Below the pieces are notes generated by a model, which was not told the origin of the DNA, ran no database searches, and saw nothing but the letters and a program-made list of their open reading frames with translations. The position numbers and the translations under genes were made by a program. Positions 1-64,000 of a stretch of 64,000 bases of DNA are shown here, in pieces. The stretch is from a virus (taxonomy: Duplodnaviria; Caudoviricetes), in the IMG/VR virus record IMGVR_UViG_3300021399_000166, positions 1,034-65,033 of that record, one strand, 5' to 3'. How positions within the stretch are numbered: the first letter of the stretch is position 1; each line of letters opens with the position of its first letter.

Positions 1-106
1 TGTTCTTTTGTTACTTCTTTTTTCATAAAAAAATGTTATTAAATTATTTCTCACCGAGTTAAGATAAATTTTTAATATATTTTATCATCATCGGTTGACT
101 ATCAGG

Positions 107-140
107 TGCAAAGTTAATACTATTTTTTGGAAAAACCAAA
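107..140 (-). promoter_or_regulatory. Bacteroidota sigmaA-type promoter
   Basis: Minus strand reads TTTGG-(~17 nt)-TATTAACTTTGCA, matching -33 TTTG / -7 TAnnTTTG; points to an ATG at 26 that runs off the window. Confidence 0.7.
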
Positions 141-158
141 CTTTTTCTCAACAAATTA

Positions 159-189
159 CAAAAAAATTACAAGCCCGTAGACTTGTAAT
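159..189 (-). terminator. Intrinsic terminator
   Basis: ATTACAAG-cccgtaga-CTTGTAAT stem followed by a U-tract on the minus strand, downstream of 223..477. Confidence 0.6.
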
Positions 190-222
190 CAATAAAAACA
201 ACCTTATTTGCTTGTAATTAAA

Positions 223-477
223 TCATAGGAAAATGGACATGAAAAGATATATAATCACAGTTATACCACTACCTATTGTAGCAAATAATAAATCCTGTTT
301 ATCAAATTCTGCATCATTCAGTTCCTTTATAAAGCCTATTAAATATATTACAAAAAAGCCTACAATTGTAGGAATTGCACCAAACGGTGTCAAAAGAGCG
401 TTAAGCCATGCACCTGCAAAGAAATGTGTCAACTTGTCTAGACCATACTTTTCACTTAAATAATCTGTTATCTTCAT
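223..477 (-). CDS. Small membrane protein (VanZ/YfiM-like DKxxHF motif)
   Basis: DKLTHF..G motif, three hydrophobic stretches, KE..D..D..D pattern. Confidence 0.5.
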   Translation of the reverse strand: MKITDYLSEKYGLDKLTHFFAGAWLNALLTPFGAIPTIVGFFVIYLIGFIKELNDAEFDKQDLLFATIGSGITVIIYLFMSIFL

Positions 478-511
478 TTTTTAGTGTATATAAAAAAAAT
501 TATTTTTAAAT

Positions 512-1645
512 TTACTCTTTTTCAATTGTCCAACCTTCAGGAACTGTAGAAGTTGTTCTTATAACGTCATCCAACCAGCTTGCTTCGGCGTTACCGACGA
601 ATGTACCTGTGGTAGATACATTATTTAGCCATCCACCCGTATATGAAGAATCTTGTCTTATATCAGTGGTAAACATTGCTTTAAGATAGTTTAATGAAGT
701 ACATTCTCCAAACATACCTGTATAACAATTATTTACAAGTGTTGTAGCCGGTAGTTCAGGTGCAGTAACAAGACTCGAACAACCACTGAACATAGCATTA
801 TAACAAAAGTCTACAAGTGTTGTAGCCGGTAGTTCAGATGCGGTAACAAGGCTTGAACAACCACTGAACATAGCATTATAACAACCTTCTGCAAGTGTCG
901 TGGCAGATAATACAGGTGCAGTAACAAGACTTGAACAACCACCGAACATAGCATAATAACATTCTTTCTCAAGTGTCGTAGCGGGGAGTATAGGTGTGGT
1001 AACAAGATTTGAACAACCACCGAACATAGTCGCATAACAGCCTTCTGCAAGTGTCGTTGCAGGGAGTACTTTCGGTGCGTATACAAGATTTGAACAATTA
1101 ACGAACATATTTTCATAACAATCTTGTACAAGTGTTGTTGCAGGTAATACAAGGTTTTGTGCATCAATAAGCCATTCACTATTTTTAAATAAATCACTTA
1201 AATAGAAATGTTCTAATACAGTTGCATCCGTAAAGTTATCACTAACAAGTAGAGACATAATATTACCTTGTATTTTAGCCTTAAAATTTTCTGAAGCCGT
1301 GATGAAATTATAACTATCATCAAATTTACTATTTATCATACATTTTACCAAAATAGTATCTCCTTCAGAAACATCTAGTTCATCATTTTCAACAACTTCT
1401 TCCCAAGTTTCTCCATTATCTTTTGAAATAGAAGGACCTTGTGTATAACCTGTGTCAATTTTAATATTACCACCTTCGGTTACAACAATCGTAAAATAGT
1501 CTTTTGAATAATCATGTGGTATTGGATTATAATAGACTTTTAAAGCATCTTCAGTATATGATACATTAGGCAAAAGAGGTGAATCTTGTTCTATGTACTG
1601 AGTATATTCATTTGTTGTTTCAAATAATTTAAGATAATTAGACAT
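512..1645 (-). CDS. BspA-like leucine-rich-repeat protein (putative adhesin)
   Basis: Six 26-aa repeats of the form VTAPxLPATTLxxxCYxxMFxGCSSL; 78-nt DNA periodicity (ACAAGTGTTGTAGCCGG at 735 and 813). Confidence 0.8.
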   Translation of the reverse strand: MSNYLKLFETTNEYTQYIEQDSPLLPNVSYTEDALKVYYNPIPHDYSKDYFTIVVTEGGNIKIDTGYTQGPSISKDNGETWEEVVENDELDVSEGDTILVKCMINSKFDDSYNFITASENFKAKIQGNIMSLLVSDNFTDATVLEHFYLSDLFKNSEWLIDAQNLVLPATTLVQDCYENMFVNCSNLVYAPKVLPATTLAEGCYATMFGGCSNLVTTPILPATTLEKECYYAMFGGCSSLVTAPVLSATTLAEGCYNAMFSGCSSLVTASELPATTLVDFCYNAMFSGCSSLVTAPELPATTLVNNCYTGMFGECTSLNYLKAMFTTDIRQDSSYTGGWLNNVSTTGTFVGNAEASWLDDVIRTTSTVPEGWTIEKE

Positions 1646-1697
1646 AAGTTATTTTTTTTTATTTATATTTATTATTATTTATAAATAGTTTAGTAAA

Positions 1698-2546
1698 ATG
1701 AATGTTTGTATACTTACAATTATTAAAAACGAACAAGAATATATTAAGGATTTTGTGAAATACCATTTAAATATTGGTATTGACCATATTTTCTTTATCG
1801 AAGATTATGGAAGTTTGAGTCATTTACCACAAATTAATTCCTTTTCTGATAATAATGTCACTTTATTATCAATAGACGATATTATTAAAGAAGAAAATAA
1901 AGAAAGAATAGATTATTGCTTAAAAAATAACAATTCATATCAAGGATTTGTATTAAAAAATGGCTTGGATTTTATAAAAGAAAATACAAATTATGATTGG
2001 TGTTTCATTATTGATATTGATGAATATATTACAATTGGAAAAAATAATGAACTGAATTTAAAAGAAACTCTTAATATTTTTAATGATTATGAGGCTCTTG
2101 TTTTATCATGGATGAATTTTGGGGCAAATGGCAACGTGTACAAACCGAATTATAATGAAAAATCGATTCCTGAGATTTATACGGAAAATATATCATTTCA
2201 AAAATGTGACAGAGCAGGGGGTAACTTAAAAACTGTCTATAATTTAAAAAAATGCAATGATAAAACCTTTCTCACACAGCATGTACCACGTTTTAGTTCG
2301 AAATGGTGTGATACTAATTTCATAAAAAACAAAAATAAAACAGTATATGACAAACTATATCTTCGTCATTATATAACAAAGTCATGGGAAGAATATGTTT
2401 GGAAAATATCGGTAAGAGGGATGTTTCACAAAAATCATCGCAATTATGATACATTCTTTGAATTGAATGAAAATATGAAAGATAAAAAAGAAGAATTAAT
2501 GGGTATGATTGATGACATTATTGCTAAATATAATAAAAAAGGATGA
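1698..2546 (+). CDS. GT-A fold glycosyltransferase (GT2/GT92-like)
   Basis: N-terminal CILTIIKNEQEYIKDFVKYHLNIGIDHIF motif, DxD motif (DIDEY), late LRHY motif. Confidence 0.75.
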   Translation: MNVCILTIIKNEQEYIKDFVKYHLNIGIDHIFFIEDYGSLSHLPQINSFSDNNVTLLSIDDIIKEENKERIDYCLKNNNSYQGFVLKNGLDFIKENTNYDWCFIIDIDEYITIGKNNELNLKETLNIFNDYEALVLSWMNFGANGNVYKPNYNEKSIPEIYTENISFQKCDRAGGNLKTVYNLKKCNDKTFLTQHVPRFSSKWCDTNFIKNKNKTVYDKLYLRHYITKSWEEYVWKISVRGMFHKNHRNYDTFFELNENMKDKKEELMGMIDDIIAKYNKKG

Positions 2547-2575
2547 TATGTACATCATCCTTTTTACTTGTTATG

Positions 2576-3736
2576 TTATATCGTATATATACCCAAAGGT
2601 GTTCCTTTCTGTATTTCCTTCATGCTTTGGACAAGTTCTGCCTGTTTTTTCATTGTTTCATAAGGTGTCATGCGTTGTAACCTTTCCCTGAGTTCAGTCA
2701 TTGCAGTTTCACGTTCCTTCTGACCAAGGTTGATAAGTGTGTTATAATCCATTACTAATTGATTATTTATCATACCAATCTGTCCTGAGAATTTTCCTCT
2801 TATCAAACCCAACGTTTCTGCGGCTTCCGCAATTAACAGACGACGTATCAATGCCTTTGTTGGTGGATTGAAGAATGCATAATCCATTTCATCAAGAGGT
2901 ACTTGGTCAGGTGATAATATTACGTCAGGATTGTTCCTACGACATTCATCTGCATCACCACCACTTGTATCATAATATGTATACCATACATAACAATTAT
3001 ATAATGGATATGTATTCACACCACCCGCACCAAATGTAAAACGACTACCAGGTGTACTTAAAAGATGTATTAAATGTCCGCCGTCAGATGTTGCTGTTAT
3101 CTGATATATTAAGTCACTTCTTAACAATTGTTGTTTGAATGACATATCTGTTGCCATTGTCGCAATATCGGCTGCGGGTAAAGCCCATATTCCTGCGCCC
3201 ATGCCATATGCTGAATTTACGCCACCGAATACACCTGCTGCGCCCATGCCCATCTGACCGAACACACCACCACCGAAGTTTGTGCTTAAACCACCGAAGT
3301 TACCCCATATTGCTGCGTCAGTGGTAGGGGGTGTTACCCACATAACCTTATTAATTTCTCTACCTGGTGGTATATAATAAACTTGTTTGCCTTTTTCAAT
3401 CTCAAAAAAGTCCTTTTTCAACTCATATTTACCATAGCTTTGCAGACCGACCTGCTTACTGAACCAACTTGCATAGTCTTTTGTCATATCAAGGCTACGG
3501 AGTGATAATGCTTGCGCAATTTCGTTGTTAGACAATTGAATACCTGTCTGTTTACCGAAAAGTGCAGCCCAGTTACTCTCTATGATAAAATTTTGTACTG
3601 CTTCCGCATAATTGCCGATTGCGATATCAAGTAAATCGCACAAATCATCGTCGGTAAGTTCGATTTTTCTAATCGAGGCCCCTAATTTTCGCCTAACTTG
3701 GCGAAAAAGTTTTTCTTTTTCCTTATCTAATGTCAT
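2576..3736 (-). CDS. Neck protein (T4 gp13-like)
   Basis: N-terminal RRKLGA..IELTDDDL..L..A signature; C-terminal LGLIRGKF..G..L pattern; next to other head-tail joining genes. Confidence 0.65.
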   Translation of the reverse strand: MTLDKEKEKLFRQVRRKLGASIRKIELTDDDLCDLLDIAIGNYAEAVQNFIIESNWAALFGKQTGIQLSNNEIAQALSLRSLDMTKDYASWFSKQVGLQSYGKYELKKDFFEIEKGKQVYYIPPGREINKVMWVTPPTTDAAIWGNFGGLSTNFGGGVFGQMGMGAAGVFGGVNSAYGMGAGIWALPAADIATMATDMSFKQQLLRSDLIYQITATSDGGHLIHLLSTPGSRFTFGAGGVNTYPLYNCYVWYTYYDTSGGDADECRRNNPDVILSPDQVPLDEMDYAFFNPPTKALIRRLLIAEAAETLGLIRGKFSGQIGMINNQLVMDYNTLINLGQKERETAMTELRERLQRMTPYETMKKQAELVQSMKEIQKGTPLGIYTI

Positions 3737-3881
3737 ATTATTATACTTTGTTTTTATACTAATAAATATTATTTTTGCATAAAAAACAGAATTATTAAAA
3801 GAAAAAGGAATATACAGTATACATAATTGTGGAATAAATGTTTTTTCAAAGATATTTATGTAAAGAAATTCTATTAATTAA

Positions 3882-4280
3882 ATGAAACAATTTGTAATAA
3901 ATAAGAATTCCACATTGCCTTATTTGGAGATTGAGGCAATTCATGACGGAAGACATACATATAAGAAACTTTATCTTGCGTTACAGGCTGCGACGGTAAC
4001 TTTTTCAATGACTGATATTGAAACGGGTATAAAGAAGATTGCCAATGCTCCTTGTGATATTATTCCGTTTGATACGGAAGAATGTGAAGAAAAATACAAA
4101 ATACGTTATAAATGGAATAAACGTGATACTTCTGACAGTGGTGTTTTTCTTGGTCAGTTCAAGATAAAATTTGACAGTGATATAACAATGGAAGGTATGC
4201 ACTTCCCAAAGGGCGAGTTAATTGTACCAATTGCAGAAGAATTACAAATTATTATCAATGACGGAAGTATAAAACAATAG
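3882..4280 (+). CDS. BppU N-terminal-like virion protein
   Basis: STLPYL..., VTFSM, Y.W...DT...G.F.GQF.I.F pattern. Confidence 0.55.
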   Translation: MKQFVINKNSTLPYLEIEAIHDGRHTYKKLYLALQAATVTFSMTDIETGIKKIANAPCDIIPFDTEECEEKYKIRYKWNKRDTSDSGVFLGQFKIKFDSDITMEGMHFPKGELIVPIAEELQIIINDGSIKQ

Positions 4281-4288
4281 ATATTGCA

Positions 4289-4726
4289 TCAGATATATTC
4301 CAATGCAATATCTCTTTTCGCTAACATTTTGGCTACTTCTTCGACACATTGCCCGAAATGAATGACAATTCTGCCGTTTTCGGGATATTCTTCTGCTTCT
4401 TCAAGATTTTCACTTGCCAAAGCAACTATTTTATCACGGCAGTCTTGCATTGAGAAACAGCAATTATTCTGAGCCAAGTCCAATTTGACTTCGGTCTTTA
4501 TTTCAGCAATGTATTCATACATATCATCTTCGGGTGTCAGGTCTCTCATTACACAAGCAGGTTTGTTTTCCCAACCTTCCGCCCAAGCCATTTCTGAATC
4601 TTCAGAAATAAGAAAATGATATATATTGTCATTATCAGCATTTTTGCCGATATAAAGTACATAGATAATTTTTAGTTCTTTATCATTTACTTCATTTGTA
4701 TTGTTGTTTTCTGATAATGTCTTCAT
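4289..4726 (-). CDS. Hypothetical protein
   Basis: 145-aa acidic ORF co-oriented with the exonuclease and helicase. Confidence 0.7.
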   Translation of the reverse strand: MKTLSENNNTNEVNDKELKIIYVLYIGKNADNDNIYHFLISEDSEMAWAEGWENKPACVMRDLTPEDDMYEYIAEIKTEVKLDLAQNNCCFSMQDCRDKIVALASENLEEAEEYPENGRIVIHFGQCVEEVAKMLAKRDIALEYI

Positions 4727-5240
4727 CTTTTAGTTTGAATTTTTCTTTTAATCTAATAAATATTTCGGCAGAAGCAATTGCATCATCCAATGCGTTATGG
4801 TGCTTCCCCATATTATAATTCAATGCTTCACATACAAGGTCTAAGCCTTTACTTTCTAATTCAGGAAGATATTTTCTTGATAATGACAAAGTACAGATAT
4901 ATTCATATTTATAATCTGTGTCATAATATTCATTACAAGCATTGATACAGCCTCTTTCAACACCATAGTTATGTGCAATCAAAGGTGATTTACCTATCAT
5001 CTTATCAATTTTTTTCCATATTTGAGGAAAAGTGGGTGCGTTTTTTACATCTTTATAATGCAAACCATGTGTCTGCACACAATAATAATTTTCATTTTTG
5101 GAAGGTGGACACACCAAACTGTAAAAGGTATCGACTATCTTGTTATTCTCAATGACTGCAATACCTACAGAGCATACTGATACTGGAAGTGTGTCCAATT
5201 TTTCAAAGTCAATTGCGACATATCTGTTTTTCTTAGCCAT
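4692..5240 (-). CDS. DEDDh 3'-5' exonuclease (DnaQ-like)
   Basis: ExoI AIDFE, ExoII IAHN, ExoIII HHNALDDA. Confidence 0.9.
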   Translation of the reverse strand: MAKKNRYVAIDFEKLDTLPVSVCSVGIAVIENNKIVDTFYSLVCPPSKNENYYCVQTHGLHYKDVKNAPTFPQIWKKIDKMIGKSPLIAHNYGVERGCINACNEYYDTDYKYEYICTLSLSRKYLPELESKGLDLVCEALNYNMGKHHNALDDAIASAEIFIRLKEKFKLKDEDIIRKQQYK

Positions 5241-5259
5241 TTACAGTGTGTTTAATAAA

Positions 5260-7146
5260 TTATTTTTCCTTTTCACTCTTGATTGTTTTATTCATTATTA
5301 ATTCTTTTTTCATAACTTTATCAAACATATTCTGAGATATTGAATCATTGAACAATTGATATATACAAGTTACGTCTTTTGTTTGATTCAAACGGTAAAT
5401 TCTATCGCAAGCTTGTAGATTATCGGCTGCAACCCATGAATATGAATTAAAGACAAGCGTATGTGCGACTGTCAATGTAAGACCTACGGAACATGCTATT
5501 ATTTGTCCTATGAACACTTTGACTTTTGGGCTATTCATAAATTCATCTTGTGCTTTGTCCTTTTGTTTAAGTGTCATTTTGCCGTCATAGACGACACATT
5601 TGTTGCCATAATACTTTTTTAGTTCTTCGATTTCTTCTGTGAAGGTACATATTATGATAACTTTCTCACCATCTTCTATTTTTTCGTCCACCAACTGTTC
5701 GGTATTTTTTATCATTTCCTTGGCAAGATATTGTCTTACCAACATTCCTTCTACTAATTGGCGGTAATCCTCTGATTTTTCATTACCTTGTTCCATTTGT
5801 GCCTCCACATATTCGTTCCATAATTCGTTATATCTCTTCATTTGTGTATCAGAAAGGTCATAGTATCGTGTTACAATATTCTTATCAACCATTTCAGTCA
5901 TTTCATGAAGTAATCTCCTTATGTATATGTGTTTGATTTTTTCTTTCAGTTCATCGAGATTGGAAGCACCACCTGTAAGCATTATTTGCTTGCCTGTTTT
6001 TAACGTTATTTTTTTACCTTCACAATATCTTTTTGCATAATAGTTATAGTCACGTGTAACGTCTGCGTCTATGAGTTTCAATACGTGATATAAGTTCATC
6101 GGCTTATTAGTCAGTGGTGTTCCTGTCAAAAGGAATATGTATGGTATTTTAGACCTTTTAAGATAATCTTCGATAACTTTATATCGTATTGAAGTATTGT
6201 TTGACAATTTGTGTGCTTCATCGATGATTACACAGTCGAAATTTTCAAGAAAGAGGGGACTTTTGGAAAGGCATTCCTTTATAGTATCTTTTTTAAGACT
6301 TTTGCGTGTCTTGGGTATTAATTTACCGTTAGACCCCTTGACCATTTTTGGAACTTTTATTTCATTACCATTTTCGTCTATCTGTTTTTCATATACGATT
6401 TCGCATGGTACTGTGTAGAAATTGTCTAATATATCATAGTTTATGATGGTATATCTTGTTCCGTTTTTCCATTCGTTACCATTTATGATTGTTACATCTG
6501 ACGGGTCGTTATATGCGCATATTTCCCTCTTCCAATTGGTTTTCAATGAGGCAGGACATATTATCAATATCTTCTTTGCACCTGTTTCCATTGATGTGAC
6601 GACAATTTGACGGCTTTTACCACAACCCATTGAATCTGCCAAGATACATTTCTTGTTTTTAAGAAGAAATTCAATTCCTTCCTTTTGTGCCTGTTTTAAT
6701 CTCGTTCCGTCTCTTTCAAGTGTTATCTTGTCATATTTGTCAAAATCAATATTAAGTCTTATCTCGCTTGTTTTGTCAATGAGATTATTCAGTATATAGT
6801 GTTTTCTGACATACATCAATGTCGGTTTTACACTCTTTCTGTATTGTACATAGCAATGGAGGCTTTCACCCATTTCTCCAATAACACGACCAATGTATAT
6901 TTTTTCAGGCTTGAATTCCAAATTATATTTTTTCATCATAATTTCACCAAAATCACTTGAAATCTTGACTATTTTATTTACCTCGTATGATTGGAAATCA
7001 TGATTGTTCAAAATATAGGTTACATCGAAATCACCTAAAGCATATGAAGTGTTTTTCACTTTATAGCAATAGTAAAGTATTTGGTTATTAGTACCTGTAT
7101 AGTTTTTTAGTATGTCATATGCTTTTTCGCAATCGTTCGTATTCAT
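5260..7146 (-). CDS. SNF2-family helicase/translocase
   Basis: LADSMGCGKS Walker A, IIDEAH, LTGTP, QACDRIYRLNQ motif VI. Confidence 0.9.
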   Translation of the reverse strand: MNTNDCEKAYDILKNYTGTNNQILYYCYKVKNTSYALGDFDVTYILNNHDFQSYEVNKIVKISSDFGEIMMKKYNLEFKPEKIYIGRVIGEMGESLHCYVQYRKSVKPTLMYVRKHYILNNLIDKTSEIRLNIDFDKYDKITLERDGTRLKQAQKEGIEFLLKNKKCILADSMGCGKSRQIVVTSMETGAKKILIICPASLKTNWKREICAYNDPSDVTIINGNEWKNGTRYTIINYDILDNFYTVPCEIVYEKQIDENGNEIKVPKMVKGSNGKLIPKTRKSLKKDTIKECLSKSPLFLENFDCVIIDEAHKLSNNTSIRYKVIEDYLKRSKIPYIFLLTGTPLTNKPMNLYHVLKLIDADVTRDYNYYAKRYCEGKKITLKTGKQIMLTGGASNLDELKEKIKHIYIRRLLHEMTEMVDKNIVTRYYDLSDTQMKRYNELWNEYVEAQMEQGNEKSEDYRQLVEGMLVRQYLAKEMIKNTEQLVDEKIEDGEKVIIICTFTEEIEELKKYYGNKCVVYDGKMTLKQKDKAQDEFMNSPKVKVFIGQIIACSVGLTLTVAHTLVFNSYSWVAADNLQACDRIYRLNQTKDVTCIYQLFNDSISQNMFDKVMKKELIMNKTIKSEKEK

Positions 7147-7170
7147 GAATTAATCACATATATCTCTTTG

Positions 7171-7196
7171 TGCAAATATAACACAAATTTTCCAAT
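7171..7196 (-). promoter_or_regulatory. Bacteroidota sigmaA-type promoter for SNF2 operon
   Basis: Minus strand ATTGG...TATATTTGCA, 25 nt upstream of the ATG at 7146. Confidence 0.6.
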
Positions 7197-7240
7197 TAAC
7201 CAACTATTTATGAGAAAAATAACATATAAAATTGTAAAAA

Positions 7241-7762
7241 ATGCTCAATAATCTTAAACTACCATCAAGGAATAATATGTTTTATTCTGAAGAGGACTTT
7301 TTTCTTGAGAATGAAATTGTAGAAGGTTATATAGAAGAAGACCTCAATCAGAGTGTCGTTGTATATGAGGTGGATAGAAAGAAGAGCAATGTAAACGCAA
7401 TTTATAAAGAAGCCTCAAAGGGTAATATAAGATATAAGCCACCAAGGGAGATACCTTGTATTTATGAAATAAAGGATGCCGAGATAAAATCTTTTGACAA
7501 CAAGAGTTCAAACGCTGTCTATGCACAGGATGGCAATTTGGTTTTCTATGTATTGACCAAGACACTTGAAAAATACATGGTTGATATAAAACGTGGTGAC
7601 TATATTGGGGTGAAAATTGACAGTAACCGAATGAAATATTACACGGTTGTCAATGATGGAAAGGTAAATACCGCCAATTCGCATTTGATAGGTGCATATA
7701 AGCCTGCATGGAGAACAGTTGAATGTACTTTGGTTAGTGATATATCAGAATTTAATGGATAA
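7241..7762 (+). CDS. Head closure/neck protein (T4 gp14-like)
   Basis: Size, position before the gp15-like gene, IKRGDYIG..Y..V.D pattern. Confidence 0.5.
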   Translation: MLNNLKLPSRNNMFYSEEDFFLENEIVEGYIEEDLNQSVVVYEVDRKKSNVNAIYKEASKGNIRYKPPREIPCIYEIKDAEIKSFDNKSSNAVYAQDGNLVFYVLTKTLEKYMVDIKRGDYIGVKIDSNRMKYYTVVNDGKVNTANSHLIGAYKPAWRTVECTLVSDISEFNG

Positions 7763-7768
7763 TGCTTT

Positions 7769-8902
7769 ATGAGGACACAACCGAAAAAAAATATAACGAA
7801 AATAAACAAGACACAAGTTCCTTTTGGAAAACAAGTAAGATTGGGCTATCAGAAAAAGATACTTGATAAATCTGCTGTTTTCCCAAAACCCCTTGAATAT
7901 GATGATATAGATAAGGCTGTATTTGAATTTGTTGAAAATGAGATAGACATTGCAGTTGATGGCGAAAAAGTACCTACATATACCCTTTACAGTAACCAAA
8001 GGTTTTCAGAATATAGCCAAATGTGGGAACATAGTGACGAAAATGGCAACCTGTATTTGAATTTCAAAACAGTAAACAGAGATAAAAACCCGTCATTTGG
8101 CGGAAACCAAGGTAATTTATGGAATGTACCTGGAAATAGACGATATACAATATTGCAAAAAGACGTACTTGATGATAACGGAACTGAAAGTATTGAGGTC
8201 TATTCAATGTCACAACCTTATACGGTAGATTTGACTTATACAATAAATTTCATTACCGTTACGCTTGAAAATCTCAATGTTTTCAATCAGAAAATAAATA
8301 AGTTATTTGCTTCAAGGCAGCACTATATAAGACCAAATGGACATTTTATACCTATGGTTATAGACGATATCAGTGATGAAACAAGTTATTCTATTTCTGA
8401 CCGTAAATTCTATGTACAGTCAGTAACGATTAAACTTATGGCTTATATCATTGAAAAAGATGATTTTGAAGTAAAAAGATTTCCGAAGAAAACTAACATT
8501 ATAACTAATGGAATCTCTTCAAAAAAACCCAAAAACTGTGTTCAAGTTGAAGAAGAAGATAATCCGATGAAGAATAAGACTCTCAATGTTATTATGACAT
8601 TTGAACCTTATCATAATACTACGGAATTTACTTTTGATACTGATATGACAGTTGAAAGTGTTTTTTTTAAAAACGTAAGAAACTATCGTGTCATGGTTAA
8701 CGACACACTCTATTATACACAAAAGGGCTTTAAACTTAAAAATGAAGATAAGGTTTTTGTGAAAATAACACCTTTGGATTATGAACAGGAGAGTATGGTA
8801 CAATTTATCGGCTTTGAAGAAGGTGTATATTATAATTCGGATGTAATTACAGAAAGCGTTTCAGAAGAAATACCTACACATGAAGAAATTATTGTTGAAT
8901 AA
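7769..8902 (+). CDS. Tail terminator/sheath stabiliser (T4 gp15-like)
   Basis: DID.A..EF..., P.TVDLTY.I pattern; position upstream of the sheath gene. Confidence 0.45.
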   Translation: MRTQPKKNITKINKTQVPFGKQVRLGYQKKILDKSAVFPKPLEYDDIDKAVFEFVENEIDIAVDGEKVPTYTLYSNQRFSEYSQMWEHSDENGNLYLNFKTVNRDKNPSFGGNQGNLWNVPGNRRYTILQKDVLDDNGTESIEVYSMSQPYTVDLTYTINFITVTLENLNVFNQKINKLFASRQHYIRPNGHFIPMVIDDISDETSYSISDRKFYVQSVTIKLMAYIIEKDDFEVKRFPKKTNIITNGISSKKPKNCVQVEEEDNPMKNKTLNVIMTFEPYHNTTEFTFDTDMTVESVFFKNVRNYRVMVNDTLYYTQKGFKLKNEDKVFVKITPLDYEQESMVQFIGFEEGVYYNSDVITESVSEEIPTHEEIIVE

Positions 8903-8935
8903 TTTCAGTAAACTTTTTATTTTTATTTGGTTTCC

Positions 8936-9019
8936 CTAGTATACACTAGTACTAGTATTTATATTATTATTTTAAATATTATATTATATATACTAGTTTA
9001 TACTAGTACTAGTACTGGT
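8936..9019. repeat. Palindromic ACTAGT hexamer array around an A/T-only core
   Basis: CTAGT 8936; ACTAGT at 8945, 8951, 8992, 9002, 9008; ACTGGT 9014. Confidence 0.85.
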
Positions 9020-9052
9020 ATATTTAAAAAGAAAAAATAAATAAAAAAGAAA

Positions 9053-9412
9053 ATGATTATGAAAAAACTTTCAATCCAACAAGTGCTTAATTGTAATCGT
9101 ACATTATTCAAGATTTTTGAACAACAAAGTACTTTTCCTGTCAGTATTGGTTTTAAAATTTTTTCAATTATGAAAAAATTCGATGAGGTCGAGGAATATG
9201 TTTTCAATGTATTGGAAATGACTTTTCAGGATATTGATTTTAATTCAATGACAGAAGAACAAAAAATGTTCTATAATAACGTTGTTTCTTCTGAGATAGA
9301 ACTTGATTTCGAGACCATAGATGAAAAGTTCTTCAAAGAAAATGAAACTGTCATGCTTACTATCGAGGATATTTCAAACTTGGGCATAATTTTAAAAGAA
9401 AAACAACAATAA
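9053..9412 (+). CDS. Hypothetical protein
   Basis: 119-aa ORF in the structural operon. Confidence 0.7.
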   Translation: MIMKKLSIQQVLNCNRTLFKIFEQQSTFPVSIGFKIFSIMKKFDEVEEYVFNVLEMTFQDIDFNSMTEEQKMFYNNVVSSEIELDFETIDEKFFKENETVMLTIEDISNLGIILKEKQQ

Positions 9413-9493
9413 ATATCAACCTTATCGGTTTTTGGACTTTTTATTGATATTTATTATTAAATAACAGAAAATAATTATAACATAGTTTTAAAT

Positions 9494-12400
9494 ATGGCAA
9501 ATAATTCAACGAAACAAGTACATGTAAGTCCAGGTATTTATTTCTCAGAGAGTGAACTTCCTGTAGCAAGCAAATCACTTGGTATTACTAACTTAGGTGT
9601 TGCGGGTGAAACATTAAGAGGTCCTGCATTTCAACCGATTGAAGTAAGCACTTGGTCACAATATCAGAGTTATTTTGGTGGTACAAGTACTGAAAAATTC
9701 AGGGGTAGTCAATATCCGAAATACGAGTTACCTTATATAGCAAAAACATACCTTGAGCAGTCACAGAGTCTTAAGGTTTGTAGAATTTTAGGTCTTTCAG
9801 GCGTAAATGCAGGTCCTGCATGGATAATCACTGCATGGGGAGACACTGTTGGCGGCGATTACACAGAAGAAAAGCCAATGGTAGTTGCTGTATTACGTTC
9901 AAGAGGTGAACACAGAAAGGCAGCATTTGTTGCACCTGCCGACCCTGACAAAGGTATATGTACAGACCAATACGAATATGATAAAATTGTATATTTTGCA
10001 AAAAATATCAAATTGGTTCGTTCAAAGAGTCTTGTACTTATGGATGGATGTAATCCTGGTTTTGACCAAACAACAAACCAACTTACCATAAACGCTAATA
10101 ATTACGGTACGTTTGGACTTGAAGTAACACTTAATGACGGAAGTGAAACACCGAACACTAAAACATATTCAGTTTCATTTAACCCAAGTGACAAGAACTA
10201 TATTTATAACGTACTTGGTGGAGACCCTGAAAAGGGAGAAGCTGAAATCTATGTTGAAGAACTTTATGACATTGCATTGCGTCAGTTGATTGAAAGAGGT
10301 GAATTAAATACACTTGGTGAGGAAAGAGACTTGCCGATGTTTGAAATAACACATCTTATACCAAAGCACGCACCTGTAAATGCCATACTTATGGAAGATG
10401 AAAGTACTTTGCAGAGAAATGATGTTGGCAAACGTTTCTTATACAGTTCAACATATTCAGTCAATGAAGAAGACGGTTCTCCATTGAAAGTACACGTAAC
10501 TAATGATAACGGTGTTTCTTGGGTTGCACAAGACGGTGAGGTCGGACACATATACACTGTCGTTGCATATACGACTTCAACAGGTACACGTGAATATTAT
10601 TATGGCGAATATATAACAACAGAAGGTGAAGTAGAAATTAATGGCGAAACATTAGGTGAACCTACAATTTCAGAAGAGATTGTCAATGAATGTGTATATG
10701 TCAATGATGACGGTTTGTATTATATCAAGTCTGAAGAAGATTCTGATATAAAGCAGATAACACTTGACCTTAACGACTATAAAGAGCCTTATAGATACTC
10801 TTCAACTCCTTGGATTGTATCTGAAATAAAGGGTTCGGGTAATAATATCGAACTTTCAAAACTCTTCCGTTTCCATACAATTTCCGACGGTGATAATTCA
10901 CGACTTGAATGTAAGGTATCTATTGAGAACATTGATACTTTCAACGGAACTTTCGATGTATTAATACGTGATTTCAATGATACTGACGGCAGTCCGATTA
11001 TTCTTGAAAGATATAAAAACGTAAACCTTATTCCAGGTAGTCCAAACTATATTGCATTGAGAATTGGTTCATTTGATGAAACTTATGAGACAAAATCACG
11101 CTATGTAACTGTTGAAGTAAACGAAAATGATGCTACAAAGGCTTCAATTCCTGCGGGCTTCTTGGGCTTCCCTGTACGTAATTATGAAGGTACTGCATTG
11201 GGTAAGAATTTCGATAATGTTGAATTACAGAAGCCATACTTCCAATACAATACAACAATTTATGATGAAATACGTGAGAAAAAACAGTATTTTGGTATGT
11301 CTGACCTTACAGGCGTAGATGAAGATGTATTAAAATACAAGGGCGTTGAAGCATATAATGACGACCCTAAAGGACTTACACCTTCATTCCACCTTGATTC
11401 ACGTATCCTTTCAGGAAAACCTGATAAAGATACTGGTAAGGTTGTAAGTAATGGTATTGAGCAAACCGTAAGTGTTGATGGTATTGCAGGTTATGAATGG
11501 GTAACTGTTGATAAGACTAATACTGTCGGTAACTATGGAATTGAACCACGTATCGGTACAGAAGAGGAAATGTACAATACAATATATGAAGACAAACGTT
11601 GGCGTAAGTTTACCGTTTACTTCTATGGTGGTTTTGACGGTTGGGACTATTATAGAACAAGCCGTTCAAACAGTGATGAGTTCAAATATCAGAAATATCG
11701 TGGAGAAATTGATAGCGTAAGCGGTGAGGGTAAAAACTTCTCTCTGATATATGACGCTGAAAAATATGGTCTTGATATACCAGGCAAAGCAATTACTTCC
11801 GATTGGTATGCTTACCTTGCAGGTATCAGACAGTTCGCTAATCCAAAGGAAACCGATATTAATGTATTCGCAACTCCGGGTATAGATTATGTTAATAACA
11901 ACTTGCTTGTAAGCGAGGTTATTGAAATGATTGAAGAGGAACGTGCTGACAGTATCTATGTCATAACAACACCTGATAAACCATTCGGTGCAGGAGATAC
12001 CAAATTGGAAATGTATAGTCCAAACGAAGCCGTTGCAAATCTTGAAGCAAGTAATATTGACAGTAATTGGGCTTGTACGTACTACCCTTGGATAAAGTAC
12101 TATGACAGTTCAAATAGTCAGTATATCTATCTGCCACCTACAAAAGACGTTGTAAAGAACTTTGCATTTACAGATAATACTTATGCACCTTGGTATGCGT
12201 CGGCAGGCTGGAATCGTGGTTTAACTGACGGTGTTAAATCAAAGAAGAATCTTGTACTTTCAGAACAGGACGAACTTTACAGCGGTCGTATCAACTTTAT
12301 TAACAACTTTGCTGATGAAGGTATGAGAATTTGGGGTGATAATAACCTACAAATCGCAGAAAGTAATGCACATATGAACAAGATTTCAAAGAGACGTTGT

Positions 12401-12688
12401 CTTATACGTTTGAGAAAACTCATATCAATTGCTTGTATCGGTTTGATATTTGACCCGAATGACGCAACGACAATAACAACGTTCAGAACGGCAGTAAATT
12501 CAATACTTGAAGACTTTGTTAGCAAGAGAGCAATAGTTGATGCAAAACTTGTGATAGATGAATCAATCGAAGCAAGAGACAGACTTGAACTTAATGCACA
12601 GATTCTTATTAAGTTTATGCCAAATGCCGAATATATAAATATCGGCCTTGTGGCCACGCCAAATGGTGTGTCATTCGACGACATCTAA
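9494..12688 (+). CDS. Tail sheath protein
   Basis: N-terminal SPGIYFSE..G.T..GPAF.P; C-terminal PWYASAGWNRG, RIWGDNNL, RRCLI.L, AEYINI. Confidence 0.92.
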   Translation: MANNSTKQVHVSPGIYFSESELPVASKSLGITNLGVAGETLRGPAFQPIEVSTWSQYQSYFGGTSTEKFRGSQYPKYELPYIAKTYLEQSQSLKVCRILGLSGVNAGPAWIITAWGDTVGGDYTEEKPMVVAVLRSRGEHRKAAFVAPADPDKGICTDQYEYDKIVYFAKNIKLVRSKSLVLMDGCNPGFDQTTNQLTINANNYGTFGLEVTLNDGSETPNTKTYSVSFNPSDKNYIYNVLGGDPEKGEAEIYVEELYDIALRQLIERGELNTLGEERDLPMFEITHLIPKHAPVNAILMEDESTLQRNDVGKRFLYSSTYSVNEEDGSPLKVHVTNDNGVSWVAQDGEVGHIYTVVAYTTSTGTREYYYGEYITTEGEVEINGETLGEPTISEEIVNECVYVNDDGLYYIKSEEDSDIKQITLDLNDYKEPYRYSSTPWIVSEIKGSGNNIELSKLFRFHTISDGDNSRLECKVSIENIDTFNGTFDVLIRDFNDTDGSPIILERYKNVNLIPGSPNYIALRIGSFDETYETKSRYVTVEVNENDATKASIPAGFLGFPVRNYEGTALGKNFDNVELQKPYFQYNTTIYDEIREKKQYFGMSDLTGVDEDVLKYKGVEAYNDDPKGLTPSFHLDSRILSGKPDKDTGKVVSNGIEQTVSVDGIAGYEWVTVDKTNTVGNYGIEPRIGTEEEMYNTIYEDKRWRKFTVYFYGGFDGWDYYRTSRSNSDEFKYQKYRGEIDSVSGEGKNFSLIYDAEKYGLDIPGKAITSDWYAYLAGIRQFANPKETDINVFATPGIDYVNNNLLVSEVIEMIEEERADSIYVITTPDKPFGAGDTKLEMYSPNEAVANLEASNIDSNWACTYYPWIKYYDSSNSQYIYLPPTKDVVKNFAFTDNTYAPWYASAGWNRGLTDGVKSKKNLVLSEQDELYSGRINFINNFADEGMRIWGDNNLQIAESNAHMNKISKRRCLIRLRKLISIACIGLIFDPNDATTITTFRTAVNSILEDFVSKRAIVDAKLVIDESIEARDRLELNAQILIKFMPNAEYINIGLVATPNGVSFDDI

Positions 12689-12707
12689 TTGATAATCAAT
12701 AAGTTAT

Positions 12708-12749
12708 AAAAAGGAGTGGTTTCTTAAAGAAATTGTTCCTTTTTATTTT
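12708..12749 (+). terminator. Intrinsic terminator after sheath
   Basis: AAGGAGTGGTTTCT-taa-AGAAATTGTTCCTT stem with G-U pairs, then a T-run. Confidence 0.5.
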
Positions 12750-12851
12750 GCTTTTATACGAAAAATAAACAAGTATATGGATTAAATATACTTTTTTGTT
12801 AAACAGAACTATTTATATTTAAATAAAGTAAATTATTATATTGTAAATAAT

Positions 12852-13220
12852 ATGAGACGAACAAAAGATAATTTCGGTGCAATTAATGAAATGAGAAATA
12901 GTTTGAATAAAATAAAGAAACTTACATTGGAAAGTTTCATTATGCCTGAAAAAGAAGAAGAAACATATGGTGCGGAGGAAGGAATTACACAAGAAACACC
13001 ACAGGAAGAAGAGGGAGTAGCAAAACAGGATATTCAAGGTCTGAGCAATATTGAAAAGGAACTTATTGAAATAAGAAAAATTGCCTTGAGTGTGATTAAT
13101 CGTCTCGCCGACCAAACAAATTCAGAAAGTTATGACACAATGAAACGTATTTGGTCACTCGTTGACAAGGCAATTGAAAGTAAAAACAATGAGGACAAGT
13201 TTAGCGGTTCTCAAAACTAA
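12852..13220 (+). CDS. Hypothetical protein (possible head internal protein)
   Basis: 122 aa, acidic, INE/TLE motifs near the N-terminus, preceded by CTATTTAT. Confidence 0.65.
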   Translation: MRRTKDNFGAINEMRNSLNKIKKLTLESFIMPEKEEETYGAEEGITQETPQEEEGVAKQDIQGLSNIEKELIEIRKIALSVINRLADQTNSESYDTMKRIWSLVDKAIESKNNEDKFSGSQN

Positions 13221-13264
13221 GTTTTGATAATTTCTTGGGGTAAACTTTGACCCCGTTATAGTAT

Positions 13265-13298
13265 AAATGCAGTCTTATTGATTGCATTTTTCTTTTTT
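13265..13298 (+). terminator. Intrinsic terminator
   Basis: AAATGCAGTC-ttatt-GATTGCATTT then a T-run. Confidence 0.65.
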
Positions 13299-13432
13299 AT
13301 CATTCATTTCTCATATAATTTTTAATAAAAATACAGAAATTTAAGTTATTTTACAAAAAAAAGTAAAAATATCAAAGGAACTAATATTTATAAATAAAAT
13401 AAATAAAGAATAAAATAAAAATAAATATAGTT

Positions 13433-13921
13433 ATGTCAGACCTTTTATTGAAAGCTCCATTAGAGTACGAACCCTTAAGAAAAAACAGATTCCTTCTCCG
13501 TTTCCCATCGGATTTAGGAATACAGGAGTGGTGGGTAAGTAATGCTTCAAGACCAACAATAACCAACAATTCAACCGAAATACCTTTCCTTAACACTTCA
13601 ACTTGGGTTGTGGGTCGATATGTATGGGAAACAATAAGTGTTACACTGAGAGACCCTATTGGACCAAGTGCTTCACAGGCAGTAATGGAATGGGTTCGTT
13701 TGGCTTCGGAAAGTGTAACAGGTAGACAGGGATATGCTGTGGCATATAAACGTGATTTGGTCATCGAGATGCTTGACCCTACGGGTGTTGCTGTTTCGCA
13801 GTGGGTTTTAAAGAATTGTATGCCTACGACTGTTGGTTTCGGCGACCTTGGTTATGATGATGATTCACTTGCAACAATTGAAATCACGATACAACCTGAC
13901 TATTGTATTTTGAGTTTCTAA
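13433..13921 (+). CDS. Tail tube protein (T4 gp19-like)
   Basis: EPLRKNRFLLRFP, RP.I, W.TI.VTL.DPI, LDPTG..V..W.L.NC, L.YD. Confidence 0.9.
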   Translation: MSDLLLKAPLEYEPLRKNRFLLRFPSDLGIQEWWVSNASRPTITNNSTEIPFLNTSTWVVGRYVWETISVTLRDPIGPSASQAVMEWVRLASESVTGRQGYAVAYKRDLVIEMLDPTGVAVSQWVLKNCMPTTVGFGDLGYDDDSLATIEITIQPDYCILSF

Positions 13922-13945
13922 TAGGAAAAATAGTGGGGAAAAGAG

Positions 13946-13982
13946 ATAAAGATATCATTTTATGGTATCTTTATTTTGTTTT
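13946..13982 (+). terminator. Intrinsic terminator after tube
   Basis: ATAAAGATATCA-tttta-TGGTATCTTTAT then a T-rich tail. Confidence 0.65.
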
Positions 13983-14032
13983 ATGAGGAATTTCATTTAT
14001 ATTTACAAATATGCTTTTTATTTTTATAGATT

Positions 14033-14626
14033 ATGAAACAAGTTATACCAAATTCAATAAAAAAAGATAAACCAAATAGAAAGAAAAAGCCGAAATCCAA
14101 TTATAAGGCATATCATGGTGGTAAACCTTTCAGACAGAGGAGGAAGATAAATCAAAAATACGGTACAAGCAAATTAGAAATAGATTTTGCAAAGGATTTT
14201 TTAGATAAAATGAATTTGACATATATATATGAATATGAGGCAAAGGATATAAAGAGATTTTATGATTTTGCACTTACATGTTACGATGATGTCAAGTATG
14301 AATATGAAGAAAAAGATGGCGTTAAGTGTGTGAAACAAGAAGGACAGTTTTTCCCGATAACATTTTTGATTGAGATTGATGGTTCATATTTTCACTCAGA
14401 CCCAAGGGTTGTAAGTGAGGACAAGATAACCCCGATGCATAAGCATAATATGTTTGTTGATAAATTGAAAGACCAATGGGCAGCATTGCATGGTATACCC
14501 TTGCTGAGAATTTGGGAATATGATATAAAGAATAATCCCAAGAAAGTGAGGGAAGAAATAGAAAAATATATTAAATGTGGAAAAAAGAAAAAAGAGATAA
14601 ATGAAAATAAAAAAAGACCACATTAG
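14033..14626 (+). CDS. Vsr/DUF559-like PD-(D/E)xK endonuclease
   Basis: SKLE, FYDF, IEIDGSYFH, D..KD..A...G..LLRIWE. Confidence 0.8.
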   Translation: MKQVIPNSIKKDKPNRKKKPKSNYKAYHGGKPFRQRRKINQKYGTSKLEIDFAKDFLDKMNLTYIYEYEAKDIKRFYDFALTCYDDVKYEYEEKDGVKCVKQEGQFFPITFLIEIDGSYFHSDPRVVSEDKITPMHKHNMFVDKLKDQWAALHGIPLLRIWEYDIKNNPKKVREEIEKYIKCGKKKKEINENKKRPH

Positions 14627-14705
14627 TTATGGTAATTATATACAATTTGACAAAAAAGCAGAAAATGATTATTTATTATAAATAAAAAATAAATATTGCA
14701 AAACT

Positions 14706-15173
14706 ATGGATTTAAACTGTAAAAATTGTAAACCAGCATCAAATGATACTGATGTAACTATTGGTAATTCTGTAAAATATAACCCTCAATTTAGTCAAAA
14801 TAACCGTTTCATCGTAACATTCTGTGATGATATTATTCCTGCACATATTGTATCAAGTGTCAAAATATCGCCGATTCATTATGATACCGATGTTGCAAAA
14901 ACAATGGACATAGTTTTTACCCAACAATCATGTTATGGTGATGCTTTTTTCCATAAGGCATGTGAGAAAATAAATAATAGCATTCATGGAATAGACATTT
15001 TTATCACCAATTTCGATGAAACTGGTGAAGAAATCAATAGAAATCTTTATCATAATTGCAGAGTTAATTTTTTAGAACCTGATTATTATGATTATAGTAA
15101 TAACAATCATAGATTATGTCGTATCAGTTTTAAGTATGAAGATATAATTAATATTGAAAAAACAGAACGATAA
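14706..15173 (+). CDS. Divergent tail-tube-like protein
   Basis: P...NNRF.V.F start; D.TG......Y.NC...L.PD.YDY..N......I.F.Y mirrors the tube motif order. Confidence 0.55.
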   Translation: MDLNCKNCKPASNDTDVTIGNSVKYNPQFSQNNRFIVTFCDDIIPAHIVSSVKISPIHYDTDVAKTMDIVFTQQSCYGDAFFHKACEKINNSIHGIDIFITNFDETGEEINRNLYHNCRVNFLEPDYYDYSNNNHRLCRISFKYEDIINIEKTER

Positions 15174-15793
15174 TGAAAGTAACATTATACATACCATTTG
15201 CAAATGGTGATGCCGTCAATGGTTTCAAATATGAAGGAGAGGAACTGACAGCAAAAAAATATATCAAGATGGAAGAAGATGAGTATTATGGTCATAGACG
15301 TAGTGTTGACCATATGGTCATAACAAGTCTTGGTAATAATATGTCATATAATGATTATGAAAAACGTAAGATAAATGTCAAGAATCAGACATATGCTTTC
15401 CATCGTTGCAATGGCAATATAAGAAATATTGACGGTAGTGATACAAATACTTCGCAACTTGAACGTTTATGGGCAAATAAGGAACAGTTTGCCTTATATA
15501 TTTATTTAGATGCACAGGAATTTTCAAAGAAACCCGATTTGGAGACTGACCTGAAAATGTGGATACAGGATAGTCAGAAAATAATGAAAATCGGAAGCCT
15601 TAGCGATGAAGAAAAGATGTTCCATTTGCCTAAAAAAGACTTCAAGATAGATTTTGACGAGGGTAAGACACATGCCGTATTGAAAAATTGTAAGTTTGCA
15701 AAACTCCTTTCTTCAATTAAAAAGGCTAATGGTGAACCTACAATAACATCTTTTGCAATGATTATTGAAAGAATTATATTTACTAAGAAATAA
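15173..15793 (+). CDS. Hypothetical protein
   Basis: 206-aa ORF coupled to the upstream gene by a TAATG overlap. Confidence 0.7.
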   Translation: MKVTLYIPFANGDAVNGFKYEGEELTAKKYIKMEEDEYYGHRRSVDHMVITSLGNNMSYNDYEKRKINVKNQTYAFHRCNGNIRNIDGSDTNTSQLERLWANKEQFALYIYLDAQEFSKKPDLETDLKMWIQDSQKIMKIGSLSDEEKMFHLPKKDFKIDFDEGKTHAVLKNCKFAKLLSSIKKANGEPTITSFAMIIERIIFTKK

Positions 15794-15814
15794 CAAATAA
15801 ATCTAAGAAATTAT

Positions 15815-17485
15815 ATGGCAGACATTATTAATCCAAACATAACGGAAGAGAAAAGAAAACGTCAGTTGGCTATCTTAAAGGCTTCGAATGAACTTTTGAG
15901 AGAGTCAAAGGAAAAGGCATTAAAACATAATGAGGGTGATAATTTGAAAATTGCTTCTTTGGAACAAGAATTTGGAAAAGCAATTGAGGACAACAATGCA
16001 CAAGCACGTAATTATTTACATGCAACAATGGATGAAGTCGAAAATTCGGAATACCGTGAGGCAAGCAAGGGTGAGATTGAAAAATACAAACATCGTCTTG
16101 AAGTAATGGGCAAGACTGATGAAGAAATGCATAATAAAATGACTGCATATGCAACAACGAACAAGACAAAAACTAAAAAGAATGATAAAGCAAGAAGGCA
16201 AAGACTTGGTAGTAAAAAAGATGTTGTAGATGAGGAAATTGTACGTCTTGACAATGAAGAAGAAATAATGAAGTCGATGATGGTAAAGGATGAAAAGGAT
16301 ATTGAGAATAATATCAAGAGAAAAGAAGAATACCTCAAGACAAGACGACAGAGATATAATAGCAAAATGGCTAATATAGAGGATGATTTTATTGAAATAA
16401 TGAAACCAAATAAAGTCAATACAGTTGATGAGACTAAATTAAAGAGGGCAGAGGTTAAAAATGAAATAAAGAAAGAAAATAAAAAGGAAACAAATGCCGT
16501 CGCTCAGACAACGGAGGCTTCTGTCATTGAGAAAACTGCAAAAAAGCATAAAGAAAAAGCGGTTGAATATGATTTCAACTTTGCAGACATACCAAGTTGG
16601 GTACAATATGATGTGATACCGCTTCCTTCAAACGGAGAGTGTTACCCAAAGGACAATCCATTAAGATGTGGACATATACCTGTTGCATATCTTACAGCAG
16701 CAGATGAGAATATCATGGCTTCACCAAATGTTTATCGTGACGGAAAATTACTTGATATCATTTTGGAGAGAAAGATACTTGACAAGAGAATCAATGTCAA
16801 AGATTTGTGTAGTGGTGACAGGGATGCCATTATATTGTGGCTTCGTGCAACGTCATATGGCGATGATTTTCCGATTGTTACAACAAATCCCGAAAATGGC
16901 AAGAGATACAATCTGACAATTAAGTTGTCACAGTTCGATTATCTTGATTTTGATTTGGAAGGCGATGATGACGGTCTGTTTACATATGAAACAGAAAATG
17001 GTGATATTATCAAATTCAAATTCCTTACCAACGAGGACGAGGAACACATAAAGGATGAGATTGCATCAGAAATGACTGACTATAACAAGTTAAATACTAT
17101 CAAGGCAATCAGTAACTTGGAAATATTGTTGGCAGAGAATGAAGTCGGTGATGATGAACGTGAAATGCTTAATGAAGATATTGGTGAAATTAAGGAAATT
17201 GTTGGAACTGATATTAAGGATATTGATGAAACAGTTTATCCAAACATAGTTACGGAACAAATGACTTCAATTATTAAGTCAATTAATAATAATACAGATA
17301 CAGAATTTATACATAATTATGTTGATAATATGCGTACCAAAGAGGCAATGAAATTGCGTAACTATGTGTCAGAACATAAACCCGGTGTGGATTTCAGATT
17401 TGATGTTAATGTTCCTGAGAGCGATGGAGGTGGCTCTTATACCACGTTTCTTACAATCTCAGATACTATTTTCATTAACATCTAA
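15815..17485 (+). CDS. Tail/baseplate assembly chaperone (T4 gp26-like C-terminal domain) with charged N-terminal extension
   Basis: IPLPSNG.CY, YLTAADENI, DL.SGDRDAI..WLR..SYG; sits directly before the tape measure gene. Confidence 0.7.
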   Translation: MADIINPNITEEKRKRQLAILKASNELLRESKEKALKHNEGDNLKIASLEQEFGKAIEDNNAQARNYLHATMDEVENSEYREASKGEIEKYKHRLEVMGKTDEEMHNKMTAYATTNKTKTKKNDKARRQRLGSKKDVVDEEIVRLDNEEEIMKSMMVKDEKDIENNIKRKEEYLKTRRQRYNSKMANIEDDFIEIMKPNKVNTVDETKLKRAEVKNEIKKENKKETNAVAQTTEASVIEKTAKKHKEKAVEYDFNFADIPSWVQYDVIPLPSNGECYPKDNPLRCGHIPVAYLTAADENIMASPNVYRDGKLLDIILERKILDKRINVKDLCSGDRDAIILWLRATSYGDDFPIVTTNPENGKRYNLTIKLSQFDYLDFDLEGDDDGLFTYETENGDIIKFKFLTNEDEEHIKDEIASEMTDYNKLNTIKAISNLEILLAENEVGDDEREMLNEDIGEIKEIVGTDIKDIDETVYPNIVTEQMTSIIKSINNNTDTEFIHNYVDNMRTKEAMKLRNYVSEHKPGVDFRFDVNVPESDGGGSYTTFLTISDTIFINI

Positions 17486-17654
17486 TTTCGACCGAAGTCT
17501 GAAAGAAGAAATATGGCTCTGTCATAAGTATATGGATTTATCAATGGAAGATATAATGAAAATGACAACAGGTGATAGAAAAACATATATAATGATGCAT
17601 AACAGACTTTCAGAGAAAGAAAAAGAACGTTTAGAAAAGAGAAAAAGAAGATAA
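17469..17654 (+). CDS. Overlapping-frame ORF, probable frameshift extension of the chaperone (lambda gpGT-like)
   Basis: FSLTSNFDRSLKEEIWLCHKYMDLSMEDIMKM...RK.Y in the +1/-2 frame overlapping the chaperone stop, with no Met at its apparent start. Confidence 0.55.
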   Translation, partial: FSLTSNFDRSLKEEIWLCHKYMDLSMEDIMKMTTGDRKTYIMMHNRLSEKEKERLEKRKRR

Positions 17655-17725
17655 AACTAATAATAGTTCCTTAACGTTTTCGTTTTGGAACTATTTATTG
17701 TTAATAATCAATAGAATACATTTTT

Positions 17726-20557
17726 ATGGCAGACCTTAATACAATACAAGACGCATTAGATAATATATTATTTGAAATACGACGTGGTGGTGGTACAACT
17801 TCAGCAGGTAATTCGTCTAATAACAACACATCGTCAGGCGGTGGAACAGGTAATAAAATAGCAGACGAAGTTAACAAATGGACTAATCGTTTAGCAGGTG
17901 GCGCTAAAGCGGTAACATCCATTTATCTTAAAAATTTAGAAAAAGAACAAAATATATGGTTACAACAGCAGAAGGTTTATGCTAAAACGTTGGAGACTGG
18001 AAAGGGAATTTTCGAAAGAAACATGTCAGCCTTTGGTAAAGGTATGCAAGGTGCATTAAATTCCACTTTTAGTTCTATATTACAAGGTGTTACAGACGGT
18101 GCTTATGCTGCTGCAAGTAATTCTATTGATTATGCAACAGAAGCAATGAAAACCTCATTCAAGGATTTTTCAGCACGTGCTGCATTAGGTTTCTTTAAAG
18201 CAACCACTGAAGCTGAAACCAAATTACGCAATAAACAACTTACTTACGAACAAATAAGTGCAGGGATTAATGGTGTTAATAGTGTAGCCAGTACATTTAA
18301 AGGACCTTGGGCTGTATTTGCAGGCGTTATTACTAACATTGCAAGTAATATTGCTGATATAACGAAAGAAATTGATGTAACAACGGACAAGATTGAACTT
18401 GATAAACTTAAGATGAAAACACAGATAGAACAACAAAAGATAGATACAATCAATGATTTAATGTCACAGGTACTTGATTTTTCTTCGAGTTTCGGTAAAG
18501 CAACATTAGATTATTCAAAATCTATTGAAAAAGTTGTACAAACAACAGATGAAAGTGCAAAACAGATTGCAAATATAACAGGTATGTCAGCTACTAATGC
18601 CAAACAATATGAAGATTTTATGTTTAAAACACTAAAAAACTTAAGTTTTCAAAATAGTGAAGGTAAAACGACATATTTGAATGAAGATAGTAAGAGTCTT
18701 CTGCAAGCACAAAGATTGTATAATGAAGCAACCACACGTAACCAAGTAATGTCAAGTGAAGAATTTATTAAGAATTCAATGTTAGGTACTGTGTTAGGTG
18801 ATAAAAATCTTGCTTCAACTTTATTAGGCGATATGGATTATTTCAATAAGTCAATCGAAACAGGTACTGATTTGATTTTTGAAATGTTTAAAGAAGCCAA
18901 CAAAGCAGGTGTGTCAAATAAGAAATTTGCAAAGGATTTACAACAAAACCTTAAACTTGCACAGAAATACACTTTTAAGGGTGGTATTAAAGGTATGATG
19001 GAAATGAGTCTATGGGCGCAGAAAACACGTTTTAATATGCAAGGTCTTGAAAGTATTGTTGATAAAGTACAAGATGGTGGTTTGGAAGGTGTAATCACAC
19101 AGGCAGCCAAACTTCAAGTATTAGGTGGACATATGGCGATGGGTTCAGACCCTATTGCCATGATGTATGAAGCATGGTCAGACCCTGAATCACTTGCAAA
19201 ACGTTTTAGTGATATGACAAAGGGTATTGGACATTTTAATTCCAAAACGGGAGAAGTTGATATTAAGGGTGCTGATGCAATGATGCTGAAACAATATGCA
19301 GAGGCAACAGGTATTAATTATAATGATGCACGTGCTCAGATTACACAAAGAATAAAGGGTGAACAAATTGACAAACAATTAAGAAATAAATATACAGACC
19401 AACAAAAGGCTTTGATATATAACAAGGCAAAACTTAACGAAAATGGCGATTGGGTAGTAACACTTGACAATGGACAAACAAAAGGTATCAACGAATTGGG
19501 AGAAGGTGATTGGAATTCATTAATGCCTACGGAAGAAAGTATAGAGGATTACGTATCAAAGATATATAGTATTCTTGCAGGAGAAGGTAGTGCTAAAAAC
19601 AAACAGCAAGCCGATTTAGCGGATGCAACAAAAGATACTTTTTTTGAAGAGTTCGCAAAACGTATTGGTTTAACACTATCTTCAACACAAGGTAATCGTG
19701 GTGAAACATTAGTTGAAATGATAAAAACAGGTGCGCAAGAAGCGACAACCTTGATGGATTTGGAATTACAACGTTTTGAAGATATGAAAGGTAAGTTTAA
19801 AGATATCTTTGATATAATAAATAAAAACGTCATGGAAGCCACAAATAAGTTTAGTGAAAGTGGCAGTATTTTTAATACTTTAATAGAGGCATCATTAAAT
19901 AGGATAGACAGTGATACTCTTCTTCAAAGAATATATGGTACAGGCGATGAACCGACAGTTGCGAAAAAAGAAAAGAGTGAAATTGAACAAATAGAAGAAA
20001 ATATTAAACGTTTAGAGACAGAAGCAAAGAAAGACGGGAGTCTTAATCTTGATAGAAGATTTAAACTTAAACAAGCACATGCAGATTTATATCTTGCAAA
20101 TGCTAGTAAAGATTGGGATGAAGGTAAATATGGAAGTTCTATTTGGAATTGGGTTAAAGGAACATTTATTGATAGCGGTCGTTCAGGCGCTCGTTTGGCA
20201 GGACAAAAAACTCAACAAATCAACGATGGTATTATAACAAATAATGGTATTGTTCAATCCGACCCGAAAGATGTTGCTATCTTTGCAAAAGAAGGTGGTC
20301 CTATCGGTAAGTTCCTTAATGATTTGACCGCAGATGTTCATACGGCATTGGGTAATGGTGGAATGAATGGTGGTAAGATGAACATTGAATTAAGTGGCAA
20401 ATTGGAATTGTCATCAGGTGGTCAGACCATTAACATTTTGGAAGAAATGAAGAAGAATCCGTTATTTGTAAGGAATTTGACACAATTATTGGCTGAAAAC
20501 TTATCTCAATCAAAGAACGGTGGTCGTGGTAAGAGTATTACGTCAAGAGTTGTTTAA
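17726..20557 (+). CDS. Tape measure protein
   Basis: 943 aa, Ala/Gly/Gln-rich helical composition, located after tube and chaperone and before the baseplate hub. Confidence 0.75.
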   Translation: MADLNTIQDALDNILFEIRRGGGTTSAGNSSNNNTSSGGGTGNKIADEVNKWTNRLAGGAKAVTSIYLKNLEKEQNIWLQQQKVYAKTLETGKGIFERNMSAFGKGMQGALNSTFSSILQGVTDGAYAAASNSIDYATEAMKTSFKDFSARAALGFFKATTEAETKLRNKQLTYEQISAGINGVNSVASTFKGPWAVFAGVITNIASNIADITKEIDVTTDKIELDKLKMKTQIEQQKIDTINDLMSQVLDFSSSFGKATLDYSKSIEKVVQTTDESAKQIANITGMSATNAKQYEDFMFKTLKNLSFQNSEGKTTYLNEDSKSLLQAQRLYNEATTRNQVMSSEEFIKNSMLGTVLGDKNLASTLLGDMDYFNKSIETGTDLIFEMFKEANKAGVSNKKFAKDLQQNLKLAQKYTFKGGIKGMMEMSLWAQKTRFNMQGLESIVDKVQDGGLEGVITQAAKLQVLGGHMAMGSDPIAMMYEAWSDPESLAKRFSDMTKGIGHFNSKTGEVDIKGADAMMLKQYAEATGINYNDARAQITQRIKGEQIDKQLRNKYTDQQKALIYNKAKLNENGDWVVTLDNGQTKGINELGEGDWNSLMPTEESIEDYVSKIYSILAGEGSAKNKQQADLADATKDTFFEEFAKRIGLTLSSTQGNRGETLVEMIKTGAQEATTLMDLELQRFEDMKGKFKDIFDIINKNVMEATNKFSESGSIFNTLIEASLNRIDSDTLLQRIYGTGDEPTVAKKEKSEIEQIEENIKRLETEAKKDGSLNLDRRFKLKQAHADLYLANASKDWDEGKYGSSIWNWVKGTFIDSGRSGARLAGQKTQQINDGIITNNGIVQSDPKDVAIFAKEGGPIGKFLNDLTADVHTALGNGGMNGGKMNIELSGKLELSSGGQTINILEEMKKNPLFVRNLTQLLAENLSQSKNGGRGKSITSRVV

Positions 20558-20622
20558 AAAACTCAAAAGGATTATAATTATTAATATAATAAATTGTCGG
20601 AAAACGTACATTATAAAGAGAT

Positions 20623-23600
20623 ATGGAATTAAGTGCATTTGATACATTGATTACAACCCCTATTGAAGAATATTGTGCCAATGATATGGGGTATCGTCAG
20701 ATGTTAAGATTAATGGAAATTAACGCTGAAGCCAAATATGCGAGAAACGTGTTATTTGGTGATGGTGTCACAGGCTCGTCAGGCAAGGTCTCAGACGAAG
20801 CCTTGCTTTATGACTATACATATACCAAAGATACCAATTATTTGAATAAATTTCAGTTAAATCATGCACCTGAGACGACCACAAAAGTCGTTACAAGAAA
20901 TGATAATGTACAAGATTATAGTAAAGATGGACACAATAAATTATATGGCGTTCATGTAAACCTATATCATGATGATAATGGCACGGGTTCTGATGATTTT
21001 ACCGACGAGAAGAAGACTGACTATTACATAGCTAATAGAAATGAGGAAAGTATTCTTGCTAAGACCAAGAAACTTTTCAATGCACGTAAGGTAAACACGA
21101 TTATAAGCCGTTTCTACACAGATAATCCGAACAACAAGCCGAATGATGTGTCAGAAACGGCATCAAGTGAAAAATATAAATTGTCCCACGGTAGAAATCT
21201 TCTTACATATGATGCTGAAAGAAAGGGTATAGCGTATAGAAGAAACGGTTATGAAGACCCATATTGCCGTGTATGGACACATCACCATCAATATAGCCAA
21301 TATAGAGGAAGACTGATTAGACCTTTCTCTGTTGATAATAGTTTTGGGTTAACTTCCGAAGATAAACCTTATACAGTAACAAAAACGAGTGATTTTCATA
21401 AATGGACTCATTTTACAAATCACAAATATCGTAAAGAAATTGGTGATAAAGGTGTTGACATACGTGGATGGAAAGCAGATGGTGCGAAAGACTATGAACT
21501 TTCAGTTTTGAACAATGAAACTGGTATTGTCAATATTGCACCAAAATTCTTAGGTGGTGCAGAAAAGAACATACATACAAAAGACTGTATGTTTTCAATT
21601 GAAAATCTTGCATGGCAAGGTTACGACCCTTATTCTTTTGAAAAGGCTTTATCATGGGAACAACGAGGTCCTTTTGGCGGAAGAATAATGTGGTTTCCGC
21701 CATATGGTTTAAGATTTAGTGAAGATACAAGCGTACAATGGAACGAACATAGTTTCATTGGTAGAGGTGAAAATGTATTTACATACACAAATACGGCAAG
21801 AAGTGGTACACTTGAATTTATGATGGTTGTAGACCACCCTTCAATAGTTGACTATGCTACATGGTATGACCCAAAGGATTTGAAAGACAGTGACATTCTT
21901 CGTTTCTTTGCGGGATGTGATGGTGGTGACGGCAGTTTGCGAAATTTTGCGATGCCAACACCATTGACTGATGAATATTTGGAAAAGAGACAGACAAAAA
22001 CAGTAAACGAAGAGACTTTTGTACCACAAGAGATACCTTCTGATGAGGAAATTGAACTTAATTTTTATGTTTTCTACCCAAATAATTATAGTGGATATTA
22101 TGACCAACCAAGCAGTGATATAGAGGCTATTGCCTATCTGTTGGCAGGTAACGGAACACAATGGTTAACTTATCCGTCAGATGTTACATTGTCAACCCCG
22201 ATGCCATTGAAGTTCGATGATATGAAGGATAGCATTTGGAAAGGCAACGGTTATGAAATGGCAAATAGTGGCAGCAATATAGAAGACCAAGAAGCAAGTC
22301 ATAACTATATAATTGGTACGACACCAAATTGGAATCAGTACAAATCTAAAACATATGTACCTGATAACAATAAACATTGGTACTATCGCATAGACGGTGA
22401 ATATAAGGTAGAATCCAAAACGAGTACTGCACAATATAAAAATACCTTTGACCAAACACTTTTGCGTAAAACAAACTATGAAGATAAAAAAGAAAATAAT
22501 TTAAATTTAAATTGTAATCATGAATCAGTAAGGGCTTTATTCCCAGAAGAACAAAACAACAAAAACCTTTATAGTTTGGCGGAAATTGCATATGCTTTAT
22601 CAAGTGATTGGCAAAACATTACAACAGAAGGTGAAGAATATCAAGAAAATGATAAACAAAAATTTATCAGAACACAGAGTGGAAAATATATTAAACCAGA
22701 AGATGAAAGAATAAAGAAATTGGTTGAGATGTTAGACCCAAGGGAAAGTTCAATCTATAAAATAGTCGGGTTGAATGCTGTGGGTTATTCCAATATACAT
22801 GGTAATAATAAAATAAGTGAAACTAATAAAAGACGTAATGATTTTCTTGCAGAACAAAGGGCTAAAACAGCCTTGATGTGGATAAAGACACAATATGGTC
22901 ATGGCAGTGTTACTATAGAAGGTGGTAACGAGGCTTCAAAGGCGAGTGTGAAAGTAAACAAGGAAGATACTGACGATGTAAATGGAAAAACAGCAAAAAA
23001 ATGGCGTTCTGCAAGAGTTACTTTAAAAATAAGAAAGAGTGAGGCAAAAAATATTGAAAAACTTAATAATGAAAATGCGGAGAAATTTGAACGTTTTCAA
23101 GGTTTCCGTCCATTAAATAGGACAGAAAATGTAAATGGTAAAGAAGTTGAATTGTTTGAAAACATAAACGAAGATAATGTGCAAGGAAAAGCACACAGAC
23201 CTTGGTATTATGATAAAGAAACTCAACAAATGATTGTTTATGGCAAAGAATATGAGTCACAGTTAAGAAATGGTGCTGCCGATACAAGAAAATGGGCTTC
23301 TGAATTATTGGCTGAAAAATATGATAGTGCGGAAGGTGATGAAAATAATCTACGATACGACCAAGAATACCATTTCTTCAAACAATTAGAAGCAAAACAT
23401 CCTGATGTCTTTGCTTCATTAAAGGAGAAACTTCAATATTTTGACCCTGCATTCCATAGTATGACACCTGAAGGATTTATGGGCAGACTTACCTTCTTGC
23501 AACAATGTACAAGACAAGGTGATACCAAGAGTGCTTCGGATAAGGATGGTTATACTGCAAATAACCTTGCTTTCGGTAAACCGCCTTTCTGTATACTTAG

Positions 23601-23952
23601 ATTGGGTGATTTCTATTATCAGAAAATTGTAATAAAAAACATATCAATAAACTATGACCCACTTGTATTAGACTTAAATCAGGAAGGTATAGGTGTTGTA
23701 CCTCTTATCGCAAATGTTACGATTTCATTTAATTTCATCGGCGGCGGTGATTTGACAGGTCCTGTTAGAAGATTACAGAATGCGATGTCATTTAATTATT
23801 TTGCAAACTCACGTCTCTATGATAACCGTGCCGACCGTATTGAATATGAAAAGACAAATTGGGAAACAATGGGTGCGATGGAAAACCATAAGGTGAATTT
23901 TGATGATAAAGATGGGTCTTATTTCCATCATGTTGAAATGGCTAAACATTAA
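20623..23952 (+). CDS. Baseplate/tail-initiator protein with OmpA-like domain
   Basis: WFPPYGL.FSE...W....F.GR.E..Y.Y.N..RSG.L.F; central VGYS...N..LAEQRA; C-terminal P...LR.GDFY..K..I..I.I.Y. Confidence 0.6.
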   Translation: MELSAFDTLITTPIEEYCANDMGYRQMLRLMEINAEAKYARNVLFGDGVTGSSGKVSDEALLYDYTYTKDTNYLNKFQLNHAPETTTKVVTRNDNVQDYSKDGHNKLYGVHVNLYHDDNGTGSDDFTDEKKTDYYIANRNEESILAKTKKLFNARKVNTIISRFYTDNPNNKPNDVSETASSEKYKLSHGRNLLTYDAERKGIAYRRNGYEDPYCRVWTHHHQYSQYRGRLIRPFSVDNSFGLTSEDKPYTVTKTSDFHKWTHFTNHKYRKEIGDKGVDIRGWKADGAKDYELSVLNNETGIVNIAPKFLGGAEKNIHTKDCMFSIENLAWQGYDPYSFEKALSWEQRGPFGGRIMWFPPYGLRFSEDTSVQWNEHSFIGRGENVFTYTNTARSGTLEFMMVVDHPSIVDYATWYDPKDLKDSDILRFFAGCDGGDGSLRNFAMPTPLTDEYLEKRQTKTVNEETFVPQEIPSDEEIELNFYVFYPNNYSGYYDQPSSDIEAIAYLLAGNGTQWLTYPSDVTLSTPMPLKFDDMKDSIWKGNGYEMANSGSNIEDQEASHNYIIGTTPNWNQYKSKTYVPDNNKHWYYRIDGEYKVESKTSTAQYKNTFDQTLLRKTNYEDKKENNLNLNCNHESVRALFPEEQNNKNLYSLAEIAYALSSDWQNITTEGEEYQENDKQKFIRTQSGKYIKPEDERIKKLVEMLDPRESSIYKIVGLNAVGYSNIHGNNKISETNKRRNDFLAEQRAKTALMWIKTQYGHGSVTIEGGNEASKASVKVNKEDTDDVNGKTAKKWRSARVTLKIRKSEAKNIEKLNNENAEKFERFQGFRPLNRTENVNGKEVELFENINEDNVQGKAHRPWYYDKETQQMIVYGKEYESQLRNGAADTRKWASELLAEKYDSAEGDENNLRYDQEYHFFKQLEAKHPDVFASLKEKLQYFDPAFHSMTPEGFMGRLTFLQQCTRQGDTKSASDKDGYTANNLAFGKPPFCILRLGDFYYQKIVIKNISINYDPLVLDLNQEGIGVVPLIANVTISFNFIGGGDLTGPVRRLQNAMSFNYFANSRLYDNRADRIEYEKTNWETMGAMENHKVNFDDKDGSYFHHVEMAKH

Positions 23953-23987
23953 TTATATAAATGTGCATATATAAAAATTTTTAATTT

Positions 23988-24302
23988 ATGGATACACAAT
24001 ATTACGATAGATACAATTCATTTAGGAGAGATGGTACTATTACAAAGATACCTTCTATTAGGATTGATACATATAACACTGATTTATATATAACATTTGA
24101 TAAGAGCAGAATGAGGTTGGATTCATTATCTTACAAATATTATGGCGACGCAAATTATGCATGGTTATTAATGATGGCAAATCCTCAATATGGAAGTATG
24201 GAATTTGATATACCTGACAAAGTTATGTTCAGAATTCCCTATCCGTTGGATAGTGCTTTGTTAAGATATGAGATAAAAGTGAAAGAAAAAATGAATAGTT
24301 AA
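23988..24302 (+). CDS. LysM-like baseplate wedge protein (gp53/tail X-like)
   Basis: RLD.LSYKYYGD...WLL..ANP......IP....RIP. Confidence 0.7.
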   Translation: MDTQYYDRYNSFRRDGTITKIPSIRIDTYNTDLYITFDKSRMRLDSLSYKYYGDANYAWLLMMANPQYGSMEFDIPDKVMFRIPYPLDSALLRYEIKVKEKMNS

Positions 24303-24321
24303 CATTTTTTAACTAAAAATA

Positions 24322-24355
24322 TTTGGTTATGTTATAAAAATATATTAATTTTGCA
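24322..24355 (+). promoter_or_regulatory. Bacteroidota sigmaA-type promoter
   Basis: TTTGG at 24322 and TATTAATTTTGCA at 24343-24355. Confidence 0.7.
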
Positions 24356-24434
24356 TTAATAAAACCAAAATAATGGTTTTGCATCGTTTTAATACATATT
24401 AAAATGATGCAATTTTAAATAAAATGAATTACCA

Positions 24435-25304
24435 ATGAATGAGTTAGAAAATAAAATAATTGAAAAAGTTAAGAAAATTGTTTCACAAAAGATAAATGAA
24501 AGTATAGAATTAATAACAGAAAAATGGTCAATTTCAGACGAAGTGGATATTTTTTCTGAAAAAATGTTAAAAGATATTCTCCTTGATATTCCAAATGCCA
24601 AACAAGAATTCATAGATGATGGTTTGTTGTTTGTGTCAAATATAATCAAGAATTATTCAATATGTGAACAAAGTTTTGAACTAAATTATTACATATATAA
24701 TTGTTCAAATGAGAGACTGTGTGATTTTGTTTACAAAGAAGCCATGAATTTGAATGGATATGAAGAGGACAAAAAAGTCTTACATCTTACTTTGTATATG
24801 ATAAAGAATATATGGAAAATGGAATATTGTGAGAAAAATGTTTCACACGAAATTGAACATATTTTGCAAATTAATTATGGCTTTACAAAAAATGAAAATT
24901 ATAAAAAATTAACAGATGACGCATATGAACATGCAAACTATATATTGAGGCAAGAAAGTGGTTACAGTAAGGTTGATAGAAATATTGCGTGGATTGTATA
25001 TTATAGCAATTCCCATGAACAGGATGCATTTATGCAAGAGTATGCAAGAGAATTAAGGAGAAATCCATCATTAATATTAACAAAAAAATCTGAGACACAC
25101 AAAATATTTAATATCTATGAACAATATTGTCAATATTTTTTGGAAAACAAAGACCAAATAGCAGTCAAAAACGCTGTTAAACAATATAGGATTTTTGGAT
25201 ATAATATGAAGAATTTTCAAATGATGGCAACAAAACAATTGAAACGTTTTAAGAAAAAAATGACCAATATAGAAAAAAACTTTAAAGATAAAATTAATAG
25301 ATAA
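24435..25304 (+). CDS. HExxH protein (possible zincin-like metallopeptidase)
   Basis: SHEIEH plus downstream EQDA. Confidence 0.45.
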   Translation: MNELENKIIEKVKKIVSQKINESIELITEKWSISDEVDIFSEKMLKDILLDIPNAKQEFIDDGLLFVSNIIKNYSICEQSFELNYYIYNCSNERLCDFVYKEAMNLNGYEEDKKVLHLTLYMIKNIWKMEYCEKNVSHEIEHILQINYGFTKNENYKKLTDDAYEHANYILRQESGYSKVDRNIAWIVYYSNSHEQDAFMQEYARELRRNPSLILTKKSETHKIFNIYEQYCQYFLENKDQIAVKNAVKQYRIFGYNMKNFQMMATKQLKRFKKKMTNIEKNFKDKINR

Positions 25305-25322
25305 CTAATAATATTAATAAAA

Positions 25323-26117
25323 ATGAAACAGTATCTTGATTTATTGTATAAAATTAAAGAAGAAGGTGTTATAAGAGAAGACAGAACAGGCACAGGTACA
25401 AAAAGTATCTTCGGTTATCAGATGCGTTTTAACATGAAGGATGGTTTTCCATTGCTTACAACAAAAAAGTTGCATTTAAAATCAATTATTCATGAATTAC
25501 TTTGGTTTCTTTCGGGTGATACCAATATAAAATATCTACAAGATAATGGTGTACGTATTTGGAATGAATGGGCAGACGAAAATGGTGACTTAGGACCTGT
25601 TTACGGACATCAATGGAGGTCGTGGAGTGACTATAAAGGTGGAACAATAGACCAGATACAACAAGCCGTAGATTTAATCAAGAATAATCCTAATTCAAGA
25701 CGTATTTTGGTTAGTGCGTGGAATCCCGCCGATATTGATAATATGGCGTTACCACCTTGTCATTGTCTTTTTCAATTTTATGTTGCCGATGGTAAATTGT
25801 CGCTTCAATTATATCAAAGGAGTGCAGACGTGTTTCTCGGTGTACCATTTAATATTGCATCATATGCTCTTCTCTTACAAATGATGGCACAGGTAACGGG
25901 TCTTGAATGTGGTGATTTTGTTCACACAACAGGTGATACTCATCTTTATCTTAATCATCTTAAACAGGTTGATACGCAGTTAATGAGAACACCACGTCCA
26001 TTACCGAAAATGAAAATAAATCCCGATGTAAAAGATATTTTTTCATTCAAATATGAGGATTTTGAATTGACTGATTATAATCCTTGGCCACACATTAAAG
26101 CAGAAGTCAGTGTTTAA
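25323..26117 (+). CDS. thyA: Thymidylate synthase
   Basis: [46 protein letters not shown]. Confidence 0.98.
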
Positions 26118-26142
26118 TTGTTTAATGTAAAAATAAAATAAC

Positions 26143-27093
26143 ATGAAAAAGATAATTTCGATAATTTTTGTATTTCTTTTGACTGTATGTGGTTTCTCTC
26201 AGGAATTAAACCACAAGGGTTTAAAAATGGTAAAAAGAATAGAATTTTGTAAGGGTTGGTCAAAACCATACTATACTATTTCTTTTGAATATAATAAAGA
26301 TAAGCAATTGTCATGTATGATTAAAAACAGTTTGATATGTATTGACAGTTGCAAGAGAGAATGTAAGAGGTTAATAAGAAAGAAATACAAATTTGACAAG
26401 AATATCAATGACAAGCCGATTGGTAAGAGGTTAGACCGTGAATATAGTTATACATACAAACTCAATGATGACGGTTATATCACCTATATTGATGCAAGAT
26501 GTATCAGTTATCGTAATGATATCTTTTCCGAAAGATATAAATTGGAATATAATGAGTGGAACAAACTGTTATATAAAATAGAATGTCAAAATTACACTAA
26601 GTATTATAATAAAAAGGATTATTGTAAACTTTCGGATAAATATGTGTGGTTGGTTGATTATAATGATGACAAGTCATATGTTGTAAGGGAAGTTACAGGC
26701 GGAAATGATAGTATGATAAAAACAGAACAACATGAAAAATATTATAAAGACAAAATAAATGACACAAATATTGATTTTTCATTTATTGATGACTATTATA
26801 CCACGTCGGATGTCTTTAATATACTAATGACGGAGTGGGTGAACAACAGGAGTAAATACCTTTATAAAGGTGATTGGGTTATGAATGCACCTCGTACTTG
26901 TCCTAAGTGTAAGGGAGATAATATTCTTTTATCATACGATGAACCTGAGTATTCTTGTAAGGATTGTGGGTATGGTGAAAACGAAGGTTGGTTAAATAAA
27001 TATATTTATCATTATGATAACAATGGTAATATAACAGAAATTAGTGTCTATCATCATGATAGATGGGAAAAGACAATAAAAATATATTATTGA
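26143..27093 (+). CDS. Exported Tyr/Lys-rich beta protein with Zn ribbon
   Basis: Signal-peptide-like MKKIISIIFVFLLTVCGFS; CPKC...CKDC near the C-terminus; Y.YD.NGN..I motif. Confidence 0.6.
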   Translation: MKKIISIIFVFLLTVCGFSQELNHKGLKMVKRIEFCKGWSKPYYTISFEYNKDKQLSCMIKNSLICIDSCKRECKRLIRKKYKFDKNINDKPIGKRLDREYSYTYKLNDDGYITYIDARCISYRNDIFSERYKLEYNEWNKLLYKIECQNYTKYYNKKDYCKLSDKYVWLVDYNDDKSYVVREVTGGNDSMIKTEQHEKYYKDKINDTNIDFSFIDDYYTTSDVFNILMTEWVNNRSKYLYKGDWVMNAPRTCPKCKGDNILLSYDEPEYSCKDCGYGENEGWLNKYIYHYDNNGNITEISVYHHDRWEKTIKIYY

Positions 27094-27104
27094 TTTTGAT
27101 TTTT

Positions 27105-27157
27105 TGACTACTTATTGTTATAAAAGTAATTTTTGTAATAACAAGTAGTCATTTTTT
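27105..27157 (+). terminator. Intrinsic terminator
   Basis: TGACTACTT...AAGTAGTCA stem followed by TTTTTT. Confidence 0.6.
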
Positions 27158-27162
27158 ATTTC

Positions 27163-30100
27163 ATGGCAGACGAGAAAATACATACAAGCAATGGACAAAT
27201 TGCACGACAGTGTAATCGTATCATATATATTGAACCGAATGATGTATATGACAGTGATTGTGGTAACAAACAGATTGGAGAAACCTTAACACCAAAATAT
27301 GAGGATTTCTGTATATCATTCAATCTTATTATTGAACAGTTTCAACGTTTTAAGTCAGAAGGTACGGCTTCTTCTAAAAATAACGAGGATAATGAAACTA
27401 AGACATATTCTATTGAATGGGGTTTAACACAGGAAGATATGGTAAAAAGAAGAACTTCTGTTTTGCAAGGTGACAGAGGTGAATATATTACCAATCCTGA
27501 CGGTAGTGTTTCTTTCAAGGTTGATGACTATAATTATTTGACAACTTATTTCACTGATTTAAGTTATGATAGTTATTACAAAAAAACTGAAATAGAAGGA
27601 TTAGGTGTTGAGAGTGTACAAATTTCTTATGAAAGTTGGTATACTCCTACTATAGTGATTAAATTTGTAGATGTAAGAGGTTCGTCTTTATTTGGTAGGG
27701 AAGAAGCAATACATGTTGACGAAAAACTTACAGCCGACAATGTCTTTGGTGCTTTTTTCACAATGCCATATCCTTTGTTCAGATTACAAGTCAAGGGTTT
27801 TTTAGGTAAACCTGTGACATATCAATTGACGTGTAGTAGTTTTAAAGGAAACTTTAATTCTCAGACAGGCAATTTTGAGGCTACCGCAACATTTATTGGT
27901 TATTCTTGGTCATTACTTACTGATATACCGTTCGCATATTTGGTTGCTGCACCATATGCTACATATATTGGTAAAGAATATTGGGACAGACATGTAAACA
28001 CAAAAGAATGGGGTTTATGGGATGATGGTGATACAACTGTACCGCCACCAACGTTGAAGGAACTTTTCAGAAATATTGAAAAGGCTGACGAAACATTTGA
28101 AAGTGAATATTCCGCAGCAAGTGCTGAACAAAATGAAATCTTACAGAGTACCAATGCAGAAAAGACATTACTTAATGAAATTAACACAAGTCTTGACAAA
28201 TTCATTAATTCATTAGAAGGTAATGTCGGGGGTAATTATATAACAGCAAAAGATGACGAGCAAAAGAAAGAACAAATATTATTGTTTCATAGTGCCAATA
28301 ATCTCAAAGTAAGTCAGGAAACAATAACATTGTATGATAAATTTTACGAAAAACTGACGGAATATTGTAATACATATACAAGTAGTGGTATTTCTAAGGA
28401 TAAAGCACCGAACAAGTGGACTGCTTGTCCCAAGGATTTAACATTTTATAAGACATTTAATGTCAACGTAAATGCTAACACAGGCAATGTCACTTCTATA
28501 AGTTTATCGTCAAACAAGCAAGTTACAATTGAAAACATACAAAAAATAACAGTTTCCCAAAGCAGTAAGTTTAAGATTTCAAAGGCGTTGGCACAAGTAA
28601 TTCGTGACAATATAAATGGTGAAAGTAAAAGTAATTTTTTCAAGAACAACGCTTCACTTATTGATTTGAGTGATTTAAGAAGTCTTATAACTGACAGAAT
28701 AAAGACATTAAACAAACAAGAAAGTGATGTAGTACAACAAGTAGAAGAAAAGGTTAACTATGAAGTTAAAAAAATATTACATTTCAAGCCATTTATAGGT
28801 AACATTTTCAAAATCATATTTTGTCATCTTGAAACTTTTGTACACATTATGAAAGACTCTGCAAGAGAGATAAAAGCACAAGCAGAAACAGGTCAACGTT
28901 CGCCTGATTATCTTGGCATACATGACTTGACAAATACCGACCAATTAAATGTGTCAAAGGATGTCACACCTTGGCCTGCAATATATGACCGTGGAAAGAA
29001 AACCTCAGAATGTGGTTATGAAACAGAAGAACTTGCTAACCGTTATGGATGGGTTGGTGATATAAGTCATAATTTTATAGAGGAAAAGGTTGTATATGCA
29101 ATACAAGAGGGTATACAAGACCTTGCAATGGCGAGTCAGAAAAATGAACAAGCACAATCTTTTACTGGTTTTCCTATAACGCCTTATGATTTGGCTTACG
29201 GTAAATCACCTTTTACTAATGTTGGAGAAACAAATATATCAGATTTGTCAGGTTATCTTTCCATGCGTGTTGCATCCATTATTGGTGTGTTGTCAGGAAA
29301 TAATATAAGCCCCAATCTTGCGTCTTTATTTGGTAAGATGGATGCCTATAATTTTTATCTTGCCAATGGTTCTTCTTCATCATTGGAAAACATAATAGGT
29401 GATAAGACAAAGGACGACATAAAGGGTATTTCATATTGTGATAATAAATTCGACAAATGGGGTTTTTCAATAAAAGAAGGTACAAATGATAGACATCATA
29501 ATTTCGAGACCGCAAAGAAGATAAAGGACACTTACAATAATCAAAGCAGACATCCAATGTTAAAAAAAGTCAATAATGATAATGTTTTTGTGCATTGGTA
29601 CGATAACAATGGTAATGGATATGTCTCAACTTCTTTGAAAAGATATAGTGATTATAAAGAAGACTTCACTTTTGAAAAAAATGACAAGAAAAACACTTAT
29701 TTTACACCAAAGTTATATAATAATTCAGATGGTACAATAAGTAGTTTTGATTGGATATACAACTGTAATTCAAAGTCATTATCAATATTGAACAATGACA
29801 ATTTAAAATTATATACGAATAAATATATGTTCGATATTGTGACCGAAAGCAATAAAGTGTCGGAAATAATGAACAAATACGACCAGATAAAAGAGGGAAA
29901 CTGTAAAGTTATTGACTATGAGGTAAATGATGATTTCTCAGATTACCTAAACACTTTCATGAAAGTAGGAAAAGAACATACGGCGAAATACTTCAAGGGC
30001 GTATATCATATGTTGAGTGGCAATAAAGCAAAACTTGGCATAAAAGACGATAATCTTTTATCTGATACTTTGGAAGGTAAATCTAAGGTTAAATATGATT

Positions 30101-32754
30101 TCACTTATAACGGATGGGATTTTAGACAAAACACTAAATTAAAAAACGAAGTAGTTGTAAATGAAAAAGGTGATATTTTATTAAATGGTGAAAGTGCAAG
30201 TATTGAAGATTTGACTATACAACAATTTAAGGTTATACATTTCGGTACGGAATGTAATATATTCGGTTGTCCGTTCTATTATTTGCAGAATACACGCCGT
30301 GATAAAGAAGATGATGCTGAGTATAATACAAGAGTATTACATGTAAAGGCAATGTTATTTTTGCACACTTTCAAATATGACTATTATAATACTAATCTTA
30401 ACATCTTTTCAAAAGTCAAAAAGACAGGTGGTTTGGAAGCAGTACCTAAAGGCTATCTATTGTTGATGTCTTCTTTACTTTGGAGACAGAGATACACAAA
30501 AGAACATAACAATGTTGACCCTGTAACGTATCGTTCAATTCCGAACGGAAGTAAATTTGATACTGATTCTGACATATATAAAAATCCCGACATTGATACG
30601 ACATTCTTTGTAAGGGAGAATGTTAACAATAACATATTTTTCAGAACAATTGAGTATGGAAACAAGTCATTCTTTTACAATTATAAAGTAAAAGAATTGT
30701 TTGGAGGTTTGGAAACCATAGATTATAACATTGAAAACCAACTTATTGATTTGTTTGAAGATTTTGTGAATAACATATTTTCAAAAATCAGTAGCCAATA
30801 TGAAATAAAAGACCAAATAAGTACTAACGTTGTTAAACAATACACTTCAGGTAAATTAAAGTTTGATATAGAAAGTTTATATAAACATGTTCAGAATATC
30901 AAGAATAAAAAGGAAACAAGTGTTACCTTTGAAGGATGGCTCAGAAATCAGGGTTTGCATGGATGGGTAGGACATTATTCGGCATTAAACGTTGATACAA
31001 CAAAAAATATCAAAAAACAAGGTTTAAAGATGCTATTTAATGAGAATGACACAGATTCACAAAATCTTTTCAAGGATTTGTATTTGGGTACATATATTAT
31101 AGCAGATAGTTGTTCACGCCGAATGACAAAAAGCGATTTCAAATCAGAAATAAAGGTTAACGACAGACTCTATGAATCATATATAAACGGGTTTATGGAG
31201 GCTACTAAAAACATAACTGATAAAAATTCAGTAAATACGGGTGGTGACAATAATATGTTTGTCTCTCCTGAAACATTGCAGAACCGTGATTTAAGTCTTG
31301 CTGTATATTATTATCTCAAAAACTTGTGGGATAAATGGTTAGTTATTTCCAAGGATGATGCTTTCGATGTAAAAAATTATTTTAATCCGAATTTCATATT
31401 TATTGATTCATTCTATTTTAATACTTTCCATCATTTGGCAATTAATTGCCAGACACTTTTACGTGCTTGGCAAGAACTGGCTGACAATGCGTCACTTTTT
31501 AACTTTCTCAGCAGACTTGTTTCTGACCATGACTGTATGATGTTGCCTGTACCTGATTATATTGGTTTTAACGGTAAATCACAAAAACAAGATATTGAAA
31601 TGATGGAAAATCTTTTCAGACCATTGTCTTATAATGCGATGGAAGCCCCATCTAATAGTAACAAGTTCGTGGTAATGTATACTTATCGTCCTTCTTCCAA
31701 TTGTAGTGAAGATAATGGTTACAGAGTAGACCATTATGACATCTGGTCACATGGAAAATTCACAAAAGAGGCAGAACAACTTTTTGGTTTTAAAACAACA
31801 AACAGTGTTGATTTTGACAGAGATAAAGATTTTGCTACAAAAGAAGGATATAACGTGCCATCCTTTGGTATTGCATTTAGTAGGCAGAATAATCATATAT
31901 TCAAAAATATCAATGCGTCAATGGACAATCCTGTAATGACGGAACAGGCAATTAAAGCGCAGTATAATATTGCCAAACAATATGGTAGTGACAAAAAGGT
32001 TTGTTTCATTGGACAAGATACTTTTAACATATTTAGTAATTATTCATATTCAGTGACGGTTGAAATGATGGGTAACGCCCAAATATGTCCTTTGATGTAT
32101 TTCCAACTCCTAAACATACCACTATGGAGGGGTACGTATATGATTTATAAAGTAAGTCATAATATGACCGCAGGAAATATGACCACGACATTTACGGGCA
32201 TGAAAATGAATAAGTATGCACAACCGTTCAATACAAAGTTCTTTATTTATAATAAAACAAGGACAGATAAGAGTGAACCGTCTGACAACAGTAGCAGTTG
32301 TGACGAAAATGTTGGTAAGGGAATTACAACAGTGCCTGATTCTGTATTTATTAAAGAATGTCCGAAAGAATGGAATTATAAACAAACCTGTAAATGGTTA
32401 CAAAAAAATACATATGACTGTAGTCATCATAAATGTGCTACTTGGGTAAGAAGAGGACTTGAAAAAGGTGGTTTAAATACAGATGGAAGACCAACGTATG
32501 CATGGCGTTATGTAAACTATCTTCCAAAGATAGGTTTCAAGGAGATTGCGACCATAATTAACGGAAACATTGGTTCATATAAACCTGAACCAGGCGATAT
32601 TGCAACATATATGAAACATAATAACCCTGATGAATATGGTCATATATGTTTATATACGGGTGTACAGTGGTGTTCAGATTTCAGACAAAATAATATGGAT
32701 GTGTATGATTCGACTGATAAAATACATATTTTTAGATTTAATAAATTATTATAA
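27163..32754 (+). CDS. Large baseplate hub/tail-associated protein with C-terminal CHAP/NlpC-P60-like amidase
   Basis: N-terminal G..SVQI.Y....P...IKFVDVRG..LF; hub-like VEMMGNA.I.PLMYFQL.NIP..RG.Y.I..V.H; C-terminal CA.WVR.GL..PGDI..GH.....G..W.SDF.Q. Confidence 0.7.
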   Translation: MADEKIHTSNGQIARQCNRIIYIEPNDVYDSDCGNKQIGETLTPKYEDFCISFNLIIEQFQRFKSEGTASSKNNEDNETKTYSIEWGLTQEDMVKRRTSVLQGDRGEYITNPDGSVSFKVDDYNYLTTYFTDLSYDSYYKKTEIEGLGVESVQISYESWYTPTIVIKFVDVRGSSLFGREEAIHVDEKLTADNVFGAFFTMPYPLFRLQVKGFLGKPVTYQLTCSSFKGNFNSQTGNFEATATFIGYSWSLLTDIPFAYLVAAPYATYIGKEYWDRHVNTKEWGLWDDGDTTVPPPTLKELFRNIEKADETFESEYSAASAEQNEILQSTNAEKTLLNEINTSLDKFINSLEGNVGGNYITAKDDEQKKEQILLFHSANNLKVSQETITLYDKFYEKLTEYCNTYTSSGISKDKAPNKWTACPKDLTFYKTFNVNVNANTGNVTSISLSSNKQVTIENIQKITVSQSSKFKISKALAQVIRDNINGESKSNFFKNNASLIDLSDLRSLITDRIKTLNKQESDVVQQVEEKVNYEVKKILHFKPFIGNIFKIIFCHLETFVHIMKDSAREIKAQAETGQRSPDYLGIHDLTNTDQLNVSKDVTPWPAIYDRGKKTSECGYETEELANRYGWVGDISHNFIEEKVVYAIQEGIQDLAMASQKNEQAQSFTGFPITPYDLAYGKSPFTNVGETNISDLSGYLSMRVASIIGVLSGNNISPNLASLFGKMDAYNFYLANGSSSSLENIIGDKTKDDIKGISYCDNKFDKWGFSIKEGTNDRHHNFETAKKIKDTYNNQSRHPMLKKVNNDNVFVHWYDNNGNGYVSTSLKRYSDYKEDFTFEKNDKKNTYFTPKLYNNSDGTISSFDWIYNCNSKSLSILNNDNLKLYTNKYMFDIVTESNKVSEIMNKYDQIKEGNCKVIDYEVNDDFSDYLNTFMKVGKEHTAKYFKGVYHMLSGNKAKLGIKDDNLLSDTLEGKSKVKYDFTYNGWDFRQNTKLKNEVVVNEKGDILLNGESASIEDLTIQQFKVIHFGTECNIFGCPFYYLQNTRRDKEDDAEYNTRVLHVKAMLFLHTFKYDYYNTNLNIFSKVKKTGGLEAVPKGYLLLMSSLLWRQRYTKEHNNVDPVTYRSIPNGSKFDTDSDIYKNPDIDTTFFVRENVNNNIFFRTIEYGNKSFFYNYKVKELFGGLETIDYNIENQLIDLFEDFVNNIFSKISSQYEIKDQISTNVVKQYTSGKLKFDIESLYKHVQNIKNKKETSVTFEGWLRNQGLHGWVGHYSALNVDTTKNIKKQGLKMLFNENDTDSQNLFKDLYLGTYIIADSCSRRMTKSDFKSEIKVNDRLYESYINGFMEATKNITDKNSVNTGGDNNMFVSPETLQNRDLSLAVYYYLKNLWDKWLVISKDDAFDVKNYFNPNFIFIDSFYFNTFHHLAINCQTLLRAWQELADNASLFNFLSRLVSDHDCMMLPVPDYIGFNGKSQKQDIEMMENLFRPLSYNAMEAPSNSNKFVVMYTYRPSSNCSEDNGYRVDHYDIWSHGKFTKEAEQLFGFKTTNSVDFDRDKDFATKEGYNVPSFGIAFSRQNNHIFKNINASMDNPVMTEQAIKAQYNIAKQYGSDKKVCFIGQDTFNIFSNYSYSVTVEMMGNAQICPLMYFQLLNIPLWRGTYMIYKVSHNMTAGNMTTTFTGMKMNKYAQPFNTKFFIYNKTRTDKSEPSDNSSSCDENVGKGITTVPDSVFIKECPKEWNYKQTCKWLQKNTYDCSHHKCATWVRRGLEKGGLNTDGRPTYAWRYVNYLPKIGFKEIATIINGNIGSYKPEPGDIATYMKHNNPDEYGHICLYTGVQWCSDFRQNNMDVYDSTDKIHIFRFNKLL

Positions 32755-32765
32755 ATAACTAAAAA

Positions 32766-33302
32766 ATGGCTTGTTATACAGAAAAAGCGAGTTTGACTGC
32801 AACAGACCCGAAGTGGAAATCTTCAGGCAAACTCACACAAGAATTGATTGCGTGTATGAAGAAACACGCTCAAAACTTTGGTATTGATTGGAAATGGCTT
32901 GCAGCACTAAGCAATGCCGAAAGTACGTGGAATGTTCGCAATCCAATAAATGATAAAGGTTTTGGTGGTTTGTTTGCGTATAATGCAAGTTATATGTATC
33001 CTGAACATAATAATGTATTTAGTTATGACGACCAAACGTACTGTGCGGCTAAAGATATGAAAAGGAGATTAAAAGATGCCAAAGATAATTATAATATGAC
33101 AGGTGAAGAAGCATATCTTTATGCTTGCATAGCACATAATATGGGTGATGGGGGTGTTAAAAGTGTGATGAAAGACACACAACCAAAGACGATACAATCA
33201 CTAATTAATACTATGAAAAAGAAAAACAAGCCAATTGAAAATAGAAGGCATCCTTTACATTGTAAAACAGCATATGATTATGTTGTTAAAAATTATAAAT
33301 AA
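32766..33302 (+). CDS. Lytic transglycosylase (SLT-like)
   Basis: W..LAAL...ES.WN, G..GLF, A.HN.G.G.V. Confidence 0.7.
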   Translation: MACYTEKASLTATDPKWKSSGKLTQELIACMKKHAQNFGIDWKWLAALSNAESTWNVRNPINDKGFGGLFAYNASYMYPEHNNVFSYDDQTYCAAKDMKRRLKDAKDNYNMTGEEAYLYACIAHNMGDGGVKSVMKDTQPKTIQSLINTMKKKNKPIENRRHPLHCKTAYDYVVKNYK

Positions 33303-33303
33303 T

Positions 33304-33336
33304 TTTGTTTATTAGAATTTTTGTAGTATATTTGCA
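33304..33336 (+). promoter_or_regulatory. Bacteroidota sigmaA-type promoter
   Basis: TTTG at 33304 and TATATTTGCA at 33327-33336. Confidence 0.7.
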
Positions 33337-33363
33337 TCTAAAAACAATTTATTATATAAAATC

Positions 33364-33981
33364 ATGAAAAAATTCATAGGTAATATTGTCGTAAATGCGG
33401 AAGACATGAAAGTGGAAAAATGTTATAAAAAATGTATGTCACTAACGGAAATTGACAAGGATGTGCCCACTTTGATTATCGGGTTGCAGAATGCTAAGAA
33501 TAATATTGTGGGTTTTAACATTCTTGTAAAGACGTATGAAGATAATAAAATATGGTGGACATTTAACCGTAATGAAAGAAGAATTGATTATGTAAATGAT
33601 TTGAAAGCATTTTACGAATGTTGCATACATAATATTATAGACAAGTTGGAATACAAATTTATCAATACGAATGAATTGTCAATAAGTGATATAAAAACAC
33701 TAATTAAAAAACTTAACAATAATTCAAAAAAAATATATTATATTGATAATAATAAGTTTGTGTTTGTGTATGATATAGAAGACACAAAGAAAATCTATGG
33801 TATATCATTGAATACTTGTGCATTTTTTGGAGTAAGCAGGGGAAAAATAAAAAGATTGTTTGCTTCAGCCAAAAATTGTTATAAAATTTCAAATTTTTAT
33901 TCGATACCCAAAGAAGTGAAAAAAATAATTAACTTTGAGATACCTTACGAATTAATGCTTTATGATATTTTTTGTGACTAA
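33364..33981 (+). CDS. Hypothetical protein
   Basis: 205-aa ORF with its own promoter. Confidence 0.7.
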   Translation: MKKFIGNIVVNAEDMKVEKCYKKCMSLTEIDKDVPTLIIGLQNAKNNIVGFNILVKTYEDNKIWWTFNRNERRIDYVNDLKAFYECCIHNIIDKLEYKFINTNELSISDIKTLIKKLNNNSKKIYYIDNNKFVFVYDIEDTKKIYGISLNTCAFFGVSRGKIKRLFASAKNCYKISNFYSIPKEVKKIINFEIPYELMLYDIFCD

Positions 33982-34023
33982 CAGACTATTTATACAATAA
34001 ATACTTATGTTTAAATAATAACT

Positions 34024-34326
34024 ATGGTGAGAAGGATTATTGGTAAGAATATCATAACAAAACACATAAGACAGTTTTCTCAAAAGAAAGACAATAATGC
34101 AGATAATACTGTATTTGTAAAAGAAGAAAAAACCGTCAAGGAAAATAAAGAGAAAAAAGAAAAAGATATGGCAGACGAAAGACTTAAGAAAATAGAAGCA
34201 ATTGTAGGTGAGAAAGCACCGAAGCGTAAGGTAAAGGTCGAAAAGAAAGATAAGGGACTGTTTGAAAGAACAGAGAACAGTGTTACTGTATTGACTGAGG
34301 ACAATAAAATGCTTTTGAACGACTAA
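34024..34326 (+). CDS. Hypothetical basic protein
   Basis: 100-aa Lys/Glu-rich ORF after a CTATTTAT motif. Confidence 0.6.
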   Translation: MVRRIIGKNIITKHIRQFSQKKDNNADNTVFVKEEKTVKENKEKKEKDMADERLKKIEAIVGEKAPKRKVKVEKKDKGLFERTENSVTVLTEDNKMLLND

Positions 34327-34328
34327 TA

Positions 34329-35198
34329 ATGGATAAAGAATTTATCGAGAAAAACCATCTTTCTGAGGCAGTAAAACGTTTTAATGATATTGCGGAATAT
34401 AAGTCTCCGAAACAGTCATTAAAGAATTTGTATGAATATACGTTTATTACTGCACCACAGATAAATGAAGATGGTGAAGAAGAAAACACACCAGACGACC
34501 AACAGCAACCAACCGACACACAAGCGGGTATGGGACAACAGCCAACGGATAATAGTCAGGGAATGGACATGCAACAGCCACAGACAGACAATACAACTGG
34601 TGGAGACCCTTATATGGATTCTAATGGTGATGGCGGTGCAGATACGGGTGCAGACATGAGTGGGGCAATGGATAACCAAAACAACATGGGTGAAGAAGAC
34701 CCAAATATGGAAGATTTTGATGAACCACAAACGGAAGATGATGTTGAAACCGAAGAAATGGAAGCCGACGACGAGGTGATTGATGTTGATGACTTGACAC
34801 AATCGCAAGAAGCCACGGAATATAAAATTGACGGTGTGGATGACAGACTTGCCAAAATTTATGCTCTTGCTCAGAAATTTGCGAATCAATTGGAAAAGAA
34901 TGAGGAAAGTATAAATGCTTTAAAGACGGAATTTGAAAAACGTAATCCAACTGAAGAGGAAAGATTAAATATACGTTCACAGTCTTCTTATCCTTATTCT
35001 GAGACCCCAAAGGGTTATTGGGCAGAGAAAATGAAGGAAAATCCACATTACAATGTAATGTATGATAATGAAGTTGCTCCTTCAGAAGAAGAAAAAAAAT
35101 TTGAAATAAAGAAATCAGATATTGATGGTTTAAATATGAAAGAGATTGCAGATTCTTTGGATATTGACCAAAATTTAAATGATTATCTTAAATTTTAA
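34329..35198 (+). CDS. Acidic low-complexity protein (possible scaffold/core protein)
   Basis: Q/D/M-rich disordered centre, coiled-coil-like segment, LSE/LYE/INE motifs. Confidence 0.6.
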   Translation: MDKEFIEKNHLSEAVKRFNDIAEYKSPKQSLKNLYEYTFITAPQINEDGEEENTPDDQQQPTDTQAGMGQQPTDNSQGMDMQQPQTDNTTGGDPYMDSNGDGGADTGADMSGAMDNQNNMGEEDPNMEDFDEPQTEDDVETEEMEADDEVIDVDDLTQSQEATEYKIDGVDDRLAKIYALAQKFANQLEKNEESINALKTEFEKRNPTEEERLNIRSQSSYPYSETPKGYWAEKMKENPHYNVMYDNEVAPSEEEKKFEIKKSDIDGLNMKEIADSLDIDQNLNDYLKF

Positions 35199-35226
35199 TT
35201 AAAAAACTCATTTTGAAGATATTTAT

Positions 35227-35266
35227 ATGCAGAGGAACAAAAAAATAGTCTCTCTGCATGTTTTTT
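35227..35266 (+). terminator. Intrinsic terminator
   Basis: ATGCAGAG...CTCTGCAT then TTTTTT. Confidence 0.6.
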
Positions 35267-35277
35267 ATGTAAAAAAA

Positions 35278-35311
35278 TTTGGAAAACTGGATTTTTTGTA
35301 TTAATTTTACA
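35278..35311 (+). promoter_or_regulatory. sigmaA-type promoter for SSB
   Basis: TTTGG...TATTAATTTTACA. Confidence 0.6.
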
Positions 35312-35354
35312 AATGTTAAATGTATTAAAATAAAATTAAAAATATTAATGTAAA

Positions 35355-36383
35355 ATGAGTGAATTAAAGTATTCAGCAGTTAATGTAGATGCAAAGGCAT
35401 TAGAGGAACAGAATGAAAATTTGAAGAAGCCAAAGAATGATTTTCAGATTTCTAAAAAATTAAGTTTTGACCCCAAGAATTATTTGGATTTAAAATTACA
35501 GGAACATGAAGCAACCAAAAGGGTAAGAGTTAGATTTTTACCGATTTCTTCAACAGACAGTACAGTCTTTTTTGATATTACAACCCATGCACTGAAAGTT
35601 GATAAGGAAATTGCGAGAAGTGGTTTTAAATCTTATGTTTGTTTGAATGACAAGAATGTCAACAGTGAAGAGGAATGTCCAATCTGTAAAAAATCAAAAG
35701 AACTTTTTGACAAATCCGCAGAAGCAAGGAAGAATGGCAATGACGCACTTTCTAAGTCATTGTTCAAGGAGGCTTGTTCCCTAAAGAAAAAGAGAACTTT
35801 CATTGCCCGTGTCATTGACCGTGACCATGAAGACGAAGGTGTTAAGTTTTGGCGTTTTAATGAAAATTCCAAAGGCGAGGGCATCTATGACAAACTTATG
35901 AGTTTGTATAATACCCGTAAGCAAGAGTCAATCGAAGACGGCGATGGTGAATATAATATTTTTGATTTGTATGAAGGTAAGGATATTATAATCAATGTTG
36001 TAAAGTCACAGATACCTGATGGCTTCGGTGGAATGAAAGATACAATTGCATACAATATCACGGACAGCGGTAATAAGAAACCATTGTCAGAAGACGTTGA
36101 GAAAGCAAATGGATGGCTCACAGACCCGAAGACTTGGAAGGATGTTTATAGCAATAAGACCGCAGATTACCTTGAACTTGTCGTCAACGGAAAAATACCT
36201 GTCTATAATAAGGAATTAGGCAAATACGTAGAAAAGACAGAAAGTGACGCACAGGCACAAAAGGCACAAGAGGAAGCTGCAAGTGAAATTCTTCAGCAGA
36301 ACTATAATACATCTTCACAGAAGTCAAACGAAATCGTAAATAATGACGTTTCCGTTAATGACGATGTTGAACTTCCTTTCTAA
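35355..36383 (+). CDS. Single-stranded DNA-binding protein (T4 gp32-like)
   Basis: VRFLP, H...C..CPIC Zn site, F.ARVIDR..EDEGVKFWRF, acidic DDVELPF tail. Confidence 0.85.
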   Translation: MSELKYSAVNVDAKALEEQNENLKKPKNDFQISKKLSFDPKNYLDLKLQEHEATKRVRVRFLPISSTDSTVFFDITTHALKVDKEIARSGFKSYVCLNDKNVNSEEECPICKKSKELFDKSAEARKNGNDALSKSLFKEACSLKKKRTFIARVIDRDHEDEGVKFWRFNENSKGEGIYDKLMSLYNTRKQESIEDGDGEYNIFDLYEGKDIIINVVKSQIPDGFGGMKDTIAYNITDSGNKKPLSEDVEKANGWLTDPKTWKDVYSNKTADYLELVVNGKIPVYNKELGKYVEKTESDAQAQKAQEEAASEILQQNYNTSSQKSNEIVNNDVSVNDDVELPF

Positions 36384-36456
36384 ATTCTAAACAATAACAT
36401 ATCCTACATGAATTGTAATGTAGGATATGCATTTACTAACAGATAAATTTTATATT

Positions 36457-37089
36457 ATGGCAAAATTACGTTATGTTTATTCTCCAATGGAAGGAGGCAA
36501 AAGTGCTTTGCTTATAATGGAGGCAAATAATTTTGAAAAAAGAAACATAGGTTTTCTATGTATGAAACCTTCCATTGATACAAGAGAAAGTAATGACAAA
36601 ATACATTCAAGATTAGGTATTGAAAAAGAATGTCTTACAATTTATCCAAACTATAACATTTATAATATTATAGAGAAAATAATTAATGACAAAGAGTCAA
36701 ACAATCCACCGCTTCAATGGTTGTTGATAGATGAAAGTCAGTTTCTCACTTCAAACCAAGTTGACCAACTACGTATGTTGGTTGATAACTTTGATATAAA
36801 CGTGCTATGTTATGGTCTGAGAACAGATTTCCGCACATATTGCTTTGAAGGTTCAAAACGTTTGTTTGAATTGGCAGATGATATTGAAGAAATGAAAATA
36901 TCCTGCTCTTGTGGCAGAAAGGCTATAATAAATGCTCGTTTCAACAGTAACGGTGAAATAGTAACAAACGGAGAACAGGTGCTGATTGGTGGAGAAGAAA
37001 CATATCGTCCAGTATGCAGTAAATGCTATTTAGAAGAAATTAAAAAGGCTACCTTGAATAATATACCTTATGCAAATTGTCAAGGCTAA
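36457..37089 (+). CDS. tdk: Thymidine kinase
   Basis: MAKL..Y.PM.GGKS, KP.IDTR, IDESQFL, YGLRTDF, C.CG..A, Y..VC..C; start moved to the MAKL ATG. Confidence 0.93.
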   Translation: MAKLRYVYSPMEGGKSALLIMEANNFEKRNIGFLCMKPSIDTRESNDKIHSRLGIEKECLTIYPNYNIYNIIEKIINDKESNNPPLQWLLIDESQFLTSNQVDQLRMLVDNFDINVLCYGLRTDFRTYCFEGSKRLFELADDIEEMKISCSCGRKAIINARFNSNGEIVTNGEQVLIGGEETYRPVCSKCYLEEIKKATLNNIPYANCQG

Positions 37090-37131
37090 TTCAATGTAAA
37101 ATATATTTATTAATTTTAAAATTTTTTTCAT

Positions 37132-38349
37132 ATGGGAAAACAAGCAATCAAAAAAGGAACAGGAATCACAAAAAAAGCAGGTTTGGCTGCATTTAAAGAA
37201 AAAATAGGTCTTAATACAACACCTGAGAAGATTATCACAACTGTAAGTAATGCGAACAAACCACAGTCATGGATTTTAATGCCAAAGGCTATACAGGAAG
37301 CGACAAAATTACCAGGCGTCTGTGAAGGTACAGTATCCTCAATAATAGGTCATAGTAATGTAGGTAAGTCAACATTCATTAACCATGCAGTGACTTCGGC
37401 ACAGAGACAGGGCTTGATACCTGTAATAATAGACACTGAGAATTCATTCTCTTTCCAATATGCAAAGAGTATGGGCTTTAATGCAGAACCGATTTATGGT
37501 GACGTTGAAGTAGAAGATATTGACCCTGAGACAGGTGAAGTAACTGTTCATACTGAAAATCAGATAATTCATTGGGATGGAGATTTTATCTATTATAATA
37601 ATCATTTGCTGTGTGAACGTTTTGGCGATATTGACTATTCTAAAGGTGTTAAGACAAAGACAAAGCGCAAGATAGCAGTGGTCGAGGACGTGGCTTCTTG
37701 TATAAACGAGTTACTTGATGCACAGGACGATGGTGAAATTGAACAGGGTTTCCTTTTTGTGTGGGATAGTGTAGGTTCTATTGGCTGTTATAAGGAATAT
37801 AACAGTGGTGCGGGAAAAATAGGCAACCCCATGTGGACGGCTGCTGCTATCAGTGCAGCTTTTAACAATATTGTTAATGATAGAATACCAAGTTCACGTA
37901 AGACGACATCAAAATATAACAATACAATGTTGTATGTAAATAAGGTATGGCTAGATTCTATGTCAAATCCGGTTGGTCCTGCAATTATGCAGACAAAGGG
38001 TGGTAAATCACTAAAATATGCGACACGTTGTGAATTCCTTCTTGGTGGTCAGTTAACAAGTGGTGTAAAGAGACTTACCGCAACATATAAGGGCTTTACA
38101 TACAGTTATGGTATTGAAACCAAGATAAAGGTGCTTAAAAATCATCTTGATGCCCCCCATAATGTTTGTTATGAAGGGAAGTTGATTGCGACTGATACGG
38201 GTTTTGTTTCTCCTGACGATTTGGATACTTTCAAGAAAGAGCATATTTCACAAATTTTGAAGGAGTTGAACAAGATGAGTAATTCTACGGAAGAAATCAA
38301 AGCAGAAGATGTGGAGTTTGGTGAAACAGAGGATGAAGAAACAGCATAA
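37132..38349 (+). CDS. RecA/UvsX-like recombinase
   Basis: GHSNVGKST Walker A, IDTEN, VWDSVGS, GGKSL.Y. Confidence 0.85.
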   Translation: MGKQAIKKGTGITKKAGLAAFKEKIGLNTTPEKIITTVSNANKPQSWILMPKAIQEATKLPGVCEGTVSSIIGHSNVGKSTFINHAVTSAQRQGLIPVIIDTENSFSFQYAKSMGFNAEPIYGDVEVEDIDPETGEVTVHTENQIIHWDGDFIYYNNHLLCERFGDIDYSKGVKTKTKRKIAVVEDVASCINELLDAQDDGEIEQGFLFVWDSVGSIGCYKEYNSGAGKIGNPMWTAAAISAAFNNIVNDRIPSSRKTTSKYNNTMLYVNKVWLDSMSNPVGPAIMQTKGGKSLKYATRCEFLLGGQLTSGVKRLTATYKGFTYSYGIETKIKVLKNHLDAPHNVCYEGKLIATDTGFVSPDDLDTFKKEHISQILKELNKMSNSTEEIKAEDVEFGETEDEETA

Positions 38350-38363
38350 TAGGTAAATGTATT

Positions 38364-38408
38364 TTATGGTGACAGGATATTAAACACCTGTCATCATAAT
38401 TTGTTTTT
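38364..38408 (+). terminator. Intrinsic terminator after recombinase
   Basis: TTATGGTGACAGG...CCTGTCATCATAA then a T-rich tail. Confidence 0.7.
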
Positions 38409-38517
38409 ATATATGAGTGACGATGATATTTTCTTTACAGACGAGTCGAAATTGTTTGAATACTTAAAAAAAAAATAATGTTTTTTTGCAAAAAATACAG
38501 AAAAAGTTACAGAAAAA

Positions 38518-38551
38518 TTTGGTTAATTCAAAAAACGGTATTAATTTTGCA
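38518..38551 (+). promoter_or_regulatory. Bacteroidota sigmaA-type promoter
   Basis: TTTGG 38518 and TATTAATTTTGCA 38539-38551, nearly identical to the promoter at 24322. Confidence 0.75.
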
Positions 38552-38557
38552 GACAGA

Positions 38558-38730
38558 AAGAAAAACGAATTTGTTAAAAATTTTGTTAGAAAGAAAGAAT
38601 GTAGAGTTTGAAAGTAAGACTTAACTTACTAAGAACCTTGGAAGACCTACCAAGAGAAAATAACAGGTGAAGTCCGACGGGTAGTGCTGTGGACATTAGT
38701 CGGAGAAGCATTTAAACTCTATTTTTTTTA
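38558..38730 (+). ncRNA. Unidentified structured RNA (closing stem plus three hairpins)
   Basis: TAGAGTTTGAA/TTTAAACTCTA closing stem; hairpins AGTAAG/CTTACT, CTTGG/CCAAG, TCCGAC..TAGTG/CATTA-GTCGGA; promoter upstream, T-run downstream. Confidence 0.6.
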
Positions 38731-38789
38731 TTTAACAAAATCATAAATTAACAGTATATATTTTTTTAACTAAAAAAAAGAAAGAAAAA

Positions 38790-39107
38790 ATGAAAGTAAA
38801 ACTTATTAATGTTGCTGAGTATGATTTAAAGGAGGGAAAGGCAGACGAGATACCTTTTAATACCTTTAGTAATTTGTGTGGCAACAATGAAAAAATTGGT
38901 GAAAAGAAACTTCCGACGGTTCGTCTTTTTAAGAGCGTTGACGAGTTCAAGAATTTGACAGAAGATGAGAGACGAATGCTTGATGTGAGTGAAAATGTAA
39001 GGATACTCCCTAATGGTCAGTTTCTTGCGTTTCTTAGAGAGGAAAATAACAAAAAGATTGCTACCACAACTGAGACAGATGCCACAGCCGATACCAAAGA
39101 GAATTAA
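38790..39107 (+). CDS. Hypothetical protein
   Basis: 105-aa ORF downstream of the structured RNA. Confidence 0.65.
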   Translation: MKVKLINVAEYDLKEGKADEIPFNTFSNLCGNNEKIGEKKLPTVRLFKSVDEFKNLTEDERRMLDVSENVRILPNGQFLAFLREENNKKIATTTETDATADTKEN

Positions 39108-40245
39108 GGAAAACAAGCCCGAATTATGTAAACAGACCTTTAACACATTATTAGTTGACGGTTCAAATATATTGGAATTATCCTCACTTGGCGATAAGAC
39201 GATATCATCATCAGGTACTCAAATCGGTGGCATTTTCCAATTTTTTTTACAACTAAAGATGCTACTTCAAAAGGGCAATTTCCGTTATGTCTATGTATTT
39301 TGGGATGGAAATAATTCCGGAAATCTCCGTTATAATCTTAATAAAGAATACAAACTGAACCGAGACAAGGAATTTGAAGATGATGACCTCTCAGATTACA
39401 TGAAAGAAGTTAATAAGAAGATTTCTAATATGTATTCATACTTCAAGAAAAAGCAGAAAGACCCTGTTAAACTTGCGGAACAGAAGAAACACAAAGAAAT
39501 ATTTTATTGGCAGAGAGATATTATAATGGAAATGTTGGAGGAATTATTTATTAGGCAATGTGTTTGTGATAAAACAGAAGCCGATGACTTTATTGGATAT
39601 TATGTCTCGCATAAGAAGGACAATGAGCGCATTGTTATTGTATCGAATGATAGGGATTTGACACAACTTATATCAGATGATGTTATAGTTTATGTACAAT
39701 CTTTGAAAACATTTGTGAATACAAAGAATCATACTGACATAATGGGTTATAATTATCAGAATGTCGTGTTAAAGAAAATGCTTTGTGGGGATGCCTCTGA
39801 TAATATTAAAGGTATAAAGGGTTTGGGTGAAAAAACTTTGTTTAATAACTTTGAAGAGTTTAAAAAACGCAAGGTAACACTTGAAGAAGTAATCGAAAAG
39901 GCTTCAAAAATAAATGAGCAGAGAATTTCCGAGAAGAAAAAACCCTTAAAATGGGCTGAAAATATTGTAAATAGGGTTACAGATGGATGTCAAGGTGAAA
40001 AGATTTATGATATAAACGAAAAAATCATAGATTTACACAACCCGCTTATGACTAATGAAGCAAAGGATGTTATAGAGGGTATGATGTATGCCCCTATTGA
40101 CCCTACTGACAGAACAATGGAAAACTTATACAATATTATTGTAAAATATGATATAGATGCACTAAAAGACACTACAACATTTGGTAACTTTTTTTCTGAA
40201 TTTATGTATCTAATTGACAAGGAAAAGAAAAACCTACCTATTTAA
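39079..40245 (+). CDS. 5'-3' exonuclease/RNase H (T4 rnh / PolA N-terminal-like)
   Basis: LLVDGSN, WDG, Y.K.NR, EADD.I, SNDRDLTQL, GDASDNIKGIKGLGEKT; start taken at MPQ. Confidence 0.92.
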   Translation: MPQPIPKRIKENKPELCKQTFNTLLVDGSNILELSSLGDKTISSSGTQIGGIFQFFLQLKMLLQKGNFRYVYVFWDGNNSGNLRYNLNKEYKLNRDKEFEDDDLSDYMKEVNKKISNMYSYFKKKQKDPVKLAEQKKHKEIFYWQRDIIMEMLEELFIRQCVCDKTEADDFIGYYVSHKKDNERIVIVSNDRDLTQLISDDVIVYVQSLKTFVNTKNHTDIMGYNYQNVVLKKMLCGDASDNIKGIKGLGEKTLFNNFEEFKKRKVTLEEVIEKASKINEQRISEKKKPLKWAENIVNRVTDGCQGEKIYDINEKIIDLHNPLMTNEAKDVIEGMMYAPIDPTDRTMENLYNIIVKYDIDALKDTTTFGNFFSEFMYLIDKEKKNLPI

Positions 40246-40249
40246 TATG

Positions 40250-40282
40250 TTGATTATTTTTATGAAATAACCTATATTTACA
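40250..40282 (+). promoter_or_regulatory. Putative promoter for omegaRNA-like element
   Basis: TTGATT...TATATTTACA; the same -7 variant precedes 14033 and resembles the one before 35355. Confidence 0.5.
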
Positions 40283-40289
40283 TATAACC

Positions 40290-40483
40290 AACCACGGATA
40301 TCAGGGATTACTTTTACAAAGTAGTGTCCGAAGAACAATATTGTACCGTAGGAACTGCGGGAACTTACGCCTCAGGAGATATAACCTCTACATTGAGGGA
40401 AACCTTAATGCAAGCCGTGTCGCTGAATGAGGAAGAAGCCCCTTTTAGGTGGGGGTAGTTCACTTTGTATATTTATTTTATGT
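40290..40483 (+). ncRNA. Orphan IS200/IS605 TnpB omegaRNA-like scaffold plus putative guide
   Basis: Encodes a TnpB-tail-like peptide TVGTAGTYASGD; hairpins CCGTAG/CTGCGG and CATTGAGG-GAAA-CCTTAATG; CCTCA/TGAGG; TGAA/TTCA pseudoknot; right end GAAGCCCC..GGGGGTAGTTCAC at 40463; no tnpB in the window. Confidence 0.75.
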
Positions 40484-40506
40484 TTAACTTTTAAAAATAG
40501 TTTTTA

Positions 40507-41382
40507 ATGGAACAAAACAAAGTAATTAAAGAGAAGAGCAAGTTTGTTGATAACATTGCATATAAGAGCAAGTTTCAGTTTCTTATATGGGTGAATGAAA
40601 ATGTTATTTGCCAACGTTACTTTAAGATTAATGGTTTTAATGAGGATTCTATCTACAGTGCTGAATTTATTGACTGTATGAACGGTATAGTACGTTCAAT
40701 ACAAGAGGATTTGGAGAGTAAGAGTCGTGTATACTTGTGGTATACTAATACAGCACAGCCATTTAAGTTGCGTGGTTTCTTCACTATCGAAGAAGGAGAG
40801 AAGTATGGAGAAGAGTTTGTACGTGCAATGTGCAATGATGAGATAACAGGCGCAGTACAAGCACCTGATGGTAAGATTTTTACCAAGGAGTACATTTCCA
40901 TGTCTGATGAAGCACAAAATGATTTTGGGGAAACTCAACGTCCTTCTGATGGTGAAATTACATTTAAGTTTTCTTTTTTGATTGACGACAAACCTGTTTT
41001 TGAAAAAATATGGGATGGTAATGTATATCCTAAATTTGTGAGAAATGGTGTTGATTTGACAAACTCCTATGCCTCAAAGGATAACCATGATATTTCATCA
41101 CTCAGTTTTAACGCCGCAATCATACGTTATATGCAACGAGGAAAAAACAATCTTATAAGCGAGTTTATACGTCGTATTTGTGACACTCTTAGTAACACAT
41201 TTACTGAGAAGTATGAGTATACGAAGGAATTCGAAATGGGTGGCAAGAAATACAATTATCTTTCTGCTTATGAGAGTTACAAGAATTCATGGCGCAAGGC
41301 TGTACGCAAGAAGACACAGGAGTATTATGAGACACTTTATCCGTCACCACGTCAAATTGCATACATTGAAAAGCATTATTAA
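40507..41382 (+). CDS. Hypothetical protein
   Basis: 291-aa ORF between the exonuclease and the helicase. Confidence 0.75.
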   Translation: MEQNKVIKEKSKFVDNIAYKSKFQFLIWVNENVICQRYFKINGFNEDSIYSAEFIDCMNGIVRSIQEDLESKSRVYLWYTNTAQPFKLRGFFTIEEGEKYGEEFVRAMCNDEITGAVQAPDGKIFTKEYISMSDEAQNDFGETQRPSDGEITFKFSFLIDDKPVFEKIWDGNVYPKFVRNGVDLTNSYASKDNHDISSLSFNAAIIRYMQRGKNNLISEFIRRICDTLSNTFTEKYEYTKEFEMGGKKYNYLSAYESYKNSWRKAVRKKTQEYYETLYPSPRQIAYIEKHY

Positions 41383-41399
41383 AAAAAAACAATTAATAT

Positions 41400-41436
41400 T
41401 TGCCGTTTGAGTTTATAACTTGAACGGCAAGTTTTT
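41400..41436 (+). terminator. Intrinsic terminator
   Basis: TTGCCGTTTGAGT-ttata-ACTTGAACGGCAA-gTTTTT. Confidence 0.75.
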
Positions 41437-41468
41437 CAAAAATAATTTCTTTTAACATTTTTTTAACA

Positions 41469-42917
41469 ATGGCAAAAAATAATTTGGCAAAAATGGACTT
41501 AGGTTACTTAGGGGAAAATTATCAGTATAATTTGGTAAAATACCTTATAGAAACACCTAAATTTTTTGTTGCAATGTCTCCTATCATTGACCAAAACATG
41601 TTTACTGATGAACATTTAAGACGTATCGTGGGTATGATGAAGGATAGATATTCAAAATATGGCATTTGTCCTACATATGTAGATATTGATTGTTTGATAC
41701 GCACAACAGTAAACGATGCAGTCACCCTTGAATTAATGACAGAGAAACTTGATAGTCTCAAGAAAAAGAATTTTAATCTTGATGTTGAAATATTGGTTTC
41801 CAATGCTGAAAAATTCTTTAAGCAACAGAATTTGGCAAAAGCAATTAATAAGTGTACCGAAATTCTCAAACGAGGTAATGCTGACAGTTATTTTACGATG
41901 GAAGAACTGATTAAAAAAGCATTAGAGACTAATACAAATACAAATTTAGGTTTCCATTTGTTTGAAACTTTGGAGGAAGACCTTAAAGAAGATTATCGTT
42001 GTGCTATCCCTACGGGTGCTGATAAACTTGATGAAAGCCTTTATGGTGGTCTTGGCAAAGGTGAATTAGGTATCGTGGTTTCGCCTATGGGTGTGGGAAA
42101 GTCGAGTGCTACGACAGGTTTCTGTGCTCATGCAGCCACAACAAAGACAAAGGACAATAACGAAATGGGCTATAAGGTCTTACATTTCTTCTTTGAGGAT
42201 ACCGAAGTTGCAATAAGGAGAAAATATTACGGTTATGTCACAGATATTGATGCATGTGATTTGTCTGACCCGATAAATAAACCGATTGCAATGTCTATTC
42301 TAAAAGACAATAACAATGAATTGAGAAATATGTTAAGACAGAATGTTATTTGTCAACGTTTATCAACGGGTGAATATTCTGCAAGTGACATAAAATATTT
42401 GATTCAACAATATATAAGCCGAGGTTTTGTACCTGATATTGTCGTTATTGATTACTTTGAATGTCTGCGTCCTGAAAAAAACACAGATGGCTATCAGAAT
42501 AGTGAATGGACAAGGGAAGGTATAACAATGCGTAAATTGGAGACGTTGGCAAAGGAATTCAATATTGCATTGTGGGTTCCAGTTCAGAGTACCAAAGATG
42601 CAATAAACCAAGAGTATGTCGGTTTGAATCAGGCAGGTGGTAGTGTAAGAAAAACACAGATTGGTCATGTTGTGATACAATTGGCACAAACACCACAACA
42701 GAAGGAAGAACATAGACTAAATATGTTTATTGGTAAACTTCGTGCAGTAAAGATTGGTAGAACTTCTTTCCCTAATGTCAAATTTAATAACGGAACATGC
42801 AAATTTGACATGTCAGATATGGATTCAATTGATAACGAACCTATTGGTAATCAGGGAGGTAACGCCAATAAACAGTTTATTGAAAGGGCAAATGCAATTG
42901 CAAAGAATACAAAGTAA
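41469..42917 (+). CDS. DnaB/gp41-like replicative helicase
   Basis: GLGKGELG...PMGVGKS, VIDYFECL, W.P.Q, K.R. Confidence 0.9.
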   Translation: MAKNNLAKMDLGYLGENYQYNLVKYLIETPKFFVAMSPIIDQNMFTDEHLRRIVGMMKDRYSKYGICPTYVDIDCLIRTTVNDAVTLELMTEKLDSLKKKNFNLDVEILVSNAEKFFKQQNLAKAINKCTEILKRGNADSYFTMEELIKKALETNTNTNLGFHLFETLEEDLKEDYRCAIPTGADKLDESLYGGLGKGELGIVVSPMGVGKSSATTGFCAHAATTKTKDNNEMGYKVLHFFFEDTEVAIRRKYYGYVTDIDACDLSDPINKPIAMSILKDNNNELRNMLRQNVICQRLSTGEYSASDIKYLIQQYISRGFVPDIVVIDYFECLRPEKNTDGYQNSEWTREGITMRKLETLAKEFNIALWVPVQSTKDAINQEYVGLNQAGGSVRKTQIGHVVIQLAQTPQQKEEHRLNMFIGKLRAVKIGRTSFPNVKFNNGTCKFDMSDMDSIDNEPIGNQGGNANKQFIERANAIAKNTK

Positions 42918-43092
42918 TTTATTTAGTTGTTAAATAGTGTAATATGGTGGTTTTTTAAGGTAAAAAAAATTAAAAATTTTTTCTTTTTGATTATTAAAGA
43001 GTTATGATTTTTTAAGAATTTTTATAACGTTTTTTCAAAAATTAAAGACTACATATATTATACTAATAAATTTACAAAAATAATTTAATAAA

Positions 43093-43951
43093 ATGGAAGT
43101 AAAAAAAACCGATGGGTCTTTTGAGGAATATATTCCTGAAAAGATTGAGAAAAGTATTTGTGATGCTTTTTCTTCAGTTAATGACCAGTGTAACGAGGGG
43201 TTGCTTAAAATCTTGACAAAAAATCTTTTTGTCTATGATAAGATAAGTACACAAGAAATCAGAAGACAGGTTGAAGAAAACCTAATGTGCATTAATAAAA
43301 AGGCTGCTAAGGCGTATATTCAAAAGTACGATGACAGGAAGCATTTAAAAAAGGACGAAGATTTTATTAAGCAATATATTAATGCTTCAAACGCTTCAAC
43401 AGGTTCGAAATACGATTCAAATGCCAATGTAGGAAACAAAAACGTGGTTACTTTAGGACAAGAACTGCATAAGGGTAAAAATATTCAGCAGAATCGTTAT
43501 ATAATGCATAATAAAATTAAGACATTATATTCAAAAAAACTTGCTGACCAATACATAAAAGACCTCGAAAGCCATGTATTGTACAAGCACGATGAAAGTG
43601 GTACACCGGGATACCCCTACTGCGTTGCCATAACAATGTATCCTTTCCTTATTGATGGTTTAACAAAACTTGGTGGACAATCAACTGCCCCTACGGATTT
43701 GAAATCATATTGTGGTGAATTTATAAATTTGGTTTACTCTATTTCATCTCAGTTTATGGGGGCCGTGGCGACACCAGAGTACCTGATGTACATGGACCAC
43801 TTTATCAGAAAAGATTACGGTGATGATTATCTTAATAAACTTGACTTAAAGGTAGACCTAAGTAGAAAAGGAAGAACACTTGAAGAAGTAATTGAAAATT
43901 GTTTCCAACAAGTTGTGCATTCGATGAATATGCCAGCGGGAAACAGAGGGT
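43093..43951 (+). CDS. nrdD: Anaerobic ribonucleoside-triphosphate reductase, exon 1 (ATP cone)
   Basis: ATP cone VKKTDGS.E.Y...KI; YKHDE, PYCVAI, MN.PAGNRG; the apparent TAG stop is the 5' splice junction. Confidence 0.9.
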
Positions 43952-44943
43952 AGACTAGTGCCCTTACTGCGTTAAGAGTCTTATCGGACTCAGTTATGTA
44001 AGCAGCAATTCAATAATTGCATAAGCAAATAATACTTGCATAGCTTCGGGGAAGGTTTTATAAAATTAGTGTACTTTTTGGAACGATATATTATATATAT
44101 GCAAGTATGCATAAACAATTCTATAAAAATAATCCCGAACCAAATTAAATAATTATGTATGTATATCAAATTATTAATTCTTTAAACAATAAATCCTACA
44201 TATGAATAACTAACAATATTAAAAATCGTTTTGAATACCATAAAACTAGATACAATAAAACGAATAAAAAAGAATACATAGAAAAACCATTATATAAGGC
44301 ATTTAGAAAATATGGTATAAAAAATTTTAAGTTTATCGTTTTATTTGAAAATTTATCCGTAGAAGAAGCAAAAAATAAAGAAATTGAATTAATATCAGAA
44401 TTAAAAACATTGACCCACGAAAATGGATATAACGTAACAAAAGGTGGCGATTGGAGAAGTAATTGTGGGGAAAACAATAACACTACAATACTAAAAGAAC
44501 AAGATGTTATTGATATTAGACGAAGAATTGCCAACGGAGAAAATGTAAAAACTGTATATGAATCATATTCTGATAGAATAACGTTTAGTGGATTTCAAGG
44601 TATATATCTAGGGAGAAATTGGAAACATGTGGGAGGTATCATTAAAAACATTTTACCTAATGGGGCATCCATAAGTAAGGACACTGTTTTAAAGATTAGG
44701 AAAATGTATGAAGAAGACAGAAAAAATCCACACCAAATAGCAAAAGAACTTGGTTTGGAATATAAAAAATGTTGGAGAATTTGTAAAAGAGAAACATATA
44801 AAAATGTTTAATGTGTGTAGAGAGCATTTCCTTTGTAGGAAAGTATGTCCCTATTGATACGGGTACAGAAACACGCAGGCGTTTATGCGCAAAAGGTGCT
44901 CCACAGTATTAACTCAGTCATTCCAAGATTGATTAATGCTTTG
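43952..44943 (+). mobile_element. Group I intron (IA2-like) in nrdD
   Basis: P1 with U43951-G43960 wobble; P3 CTGCGT/ACGCAG; P7 GAGCAT/GTGCTC; P9 stem; terminal G; removal restores NRG-Y-QTVFWN in frame. Confidence 0.9.
44155..44811 (+). pseudogene. Intron-encoded GIY-YIG homing endonuclease with in-frame TGA
   Basis: MYVYQI.N..N.KSYI*ITN....R..H...E.E.I..GYN..GG; TGA at 44203 replaces the Gly of YIG; two GENN/HTH-like C-terminal repeats. Confidence 0.85.
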
Positions 44944-46262
44944 ACCAAACAGTATTCTGGAATATTGGTTATTTTGATAAAAATTACTTTGATGGTGTAT
45001 TCGGTGATTTTGTATTCCCTGATGGAACTAAACCAAAATGGGAAACTTTATCATGGTTACAGAAAAAATTCATGAAATGGTTTAATGAAGAAAGAACAAA
45101 ATATATCCTGACATTCCCTGTGGAAACTATGGCTATGTTGACAGACGGTCATGACATCGTTGATAAGGAGTATGCAGATTTCACATCAGAGATGTGGGCT
45201 GAAGGACATTCATTCTTCTGTTATCTTAGTGATTCACCTGATAGCCTCAGCTCGTGTTGTCGTTTACGTAACTCATTGAAAGACAGCAACTTAGATGAAG
45301 AACACAACCATACTACACATCAATTCTCAATGGGAACTGCTTCTGTTGCGACAGGTTCAAAGAGTGTGATGACAATAAATTTGAATCGTGTAATACAGGA
45401 TGCGACAAGAAAGTATGCAAAAGAAATTGAAAATGTTGAAATCAGTGATGGTACACAGTTTGAGGTTAAAAAGGCTGTTTATAAAGAAAAACTTTATGAA
45501 TATATTTCAAATGAGATAACAAGTTTGACTGAAAGGGTGCATAAATATCAAAGGGCATTTAATGAAATATTGAAAGATTTCTATAATAGTAATATGTTGG
45601 ATGTTTATAGTGCAGGTTTTATTTCTTTGAAGAAACAATATCTCACTGTTGGTGTTAACGGTCTGACTGATGCTGCGGAATTTCTTGGTTTGGAGGCAAA
45701 TCTGAATGAAGAATATAATTATTTTGTAAATGTCATACTTGAAACAATAAATAAGTCTAATAAGAAAGACAGAACGAAGGAATGTATGTATAATACAGAA
45801 TTTGTACCAGGTGAAAATCTTTCGAATAAGAATTATAATTGGGACAAAAAGGATGGTTATTACGTATCACCAAAGCATGTAATGTACAGTAGTTATTTCT
45901 TTAATCCTGAAGACAGTTCATTATCTATATTGGACAAGATGAAACTTCATGGCGAAAATTTTGTTAAGTATCTTGATGGTGGACAAGCGGCGCATTTGAA
46001 TTTGAACGAGCATCTTTCATTCAATCAGTACCGAGAATTACTTAAAGTCGCTTCTCAAAATGGGTGTAGTTATTTCACATTTAATGTCAAGAATTCAGTC
46101 TGCAATGATTGTGGGTACATTAGTAAAGATACCCTTGACACCTGTCCTAAATGTGGAAGTCATAACATAGATTATCTGACAAGAATAATCGGTTATCTGT
46201 CTAGGGTGTCATGTTTCGCAGAAGCACGTCAGGTAGAAGAAAAAATGAGATATTATTCATAA
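44944..46262 (+). CDS. nrdD: Anaerobic ribonucleoside-triphosphate reductase, exon 2
   Basis: QTVFWN, LTFPVET, SSCCRL, CNDC/CPKC Zn site, TRIIGY glycyl-radical motif; spliced product 725 aa. Confidence 0.92.
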
Positions 46263-46288
46263 TAATTAATAAAAAAAACATAATTAAA

Positions 46289-46546
46289 ATGAGAGTTATA
46301 AAATTTGGAAGTAAAACCTGTGGTCCTTGCCGAATGGTAGACCAACGTCTTGATAAGTTCAACAAATGTGAGGTAATCAAGTATGATATTGATGACGACG
46401 AGATAGACGACCTTTTGGAAAAGTACAATATCAGAAACATACCTGTAACGATACTCACAGATGACAATGATAATGAGATACAGAGATGGGTCGGAATTTT
46501 CGATATAAATGAGTTAAATAACAAAATAATGGGAACAGATGCTTAA
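46289..46546 (+). CDS. Thioredoxin-like protein
   Basis: KFGSKTCGPC, Y.IRNIP..I; start at MRVIKF. Confidence 0.85.
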   Translation: MRVIKFGSKTCGPCRMVDQRLDKFNKCEVIKYDIDDDEIDDLLEKYNIRNIPVTILTDDNDNEIQRWVGIFDINELNNKIMGTDA

Positions 46547-47015
46547 ATATCATAACGCAATGGTAGTCTTTGAGGAAATACCTGATGAGATTACCATTGC
46601 AATTAACATAACGAATTGCCCTTGTAAATGTAAGGGTTGTCATTCTAAGTTTCTTTGGGAAGATAATGGCATTGAATTGACATTTGAAGAATTATCAAAT
46701 CTTATTGACAAAAATAAAGGTGTAACTTGTGTTTGTTTCATGGGTGGTGATTCAAATCCCGAAGAAATTGACAAATTTGCAAAATTTGTGCATGAGGAAA
46801 GAGGTTTGTTGGTTGGTTGGTACAGTGGTAGAGACAAGATTTCAGAACTTATTGATGTCAGAAATTTTGATTTCATTAAAATCGGGCATTATGATGAAAA
46901 ATCGGGGGGTCTGAACAATACAACGACAAATCAGATAATGTATAAGGTTGAGCATTACAAAGAAGGTTTTGACTTAACCAATATAACGGAGAGATTTTGG
47001 AAAAAGAAGATATGA
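46539..47015 (+). CDS. nrdG: Anaerobic RNR activating enzyme (radical SAM)
   Basis: EIPDE..AINITNCPCKCKGCHS (CxxxCxxC), FMGGD, WYSG, NQ.MY. Confidence 0.92.
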   Translation: MLKYHNAMVVFEEIPDEITIAINITNCPCKCKGCHSKFLWEDNGIELTFEELSNLIDKNKGVTCVCFMGGDSNPEEIDKFAKFVHEERGLLVGWYSGRDKISELIDVRNFDFIKIGHYDEKSGGLNNTTTNQIMYKVEHYKEGFDLTNITERFWKKKI

Positions 47016-47045
47016 TACTGTTTTTTAGTATCATATTTTTTTGTT
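47008..47045 (+). terminator. Intrinsic terminator
   Basis: ATATGATACT-gtttttt-AGTATCATAT then a T-run. Confidence 0.7.
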
Positions 47046-47103
47046 TTCTTGCAAAATAAATCTATCGGCATTATATTTATGTTAAAGATTTTTTATTAAA
47101 CAA

Positions 47104-47493
47104 ATGGCGAAAATACAAAATTATGGAATACGTTTTCCAATTAATGTCACTTCAGAAGATAGAACACTATTTGACTTGAATCATACGAGGGCGGAAAAGG
47201 TCAAATCAGAAATCATGCATATCGTTTTTACCCCAAAGGGGCAGAGAGTTAGACAACCTAATTTTGGGACAAGTTTGATACAGTATATTTTTGAACCGAA
47301 TGACGGGCAAAGTTGGGGAGATATCGTAACTGAAATAAAAGAAACGGTAAAAATGTGGATACCTGATTGCAAAATAGAAAACATAGAAGTCGCAGAATTG
47401 GACAACGGTTTGGAGTTAGGTGTCAAAATACGTTATAGATTGTCTGAAATAGACGGCTCAACAAGAACATATGAACTAATAACGAAACTTTAA
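47104..47493 (+). CDS. Baseplate wedge protein (T4 gp25-like)
   Basis: I....FT.KGQR..QP.FGT.L..Y.FEP...W.P. Confidence 0.85.
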   Translation: MAKIQNYGIRFPINVTSEDRTLFDLNHTRAEKVKSEIMHIVFTPKGQRVRQPNFGTSLIQYIFEPNDGQSWGDIVTEIKETVKMWIPDCKIENIEVAELDNGLELGVKIRYRLSEIDGSTRTYELITKL

Positions 47494-47504
47494 TTGATGA
47501 ATCA

Positions 47505-49556
47505 ATGGCAGAAAATAAATTATCTTACTTAAATAGGAATTTTAACGATTATAAACAGGGTATAATAAATATAACAAAACAATATTACCCTGATGTGTTT
47601 GACAATATAGATGATGCGTCAATAGGCTCATGGCTAATTGAAATATTATCAGATGTCGGTGATAATCTTAATTATCATATAGACAAGAGTATACAGGAGA
47701 CATCGTTGGATTCCGCTACGGAATTTAGTTCATTGTTGGATATCGCTCGAACTAATGGTCTGAAAGTACCTTACAAGAAAGCTGCCTTGGTCGAGGTTGA
47801 ATTAAGTTGTAATATACCGATTTATGAACAAGGTACGGCAGGTGACGGTGATATGAAAGCTGATGAACGATATTGCCCTTATATCAAACGAGGAACAAAG
47901 TTTTCAAATGGTCTTACTACATTTGAACTTAATGGTGATATTGATTTCAAGGAACAATTCGATGAGAATGGTAATCCGAATTTACAAATCATTCCTAATC
48001 GTGATACAAATGGGAATATAATATCATATACATATAAAAAGTTGGGTATCGCTACGTCTTGTCAGACAAAGGTTTTCAAAAAGGTCATTACAAGCGAAGA
48101 TATTAAGCCTTTTATGGAAGTATTAATACCTGATTCTAATGTAATAGGTATTGATAGTATCATATTAAAGGAGGGTACGAACATTAACTCTGACCCGCAA
48201 TTGAATGAATTTTTTGTCGATGAAGAAGAATATAAGGATAAATTAAATAATGATATAATTAGGTATTTCGAGGTTGATAACTTAATAGACCAATATAGGT
48301 TTGGATATGAAGTGGAAGAAGCAACTTCGGACATGATAGACGATAACGACGTTATTCATAAAAGATTCTATAATCCTATATGGGAGAAAGAAATTGCATA
48401 TGAAAAAGATGGTGAAGAAATCGTTCTTAAAAAATGTGTAAAAGGTAAGTGGAAGAGACTTAAACATAAGTTTATTACTGAATACACCGATAATTGGCAG
48501 TTAAAAGTCATTTTTGGTGCAGGTCTTGAAAATAAATATGGGAATATACCTGACAATGCCAAGCAATTTACACAATATCAAATGTCTCGCATGACAGCAA
48601 ATGACTATATGGGCGTGTTACCAAAAATCGGACATACTATGTATATACTTTATAAAGTCGGTGGTGGTGAGATAAGTAATATTGCAACTGATACCTTGAC
48701 AAGTATCGTCGGTTTGAATATCGAAATAGACGGGAATTGTGAGGATGCTGACAATAATAATAAAATCAGAAATGTAAGGAATAGCATAACTGTTACTAAT
48801 ACAACGCCTTCATATGGGGGCAAGGATGCACCGACCGCAGAAGAAATACGTTATATGCTCAAATATAATTCAACTTCTCAAAATAGATGTGTGACGTTAA
48901 AGGATTATCAGGCAAAAATAAATGAAATTCCTGCCAAGTATGGCGTACCTTTCAGATTTGGATGTATTGAGGAAAACAACAAAGTCGTAATATACACACT
49001 TGGTCTTGATTCGGAAGGTCATTTAATGAAAGAATTGGCTGAAGTCGTTGCTGATAACATGAAGGAATATCTGAAACAATATAAGATGCTGAATGATTTT
49101 GTGGAAATAAAATCAGGTAAGGTAATAAATCTTAAATTTAAACTTACCGTCTATGTTGATAATAGTTATGACAAATCAGAAGTGACGAAACGTATAATTG
49201 ATATGGTCTATGATTATATGGATATAAGGCATCATATGATGGGAGAAGATATTTTCGTCGGCGATTTGGAAAAAGAAATCTCTAAACTTGATGGTGTGAT
49301 AAATCTCACCAGAATGAGAATTTATAACCCTGTAGGTGGTGGTTATTCAGACGATGGTACAACACAGGAATTAACAGACCCTACGGCATGTGGCCATAAT
49401 GACTATGATGCATATAGTGAGACCACCCAATTAGACTTATCAAACGAAATTGACCTAAACAAAAGCGACTATATGCTTTTTAGCGAGGCTAATAGTATGT
49501 TTGAAATTAAAAACAAAGCAACAGATATAATCGTAGAGGTTAAAGTAAGAAACTAA
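47505..49556 (+). CDS. Baseplate wedge protein (T4 gp6/baseplate J-like)
   Basis: Y.NR.F.D, LIEI..VGD.L.Y.D...E..L.SA, GG.D..T.EEI, QNRCVT..DY. Confidence 0.85.
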   Translation: MAENKLSYLNRNFNDYKQGIINITKQYYPDVFDNIDDASIGSWLIEILSDVGDNLNYHIDKSIQETSLDSATEFSSLLDIARTNGLKVPYKKAALVEVELSCNIPIYEQGTAGDGDMKADERYCPYIKRGTKFSNGLTTFELNGDIDFKEQFDENGNPNLQIIPNRDTNGNIISYTYKKLGIATSCQTKVFKKVITSEDIKPFMEVLIPDSNVIGIDSIILKEGTNINSDPQLNEFFVDEEEYKDKLNNDIIRYFEVDNLIDQYRFGYEVEEATSDMIDDNDVIHKRFYNPIWEKEIAYEKDGEEIVLKKCVKGKWKRLKHKFITEYTDNWQLKVIFGAGLENKYGNIPDNAKQFTQYQMSRMTANDYMGVLPKIGHTMYILYKVGGGEISNIATDTLTSIVGLNIEIDGNCEDADNNNKIRNVRNSITVTNTTPSYGGKDAPTAEEIRYMLKYNSTSQNRCVTLKDYQAKINEIPAKYGVPFRFGCIEENNKVVIYTLGLDSEGHLMKELAEVVADNMKEYLKQYKMLNDFVEIKSGKVINLKFKLTVYVDNSYDKSEVTKRIIDMVYDYMDIRHHMMGEDIFVGDLEKEISKLDGVINLTRMRIYNPVGGGYSDDGTTQELTDPTACGHNDYDAYSETTQLDLSNEIDLNKSDYMLFSEANSMFEIKNKATDIIVEVKVRN

Positions 49557-49574
49557 TCCCAAAAATAATGTTTC

Positions 49575-49612
49575 AAAACCACTGTTTGTTTATGCAAATG
49601 GTGGTTTTTTTG
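49575..49612 (+). terminator. Intrinsic terminator
   Basis: AAAACCAC...GTGGTTTTTT. Confidence 0.55.
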
Positions 49613-49669
49613 TTGATTAAAACAATAAAAAAACACATTATTATAATATAAAATTTTTAATTAGAAACT

Positions 49670-49927
49670 ATGGCTTGTGCTTGTAAAAATAAGTTAAAAA
49701 CAATTAACCATCTTTCTGGTTATGAAGACGAAGAACGTAAACTTTCATTTTTTGAAAAAATAATGAAAATATTTTCACAAATTTGTATTGGAATTATCGT
49801 CGGTGCTATAATTATTGTTATCGGCATACCACTTTTATTAGGTGTAATCATATGCCTTATGTGTGGCAAACAATTGCGTTTTAACCCAAGAAGTTTGGAA
49901 GAATATTATAATAAATACAAGAAGTAA
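49670..49927 (+). CDS. Small membrane protein
   Basis: Long hydrophobic segment ICIGIIVGAIIIVIGIPLLLGVIICLM. Confidence 0.6.
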   Translation: MACACKNKLKTINHLSGYEDEERKLSFFEKIMKIFSQICIGIIVGAIIIVIGIPLLLGVIICLMCGKQLRFNPRSLEEYYNKYKK

Positions 49928-49935
49928 GACTATCA

Positions 49936-52900
49936 ATGGAAGAGAATAGTAAAGTTTACAGAATTAGAACCAAAGTAGGTGAATCTTCACCTAATGTAAT
50001 ACATGTGCCTATTAATCAGACATATGACACCTTTGAAATTTTGTCGCTAAAACTCAATCAGACTGATACATATAAAACATATGAATCGGGCTATGGAATA
50101 ATTGTCGGTAGGGTCATTGCCAATGGTGGATTTGGTGTTCCTAATTCAAAAGTAAGTGTTTTTATCGAAGTCGATGATAATGAAAGTTTGAAAGATACAT
50201 TGCTTTACAACTTTACTTCAACTTCTGACACCGATAACGATGGTGTCAGATATAATTTGCTTCCTGATTATGTTGAATCGGAATGTCATCAAGATGTCGG
50301 TACATTTCCAAACAAACGTCTTGTTCTTGACAATGATGATGTCATAGAAATCTTTGACAAATATTGGAAATATACAACCACTACAAATAATTCAGGTGAC
50401 TATATGTTGTTTGGCATACCTACAGGTAGCCAACAATTGCATGTAGATATTGACCTTAGTGATTGTGGTGTGTTGTCACAACGTCCACATAACATGATTG
50501 GCAAGGGCTATGATATAGGAATGTTCGAAAGTCCTAATAAGTTCAAGTCTTCCACTAATCTGAATTCTCTTCCACAGATTGTGACAGAAGACCGAGGTGT
50601 TTATGTATATCCTTATTGGGGCGACACATCAAACGGTGACAATACTTTTGCTATTACAAGATGTGATATAAATATAGAATACAAATTCGAGCCTACCGCC
50701 GTGTTTATGGGTAGTATCATTACCGATAAAGGCAGCAATGCGATTGGTAAAAACTGTACGGCTACAATAAACAATGGCAAGATGTCAGAACTTGTCACGG
50801 GTGAGGGTACAATCGAAATGATAAGGAAAACCATTGACGGACGTGTTGAGCAATTCCCTATAATGGGTAACAGACTTATTGATGGTGATGGTACATGGGT
50901 GTATGAAATACCTATGAACCTTGACTATGTCACAACGGACGAATTTGGTAATTTTGTACCGACTGATAACCCTGACAAGGGTATTGCCACAAGAGCAAGG
51001 GTAAGATTCAGAGTAAGACTTGATGACACTCAATATGACAATACGGCAAGAAAACGTGCTTGTTACCTCATACCTAATAACCCACGTCTTGAAGACGAAG
51101 GTTTTGATAAGACAATGGAAGTTGACTATGAATTTGGTAGTCTGACAAGAGAGGAATCTTATCGTGACTTGTTTTGGAATAAGGTTTACACCGTGAAGAG
51201 TTATATACCTAAAATTCAGAAAGGTGATGAACAATATAACAGGCAGCATACAGGTATAAAATGGGTTAATCATGCCAATCAGAACAACCCGATGCCGTAT
51301 AATACATTAACAGTCAAACTTTCTTTTGTACATCGAATTATATGTATATTGACAGGTTTGGTCGTACAGTTCGTTGCATTTATTAATCAGTTGATATCAA
51401 CCGTATCATTTTTATTGGCTGTATTTATACATCTGCCAAGTGCATTAATTAAGGGCATGGCAGAAGGCTTCGAAGAAATTTGGCTTGTCGGTGACTTGAT
51501 TGCTGCTGTGTTTAGGGGCGTTGGTAGTTTGGTTAGTACAGCAGAGATATTAGGTGGTGTCGTTGTTAAACATTTAACACCGAAATGCATTGTTTTAGAC
51601 CGTGGTTTTTGTGATGATAATGTAAATAAGAAAGACTATTATCCGGGATGTGGATGGTTTTTATTTTACGCTTTTGAGTTTTCAGATGTTGCAGGTACTA
51701 TAAGTGATGCTGATATAGCATGGAGACTTACAAAAGCAACACACAATGAAGAATATAGTAACGCAAGTCCTGATGAAGCGAGAGAACCTGAAAATGACCC
51801 TGTAATGCTTCATAATTGTTATGAGAATGCATTAGCACAAGAAAATGAGGCAACTTCATTTAATTTTAATAATGATTGGATTAATGGAACACTGTATGCA
51901 CCTTTATGGTATCGTAAGATAACACCCAAGAAACGTTTCTTCTTTGGGTTGTTTACCCGTAAAGCAAAAGATGAATGGTGTACTTCCAAACAATATTTTC
52001 CTTCATTGCGTTATATACAGCATTGTGCAATTGAACGTGATGGAAGTAAATCAATAACCAATTTTGATGGCGATACAACTGACTTGAAATTTGTAAGAAA
52101 TAGTGAATGCGATAATGGTGATTGCCATGAGAAGAATGTTGCATTAGCTGGTTTAGGTGGTGTTATACATAGTAAAAAGACAATGCTTGGACAGGACGTA
52201 TATTATTACAAACCTGTTGAATGGTCTGCAAATTTGCCTTCTAATGAACTTTATACGGGTAAGAAGAAAGGTGAACTGAAATTACTATTTGCAACAGACA
52301 TTGTACTTTTGGGTAGTCTTGATAGTTGTGACATGAATGGTGTGCCACAATTCTTCAAGAATCTTGAAAGCACCACGTATAATATGCCTGGTGATATTTT
52401 ATTTACTGACTATGAATTCCATTATGTTATTGACCCTGAGACAGGTGAAGCAACTTCTAATATTAATACTTTGGATTCAACGATACATTCTGAAATGGCA
52501 GGGTGCGATTGGGGTAATCCAAATGAATTTAATATAAAAGATAGTGTTGATAGTGGTTTGTTCTACGGCATTGGTTGTACAAATGGTGAGACTGAGTTAT
52601 ATGCCAAGAGTTGTGTAAATCTTTCACGTATTTGTGAATATGGCGTGTCGCTTGATGTAACAAAACAAATACCAATACTTGAGAAATGGAATAAAGAAAC
52701 AAGCGAAAGTGAAATAGAACAAGCAGAAGATGGGGCATATTACAAACGTCTTATAACTGACGGTTTTATTTCATGGGATGAATTGTATAATCTTGATGAA
52801 AGAAGTATGTTCGCAACAATGAACGGTAATCAATTAAAGACTAAGATAAATACAAAAAACGGTCTTAAAGAATATGATTTCCGTTACCTTTATCCTGAAA

Positions 52901-55900
52901 ACTTTGACGGTTCGCTTGCTGAACGAATGAAGAGAACAACACAAAACTATCCACCTGAAGTTAATTATAAATACAATTACCTGTTGGAGAAGGCAAGTCG
53001 TGACTATTATCTGTTCAGAATGGGTAATAAACCTTACTATTACGATTCTAATAATGCTTTCCCAAGATATGAAAATTCATTCTACTTCTATTTCGGTTTA
53101 AATGAAGGTAAGACGGCAATAGAAAAATTCAACTCAAAATATTTTGCTGAATGCGATAATGAAAAAGGCGTTTATAATAATTTTAATATATACAAGAAGA
53201 GCAGTAGTTGGTGTAGTTCATTGAATAACACATATGATGGATTTATTGCCTTGGATTTGGAGAAAATCGCAACACCTTACAGCATTGTTATAACAGGTGA
53301 CGATACTTTTACTTTGGATGACATAAGAGATGAAAAAATTATTTTTTATAATTATAAAATTTATTCAATACCTGAAGGGTTTGAGGATTATTCATCTAAA
53401 AAATTTGAAGAGTTTGAAGAAATTGAAGGCGAAAACAAAAACATCTTTATACCTAATGGCGCTTATTATCTTACAATAACTGACGCAAATGAAGAGGAAT
53501 ATCATTATGAACTTGATATGAGTTATAATTTCCTCATGTATTCAAACAATGTGCAGTCATTCAAGAAGAATCACGAAGACTTGCTCAGAAGTTTGGGTAC
53601 AAATAATGCAATAATGAATAACAACACCAAACTTGTCTATAGCAACCCTGAGAAAATAGAAAGGGAAATTGGTGGTGTCATTACAGTATATGGCGTACAT
53701 GATAATGATGACGATATTGAACAATATAAGATAGAAGTAAGAGAAAAAGTAGATTTTGATAAAACAGACATACAGAAAACAATTGAAAATGTCGGTGACA
53801 CCTGGTATGATGTTGATGGCAATTTCTGTGAGGTTACAAGTATTGATACCGATGGTACAATTCATTACACCAAGAATGGTGGGACAGAACATTATACAGA
53901 TAAAAAGAAAGGTGATATCGTTGAAGAATATAAAGACATGACAAAAAAACTTGTTGTACCTGAATGGTATGATAGGGATGGTGTAAAACATTATTTGACT
54001 GAAAAGGATAAAAATGGAAAATATGTATATGAAGAAGGCACACAACAAGCAGATTTCAAACCATTGGTTAATAAACTTGAAAAAGATGAGACTTGGTATG
54101 ATGCTGATGGTAAGAAGTATACAGCGTTAAGTGGTGATGTTGGTAAAACAGTTGTTGATTATAGTGTTTGGACATTAGAATTGAATCTACCGACTTATTA
54201 CGATAAAAATGGTGAAAAACAATATTATCCTTATCAACCTAACAAAGAAACTTCTGTTGTTGATTTTGAACTTAGTGACAGACTTAAGAAACTTAAAGAA
54301 GTTGGTGACACTTGGTATGATGCCGATGGATATTTCTGTGAAGTTACAAAGATTGTTGATGGTACAATCTACTATACCAAGAATGGTGAAGGTAATTATA
54401 CAATCGTCGGCAGAAATACCGTTGTGGATTATACTGATTGGGTATTGGAACTTACTCCACCTACTTGGTATGACCTTGATGGCTATTTCTGTGAAGTTAC
54501 AAAGATTGTTGATGGTACAATCTATTACACCAAGAATGTAAAAGTCGGTGACACATGGCTTGACGAGGATGGTGCATTGTGTAAGGTTACAAGTATTGAT
54601 GTTGATGGTACGATTCATTACACCAAGAATGGTGAAGGTAATTATACAATCGTCGATTATACAATTAGTAATAGAAATACAGTTACGGAGGTAACATTTA
54701 ATTCTTCTTTGGAAAACGCCCCATATTTAGAACATTTATATAATTTATATAAAGGTGATGACTATGTAGAAAAATATTATTTAGAGGGTAGTGATGATGG
54801 AGTTGAATATGGTATAAGCTATAAAGTTATTAGTCCGTATGCTTTAACAAGTGATGATTATAATAAACTTACGGAATATGGCAAATTTGATTATGAAGTG
54901 TATGAGTATGTGAACAAGCAGAATACGGAAGACATTATCACGAAGGCAGAATGGGAAGGTCTTTCTGATGGCTATAGTCAGAAGAGTTATGATATTTATA
55001 ATTATATTAACAAACAGGATTCAAGTATTATCACGAAGGGAGAATGGGAAGACCTTTCCGATGATTATGGTCAGAAGAGTTATGATGTTTATGAATATGT
55101 AAACAAGCAGAATCCAGATGATATTATCACGAAGACGGAGTGGGAAACCCTTTCCGAAGACCAACGTGATAACTACAAGCCACATACGTATGTGAACAAG
55201 TATGATGCTGAGATTATAACTTCCGAAGAATGGGATGTTTTGCCAAATGTCTATTGTAAGGAAGACTACAAGCCACATACGTATGTGAACAAGTATGATG
55301 CTGAGATTATAACTTCCGAAGAATGGGATGTTTTGCCAAATGTCTATTGTAAGGAAGACTATGAAATTTATCAATATGTAAACAAGCAAGATTCAAGTAA
55401 AGTTATATATGCTGAAGATTATAATGAACTTCCTGACGGTTACGGTAAAAATCACTACAAAGAAGAACCTTCATATTGCAAAATAGAAAATAAGACAGAA
55501 TTTATTACAAAAGAAGAATATGATGATAATGTAGATATACAATTTCTATATCAACAATTTCATGTTTTAAATGAAAACGAAGATAATATTCTAATTGAAA
55601 AAGGTTATGAAGAAAGTTTAAAAGAAAAGGATTATAATAATATTATTGTAAATTATAAAAAATTAACAAAAGTGTTAGTAACAGAAAAAACCTCAATCAA
55701 GTTTACTACCAAAGATAACAAAGATGAAAAGGAAGTTACAAAAAAAAGTAATGGATGGTATTATAATGATACTAAGATACCAGGTGATTATATTATTGAC
55801 TATGCTAAATTTTTAACACCATTAGAAGATGGAGATTATTATTATAACTATGAGGGTATACGAAATACATATACTGATGAAACACCCAATGATAAAAATA

Positions 55901-58900
55901 ATAATGAACTCGATTTCACCTCATTAGTAAGAGTATTGTCATTTGAAACGTGGCTTGATGAAGACGGTGCGTTGTGTAAGGTTACAAGTCTTGACGATGG
56001 TACAATCCACTACACCAAGAATGGCGTGGGTGACTATACCATTGATGACAGAAATACTGTTATAAACTATAATCAACCTATTTGGACTAAGACAACAAGA
56101 AGTGATGATAATTACTCTTGGGTTGATAAAAACGGTGTCACACGGTATGAGGGTGTAGAGACTCTTGTAGTTGATTATTCATGGCTTTTGGAAACTACCA
56201 CACAAGAAGAAATCGTGTGGTATGATAAAGAAGGTAATGTATATAAGGTTACAAGTGTTGATACTGAAGGTACAATCCACTACACTATAAATGGTAAGGG
56301 TGATAATACAGATAAAAAGGTTGGCGGCATTGTCGTTGATTTCAATCATGATAAATTTGTTTTCACATTGGATGAAATTGGTGACGCTTGGTATGACGAG
56401 GAAGGTAATTTCTGTGAAGTTACAAGTATTGATGCAGATGGTATAATTCACCACACTATAAATGGTGAGGGTGATAAAACAATTGAGAACAGAGATACTG
56501 TTGTGAATTATTATAAATTCATGACTGAACCATTATATCTGCCTACCTGGTATGATGCCGATGGTAATCTGTATAAGGTTACAAGTATTGACGATGGTAC
56601 AATCTACTATACCAAGAATGGTAAGAAAGAAGATGAAAAACATAATCCTTATACAATCGTCGGTAGAAATACTGTTGTTGATTGGAGTAAATATATTGGC
56701 TACGATGGTGGTGAGATAACATATGATAATGGTGTAATTACTGAAATAAAAAATGTGTTATGGTACGATTCTGAAAAACACTCATTTGCTTTCGGTGTTC
56801 CTGACGAAAATCGTACATATATTATAACAGTCACACAATTGTGCAACGTTGGTGACACTGTTTTTGAAACCAAAAATCGTATAGAAACAAATGTATTTGT
56901 GAGTGGTGTAATAAAATACAAGATGTTCATTAATGGTATTGATTATGAGATAATTAAGAATTTTGATGGACACACGGGTTGGAATTATAACGGAACAATA
57001 ACTAAAAACAAGTTAACCACGAATGTTGGTGATTTGAATGAAAATAATCCTTGGTTCAATGTTGATAAAATCTATTATCATGATTATTTTGAGGGTAAAG
57101 ATGATAATAAAGATGAATATCCAAAAATTAACTTAAAGGATATAGAGAGATTCGGTATTGACAAGAATGAAAACGAACAAACATATGCGATATATGCAAC
57201 AGAGATTGATAAAGAAGACGAAGAAGTCGGAAAGAAAGTTAATGAAACATATCATGGAGAAGATGGAAAAAACAAAATAGTAGAAGCAAATGATGTTATA
57301 ACAACTTTTGTTGATAAAAGAAATGAGGATGATGTAACGACATATAAGGTTATTCATTTCACAGTCAAAAATCTTACGGCTGCTGGTGAGACTTGGTATG
57401 ATGCCGATGGTGTTGAGCATACAGCGTCAAGTGGTGATGTTGGTAAAACAGTTGTGGATTATAGTGGTTGGTTAATAACATTAAATATTATTATATCTGT
57501 TGACATATATAATCAACTTCCTGAATATACTCAGAACAGTTATGACGAGGTGTATATAAGCAAACAGGATTCAAATGTAATAATGCCTGAAGATTATAAT
57601 CAACTTCCTGAATATAATCAGGGTTGTTATGAAGAGGTGTATGTGAACAGGAATGATGAGACAGATATCCGTTCAAAGGCGCAATGGGAGGAACTTGACC
57701 CTGATACACAAAACAACTATGAACAGAAATATTGTAACAAGTATGAAGAAGATGACATTATAGACCCCGACGAATGGGCGGAGTTGACAACTGAGTATTG
57801 TAAGCGTGACTATGCCAAGATGTATCGTAACAAGAATGTTAAAACCGACATTAAAAATTACTTCAAACAATATAGAAACAAACAAGTTCCAAGTGAATTC
57901 ATATCCACCGAAGCATATAATCGACTTCCTAAAAATAGTGAAGATAGTCAGAACGGTTATAACGAAGTGTATGTGAACAAGCAGAATTCAAATGTAATAA
58001 TGCCTGAAGCATATAATCTACTTGATGACGGTTATAGTCGGAATAGTTATGATGTTTACCAGTATGTGAACAAGCAGAATCCAGATGATATTATCACGAA
58101 GGATGTATGGGAAGACCTTTCCAAAGAACAACGTGATAACTACAAGCCACATACATATCTAAACAAGTATGATGCAACTAAGATTATAACTTCCGAAGAT
58201 TGGAATGATTTGCCACCTAACTATTGTAAGGAAGACTATACCAAGATGTATCGTAATGAACATGATACTACAACTAAGTTTATAACTCCCGATGATTGGA
58301 GTAACTTGCCAAAGTATTGTCAGAAAGACTATACAGAAGTTTATCTTAGTACTTGGTATGATAAAAACGGTACATTGAACTATATGTTACCGTCTGAGGA
58401 AGGACAAGAACGTATTGATTTCAGACCATTGGTTAAAACAATTGAAAAAGAAGGTGAGACTTGGTATGATGTCAATAGCGTAGAGCGTGTGGCAGGTAGT
58501 AACGATATCGGTCAAGAAGTACTTGATTATAGTAAAAGTAGTGATGACAATAATTTAACAAAACTTAAAGAAATAGATTTTAAAACAACCGATAAAACGT
58601 GGTATGATAAAAACGGTATAGTGAATGAGGCAGATTCAGACAAACTTGGTTTGTATATTGACATAACTTATATGACAAAAGGTGACAATACAACTTTGTT
58701 TAATATAAAAGAAACAGGATATATTGACACACTTTTCATTGATAAACTTAAAGTCGATTATAATGATGGGGTATATACTTACCAATATAACTTCGATAGA
58801 AATGGCTTACATAGTGTACGTATCTATTTGGCACAAAAAACAACTTATGGAGACTTATTAAACGATGTTATTGACTTCAATGAATGTTCTGACCTTAATA

Positions 58901-61900
58901 CAATTGTTTTACCTAATATTGGTATAACCACGATTGGTGATAGTGCATTTAAAGATTGTAAATCACTTACTTCGATTGATTTACCTGACTCGATAACCAC
59001 AATTGATGATGACGCATTTAATGGTTGTGAGAAATTAAGTAGTGTGTATATTCCATACAATGTAAAAAGAATTGGCAATAGTGCATTTAATGGCTGTAAG
59101 TCGCTTACAAATATTGTATTACCTAAAAAAATAACCACGATTGGTAATAGTGCTTTTGCAAATTGTGAAAAACTTCAGTCTGTAAGGGCTGAGATGACAA
59201 TTGTCAATAACAATGATAACGTTGTTAATAACAATAGTGAAGCTGTCAATATTGCTTCTAATGCTTTTGACAATACAAATATTGGGCTGATTATATATGT
59301 ACCAATGGATAAAGATGAGAAAACCTATGATTCAACAGGAACATTATACTACAAAGAAGTTTGGGGTAATAATGTTCAAGACAAAGTAGTTGCAATTGAA
59401 TTAACCGTGTTTAATTATAACAAGGTGAATATCAATCCGAGTGATTTATTGGATGAATTTGCACGAAATACGAGTGGTAATACAAATGGAAACACTGTTT
59501 ATTACAACTTCACAGACAGTTATGTTGCAGGTGAATATAAAGCATTCACACAAGTGACATATTTCAAGGCAAATGATTTCGTCAATACAATCAATAATGT
59601 TTTGTCACGCAGAAGAGAAATTGCCGATAGAATGCTGAAGACTTTCTACATGACAGAAGAAGGTGTATCAAAAAATTTCGAGATTACAAGTAACACGGAC
59701 GAAATGCCTGTACAACCAATCATTGTCTATCATGAAGAAGAAGTAGACGACGAAAGTGAATATATTTTAAATAATACTAATTTGACATATGAACAGACAA
59801 ATATGTTGCAAAATGTTAACATACCAACAATAACCTATAAGAGCAGCCCATCGTTTGGTGCTGATGCAAGTTCTGATGATATAATGATTACGAAATCCAA
59901 CAATATTGAGAAAAAACCGTTATCAACAGGTATAATGAATGTAAAACAGAAATCAATACCTTTGGATAGTGGAAATAAGGATTTCCCTTCAATCTCACTT
60001 AGTGGTGGCGTAAAGGCAATAAACCCGTCAAAGACAAATATTGTTGATTTGTTTGAATTCCCCGTTATTGATAAGATTGAAAGTTCTTCTGTTAAAGGAT
60101 GGAGTAAAATGATAAATATTCCATCATATGATAAGACGGGTATGATTAATATGGATGGTTTTATTTGTGGAAGACATAATAACGGCACTGTTGAACGTGA
60201 TGGTAATTTTGAAATAAGAAAATTTGGTAAATATGATATCACACTGTCTGACAACTTGAATCAAAACGTTAATCCATATACATATGTTGAGAGAAGAGTT
60301 ATTACAGGATTAACTGATGAATCATTAGCAAAATGGTGTATTGAAAAATTAAGAGATATTCTTTACACAGAGGATGTAAGCGAAGAGATTTTATATAATA
60401 TATGGTCTTTGCTTGGTGAAAATGTGCAGAAAGATTATGAACCTGGTTATTCGCCGATTACTTTTATTAAATTAAATAATTCGTTAAACGTTAAATGGCC
60501 GACCCCTCTCGCACTTTCTGAAATTGAAAACTTCACAGTTCCAGAAGAAGATTCAGAAGAAGTTTCAGAAAAAGGAAATATTAAGGAATTTTGCAAAAAC
60601 GAAGATGATAAATACAAATACGATAAAGACATATATAACGATTATATAAATAATAATAATTACATTAAAATATATTATGCTATAAAATCTAAACAAGATA
60701 CAATTACAACGGAAGAGTATGGAGAATTAAAAAAATATAACGTATTTAATTCGTATTCAAAAGAAACGTTGTCAGAAATAATTGATAGTATGTCAGTATC
60801 TACTCATAATAATGATGTATATATTATGTGTGATGAGACGTTAAATGTAAGAACAAAGAAATGGCAAATAAACCAAGAAAATTGGAATAATTGTATTGCG
60901 AAGAGTTTAGTTAATTTTAGTGATAAGTTCCAAATAATATATAATGATAATTATCCACGTCAATATGCTTTTGGTAGTAACTCTAAGAACAATAATCTGA
61001 ATATTGGTGAAATAAACGAAACATTTAGTTTCAATAAAAGGCTATGGCTTGATGAAGAACAGAGTCTTACTGCTGCATCTTTTGGTGGATGGAATGAAGA
61101 AGCAAACGGTTTAGTTTTTAATCAGGGAGAAAACTCCAATGGTTATTATGTACTTTATTCATTACAAAGTCACACCCCATATGATGCTAATGGTGGTTCT
61201 TGGCCTTCGGGTAACTATGATGACAATTATCCATTGAATGATGTTGATTTTAACGGTATAAGAAGTCAATTTGGAAATAATATTCCTAATATTTTTAAAT
61301 GGGAAGGAGATTTTGTTAAAATTCGTGCTGATAAACAAAATGTTGATTATCCTTTTAATGAACTTCATACGGCAAAGACTTTCATGTCGGAATGGAAACG
61401 TGTTATACCTGAAGAAAACCAAACTAAATATTCTTGTTCAACCACAGGTAGATTTAAAGCACGGCATTTTGGAGACCATATCACCAATAGGGGGAGTACA
61501 TTCGATAGGGTCTATTGTGTGTATGTAGAAAAAAACATTCGTTTAATTTCACCGTTGTATCATATAGTTTCTTTATATACGACACCAATTCTTGGTAATT
61601 TAATATATTTAGATTTAGATGCTAGTGATAATAAAATAATAAAGACAGGTACAATATTCGGAATCGGCGTAGATAGATTCCCCTATTTTAGGAATTATGA
61701 TTATACTGTGAACGGTATAGGTTTCAGAGTAAGAGCAAGGTCAGCAGAATTATATTATCGTGAAGTTACTAAAGATTTCGATTTAGGTAAGAATAATTGC
61801 AAAATTTTTTATAAAGAAAATGAAGGATATTATTATTACACATATAACGAAGGGGAAGAACCCGAAGTTTTCAAAAATGGGACTAGTCAAATCCGTATAG

Positions 61901-62319
61901 ACACAAACTATTATGGCGAACTTATAGCAAAGGATATTACGGGTTTACGCCAAGTAGTGCGTAATGGTAGAGAAATTTTTTATAGAACTGAAACGTATAT
62001 ATCTATAAAATGGGTAATACCAGAAAATAATATTTATCCTGATTTCAAATTCATAAGTGAACAAAAAGATGAAGAAACAGACGAATTTACATTAATTAAT
62101 GAAATTACAAAACCATATCATTTAGGCAGTGATGGAATGACAAAAACAACATTACAGATACCGAAAAATAATGGCTTATATGATGTTAAAAAATGGAAGT
62201 GTAAATATTATGACAATGATAATCAAACAATTGATGAATATGAAATAAGTACTTCTATGCTTATTAGGACTCTTTTTGATAAGCCATGTATACTTACAGC
62301 AATAATTGGAGAAAATTGA
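49936..62319 (+). CDS. Giant 4127-aa modular virion protein (baseplate-associated, repeat arrays plus BspA LRR)
   Basis: Continuous ORF after the wedge genes; N-terminal GRV.ANGG.G.PN.KVS.F domain; WYD and YVNKQ repeat blocks; ITTIG.SAF.GC..L LRRs. Confidence 0.85.
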   Translation: MEENSKVYRIRTKVGESSPNVIHVPINQTYDTFEILSLKLNQTDTYKTYESGYGIIVGRVIANGGFGVPNSKVSVFIEVDDNESLKDTLLYNFTSTSDTDNDGVRYNLLPDYVESECHQDVGTFPNKRLVLDNDDVIEIFDKYWKYTTTTNNSGDYMLFGIPTGSQQLHVDIDLSDCGVLSQRPHNMIGKGYDIGMFESPNKFKSSTNLNSLPQIVTEDRGVYVYPYWGDTSNGDNTFAITRCDINIEYKFEPTAVFMGSIITDKGSNAIGKNCTATINNGKMSELVTGEGTIEMIRKTIDGRVEQFPIMGNRLIDGDGTWVYEIPMNLDYVTTDEFGNFVPTDNPDKGIATRARVRFRVRLDDTQYDNTARKRACYLIPNNPRLEDEGFDKTMEVDYEFGSLTREESYRDLFWNKVYTVKSYIPKIQKGDEQYNRQHTGIKWVNHANQNNPMPYNTLTVKLSFVHRIICILTGLVVQFVAFINQLISTVSFLLAVFIHLPSALIKGMAEGFEEIWLVGDLIAAVFRGVGSLVSTAEILGGVVVKHLTPKCIVLDRGFCDDNVNKKDYYPGCGWFLFYAFEFSDVAGTISDADIAWRLTKATHNEEYSNASPDEAREPENDPVMLHNCYENALAQENEATSFNFNNDWINGTLYAPLWYRKITPKKRFFFGLFTRKAKDEWCTSKQYFPSLRYIQHCAIERDGSKSITNFDGDTTDLKFVRNSECDNGDCHEKNVALAGLGGVIHSKKTMLGQDVYYYKPVEWSANLPSNELYTGKKKGELKLLFATDIVLLGSLDSCDMNGVPQFFKNLESTTYNMPGDILFTDYEFHYVIDPETGEATSNINTLDSTIHSEMAGCDWGNPNEFNIKDSVDSGLFYGIGCTNGETELYAKSCVNLSRICEYGVSLDVTKQIPILEKWNKETSESEIEQAEDGAYYKRLITDGFISWDELYNLDERSMFATMNGNQLKTKINTKNGLKEYDFRYLYPENFDGSLAERMKRTTQNYPPEVNYKYNYLLEKASRDYYLFRMGNKPYYYDSNNAFPRYENSFYFYFGLNEGKTAIEKFNSKYFAECDNEKGVYNNFNIYKKSSSWCSSLNNTYDGFIALDLEKIATPYSIVITGDDTFTLDDIRDEKIIFYNYKIYSIPEGFEDYSSKKFEEFEEIEGENKNIFIPNGAYYLTITDANEEEYHYELDMSYNFLMYSNNVQSFKKNHEDLLRSLGTNNAIMNNNTKLVYSNPEKIEREIGGVITVYGVHDNDDDIEQYKIEVREKVDFDKTDIQKTIENVGDTWYDVDGNFCEVTSIDTDGTIHYTKNGGTEHYTDKKKGDIVEEYKDMTKKLVVPEWYDRDGVKHYLTEKDKNGKYVYEEGTQQADFKPLVNKLEKDETWYDADGKKYTALSGDVGKTVVDYSVWTLELNLPTYYDKNGEKQYYPYQPNKETSVVDFELSDRLKKLKEVGDTWYDADGYFCEVTKIVDGTIYYTKNGEGNYTIVGRNTVVDYTDWVLELTPPTWYDLDGYFCEVTKIVDGTIYYTKNVKVGDTWLDEDGALCKVTSIDVDGTIHYTKNGEGNYTIVDYTISNRNTVTEVTFNSSLENAPYLEHLYNLYKGDDYVEKYYLEGSDDGVEYGISYKVISPYALTSDDYNKLTEYGKFDYEVYEYVNKQNTEDIITKAEWEGLSDGYSQKSYDIYNYINKQDSSIITKGEWEDLSDDYGQKSYDVYEYVNKQNPDDIITKTEWETLSEDQRDNYKPHTYVNKYDAEIITSEEWDVLPNVYCKEDYKPHTYVNKYDAEIITSEEWDVLPNVYCKEDYEIYQYVNKQDSSKVIYAEDYNELPDGYGKNHYKEEPSYCKIENKTEFITKEEYDDNVDIQFLYQQFHVLNENEDNILIEKGYEESLKEKDYNNIIVNYKKLTKVLVTEKTSIKFTTKDNKDEKEVTKKSNGWYYNDTKIPGDYIIDYAKFLTPLEDGDYYYNYEGIRNTYTDETPNDKNNNELDFTSLVRVLSFETWLDEDGALCKVTSLDDGTIHYTKNGVGDYTIDDRNTVINYNQPIWTKTTRSDDNYSWVDKNGVTRYEGVETLVVDYSWLLETTTQEEIVWYDKEGNVYKVTSVDTEGTIHYTINGKGDNTDKKVGGIVVDFNHDKFVFTLDEIGDAWYDEEGNFCEVTSIDADGIIHHTINGEGDKTIENRDTVVNYYKFMTEPLYLPTWYDADGNLYKVTSIDDGTIYYTKNGKKEDEKHNPYTIVGRNTVVDWSKYIGYDGGEITYDNGVITEIKNVLWYDSEKHSFAFGVPDENRTYIITVTQLCNVGDTVFETKNRIETNVFVSGVIKYKMFINGIDYEIIKNFDGHTGWNYNGTITKNKLTTNVGDLNENNPWFNVDKIYYHDYFEGKDDNKDEYPKINLKDIERFGIDKNENEQTYAIYATEIDKEDEEVGKKVNETYHGEDGKNKIVEANDVITTFVDKRNEDDVTTYKVIHFTVKNLTAAGETWYDADGVEHTASSGDVGKTVVDYSGWLITLNIIISVDIYNQLPEYTQNSYDEVYISKQDSNVIMPEDYNQLPEYNQGCYEEVYVNRNDETDIRSKAQWEELDPDTQNNYEQKYCNKYEEDDIIDPDEWAELTTEYCKRDYAKMYRNKNVKTDIKNYFKQYRNKQVPSEFISTEAYNRLPKNSEDSQNGYNEVYVNKQNSNVIMPEAYNLLDDGYSRNSYDVYQYVNKQNPDDIITKDVWEDLSKEQRDNYKPHTYLNKYDATKIITSEDWNDLPPNYCKEDYTKMYRNEHDTTTKFITPDDWSNLPKYCQKDYTEVYLSTWYDKNGTLNYMLPSEEGQERIDFRPLVKTIEKEGETWYDVNSVERVAGSNDIGQEVLDYSKSSDDNNLTKLKEIDFKTTDKTWYDKNGIVNEADSDKLGLYIDITYMTKGDNTTLFNIKETGYIDTLFIDKLKVDYNDGVYTYQYNFDRNGLHSVRIYLAQKTTYGDLLNDVIDFNECSDLNTIVLPNIGITTIGDSAFKDCKSLTSIDLPDSITTIDDDAFNGCEKLSSVYIPYNVKRIGNSAFNGCKSLTNIVLPKKITTIGNSAFANCEKLQSVRAEMTIVNNNDNVVNNNSEAVNIASNAFDNTNIGLIIYVPMDKDEKTYDSTGTLYYKEVWGNNVQDKVVAIELTVFNYNKVNINPSDLLDEFARNTSGNTNGNTVYYNFTDSYVAGEYKAFTQVTYFKANDFVNTINNVLSRRREIADRMLKTFYMTEEGVSKNFEITSNTDEMPVQPIIVYHEEEVDDESEYILNNTNLTYEQTNMLQNVNIPTITYKSSPSFGADASSDDIMITKSNNIEKKPLSTGIMNVKQKSIPLDSGNKDFPSISLSGGVKAINPSKTNIVDLFEFPVIDKIESSSVKGWSKMINIPSYDKTGMINMDGFICGRHNNGTVERDGNFEIRKFGKYDITLSDNLNQNVNPYTYVERRVITGLTDESLAKWCIEKLRDILYTEDVSEEILYNIWSLLGENVQKDYEPGYSPITFIKLNNSLNVKWPTPLALSEIENFTVPEEDSEEVSEKGNIKEFCKNEDDKYKYDKDIYNDYINNNNYIKIYYAIKSKQDTITTEEYGELKKYNVFNSYSKETLSEIIDSMSVSTHNNDVYIMCDETLNVRTKKWQINQENWNNCIAKSLVNFSDKFQIIYNDNYPRQYAFGSNSKNNNLNIGEINETFSFNKRLWLDEEQSLTAASFGGWNEEANGLVFNQGENSNGYYVLYSLQSHTPYDANGGSWPSGNYDDNYPLNDVDFNGIRSQFGNNIPNIFKWEGDFVKIRADKQNVDYPFNELHTAKTFMSEWKRVIPEENQTKYSCSTTGRFKARHFGDHITNRGSTFDRVYCVYVEKNIRLISPLYHIVSLYTTPILGNLIYLDLDASDNKIIKTGTIFGIGVDRFPYFRNYDYTVNGIGFRVRARSAELYYREVTKDFDLGKNNCKIFYKENEGYYYYTYNEGEEPEVFKNGTSQIRIDTNYYGELIAKDITGLRQVVRNGREIFYRTETYISIKWVIPENNIYPDFKFISEQKDEETDEFTLINEITKPYHLGSDGMTKTTLQIPKNNGLYDVKKWKCKYYDNDNQTIDEYEISTSMLIRTLFDKPCILTAIIGEN
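55172..55361 (+). repeat. Perfect 93-bp in-frame tandem duplication
   Basis: ACTACAAGCCACATACG...TAAGGAAG starts at 55172 and again at 55265. Confidence 0.9.
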
Positions 62320-62328
62320 ACTTAAATA

Positions 62329-64000
62329 ATGATAGAAGAAAGAATAAGATTAAATAGTACCAACTCGAATAATTCGGTTAACACCAAGGAGTATGTTGAT
62401 TTAGAGATAAATCAGCATACCAAGGTGTTTCCTTTCCCTTCTGTGACTGATGACTTAAGTCAAAGACAGATTTTTGAAGAGGAAAGAAGAAATTGCAATG
62501 ATTATCGTTTAATACTTACAATAAACCCCTATTGTTCAAACATTCTCTTCAATGTTGTAAGTGAAATTGTACAGAATGAAAGTTCAGATGAAACTGATAA
62601 AAACAAAAAAACCCTTCATATTATGGATTGTATAGAGGGAGAAAGTTTTAAAAGTTTTGAGTTGGGTGAAGATTATACAATTAAGGGCAAAATCGTTGAT
62701 ATGACATCATATGATATGGTTCGTAATACTGAGTATGCCAATGGTTCAGAACCGTTTGTATATCACTGTGGTTTGGATATTTTCAACAACCATATAATCA
62801 GAAACAATTCATTTAAACTTATCAATCCGTTACCAAAAAAGATTATACAGGAAGAAAAGAATGTTTTTAATACGATTGAAGATTTGATGCGTGATGCAAG
62901 CGGCAACCACATTCCATTGTCAAAAAGGACTGATATTGGTGATTATGACAGCAAAATACAGACTTTGAGGAATAAACATTTGTATGACATTGATGATATT
63001 GACTCTTTCAAAGATTGCATTAATAACAAATTAAGGGAAGAAAACGGTTGGTATGGTTTCTATAACACTTCTTCGATTACAACTAAACAATGGAATGGTG
63101 AGGAATGGGTTGACATGAAGACATCAAGAGTGTTCAATAACCAAGAAAGCGTGGGATGTGACTTTGTAGAGTTATATCCTGACAGTACGTTGTTTTCTTT
63201 TAATCCGAAATACAATTCATTTCTTAACCGAGAGGAGCAGAATTGGGATATATGTATTACATATCCTTATAAGAATGACTATGGGTATGATAACGACAAT
63301 TCTTTAATCTGTGGTAAACTCGAAAATAGCGAGGTAGTAAATGGGTTAAAACTTTTATCAGTCACAAGGGAAAAAGGCAGTTACGGTCAAGATATAATTT
63401 TGTTCAGAAGTTACGTTAAACATAATTTGGAGAGTGGTGATGTCATAAAGTTATATTATAAAGAAGAAAACAAAAATTTTGAAACAGAAATAGAGGGTGA
63501 AACTTTCACGGTACTTAATGTAGGGGATTTGAAAGGAAATAATAAGGAGTACTATTTTTATATAAATGATACTGAAGATATAATAATTAATGAAAAAAAT
63601 AAAACAACTGATGAAAAAAATATACAATATTATCGTTTTGTTAAATTTACTGATGATATAGAACGTAAGTATTATTATCGCAAGTTTAGAAAACTCCCTA
63701 ATTTCAAATACAAGAAGGAAGAATATGTTAAAGGTGATGATTTAGAGAAGTATATTGATAACAATGCCAAATATGGTGCTGAAAACAAGAAAATGTATTT
63801 GTTCGACAAGGAACAATATCCATTGGGTTTTGCAAAGACAATATATGGTGATGATGTTACCCAGGTGACTTTTACTGACAGTCTCAATATTGAAAATCTC
63901 ACTGATAATCTTGGAAGACCACTAACTGAGTTATTTGTGACAATAATAAAAAGAAATAAAGGACATGAAAAATGGTATATTAAAGACAAAATTAAGGATG
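62329..64000 (+). CDS. Structural-module protein, 3'-truncated by window end
   Basis: ATG at 62329, MIEERIRLNS...YRLILTINPYCSNILFN; no stop seen in the part translated by hand, and absence from the ORF track fits a frame that runs off the window. Confidence 0.75.
   Translation, partial: MIEERIRLNSTNSNNSVNTKEYVDLEINQHTKVFPFPSVTDDLSQRQIFEEERRNCNDYRLILTINPYCSNILFNVVSEIVQNESSDETDKNKKTLHIMDCIEGESFKSFELGEDYTIKGKIVDMTSYDMVRNTEYANGSEPFVYHCGLDIFNNHIIRNNSFKLINPLPKKIIQEEKNVFNTIEDLMRDASGNHIPLSKRTDIGDYDSKIQTLRNKHLYDIDDIDSFKDCINNKLREENGWYGFYNTSSITTKQWNGEEWVDMKTSRVFNNQESVGCDFVELYPDSTLFSFNPKYNSFLNREEQNWDICITYPYKNDYGYDNDNSLICGKLENSEVVNGLKLLSVTREKGSYGQDIILFRSYVKHNLESGDVIKLYYKEENKNFETEIEGETFTVLNVGDLKGNNKEYYFYINDTEDIIINEKNKTTDEKNIQYYRFVKFTDDIERKYYYRKFRKLPNFKYKKEEYVKGDDLEKYIDNNAKYGAENKKMYLFDKEQYPLGFAKTIYGDDVTQVTFTDSLNIENLTDNLGRPLTELFVTIIKRNKGHEKWYIKDKIKD

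Follow-up and report, generated by a model that had tools for sequence, protein, structure and literature searches.

In TnpB systems the guide of the omegaRNA is placed directly 3′ of the right end, and the transposon-adjacent motif (TAM) next to which the parent elements insert is TTAC for IS608 and TTGAT for ISDra2. Meers et al. 2023 (PMC10055086) have a homing model with cleavage of the insertion-free allele, and they also described minimal PATE-like elements in Geobacillus. TnpB is often carried by phages (PMC12607003); that article also cites Nety et al. 2023 for the finding that TnpB cuts its own mRNA into omegaRNA. The locus described here lies at 40246/40250-40463 in a jumbo-phage replication module, within a 64-kb window (the whole stretch of DNA that was analysed) of a 65-kb IMG/VR viral contig. 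By sequence comparison it is a 214-218 bp, non-autonomous remnant of the IS200/IS605 family, with all of its parts on the + strand. A sequence-only reading of the window had described an orphan TnpB omegaRNA-like gene with a decayed mobility end and had taken this combination as a sign of domestication. The comparisons below confirm, at the level of sequence, that the omegaRNA template is an orphan, that a promoter block precedes it and that its transposition end is degraded; the domestication part of that claim found no support. The element is probably a stranded, immobilised PATE-like IS200/IS605 remnant that is young and selfish and was not recruited by the phage.

CheckV rated the record 18% complete, and from its 65 kb the whole genome would be that of a jumbo phage, at roughly 360 kb; the remaining 82% of the phage genome lies outside the record. 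The window has a GC content of 33%, and the 261-nt spacer around the element is locally GC-rich (45% vs about 27% in the flanks). Upstream of the element lie genes for thymidine kinase, a UvsX/RecA-like recombinase and a 5′-3′ exonuclease (39013-40245), and downstream lie a conserved replication-module gene without an assigned family (40507-41382) and a DnaB-like helicase gene. Elsewhere in the window, nrdD is divided between two ORFs, 43093-43953 and 45072-46262 (region 43093-46262), both of which match PF13597, and a 133-aa ORF (44410-44811) occupies the gap between them. The split is probably due to an intron- or intein-type insertion; Rfam gave no group I intron at gathering level at nrdD.

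A TnpB-tail-like reading frame had been noticed in the element, and protein searches agreed with this. The translated frame 40288-40455 generated 14 matches at E ≤ 1e-3 in a phmmer search of 1.84e9 proteins (best 3.6e-16), 13 of which fall at or near protein C-termini; the exception, P0007, is a 688-aa protein without TnpB domains. PF07282 (Cas12f1-like TNB) is present in P0002, P0003 and P0004, and OrfB_IS605 scores above the cut-off in P0003, so these three, which are among the larger matches, are TnpB fragments. In the alignment with these fragments, the window remnant begins right after the RuvC-III motif DRDYNAALN, at LRDYFYKV. The tnpB 3′-terminal remnant thus recognised from the phmmer matches and from identity to the related element at L144:2508-2673 (see below) covers about 54 codons at 40293..40458, with the original tnpB stop at 40456-40458, and its frame is still open in the window copy. 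Domain searches of the 65-kb record, about 18% of the phage genome, found neither tnpB (PF07282/PF01385) nor the Y1 HUH transposase gene tnpA (PF01797), in line with the reported lack of both genes at the element.

The closest full-length parent among the sequences found is, by sequence comparison, an element on L144, a 61.5-kb jumbo-phage contig fragment rated 17% complete with a GC content of 33.6%. The full element on L144 begins with TTTAA, a left-end hairpin and a 43-nt block; tnpA (Y1_Tnp PF01797, 1.4e-38) comes next, then tnpB, whose 418-aa product has three TnpB domains, and last the right end. Window positions 40250-40292 are identical (43/43) to L144:944-986, the block just upstream of tnpA, and 40298-40463 shows 92.9% identity over 169 nt to the tnpB 3′ end and right end of L144 (L144:2508-2673). 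In a comparison of phage group, the two contigs shared a single protein with a weak match. Because both retained pieces are present in L144, a single internal deletion took tnpA and about 87% of tnpB; relative to L144, about 1.6 kb comprising these two is missing, plus the left end. At the deletion junction (40292/40293), the block from upstream of tnpA, which by its identity to the L144 and L140 blocks is the probable promoter/5′-UTR block of the parent IS (40246..40292), is fused to the end of tnpB. The identical junction was found on L140, a small metagenome contig with completely different flanks, in an element of about 300 nt that has both ends and retains the left-end hairpin and the flanking TTTAA. 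The same junction in different flanks indicates that the deletion arose once and that the ~300-nt mini-IS then moved. A 24-mer specific for the junction revealed no further copy in viral and JGI metagenome contigs. A mini-IS with the same layout (left end, promoter, tnpB stub, omegaRNA, right end) and a different junction occurs on L303, at one locus in several samples, and its junction marks it as formed separately from the type shared by L140 and the window.

The omegaRNA scaffold template was placed at 40335..40463 by a covariance model and by covariation in the family. The model, R1, was seeded with six TnpB-associated copies, the window sequence being excluded, and matched 40335-40463 over its full length (model 1-129) with 119.1 bits (E 2.9e-28), the sole match in the 64 kb. 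RNAalifold, applied to eight related 3′ ends, found compensatory change in 14 of 40 pairs and returned five elements: a 6-bp CCGYRG/CYRCGG hairpin (P1, 40346-40360), a nested CCUCA/UGAGG helix and an inner 8-bp helix (both within 40335..40463), an 8-bp GNRA-capped hairpin (40391-40410) and the right-end hairpin (40438..40456). In a larger alignment of 49 matches from many contigs, which was fitted to the model and of which the RNAalifold run is independent, 33 of the 40 pairs changed on both sides and 92.8% of cells were paired; slid partners paired in 32-43%, and 0/500 shuffles attained the observed values. The pairings CCGTAG/CTGCGG and CCTCA/TGAGG and the 8-bp GAAA-capped stem, proposed from the window sequence alone, therefore correspond to family helices with compensatory changes. 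Where the sequence-only reading had put a TGAA/TTCA pseudoknot, the consensus fold has GAACU (40360-64) pairing with AGUUC (40457-61), with weak support (78% of cells paired). An extra 5′ hairpin proposed at 40296-40330 was not upheld, being absent from the family consensus fold and having its 3′ half deleted in L140. Folding of the single sequence did not surpass that of shuffled sequence, with z −0.88 for one strand and +0.44 for the other, so it is the family comparison that supports the structure. Rfam gave nothing at gathering level on the whole window; membership in RF02269 (HPnc0580, a Helicobacter pylori sRNA) was rejected at 18.8 bits (E 1.7), far under the gathering score of 37, the likeness being weak and confined to the P1 hairpin and the following segment.

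The window copy keeps 36 of the 40 scaffold pairs, vs 31 of 40 in the decayed copy L141. Its inner helix has two A·C mismatches, one of which is common in TnpB-linked copies, and its helix changes relative to L140 and L144 amount to three point changes, two pair-keeping and one pair-breaking. In the right-end hairpin the outer 6 bp stand and the inner 2 bp were lost by a +AAG/−TCC rearrangement, which bears out the suggestion that the subterminal hairpin is shortened; right-end hairpins elsewhere in the family are perfect stems, mostly of 7-12 bp.

The right border of the element is sharp. TCAC (40460..40463) is the right-end cleavage site and transposon boundary, and similarity to L140 and L144 stops within 3 nt of it (40463), the next three T also being present in L140 and the flanks differing further out. 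The right end given in the sequence-only reading as GAAGCCCC..GGGGGTAGTTCAC proved to be the terminus common to the intact TnpB elements L022 and L144, and the terminus GGGTAGTTCAC after GAAGCCC and a hairpin is likewise common to L022, which resides in a close relative. On the left side, TTTAA (40241..40245) overlaps the exonuclease stop codon and abuts the left junction, and the IS promoter block starts 4 nt after it. TTTAA also precedes the conserved left-end GCAAGAA by 8-10 nt in 11 of 17 family left ends, from which we infer that it is the TAM of the family. The left-end hairpin and the GGGATGAATYG motif, present in L140, L144, L145 and L146 (the hairpin region spans about 95-125 nt in L140 and L144), are absent at the window locus, and no target duplication was seen at the insertion. 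With the left end gone, the right-end hairpin shortened and no transposase gene in the record, the window copy is presumably immobile.

A search with the exonuclease protein yielded thirteen related loci, at 60-84% identity over the segment that matched best, and their exonuclease genes stop at the residue where the window gene stops. All nine relatives that extend past the exonuclease gene (exonuclease identity 60-82%) lack the element between the same two genes, although these relatives are not isogenic with the window phage and the empty site is not base-exact. Among these nine comparable relatives the insertion is thus present in the window lineage only. A check for an empty site had been suggested earlier, and its outcome argues for a simple non-autonomous IS insertion.

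The right-end pattern GAAGCCC-N6-24-GGGTAGTTCAC was found in at least 117 viral contigs (L023-L139), with co-varying hairpin stems; the apparent TAM in this right-end family is TTTAA, or TTTTA/ATTTA in one subgroup. A strict pattern of the scaffold core had no match in species genomes. A looser core pattern matched in Selenomonadaceae, Clostridia, Nitrososphaeria, Asgard archaea and more than 120 metagenome contigs, the 5′ core TACCGYDGGRACYRCGGRAAYNYACGC..GGAGA being observed in species genomes L149-L174 of these four taxa, so that the same omegaRNA type spans bacteria and archaea and the scaffold motif is too widespread to point to a host. Searches of phage and plasmid records, by megablast/blastn with the locus and by tblastn with the tail, gave no meaningful match. 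Six exact matches of the 19-mer CCGTAGGAACTGCGGGAAC in viral contigs were all dismissed as chance, lying inside a Gly-rich coding gene.

TnpB genes were also surveyed in related and other jumbo phages. The complete genome G007 (contig of L145; 339,287 bp, with terminal repeats) has 8 PF07282 (TnpB/Cas12f-like) matches above cut-off, at open frames of 222-600 aa, which indicates that such jumbo phages are heavily colonised by TnpB elements; a 107-kb fragment has three. Two relatives of the window phage carry one TnpB each. Two diverged relatives have different TnpB-only IS, L022 (G004:C1:40673-43876; TnpB of 398-414 aa) and L021 (G005:C1:24027-27230; TnpB of 378 aa), both just downstream of one conserved gene whose homologue lies at window 49197-49553. 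The site of L022 is empty in the window (49557-49935), and the position downstream of this gene looks like a recurrent insertion spot.

The preferred reading, a young remnant of a selfish element, runs as follows. In a tnpA-tnpB element like that of L144, a single internal deletion fused the block before tnpA with the terminal ~170 nt of tnpB, which hold the omegaRNA scaffold and the right end, giving a mini-IS of the form seen in L140, in which TTTAA is followed by the left-end hairpin, promoter, omegaRNA and right end up to TCAC. This mini-IS was probably mobilised by TnpA in trans and landed 3′ of the TTTAA that overlaps the exonuclease stop codon, and the window copy would afterwards have lost the left-end hairpin and part of the right-end hairpin. 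Rightward transcription could come from the IS promoter or from read-through, with the element as leader of the mRNA of the downstream gene. As the scaffold is nearly intact (36/40 pairs), it could still load a cognate TnpB; we propose that, if such a TnpB were present, the window RNA could be processed and loaded, and that TTTAA-TTTGTATATTTATTTT, the insertion-free allele, would then be cleaved as in the homing model.

The preserved RNA structure is what had suggested domestication. Its retention can be put down to the youth of the element, to which the 92.9% identity to the parent L144 and the few helix changes attest; preservation of the scaffold and the open remnant frame are expected from youth and are also compatible with selection. 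With preservation accounted for in this way, with empty sites in nine relatives and with the L140 mini-IS located elsewhere, the case for domestication lacks support, and nothing in the compared sequences indicates recruitment of the element by the phage.

It is unlikely, though the best placed of the other readings, that the locus is a working trans-acting omegaRNA gene whose TnpB comes from the same phage, a co-infecting jumbo phage or the host. In this case the RNA would direct cutting of related phages that lack the insertion at TTTAA plus the guide, after which recombinational repair would copy the locus into them or the competitor would be destroyed, much as homing endonucleases act in T-even phages. 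The nearly intact scaffold, which scores 119 bits with a model seeded only by TnpB-linked copies, fits this reading, as do the promoter block that reads into the scaffold and the TAM exactly at the left junction, which would make the insertion-free allele a legal target and leave the filled allele protected. TnpB is moreover frequent in this phage size class (8 in the complete 339-kb genome, one each in two relatives), and PATE-borne omegaRNAs acting in trans have already been proposed (PMC10055086), so the trans-guide use of such stubs is not new. However, the 65 kb of the record hold no TnpB, the complete 380-kb relative G001 gave no TnpB match, and the scaffold of L022, the TnpB element of the nearest relative, is of a distant subfamily, at 33 bits with model R1. 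Orphan right ends also mostly lack the scaffold: about 40% of the right-end sites with enough upstream DNA among the matches listed in viral contigs are without TnpB (37 orphan, 56 TnpB-linked), and, again among the matches listed, the model matches 7 of the 37 orphan vs 30 of the 56 TnpB-linked right ends, so scaffold retention is not general in orphans.

By position the would-be guide is TTTGTATATTTATTTTATGT at 40464..40483, which is flanking phage DNA and doubles as 5′ leader for the gene downstream; it contains, at 40469, ATATTTAT, the putative late-promoter motif of the sequence-only reading. The guide 40464-40483 has no second close match in the window, and matches with up to 3 mismatches carry no signal in AT-rich DNA. 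The 21-mer consisting of TTTAA and the first 16 nt of the guide has 4 exact matches in other large viral contigs, with about 3 expected. These four are on the IMG/VR contigs L299-L302, which measure 63-304 kb, and all fall between genes, in DNA that looks like promoters, at two unrelated loci; they were rejected as true targets, since their number is about equal to base-composition chance and the loci are unrelated. None of the relatives has a TAM+guide allele at the homologous site, which speaks against use as a trans-acting guide.

Slightly less credible still is the reading in which the remnant was kept as promoter and 5′ leader of the gene at 40507-41382, the native promoter having been lost along with the left end. 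The spacer between the exonuclease and downstream genes in the relatives measures about 65-130 nt (85-90 nt in most), and in relatives L002-L012 it holds near-perfect TTTG-N19-TAnnTTTG motifs before the downstream gene. We take these motifs to be the Bacteroidota promoter type; they hint at a Bacteroidota host for the phage group of the window. The native-like spacer left between the right end and the downstream ATG in the window is shorter, at 43 nt, and such a promoter seems absent from it; either the spacer of this lineage was short from the start, or the native promoter went in the same deletion as the left end. With the native promoter apparently gone from these 43 nt, the element may now matter for the downstream gene, toward which the IS promoter block is oriented, and one deletion of left end and native promoter would explain both absences. 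Against this, insertion at the stop-codon TTTAA would imply, improbably, that the loss of the native promoter stopped precisely at the border of the right end, and read-through from the upstream gene, or ATATTTAT as a phage-specific motif within the 43 nt left, could serve instead.

The promoter match itself is also weak. The sigma-70-like TTGATT-17-TATATT (40250-40278), inside the promoter block, fits the consensus at 9/12 positions, and 5 such matches were found vs 3.6 expected by chance in the AT-rich window. The claim that the gene has its own promoter thus holds in part: a promoter-like block common to L144 and L140 stands in front of the scaffold, but the consensus match is not above shuffles. 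To judge from its place upstream of tnpA, the block is probably the tnpA promoter of the parent. That it is the native promoter of the downstream gene was ruled out, as L140 and L144 show its IS origin.

The cassette without its left end might also be a fixed guide gene of the phage, with TnpB encoded elsewhere or supplied by a co-infecting phage and cutting the insertion-free allele of competitors; this we regard as very unlikely. If true, such a guide gene would be an RNA-guided marker-exclusion or gene-drive device at the junction of exonuclease and replication genes. A TldR-type locus was ruled out, as there is no adjacent TnpB-family gene and the insertion is absent from relatives.

By itself, a young remnant of this kind is an ordinary by-product of IS200/IS605 decay. 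It is a clean, datable example, in that parent, complete mini-IS, immobilised copy and empty sites were all found, and it draws attention to a very large TnpB/omegaRNA family, abundant in jumbo phages, with the fixed right end GAAGCCC-hairpin-GGGTAGTTCAC and TTTAA as its TAM. Should the phage have a cognate TnpB, the locus would be a simple system in which to test whether TnpB guides serve in phage-phage competition.

Among the known systems, guide RNAs of TldR, a nuclease-dead TnpB (PMC10705468), resemble the locus in that a fixed guide comes after a scaffold of TnpB type and the transposon ends are immobilised. The window differs from them in that the record is without a TldR/TnpB gene, the insertion is not conserved in relatives, and the guide is flanking DNA, with no separate target found. 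With IS605-type elements (L144, IS608, ISDra2) the window copy shares the right-end terminus, the type of subterminal hairpin, insertion 3′ of a short TAM (here TTTAA) and an omegaRNA that overlaps the tnpB 3′ end, the retained pieces being 92.9-100% identical to L144; unlike them, it is without tnpA and 87% of tnpB (about 1.6 kb together) and without the left end. Of the traits of the IS200/IS605 family, the target motif and empty sites are found in the window copy, and tnpA, tnpB and hairpins at both ends are not. Two sequence-level traits of a TnpB omegaRNA, homology to tnpB 3′-end RNA and covarying structure, are both apparent from the comparisons. The closest likeness is to the PATEs (PMC10055086): the window element has no protein genes, goes back to an IS with tnpB, of which the omegaRNA template and the right end remain, and would need TnpA and TnpB in trans. 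Its sister copy L140, with both ends and the TAM, falls within the definition of a PATE (palindrome-associated transposable element) as a short non-coding element with a left-end and a right-end palindrome that can be mobilised in trans. The window copy itself is not a complete PATE, as the left-end hairpin is missing, and it differs further in its place in a jumbo-phage replication module and in the direct fusion of the tnpA-preceding block to the scaffold. As far as these comparisons go, the present locus is particular in occurring in a phage, in having lost its left end and in carrying this fusion.
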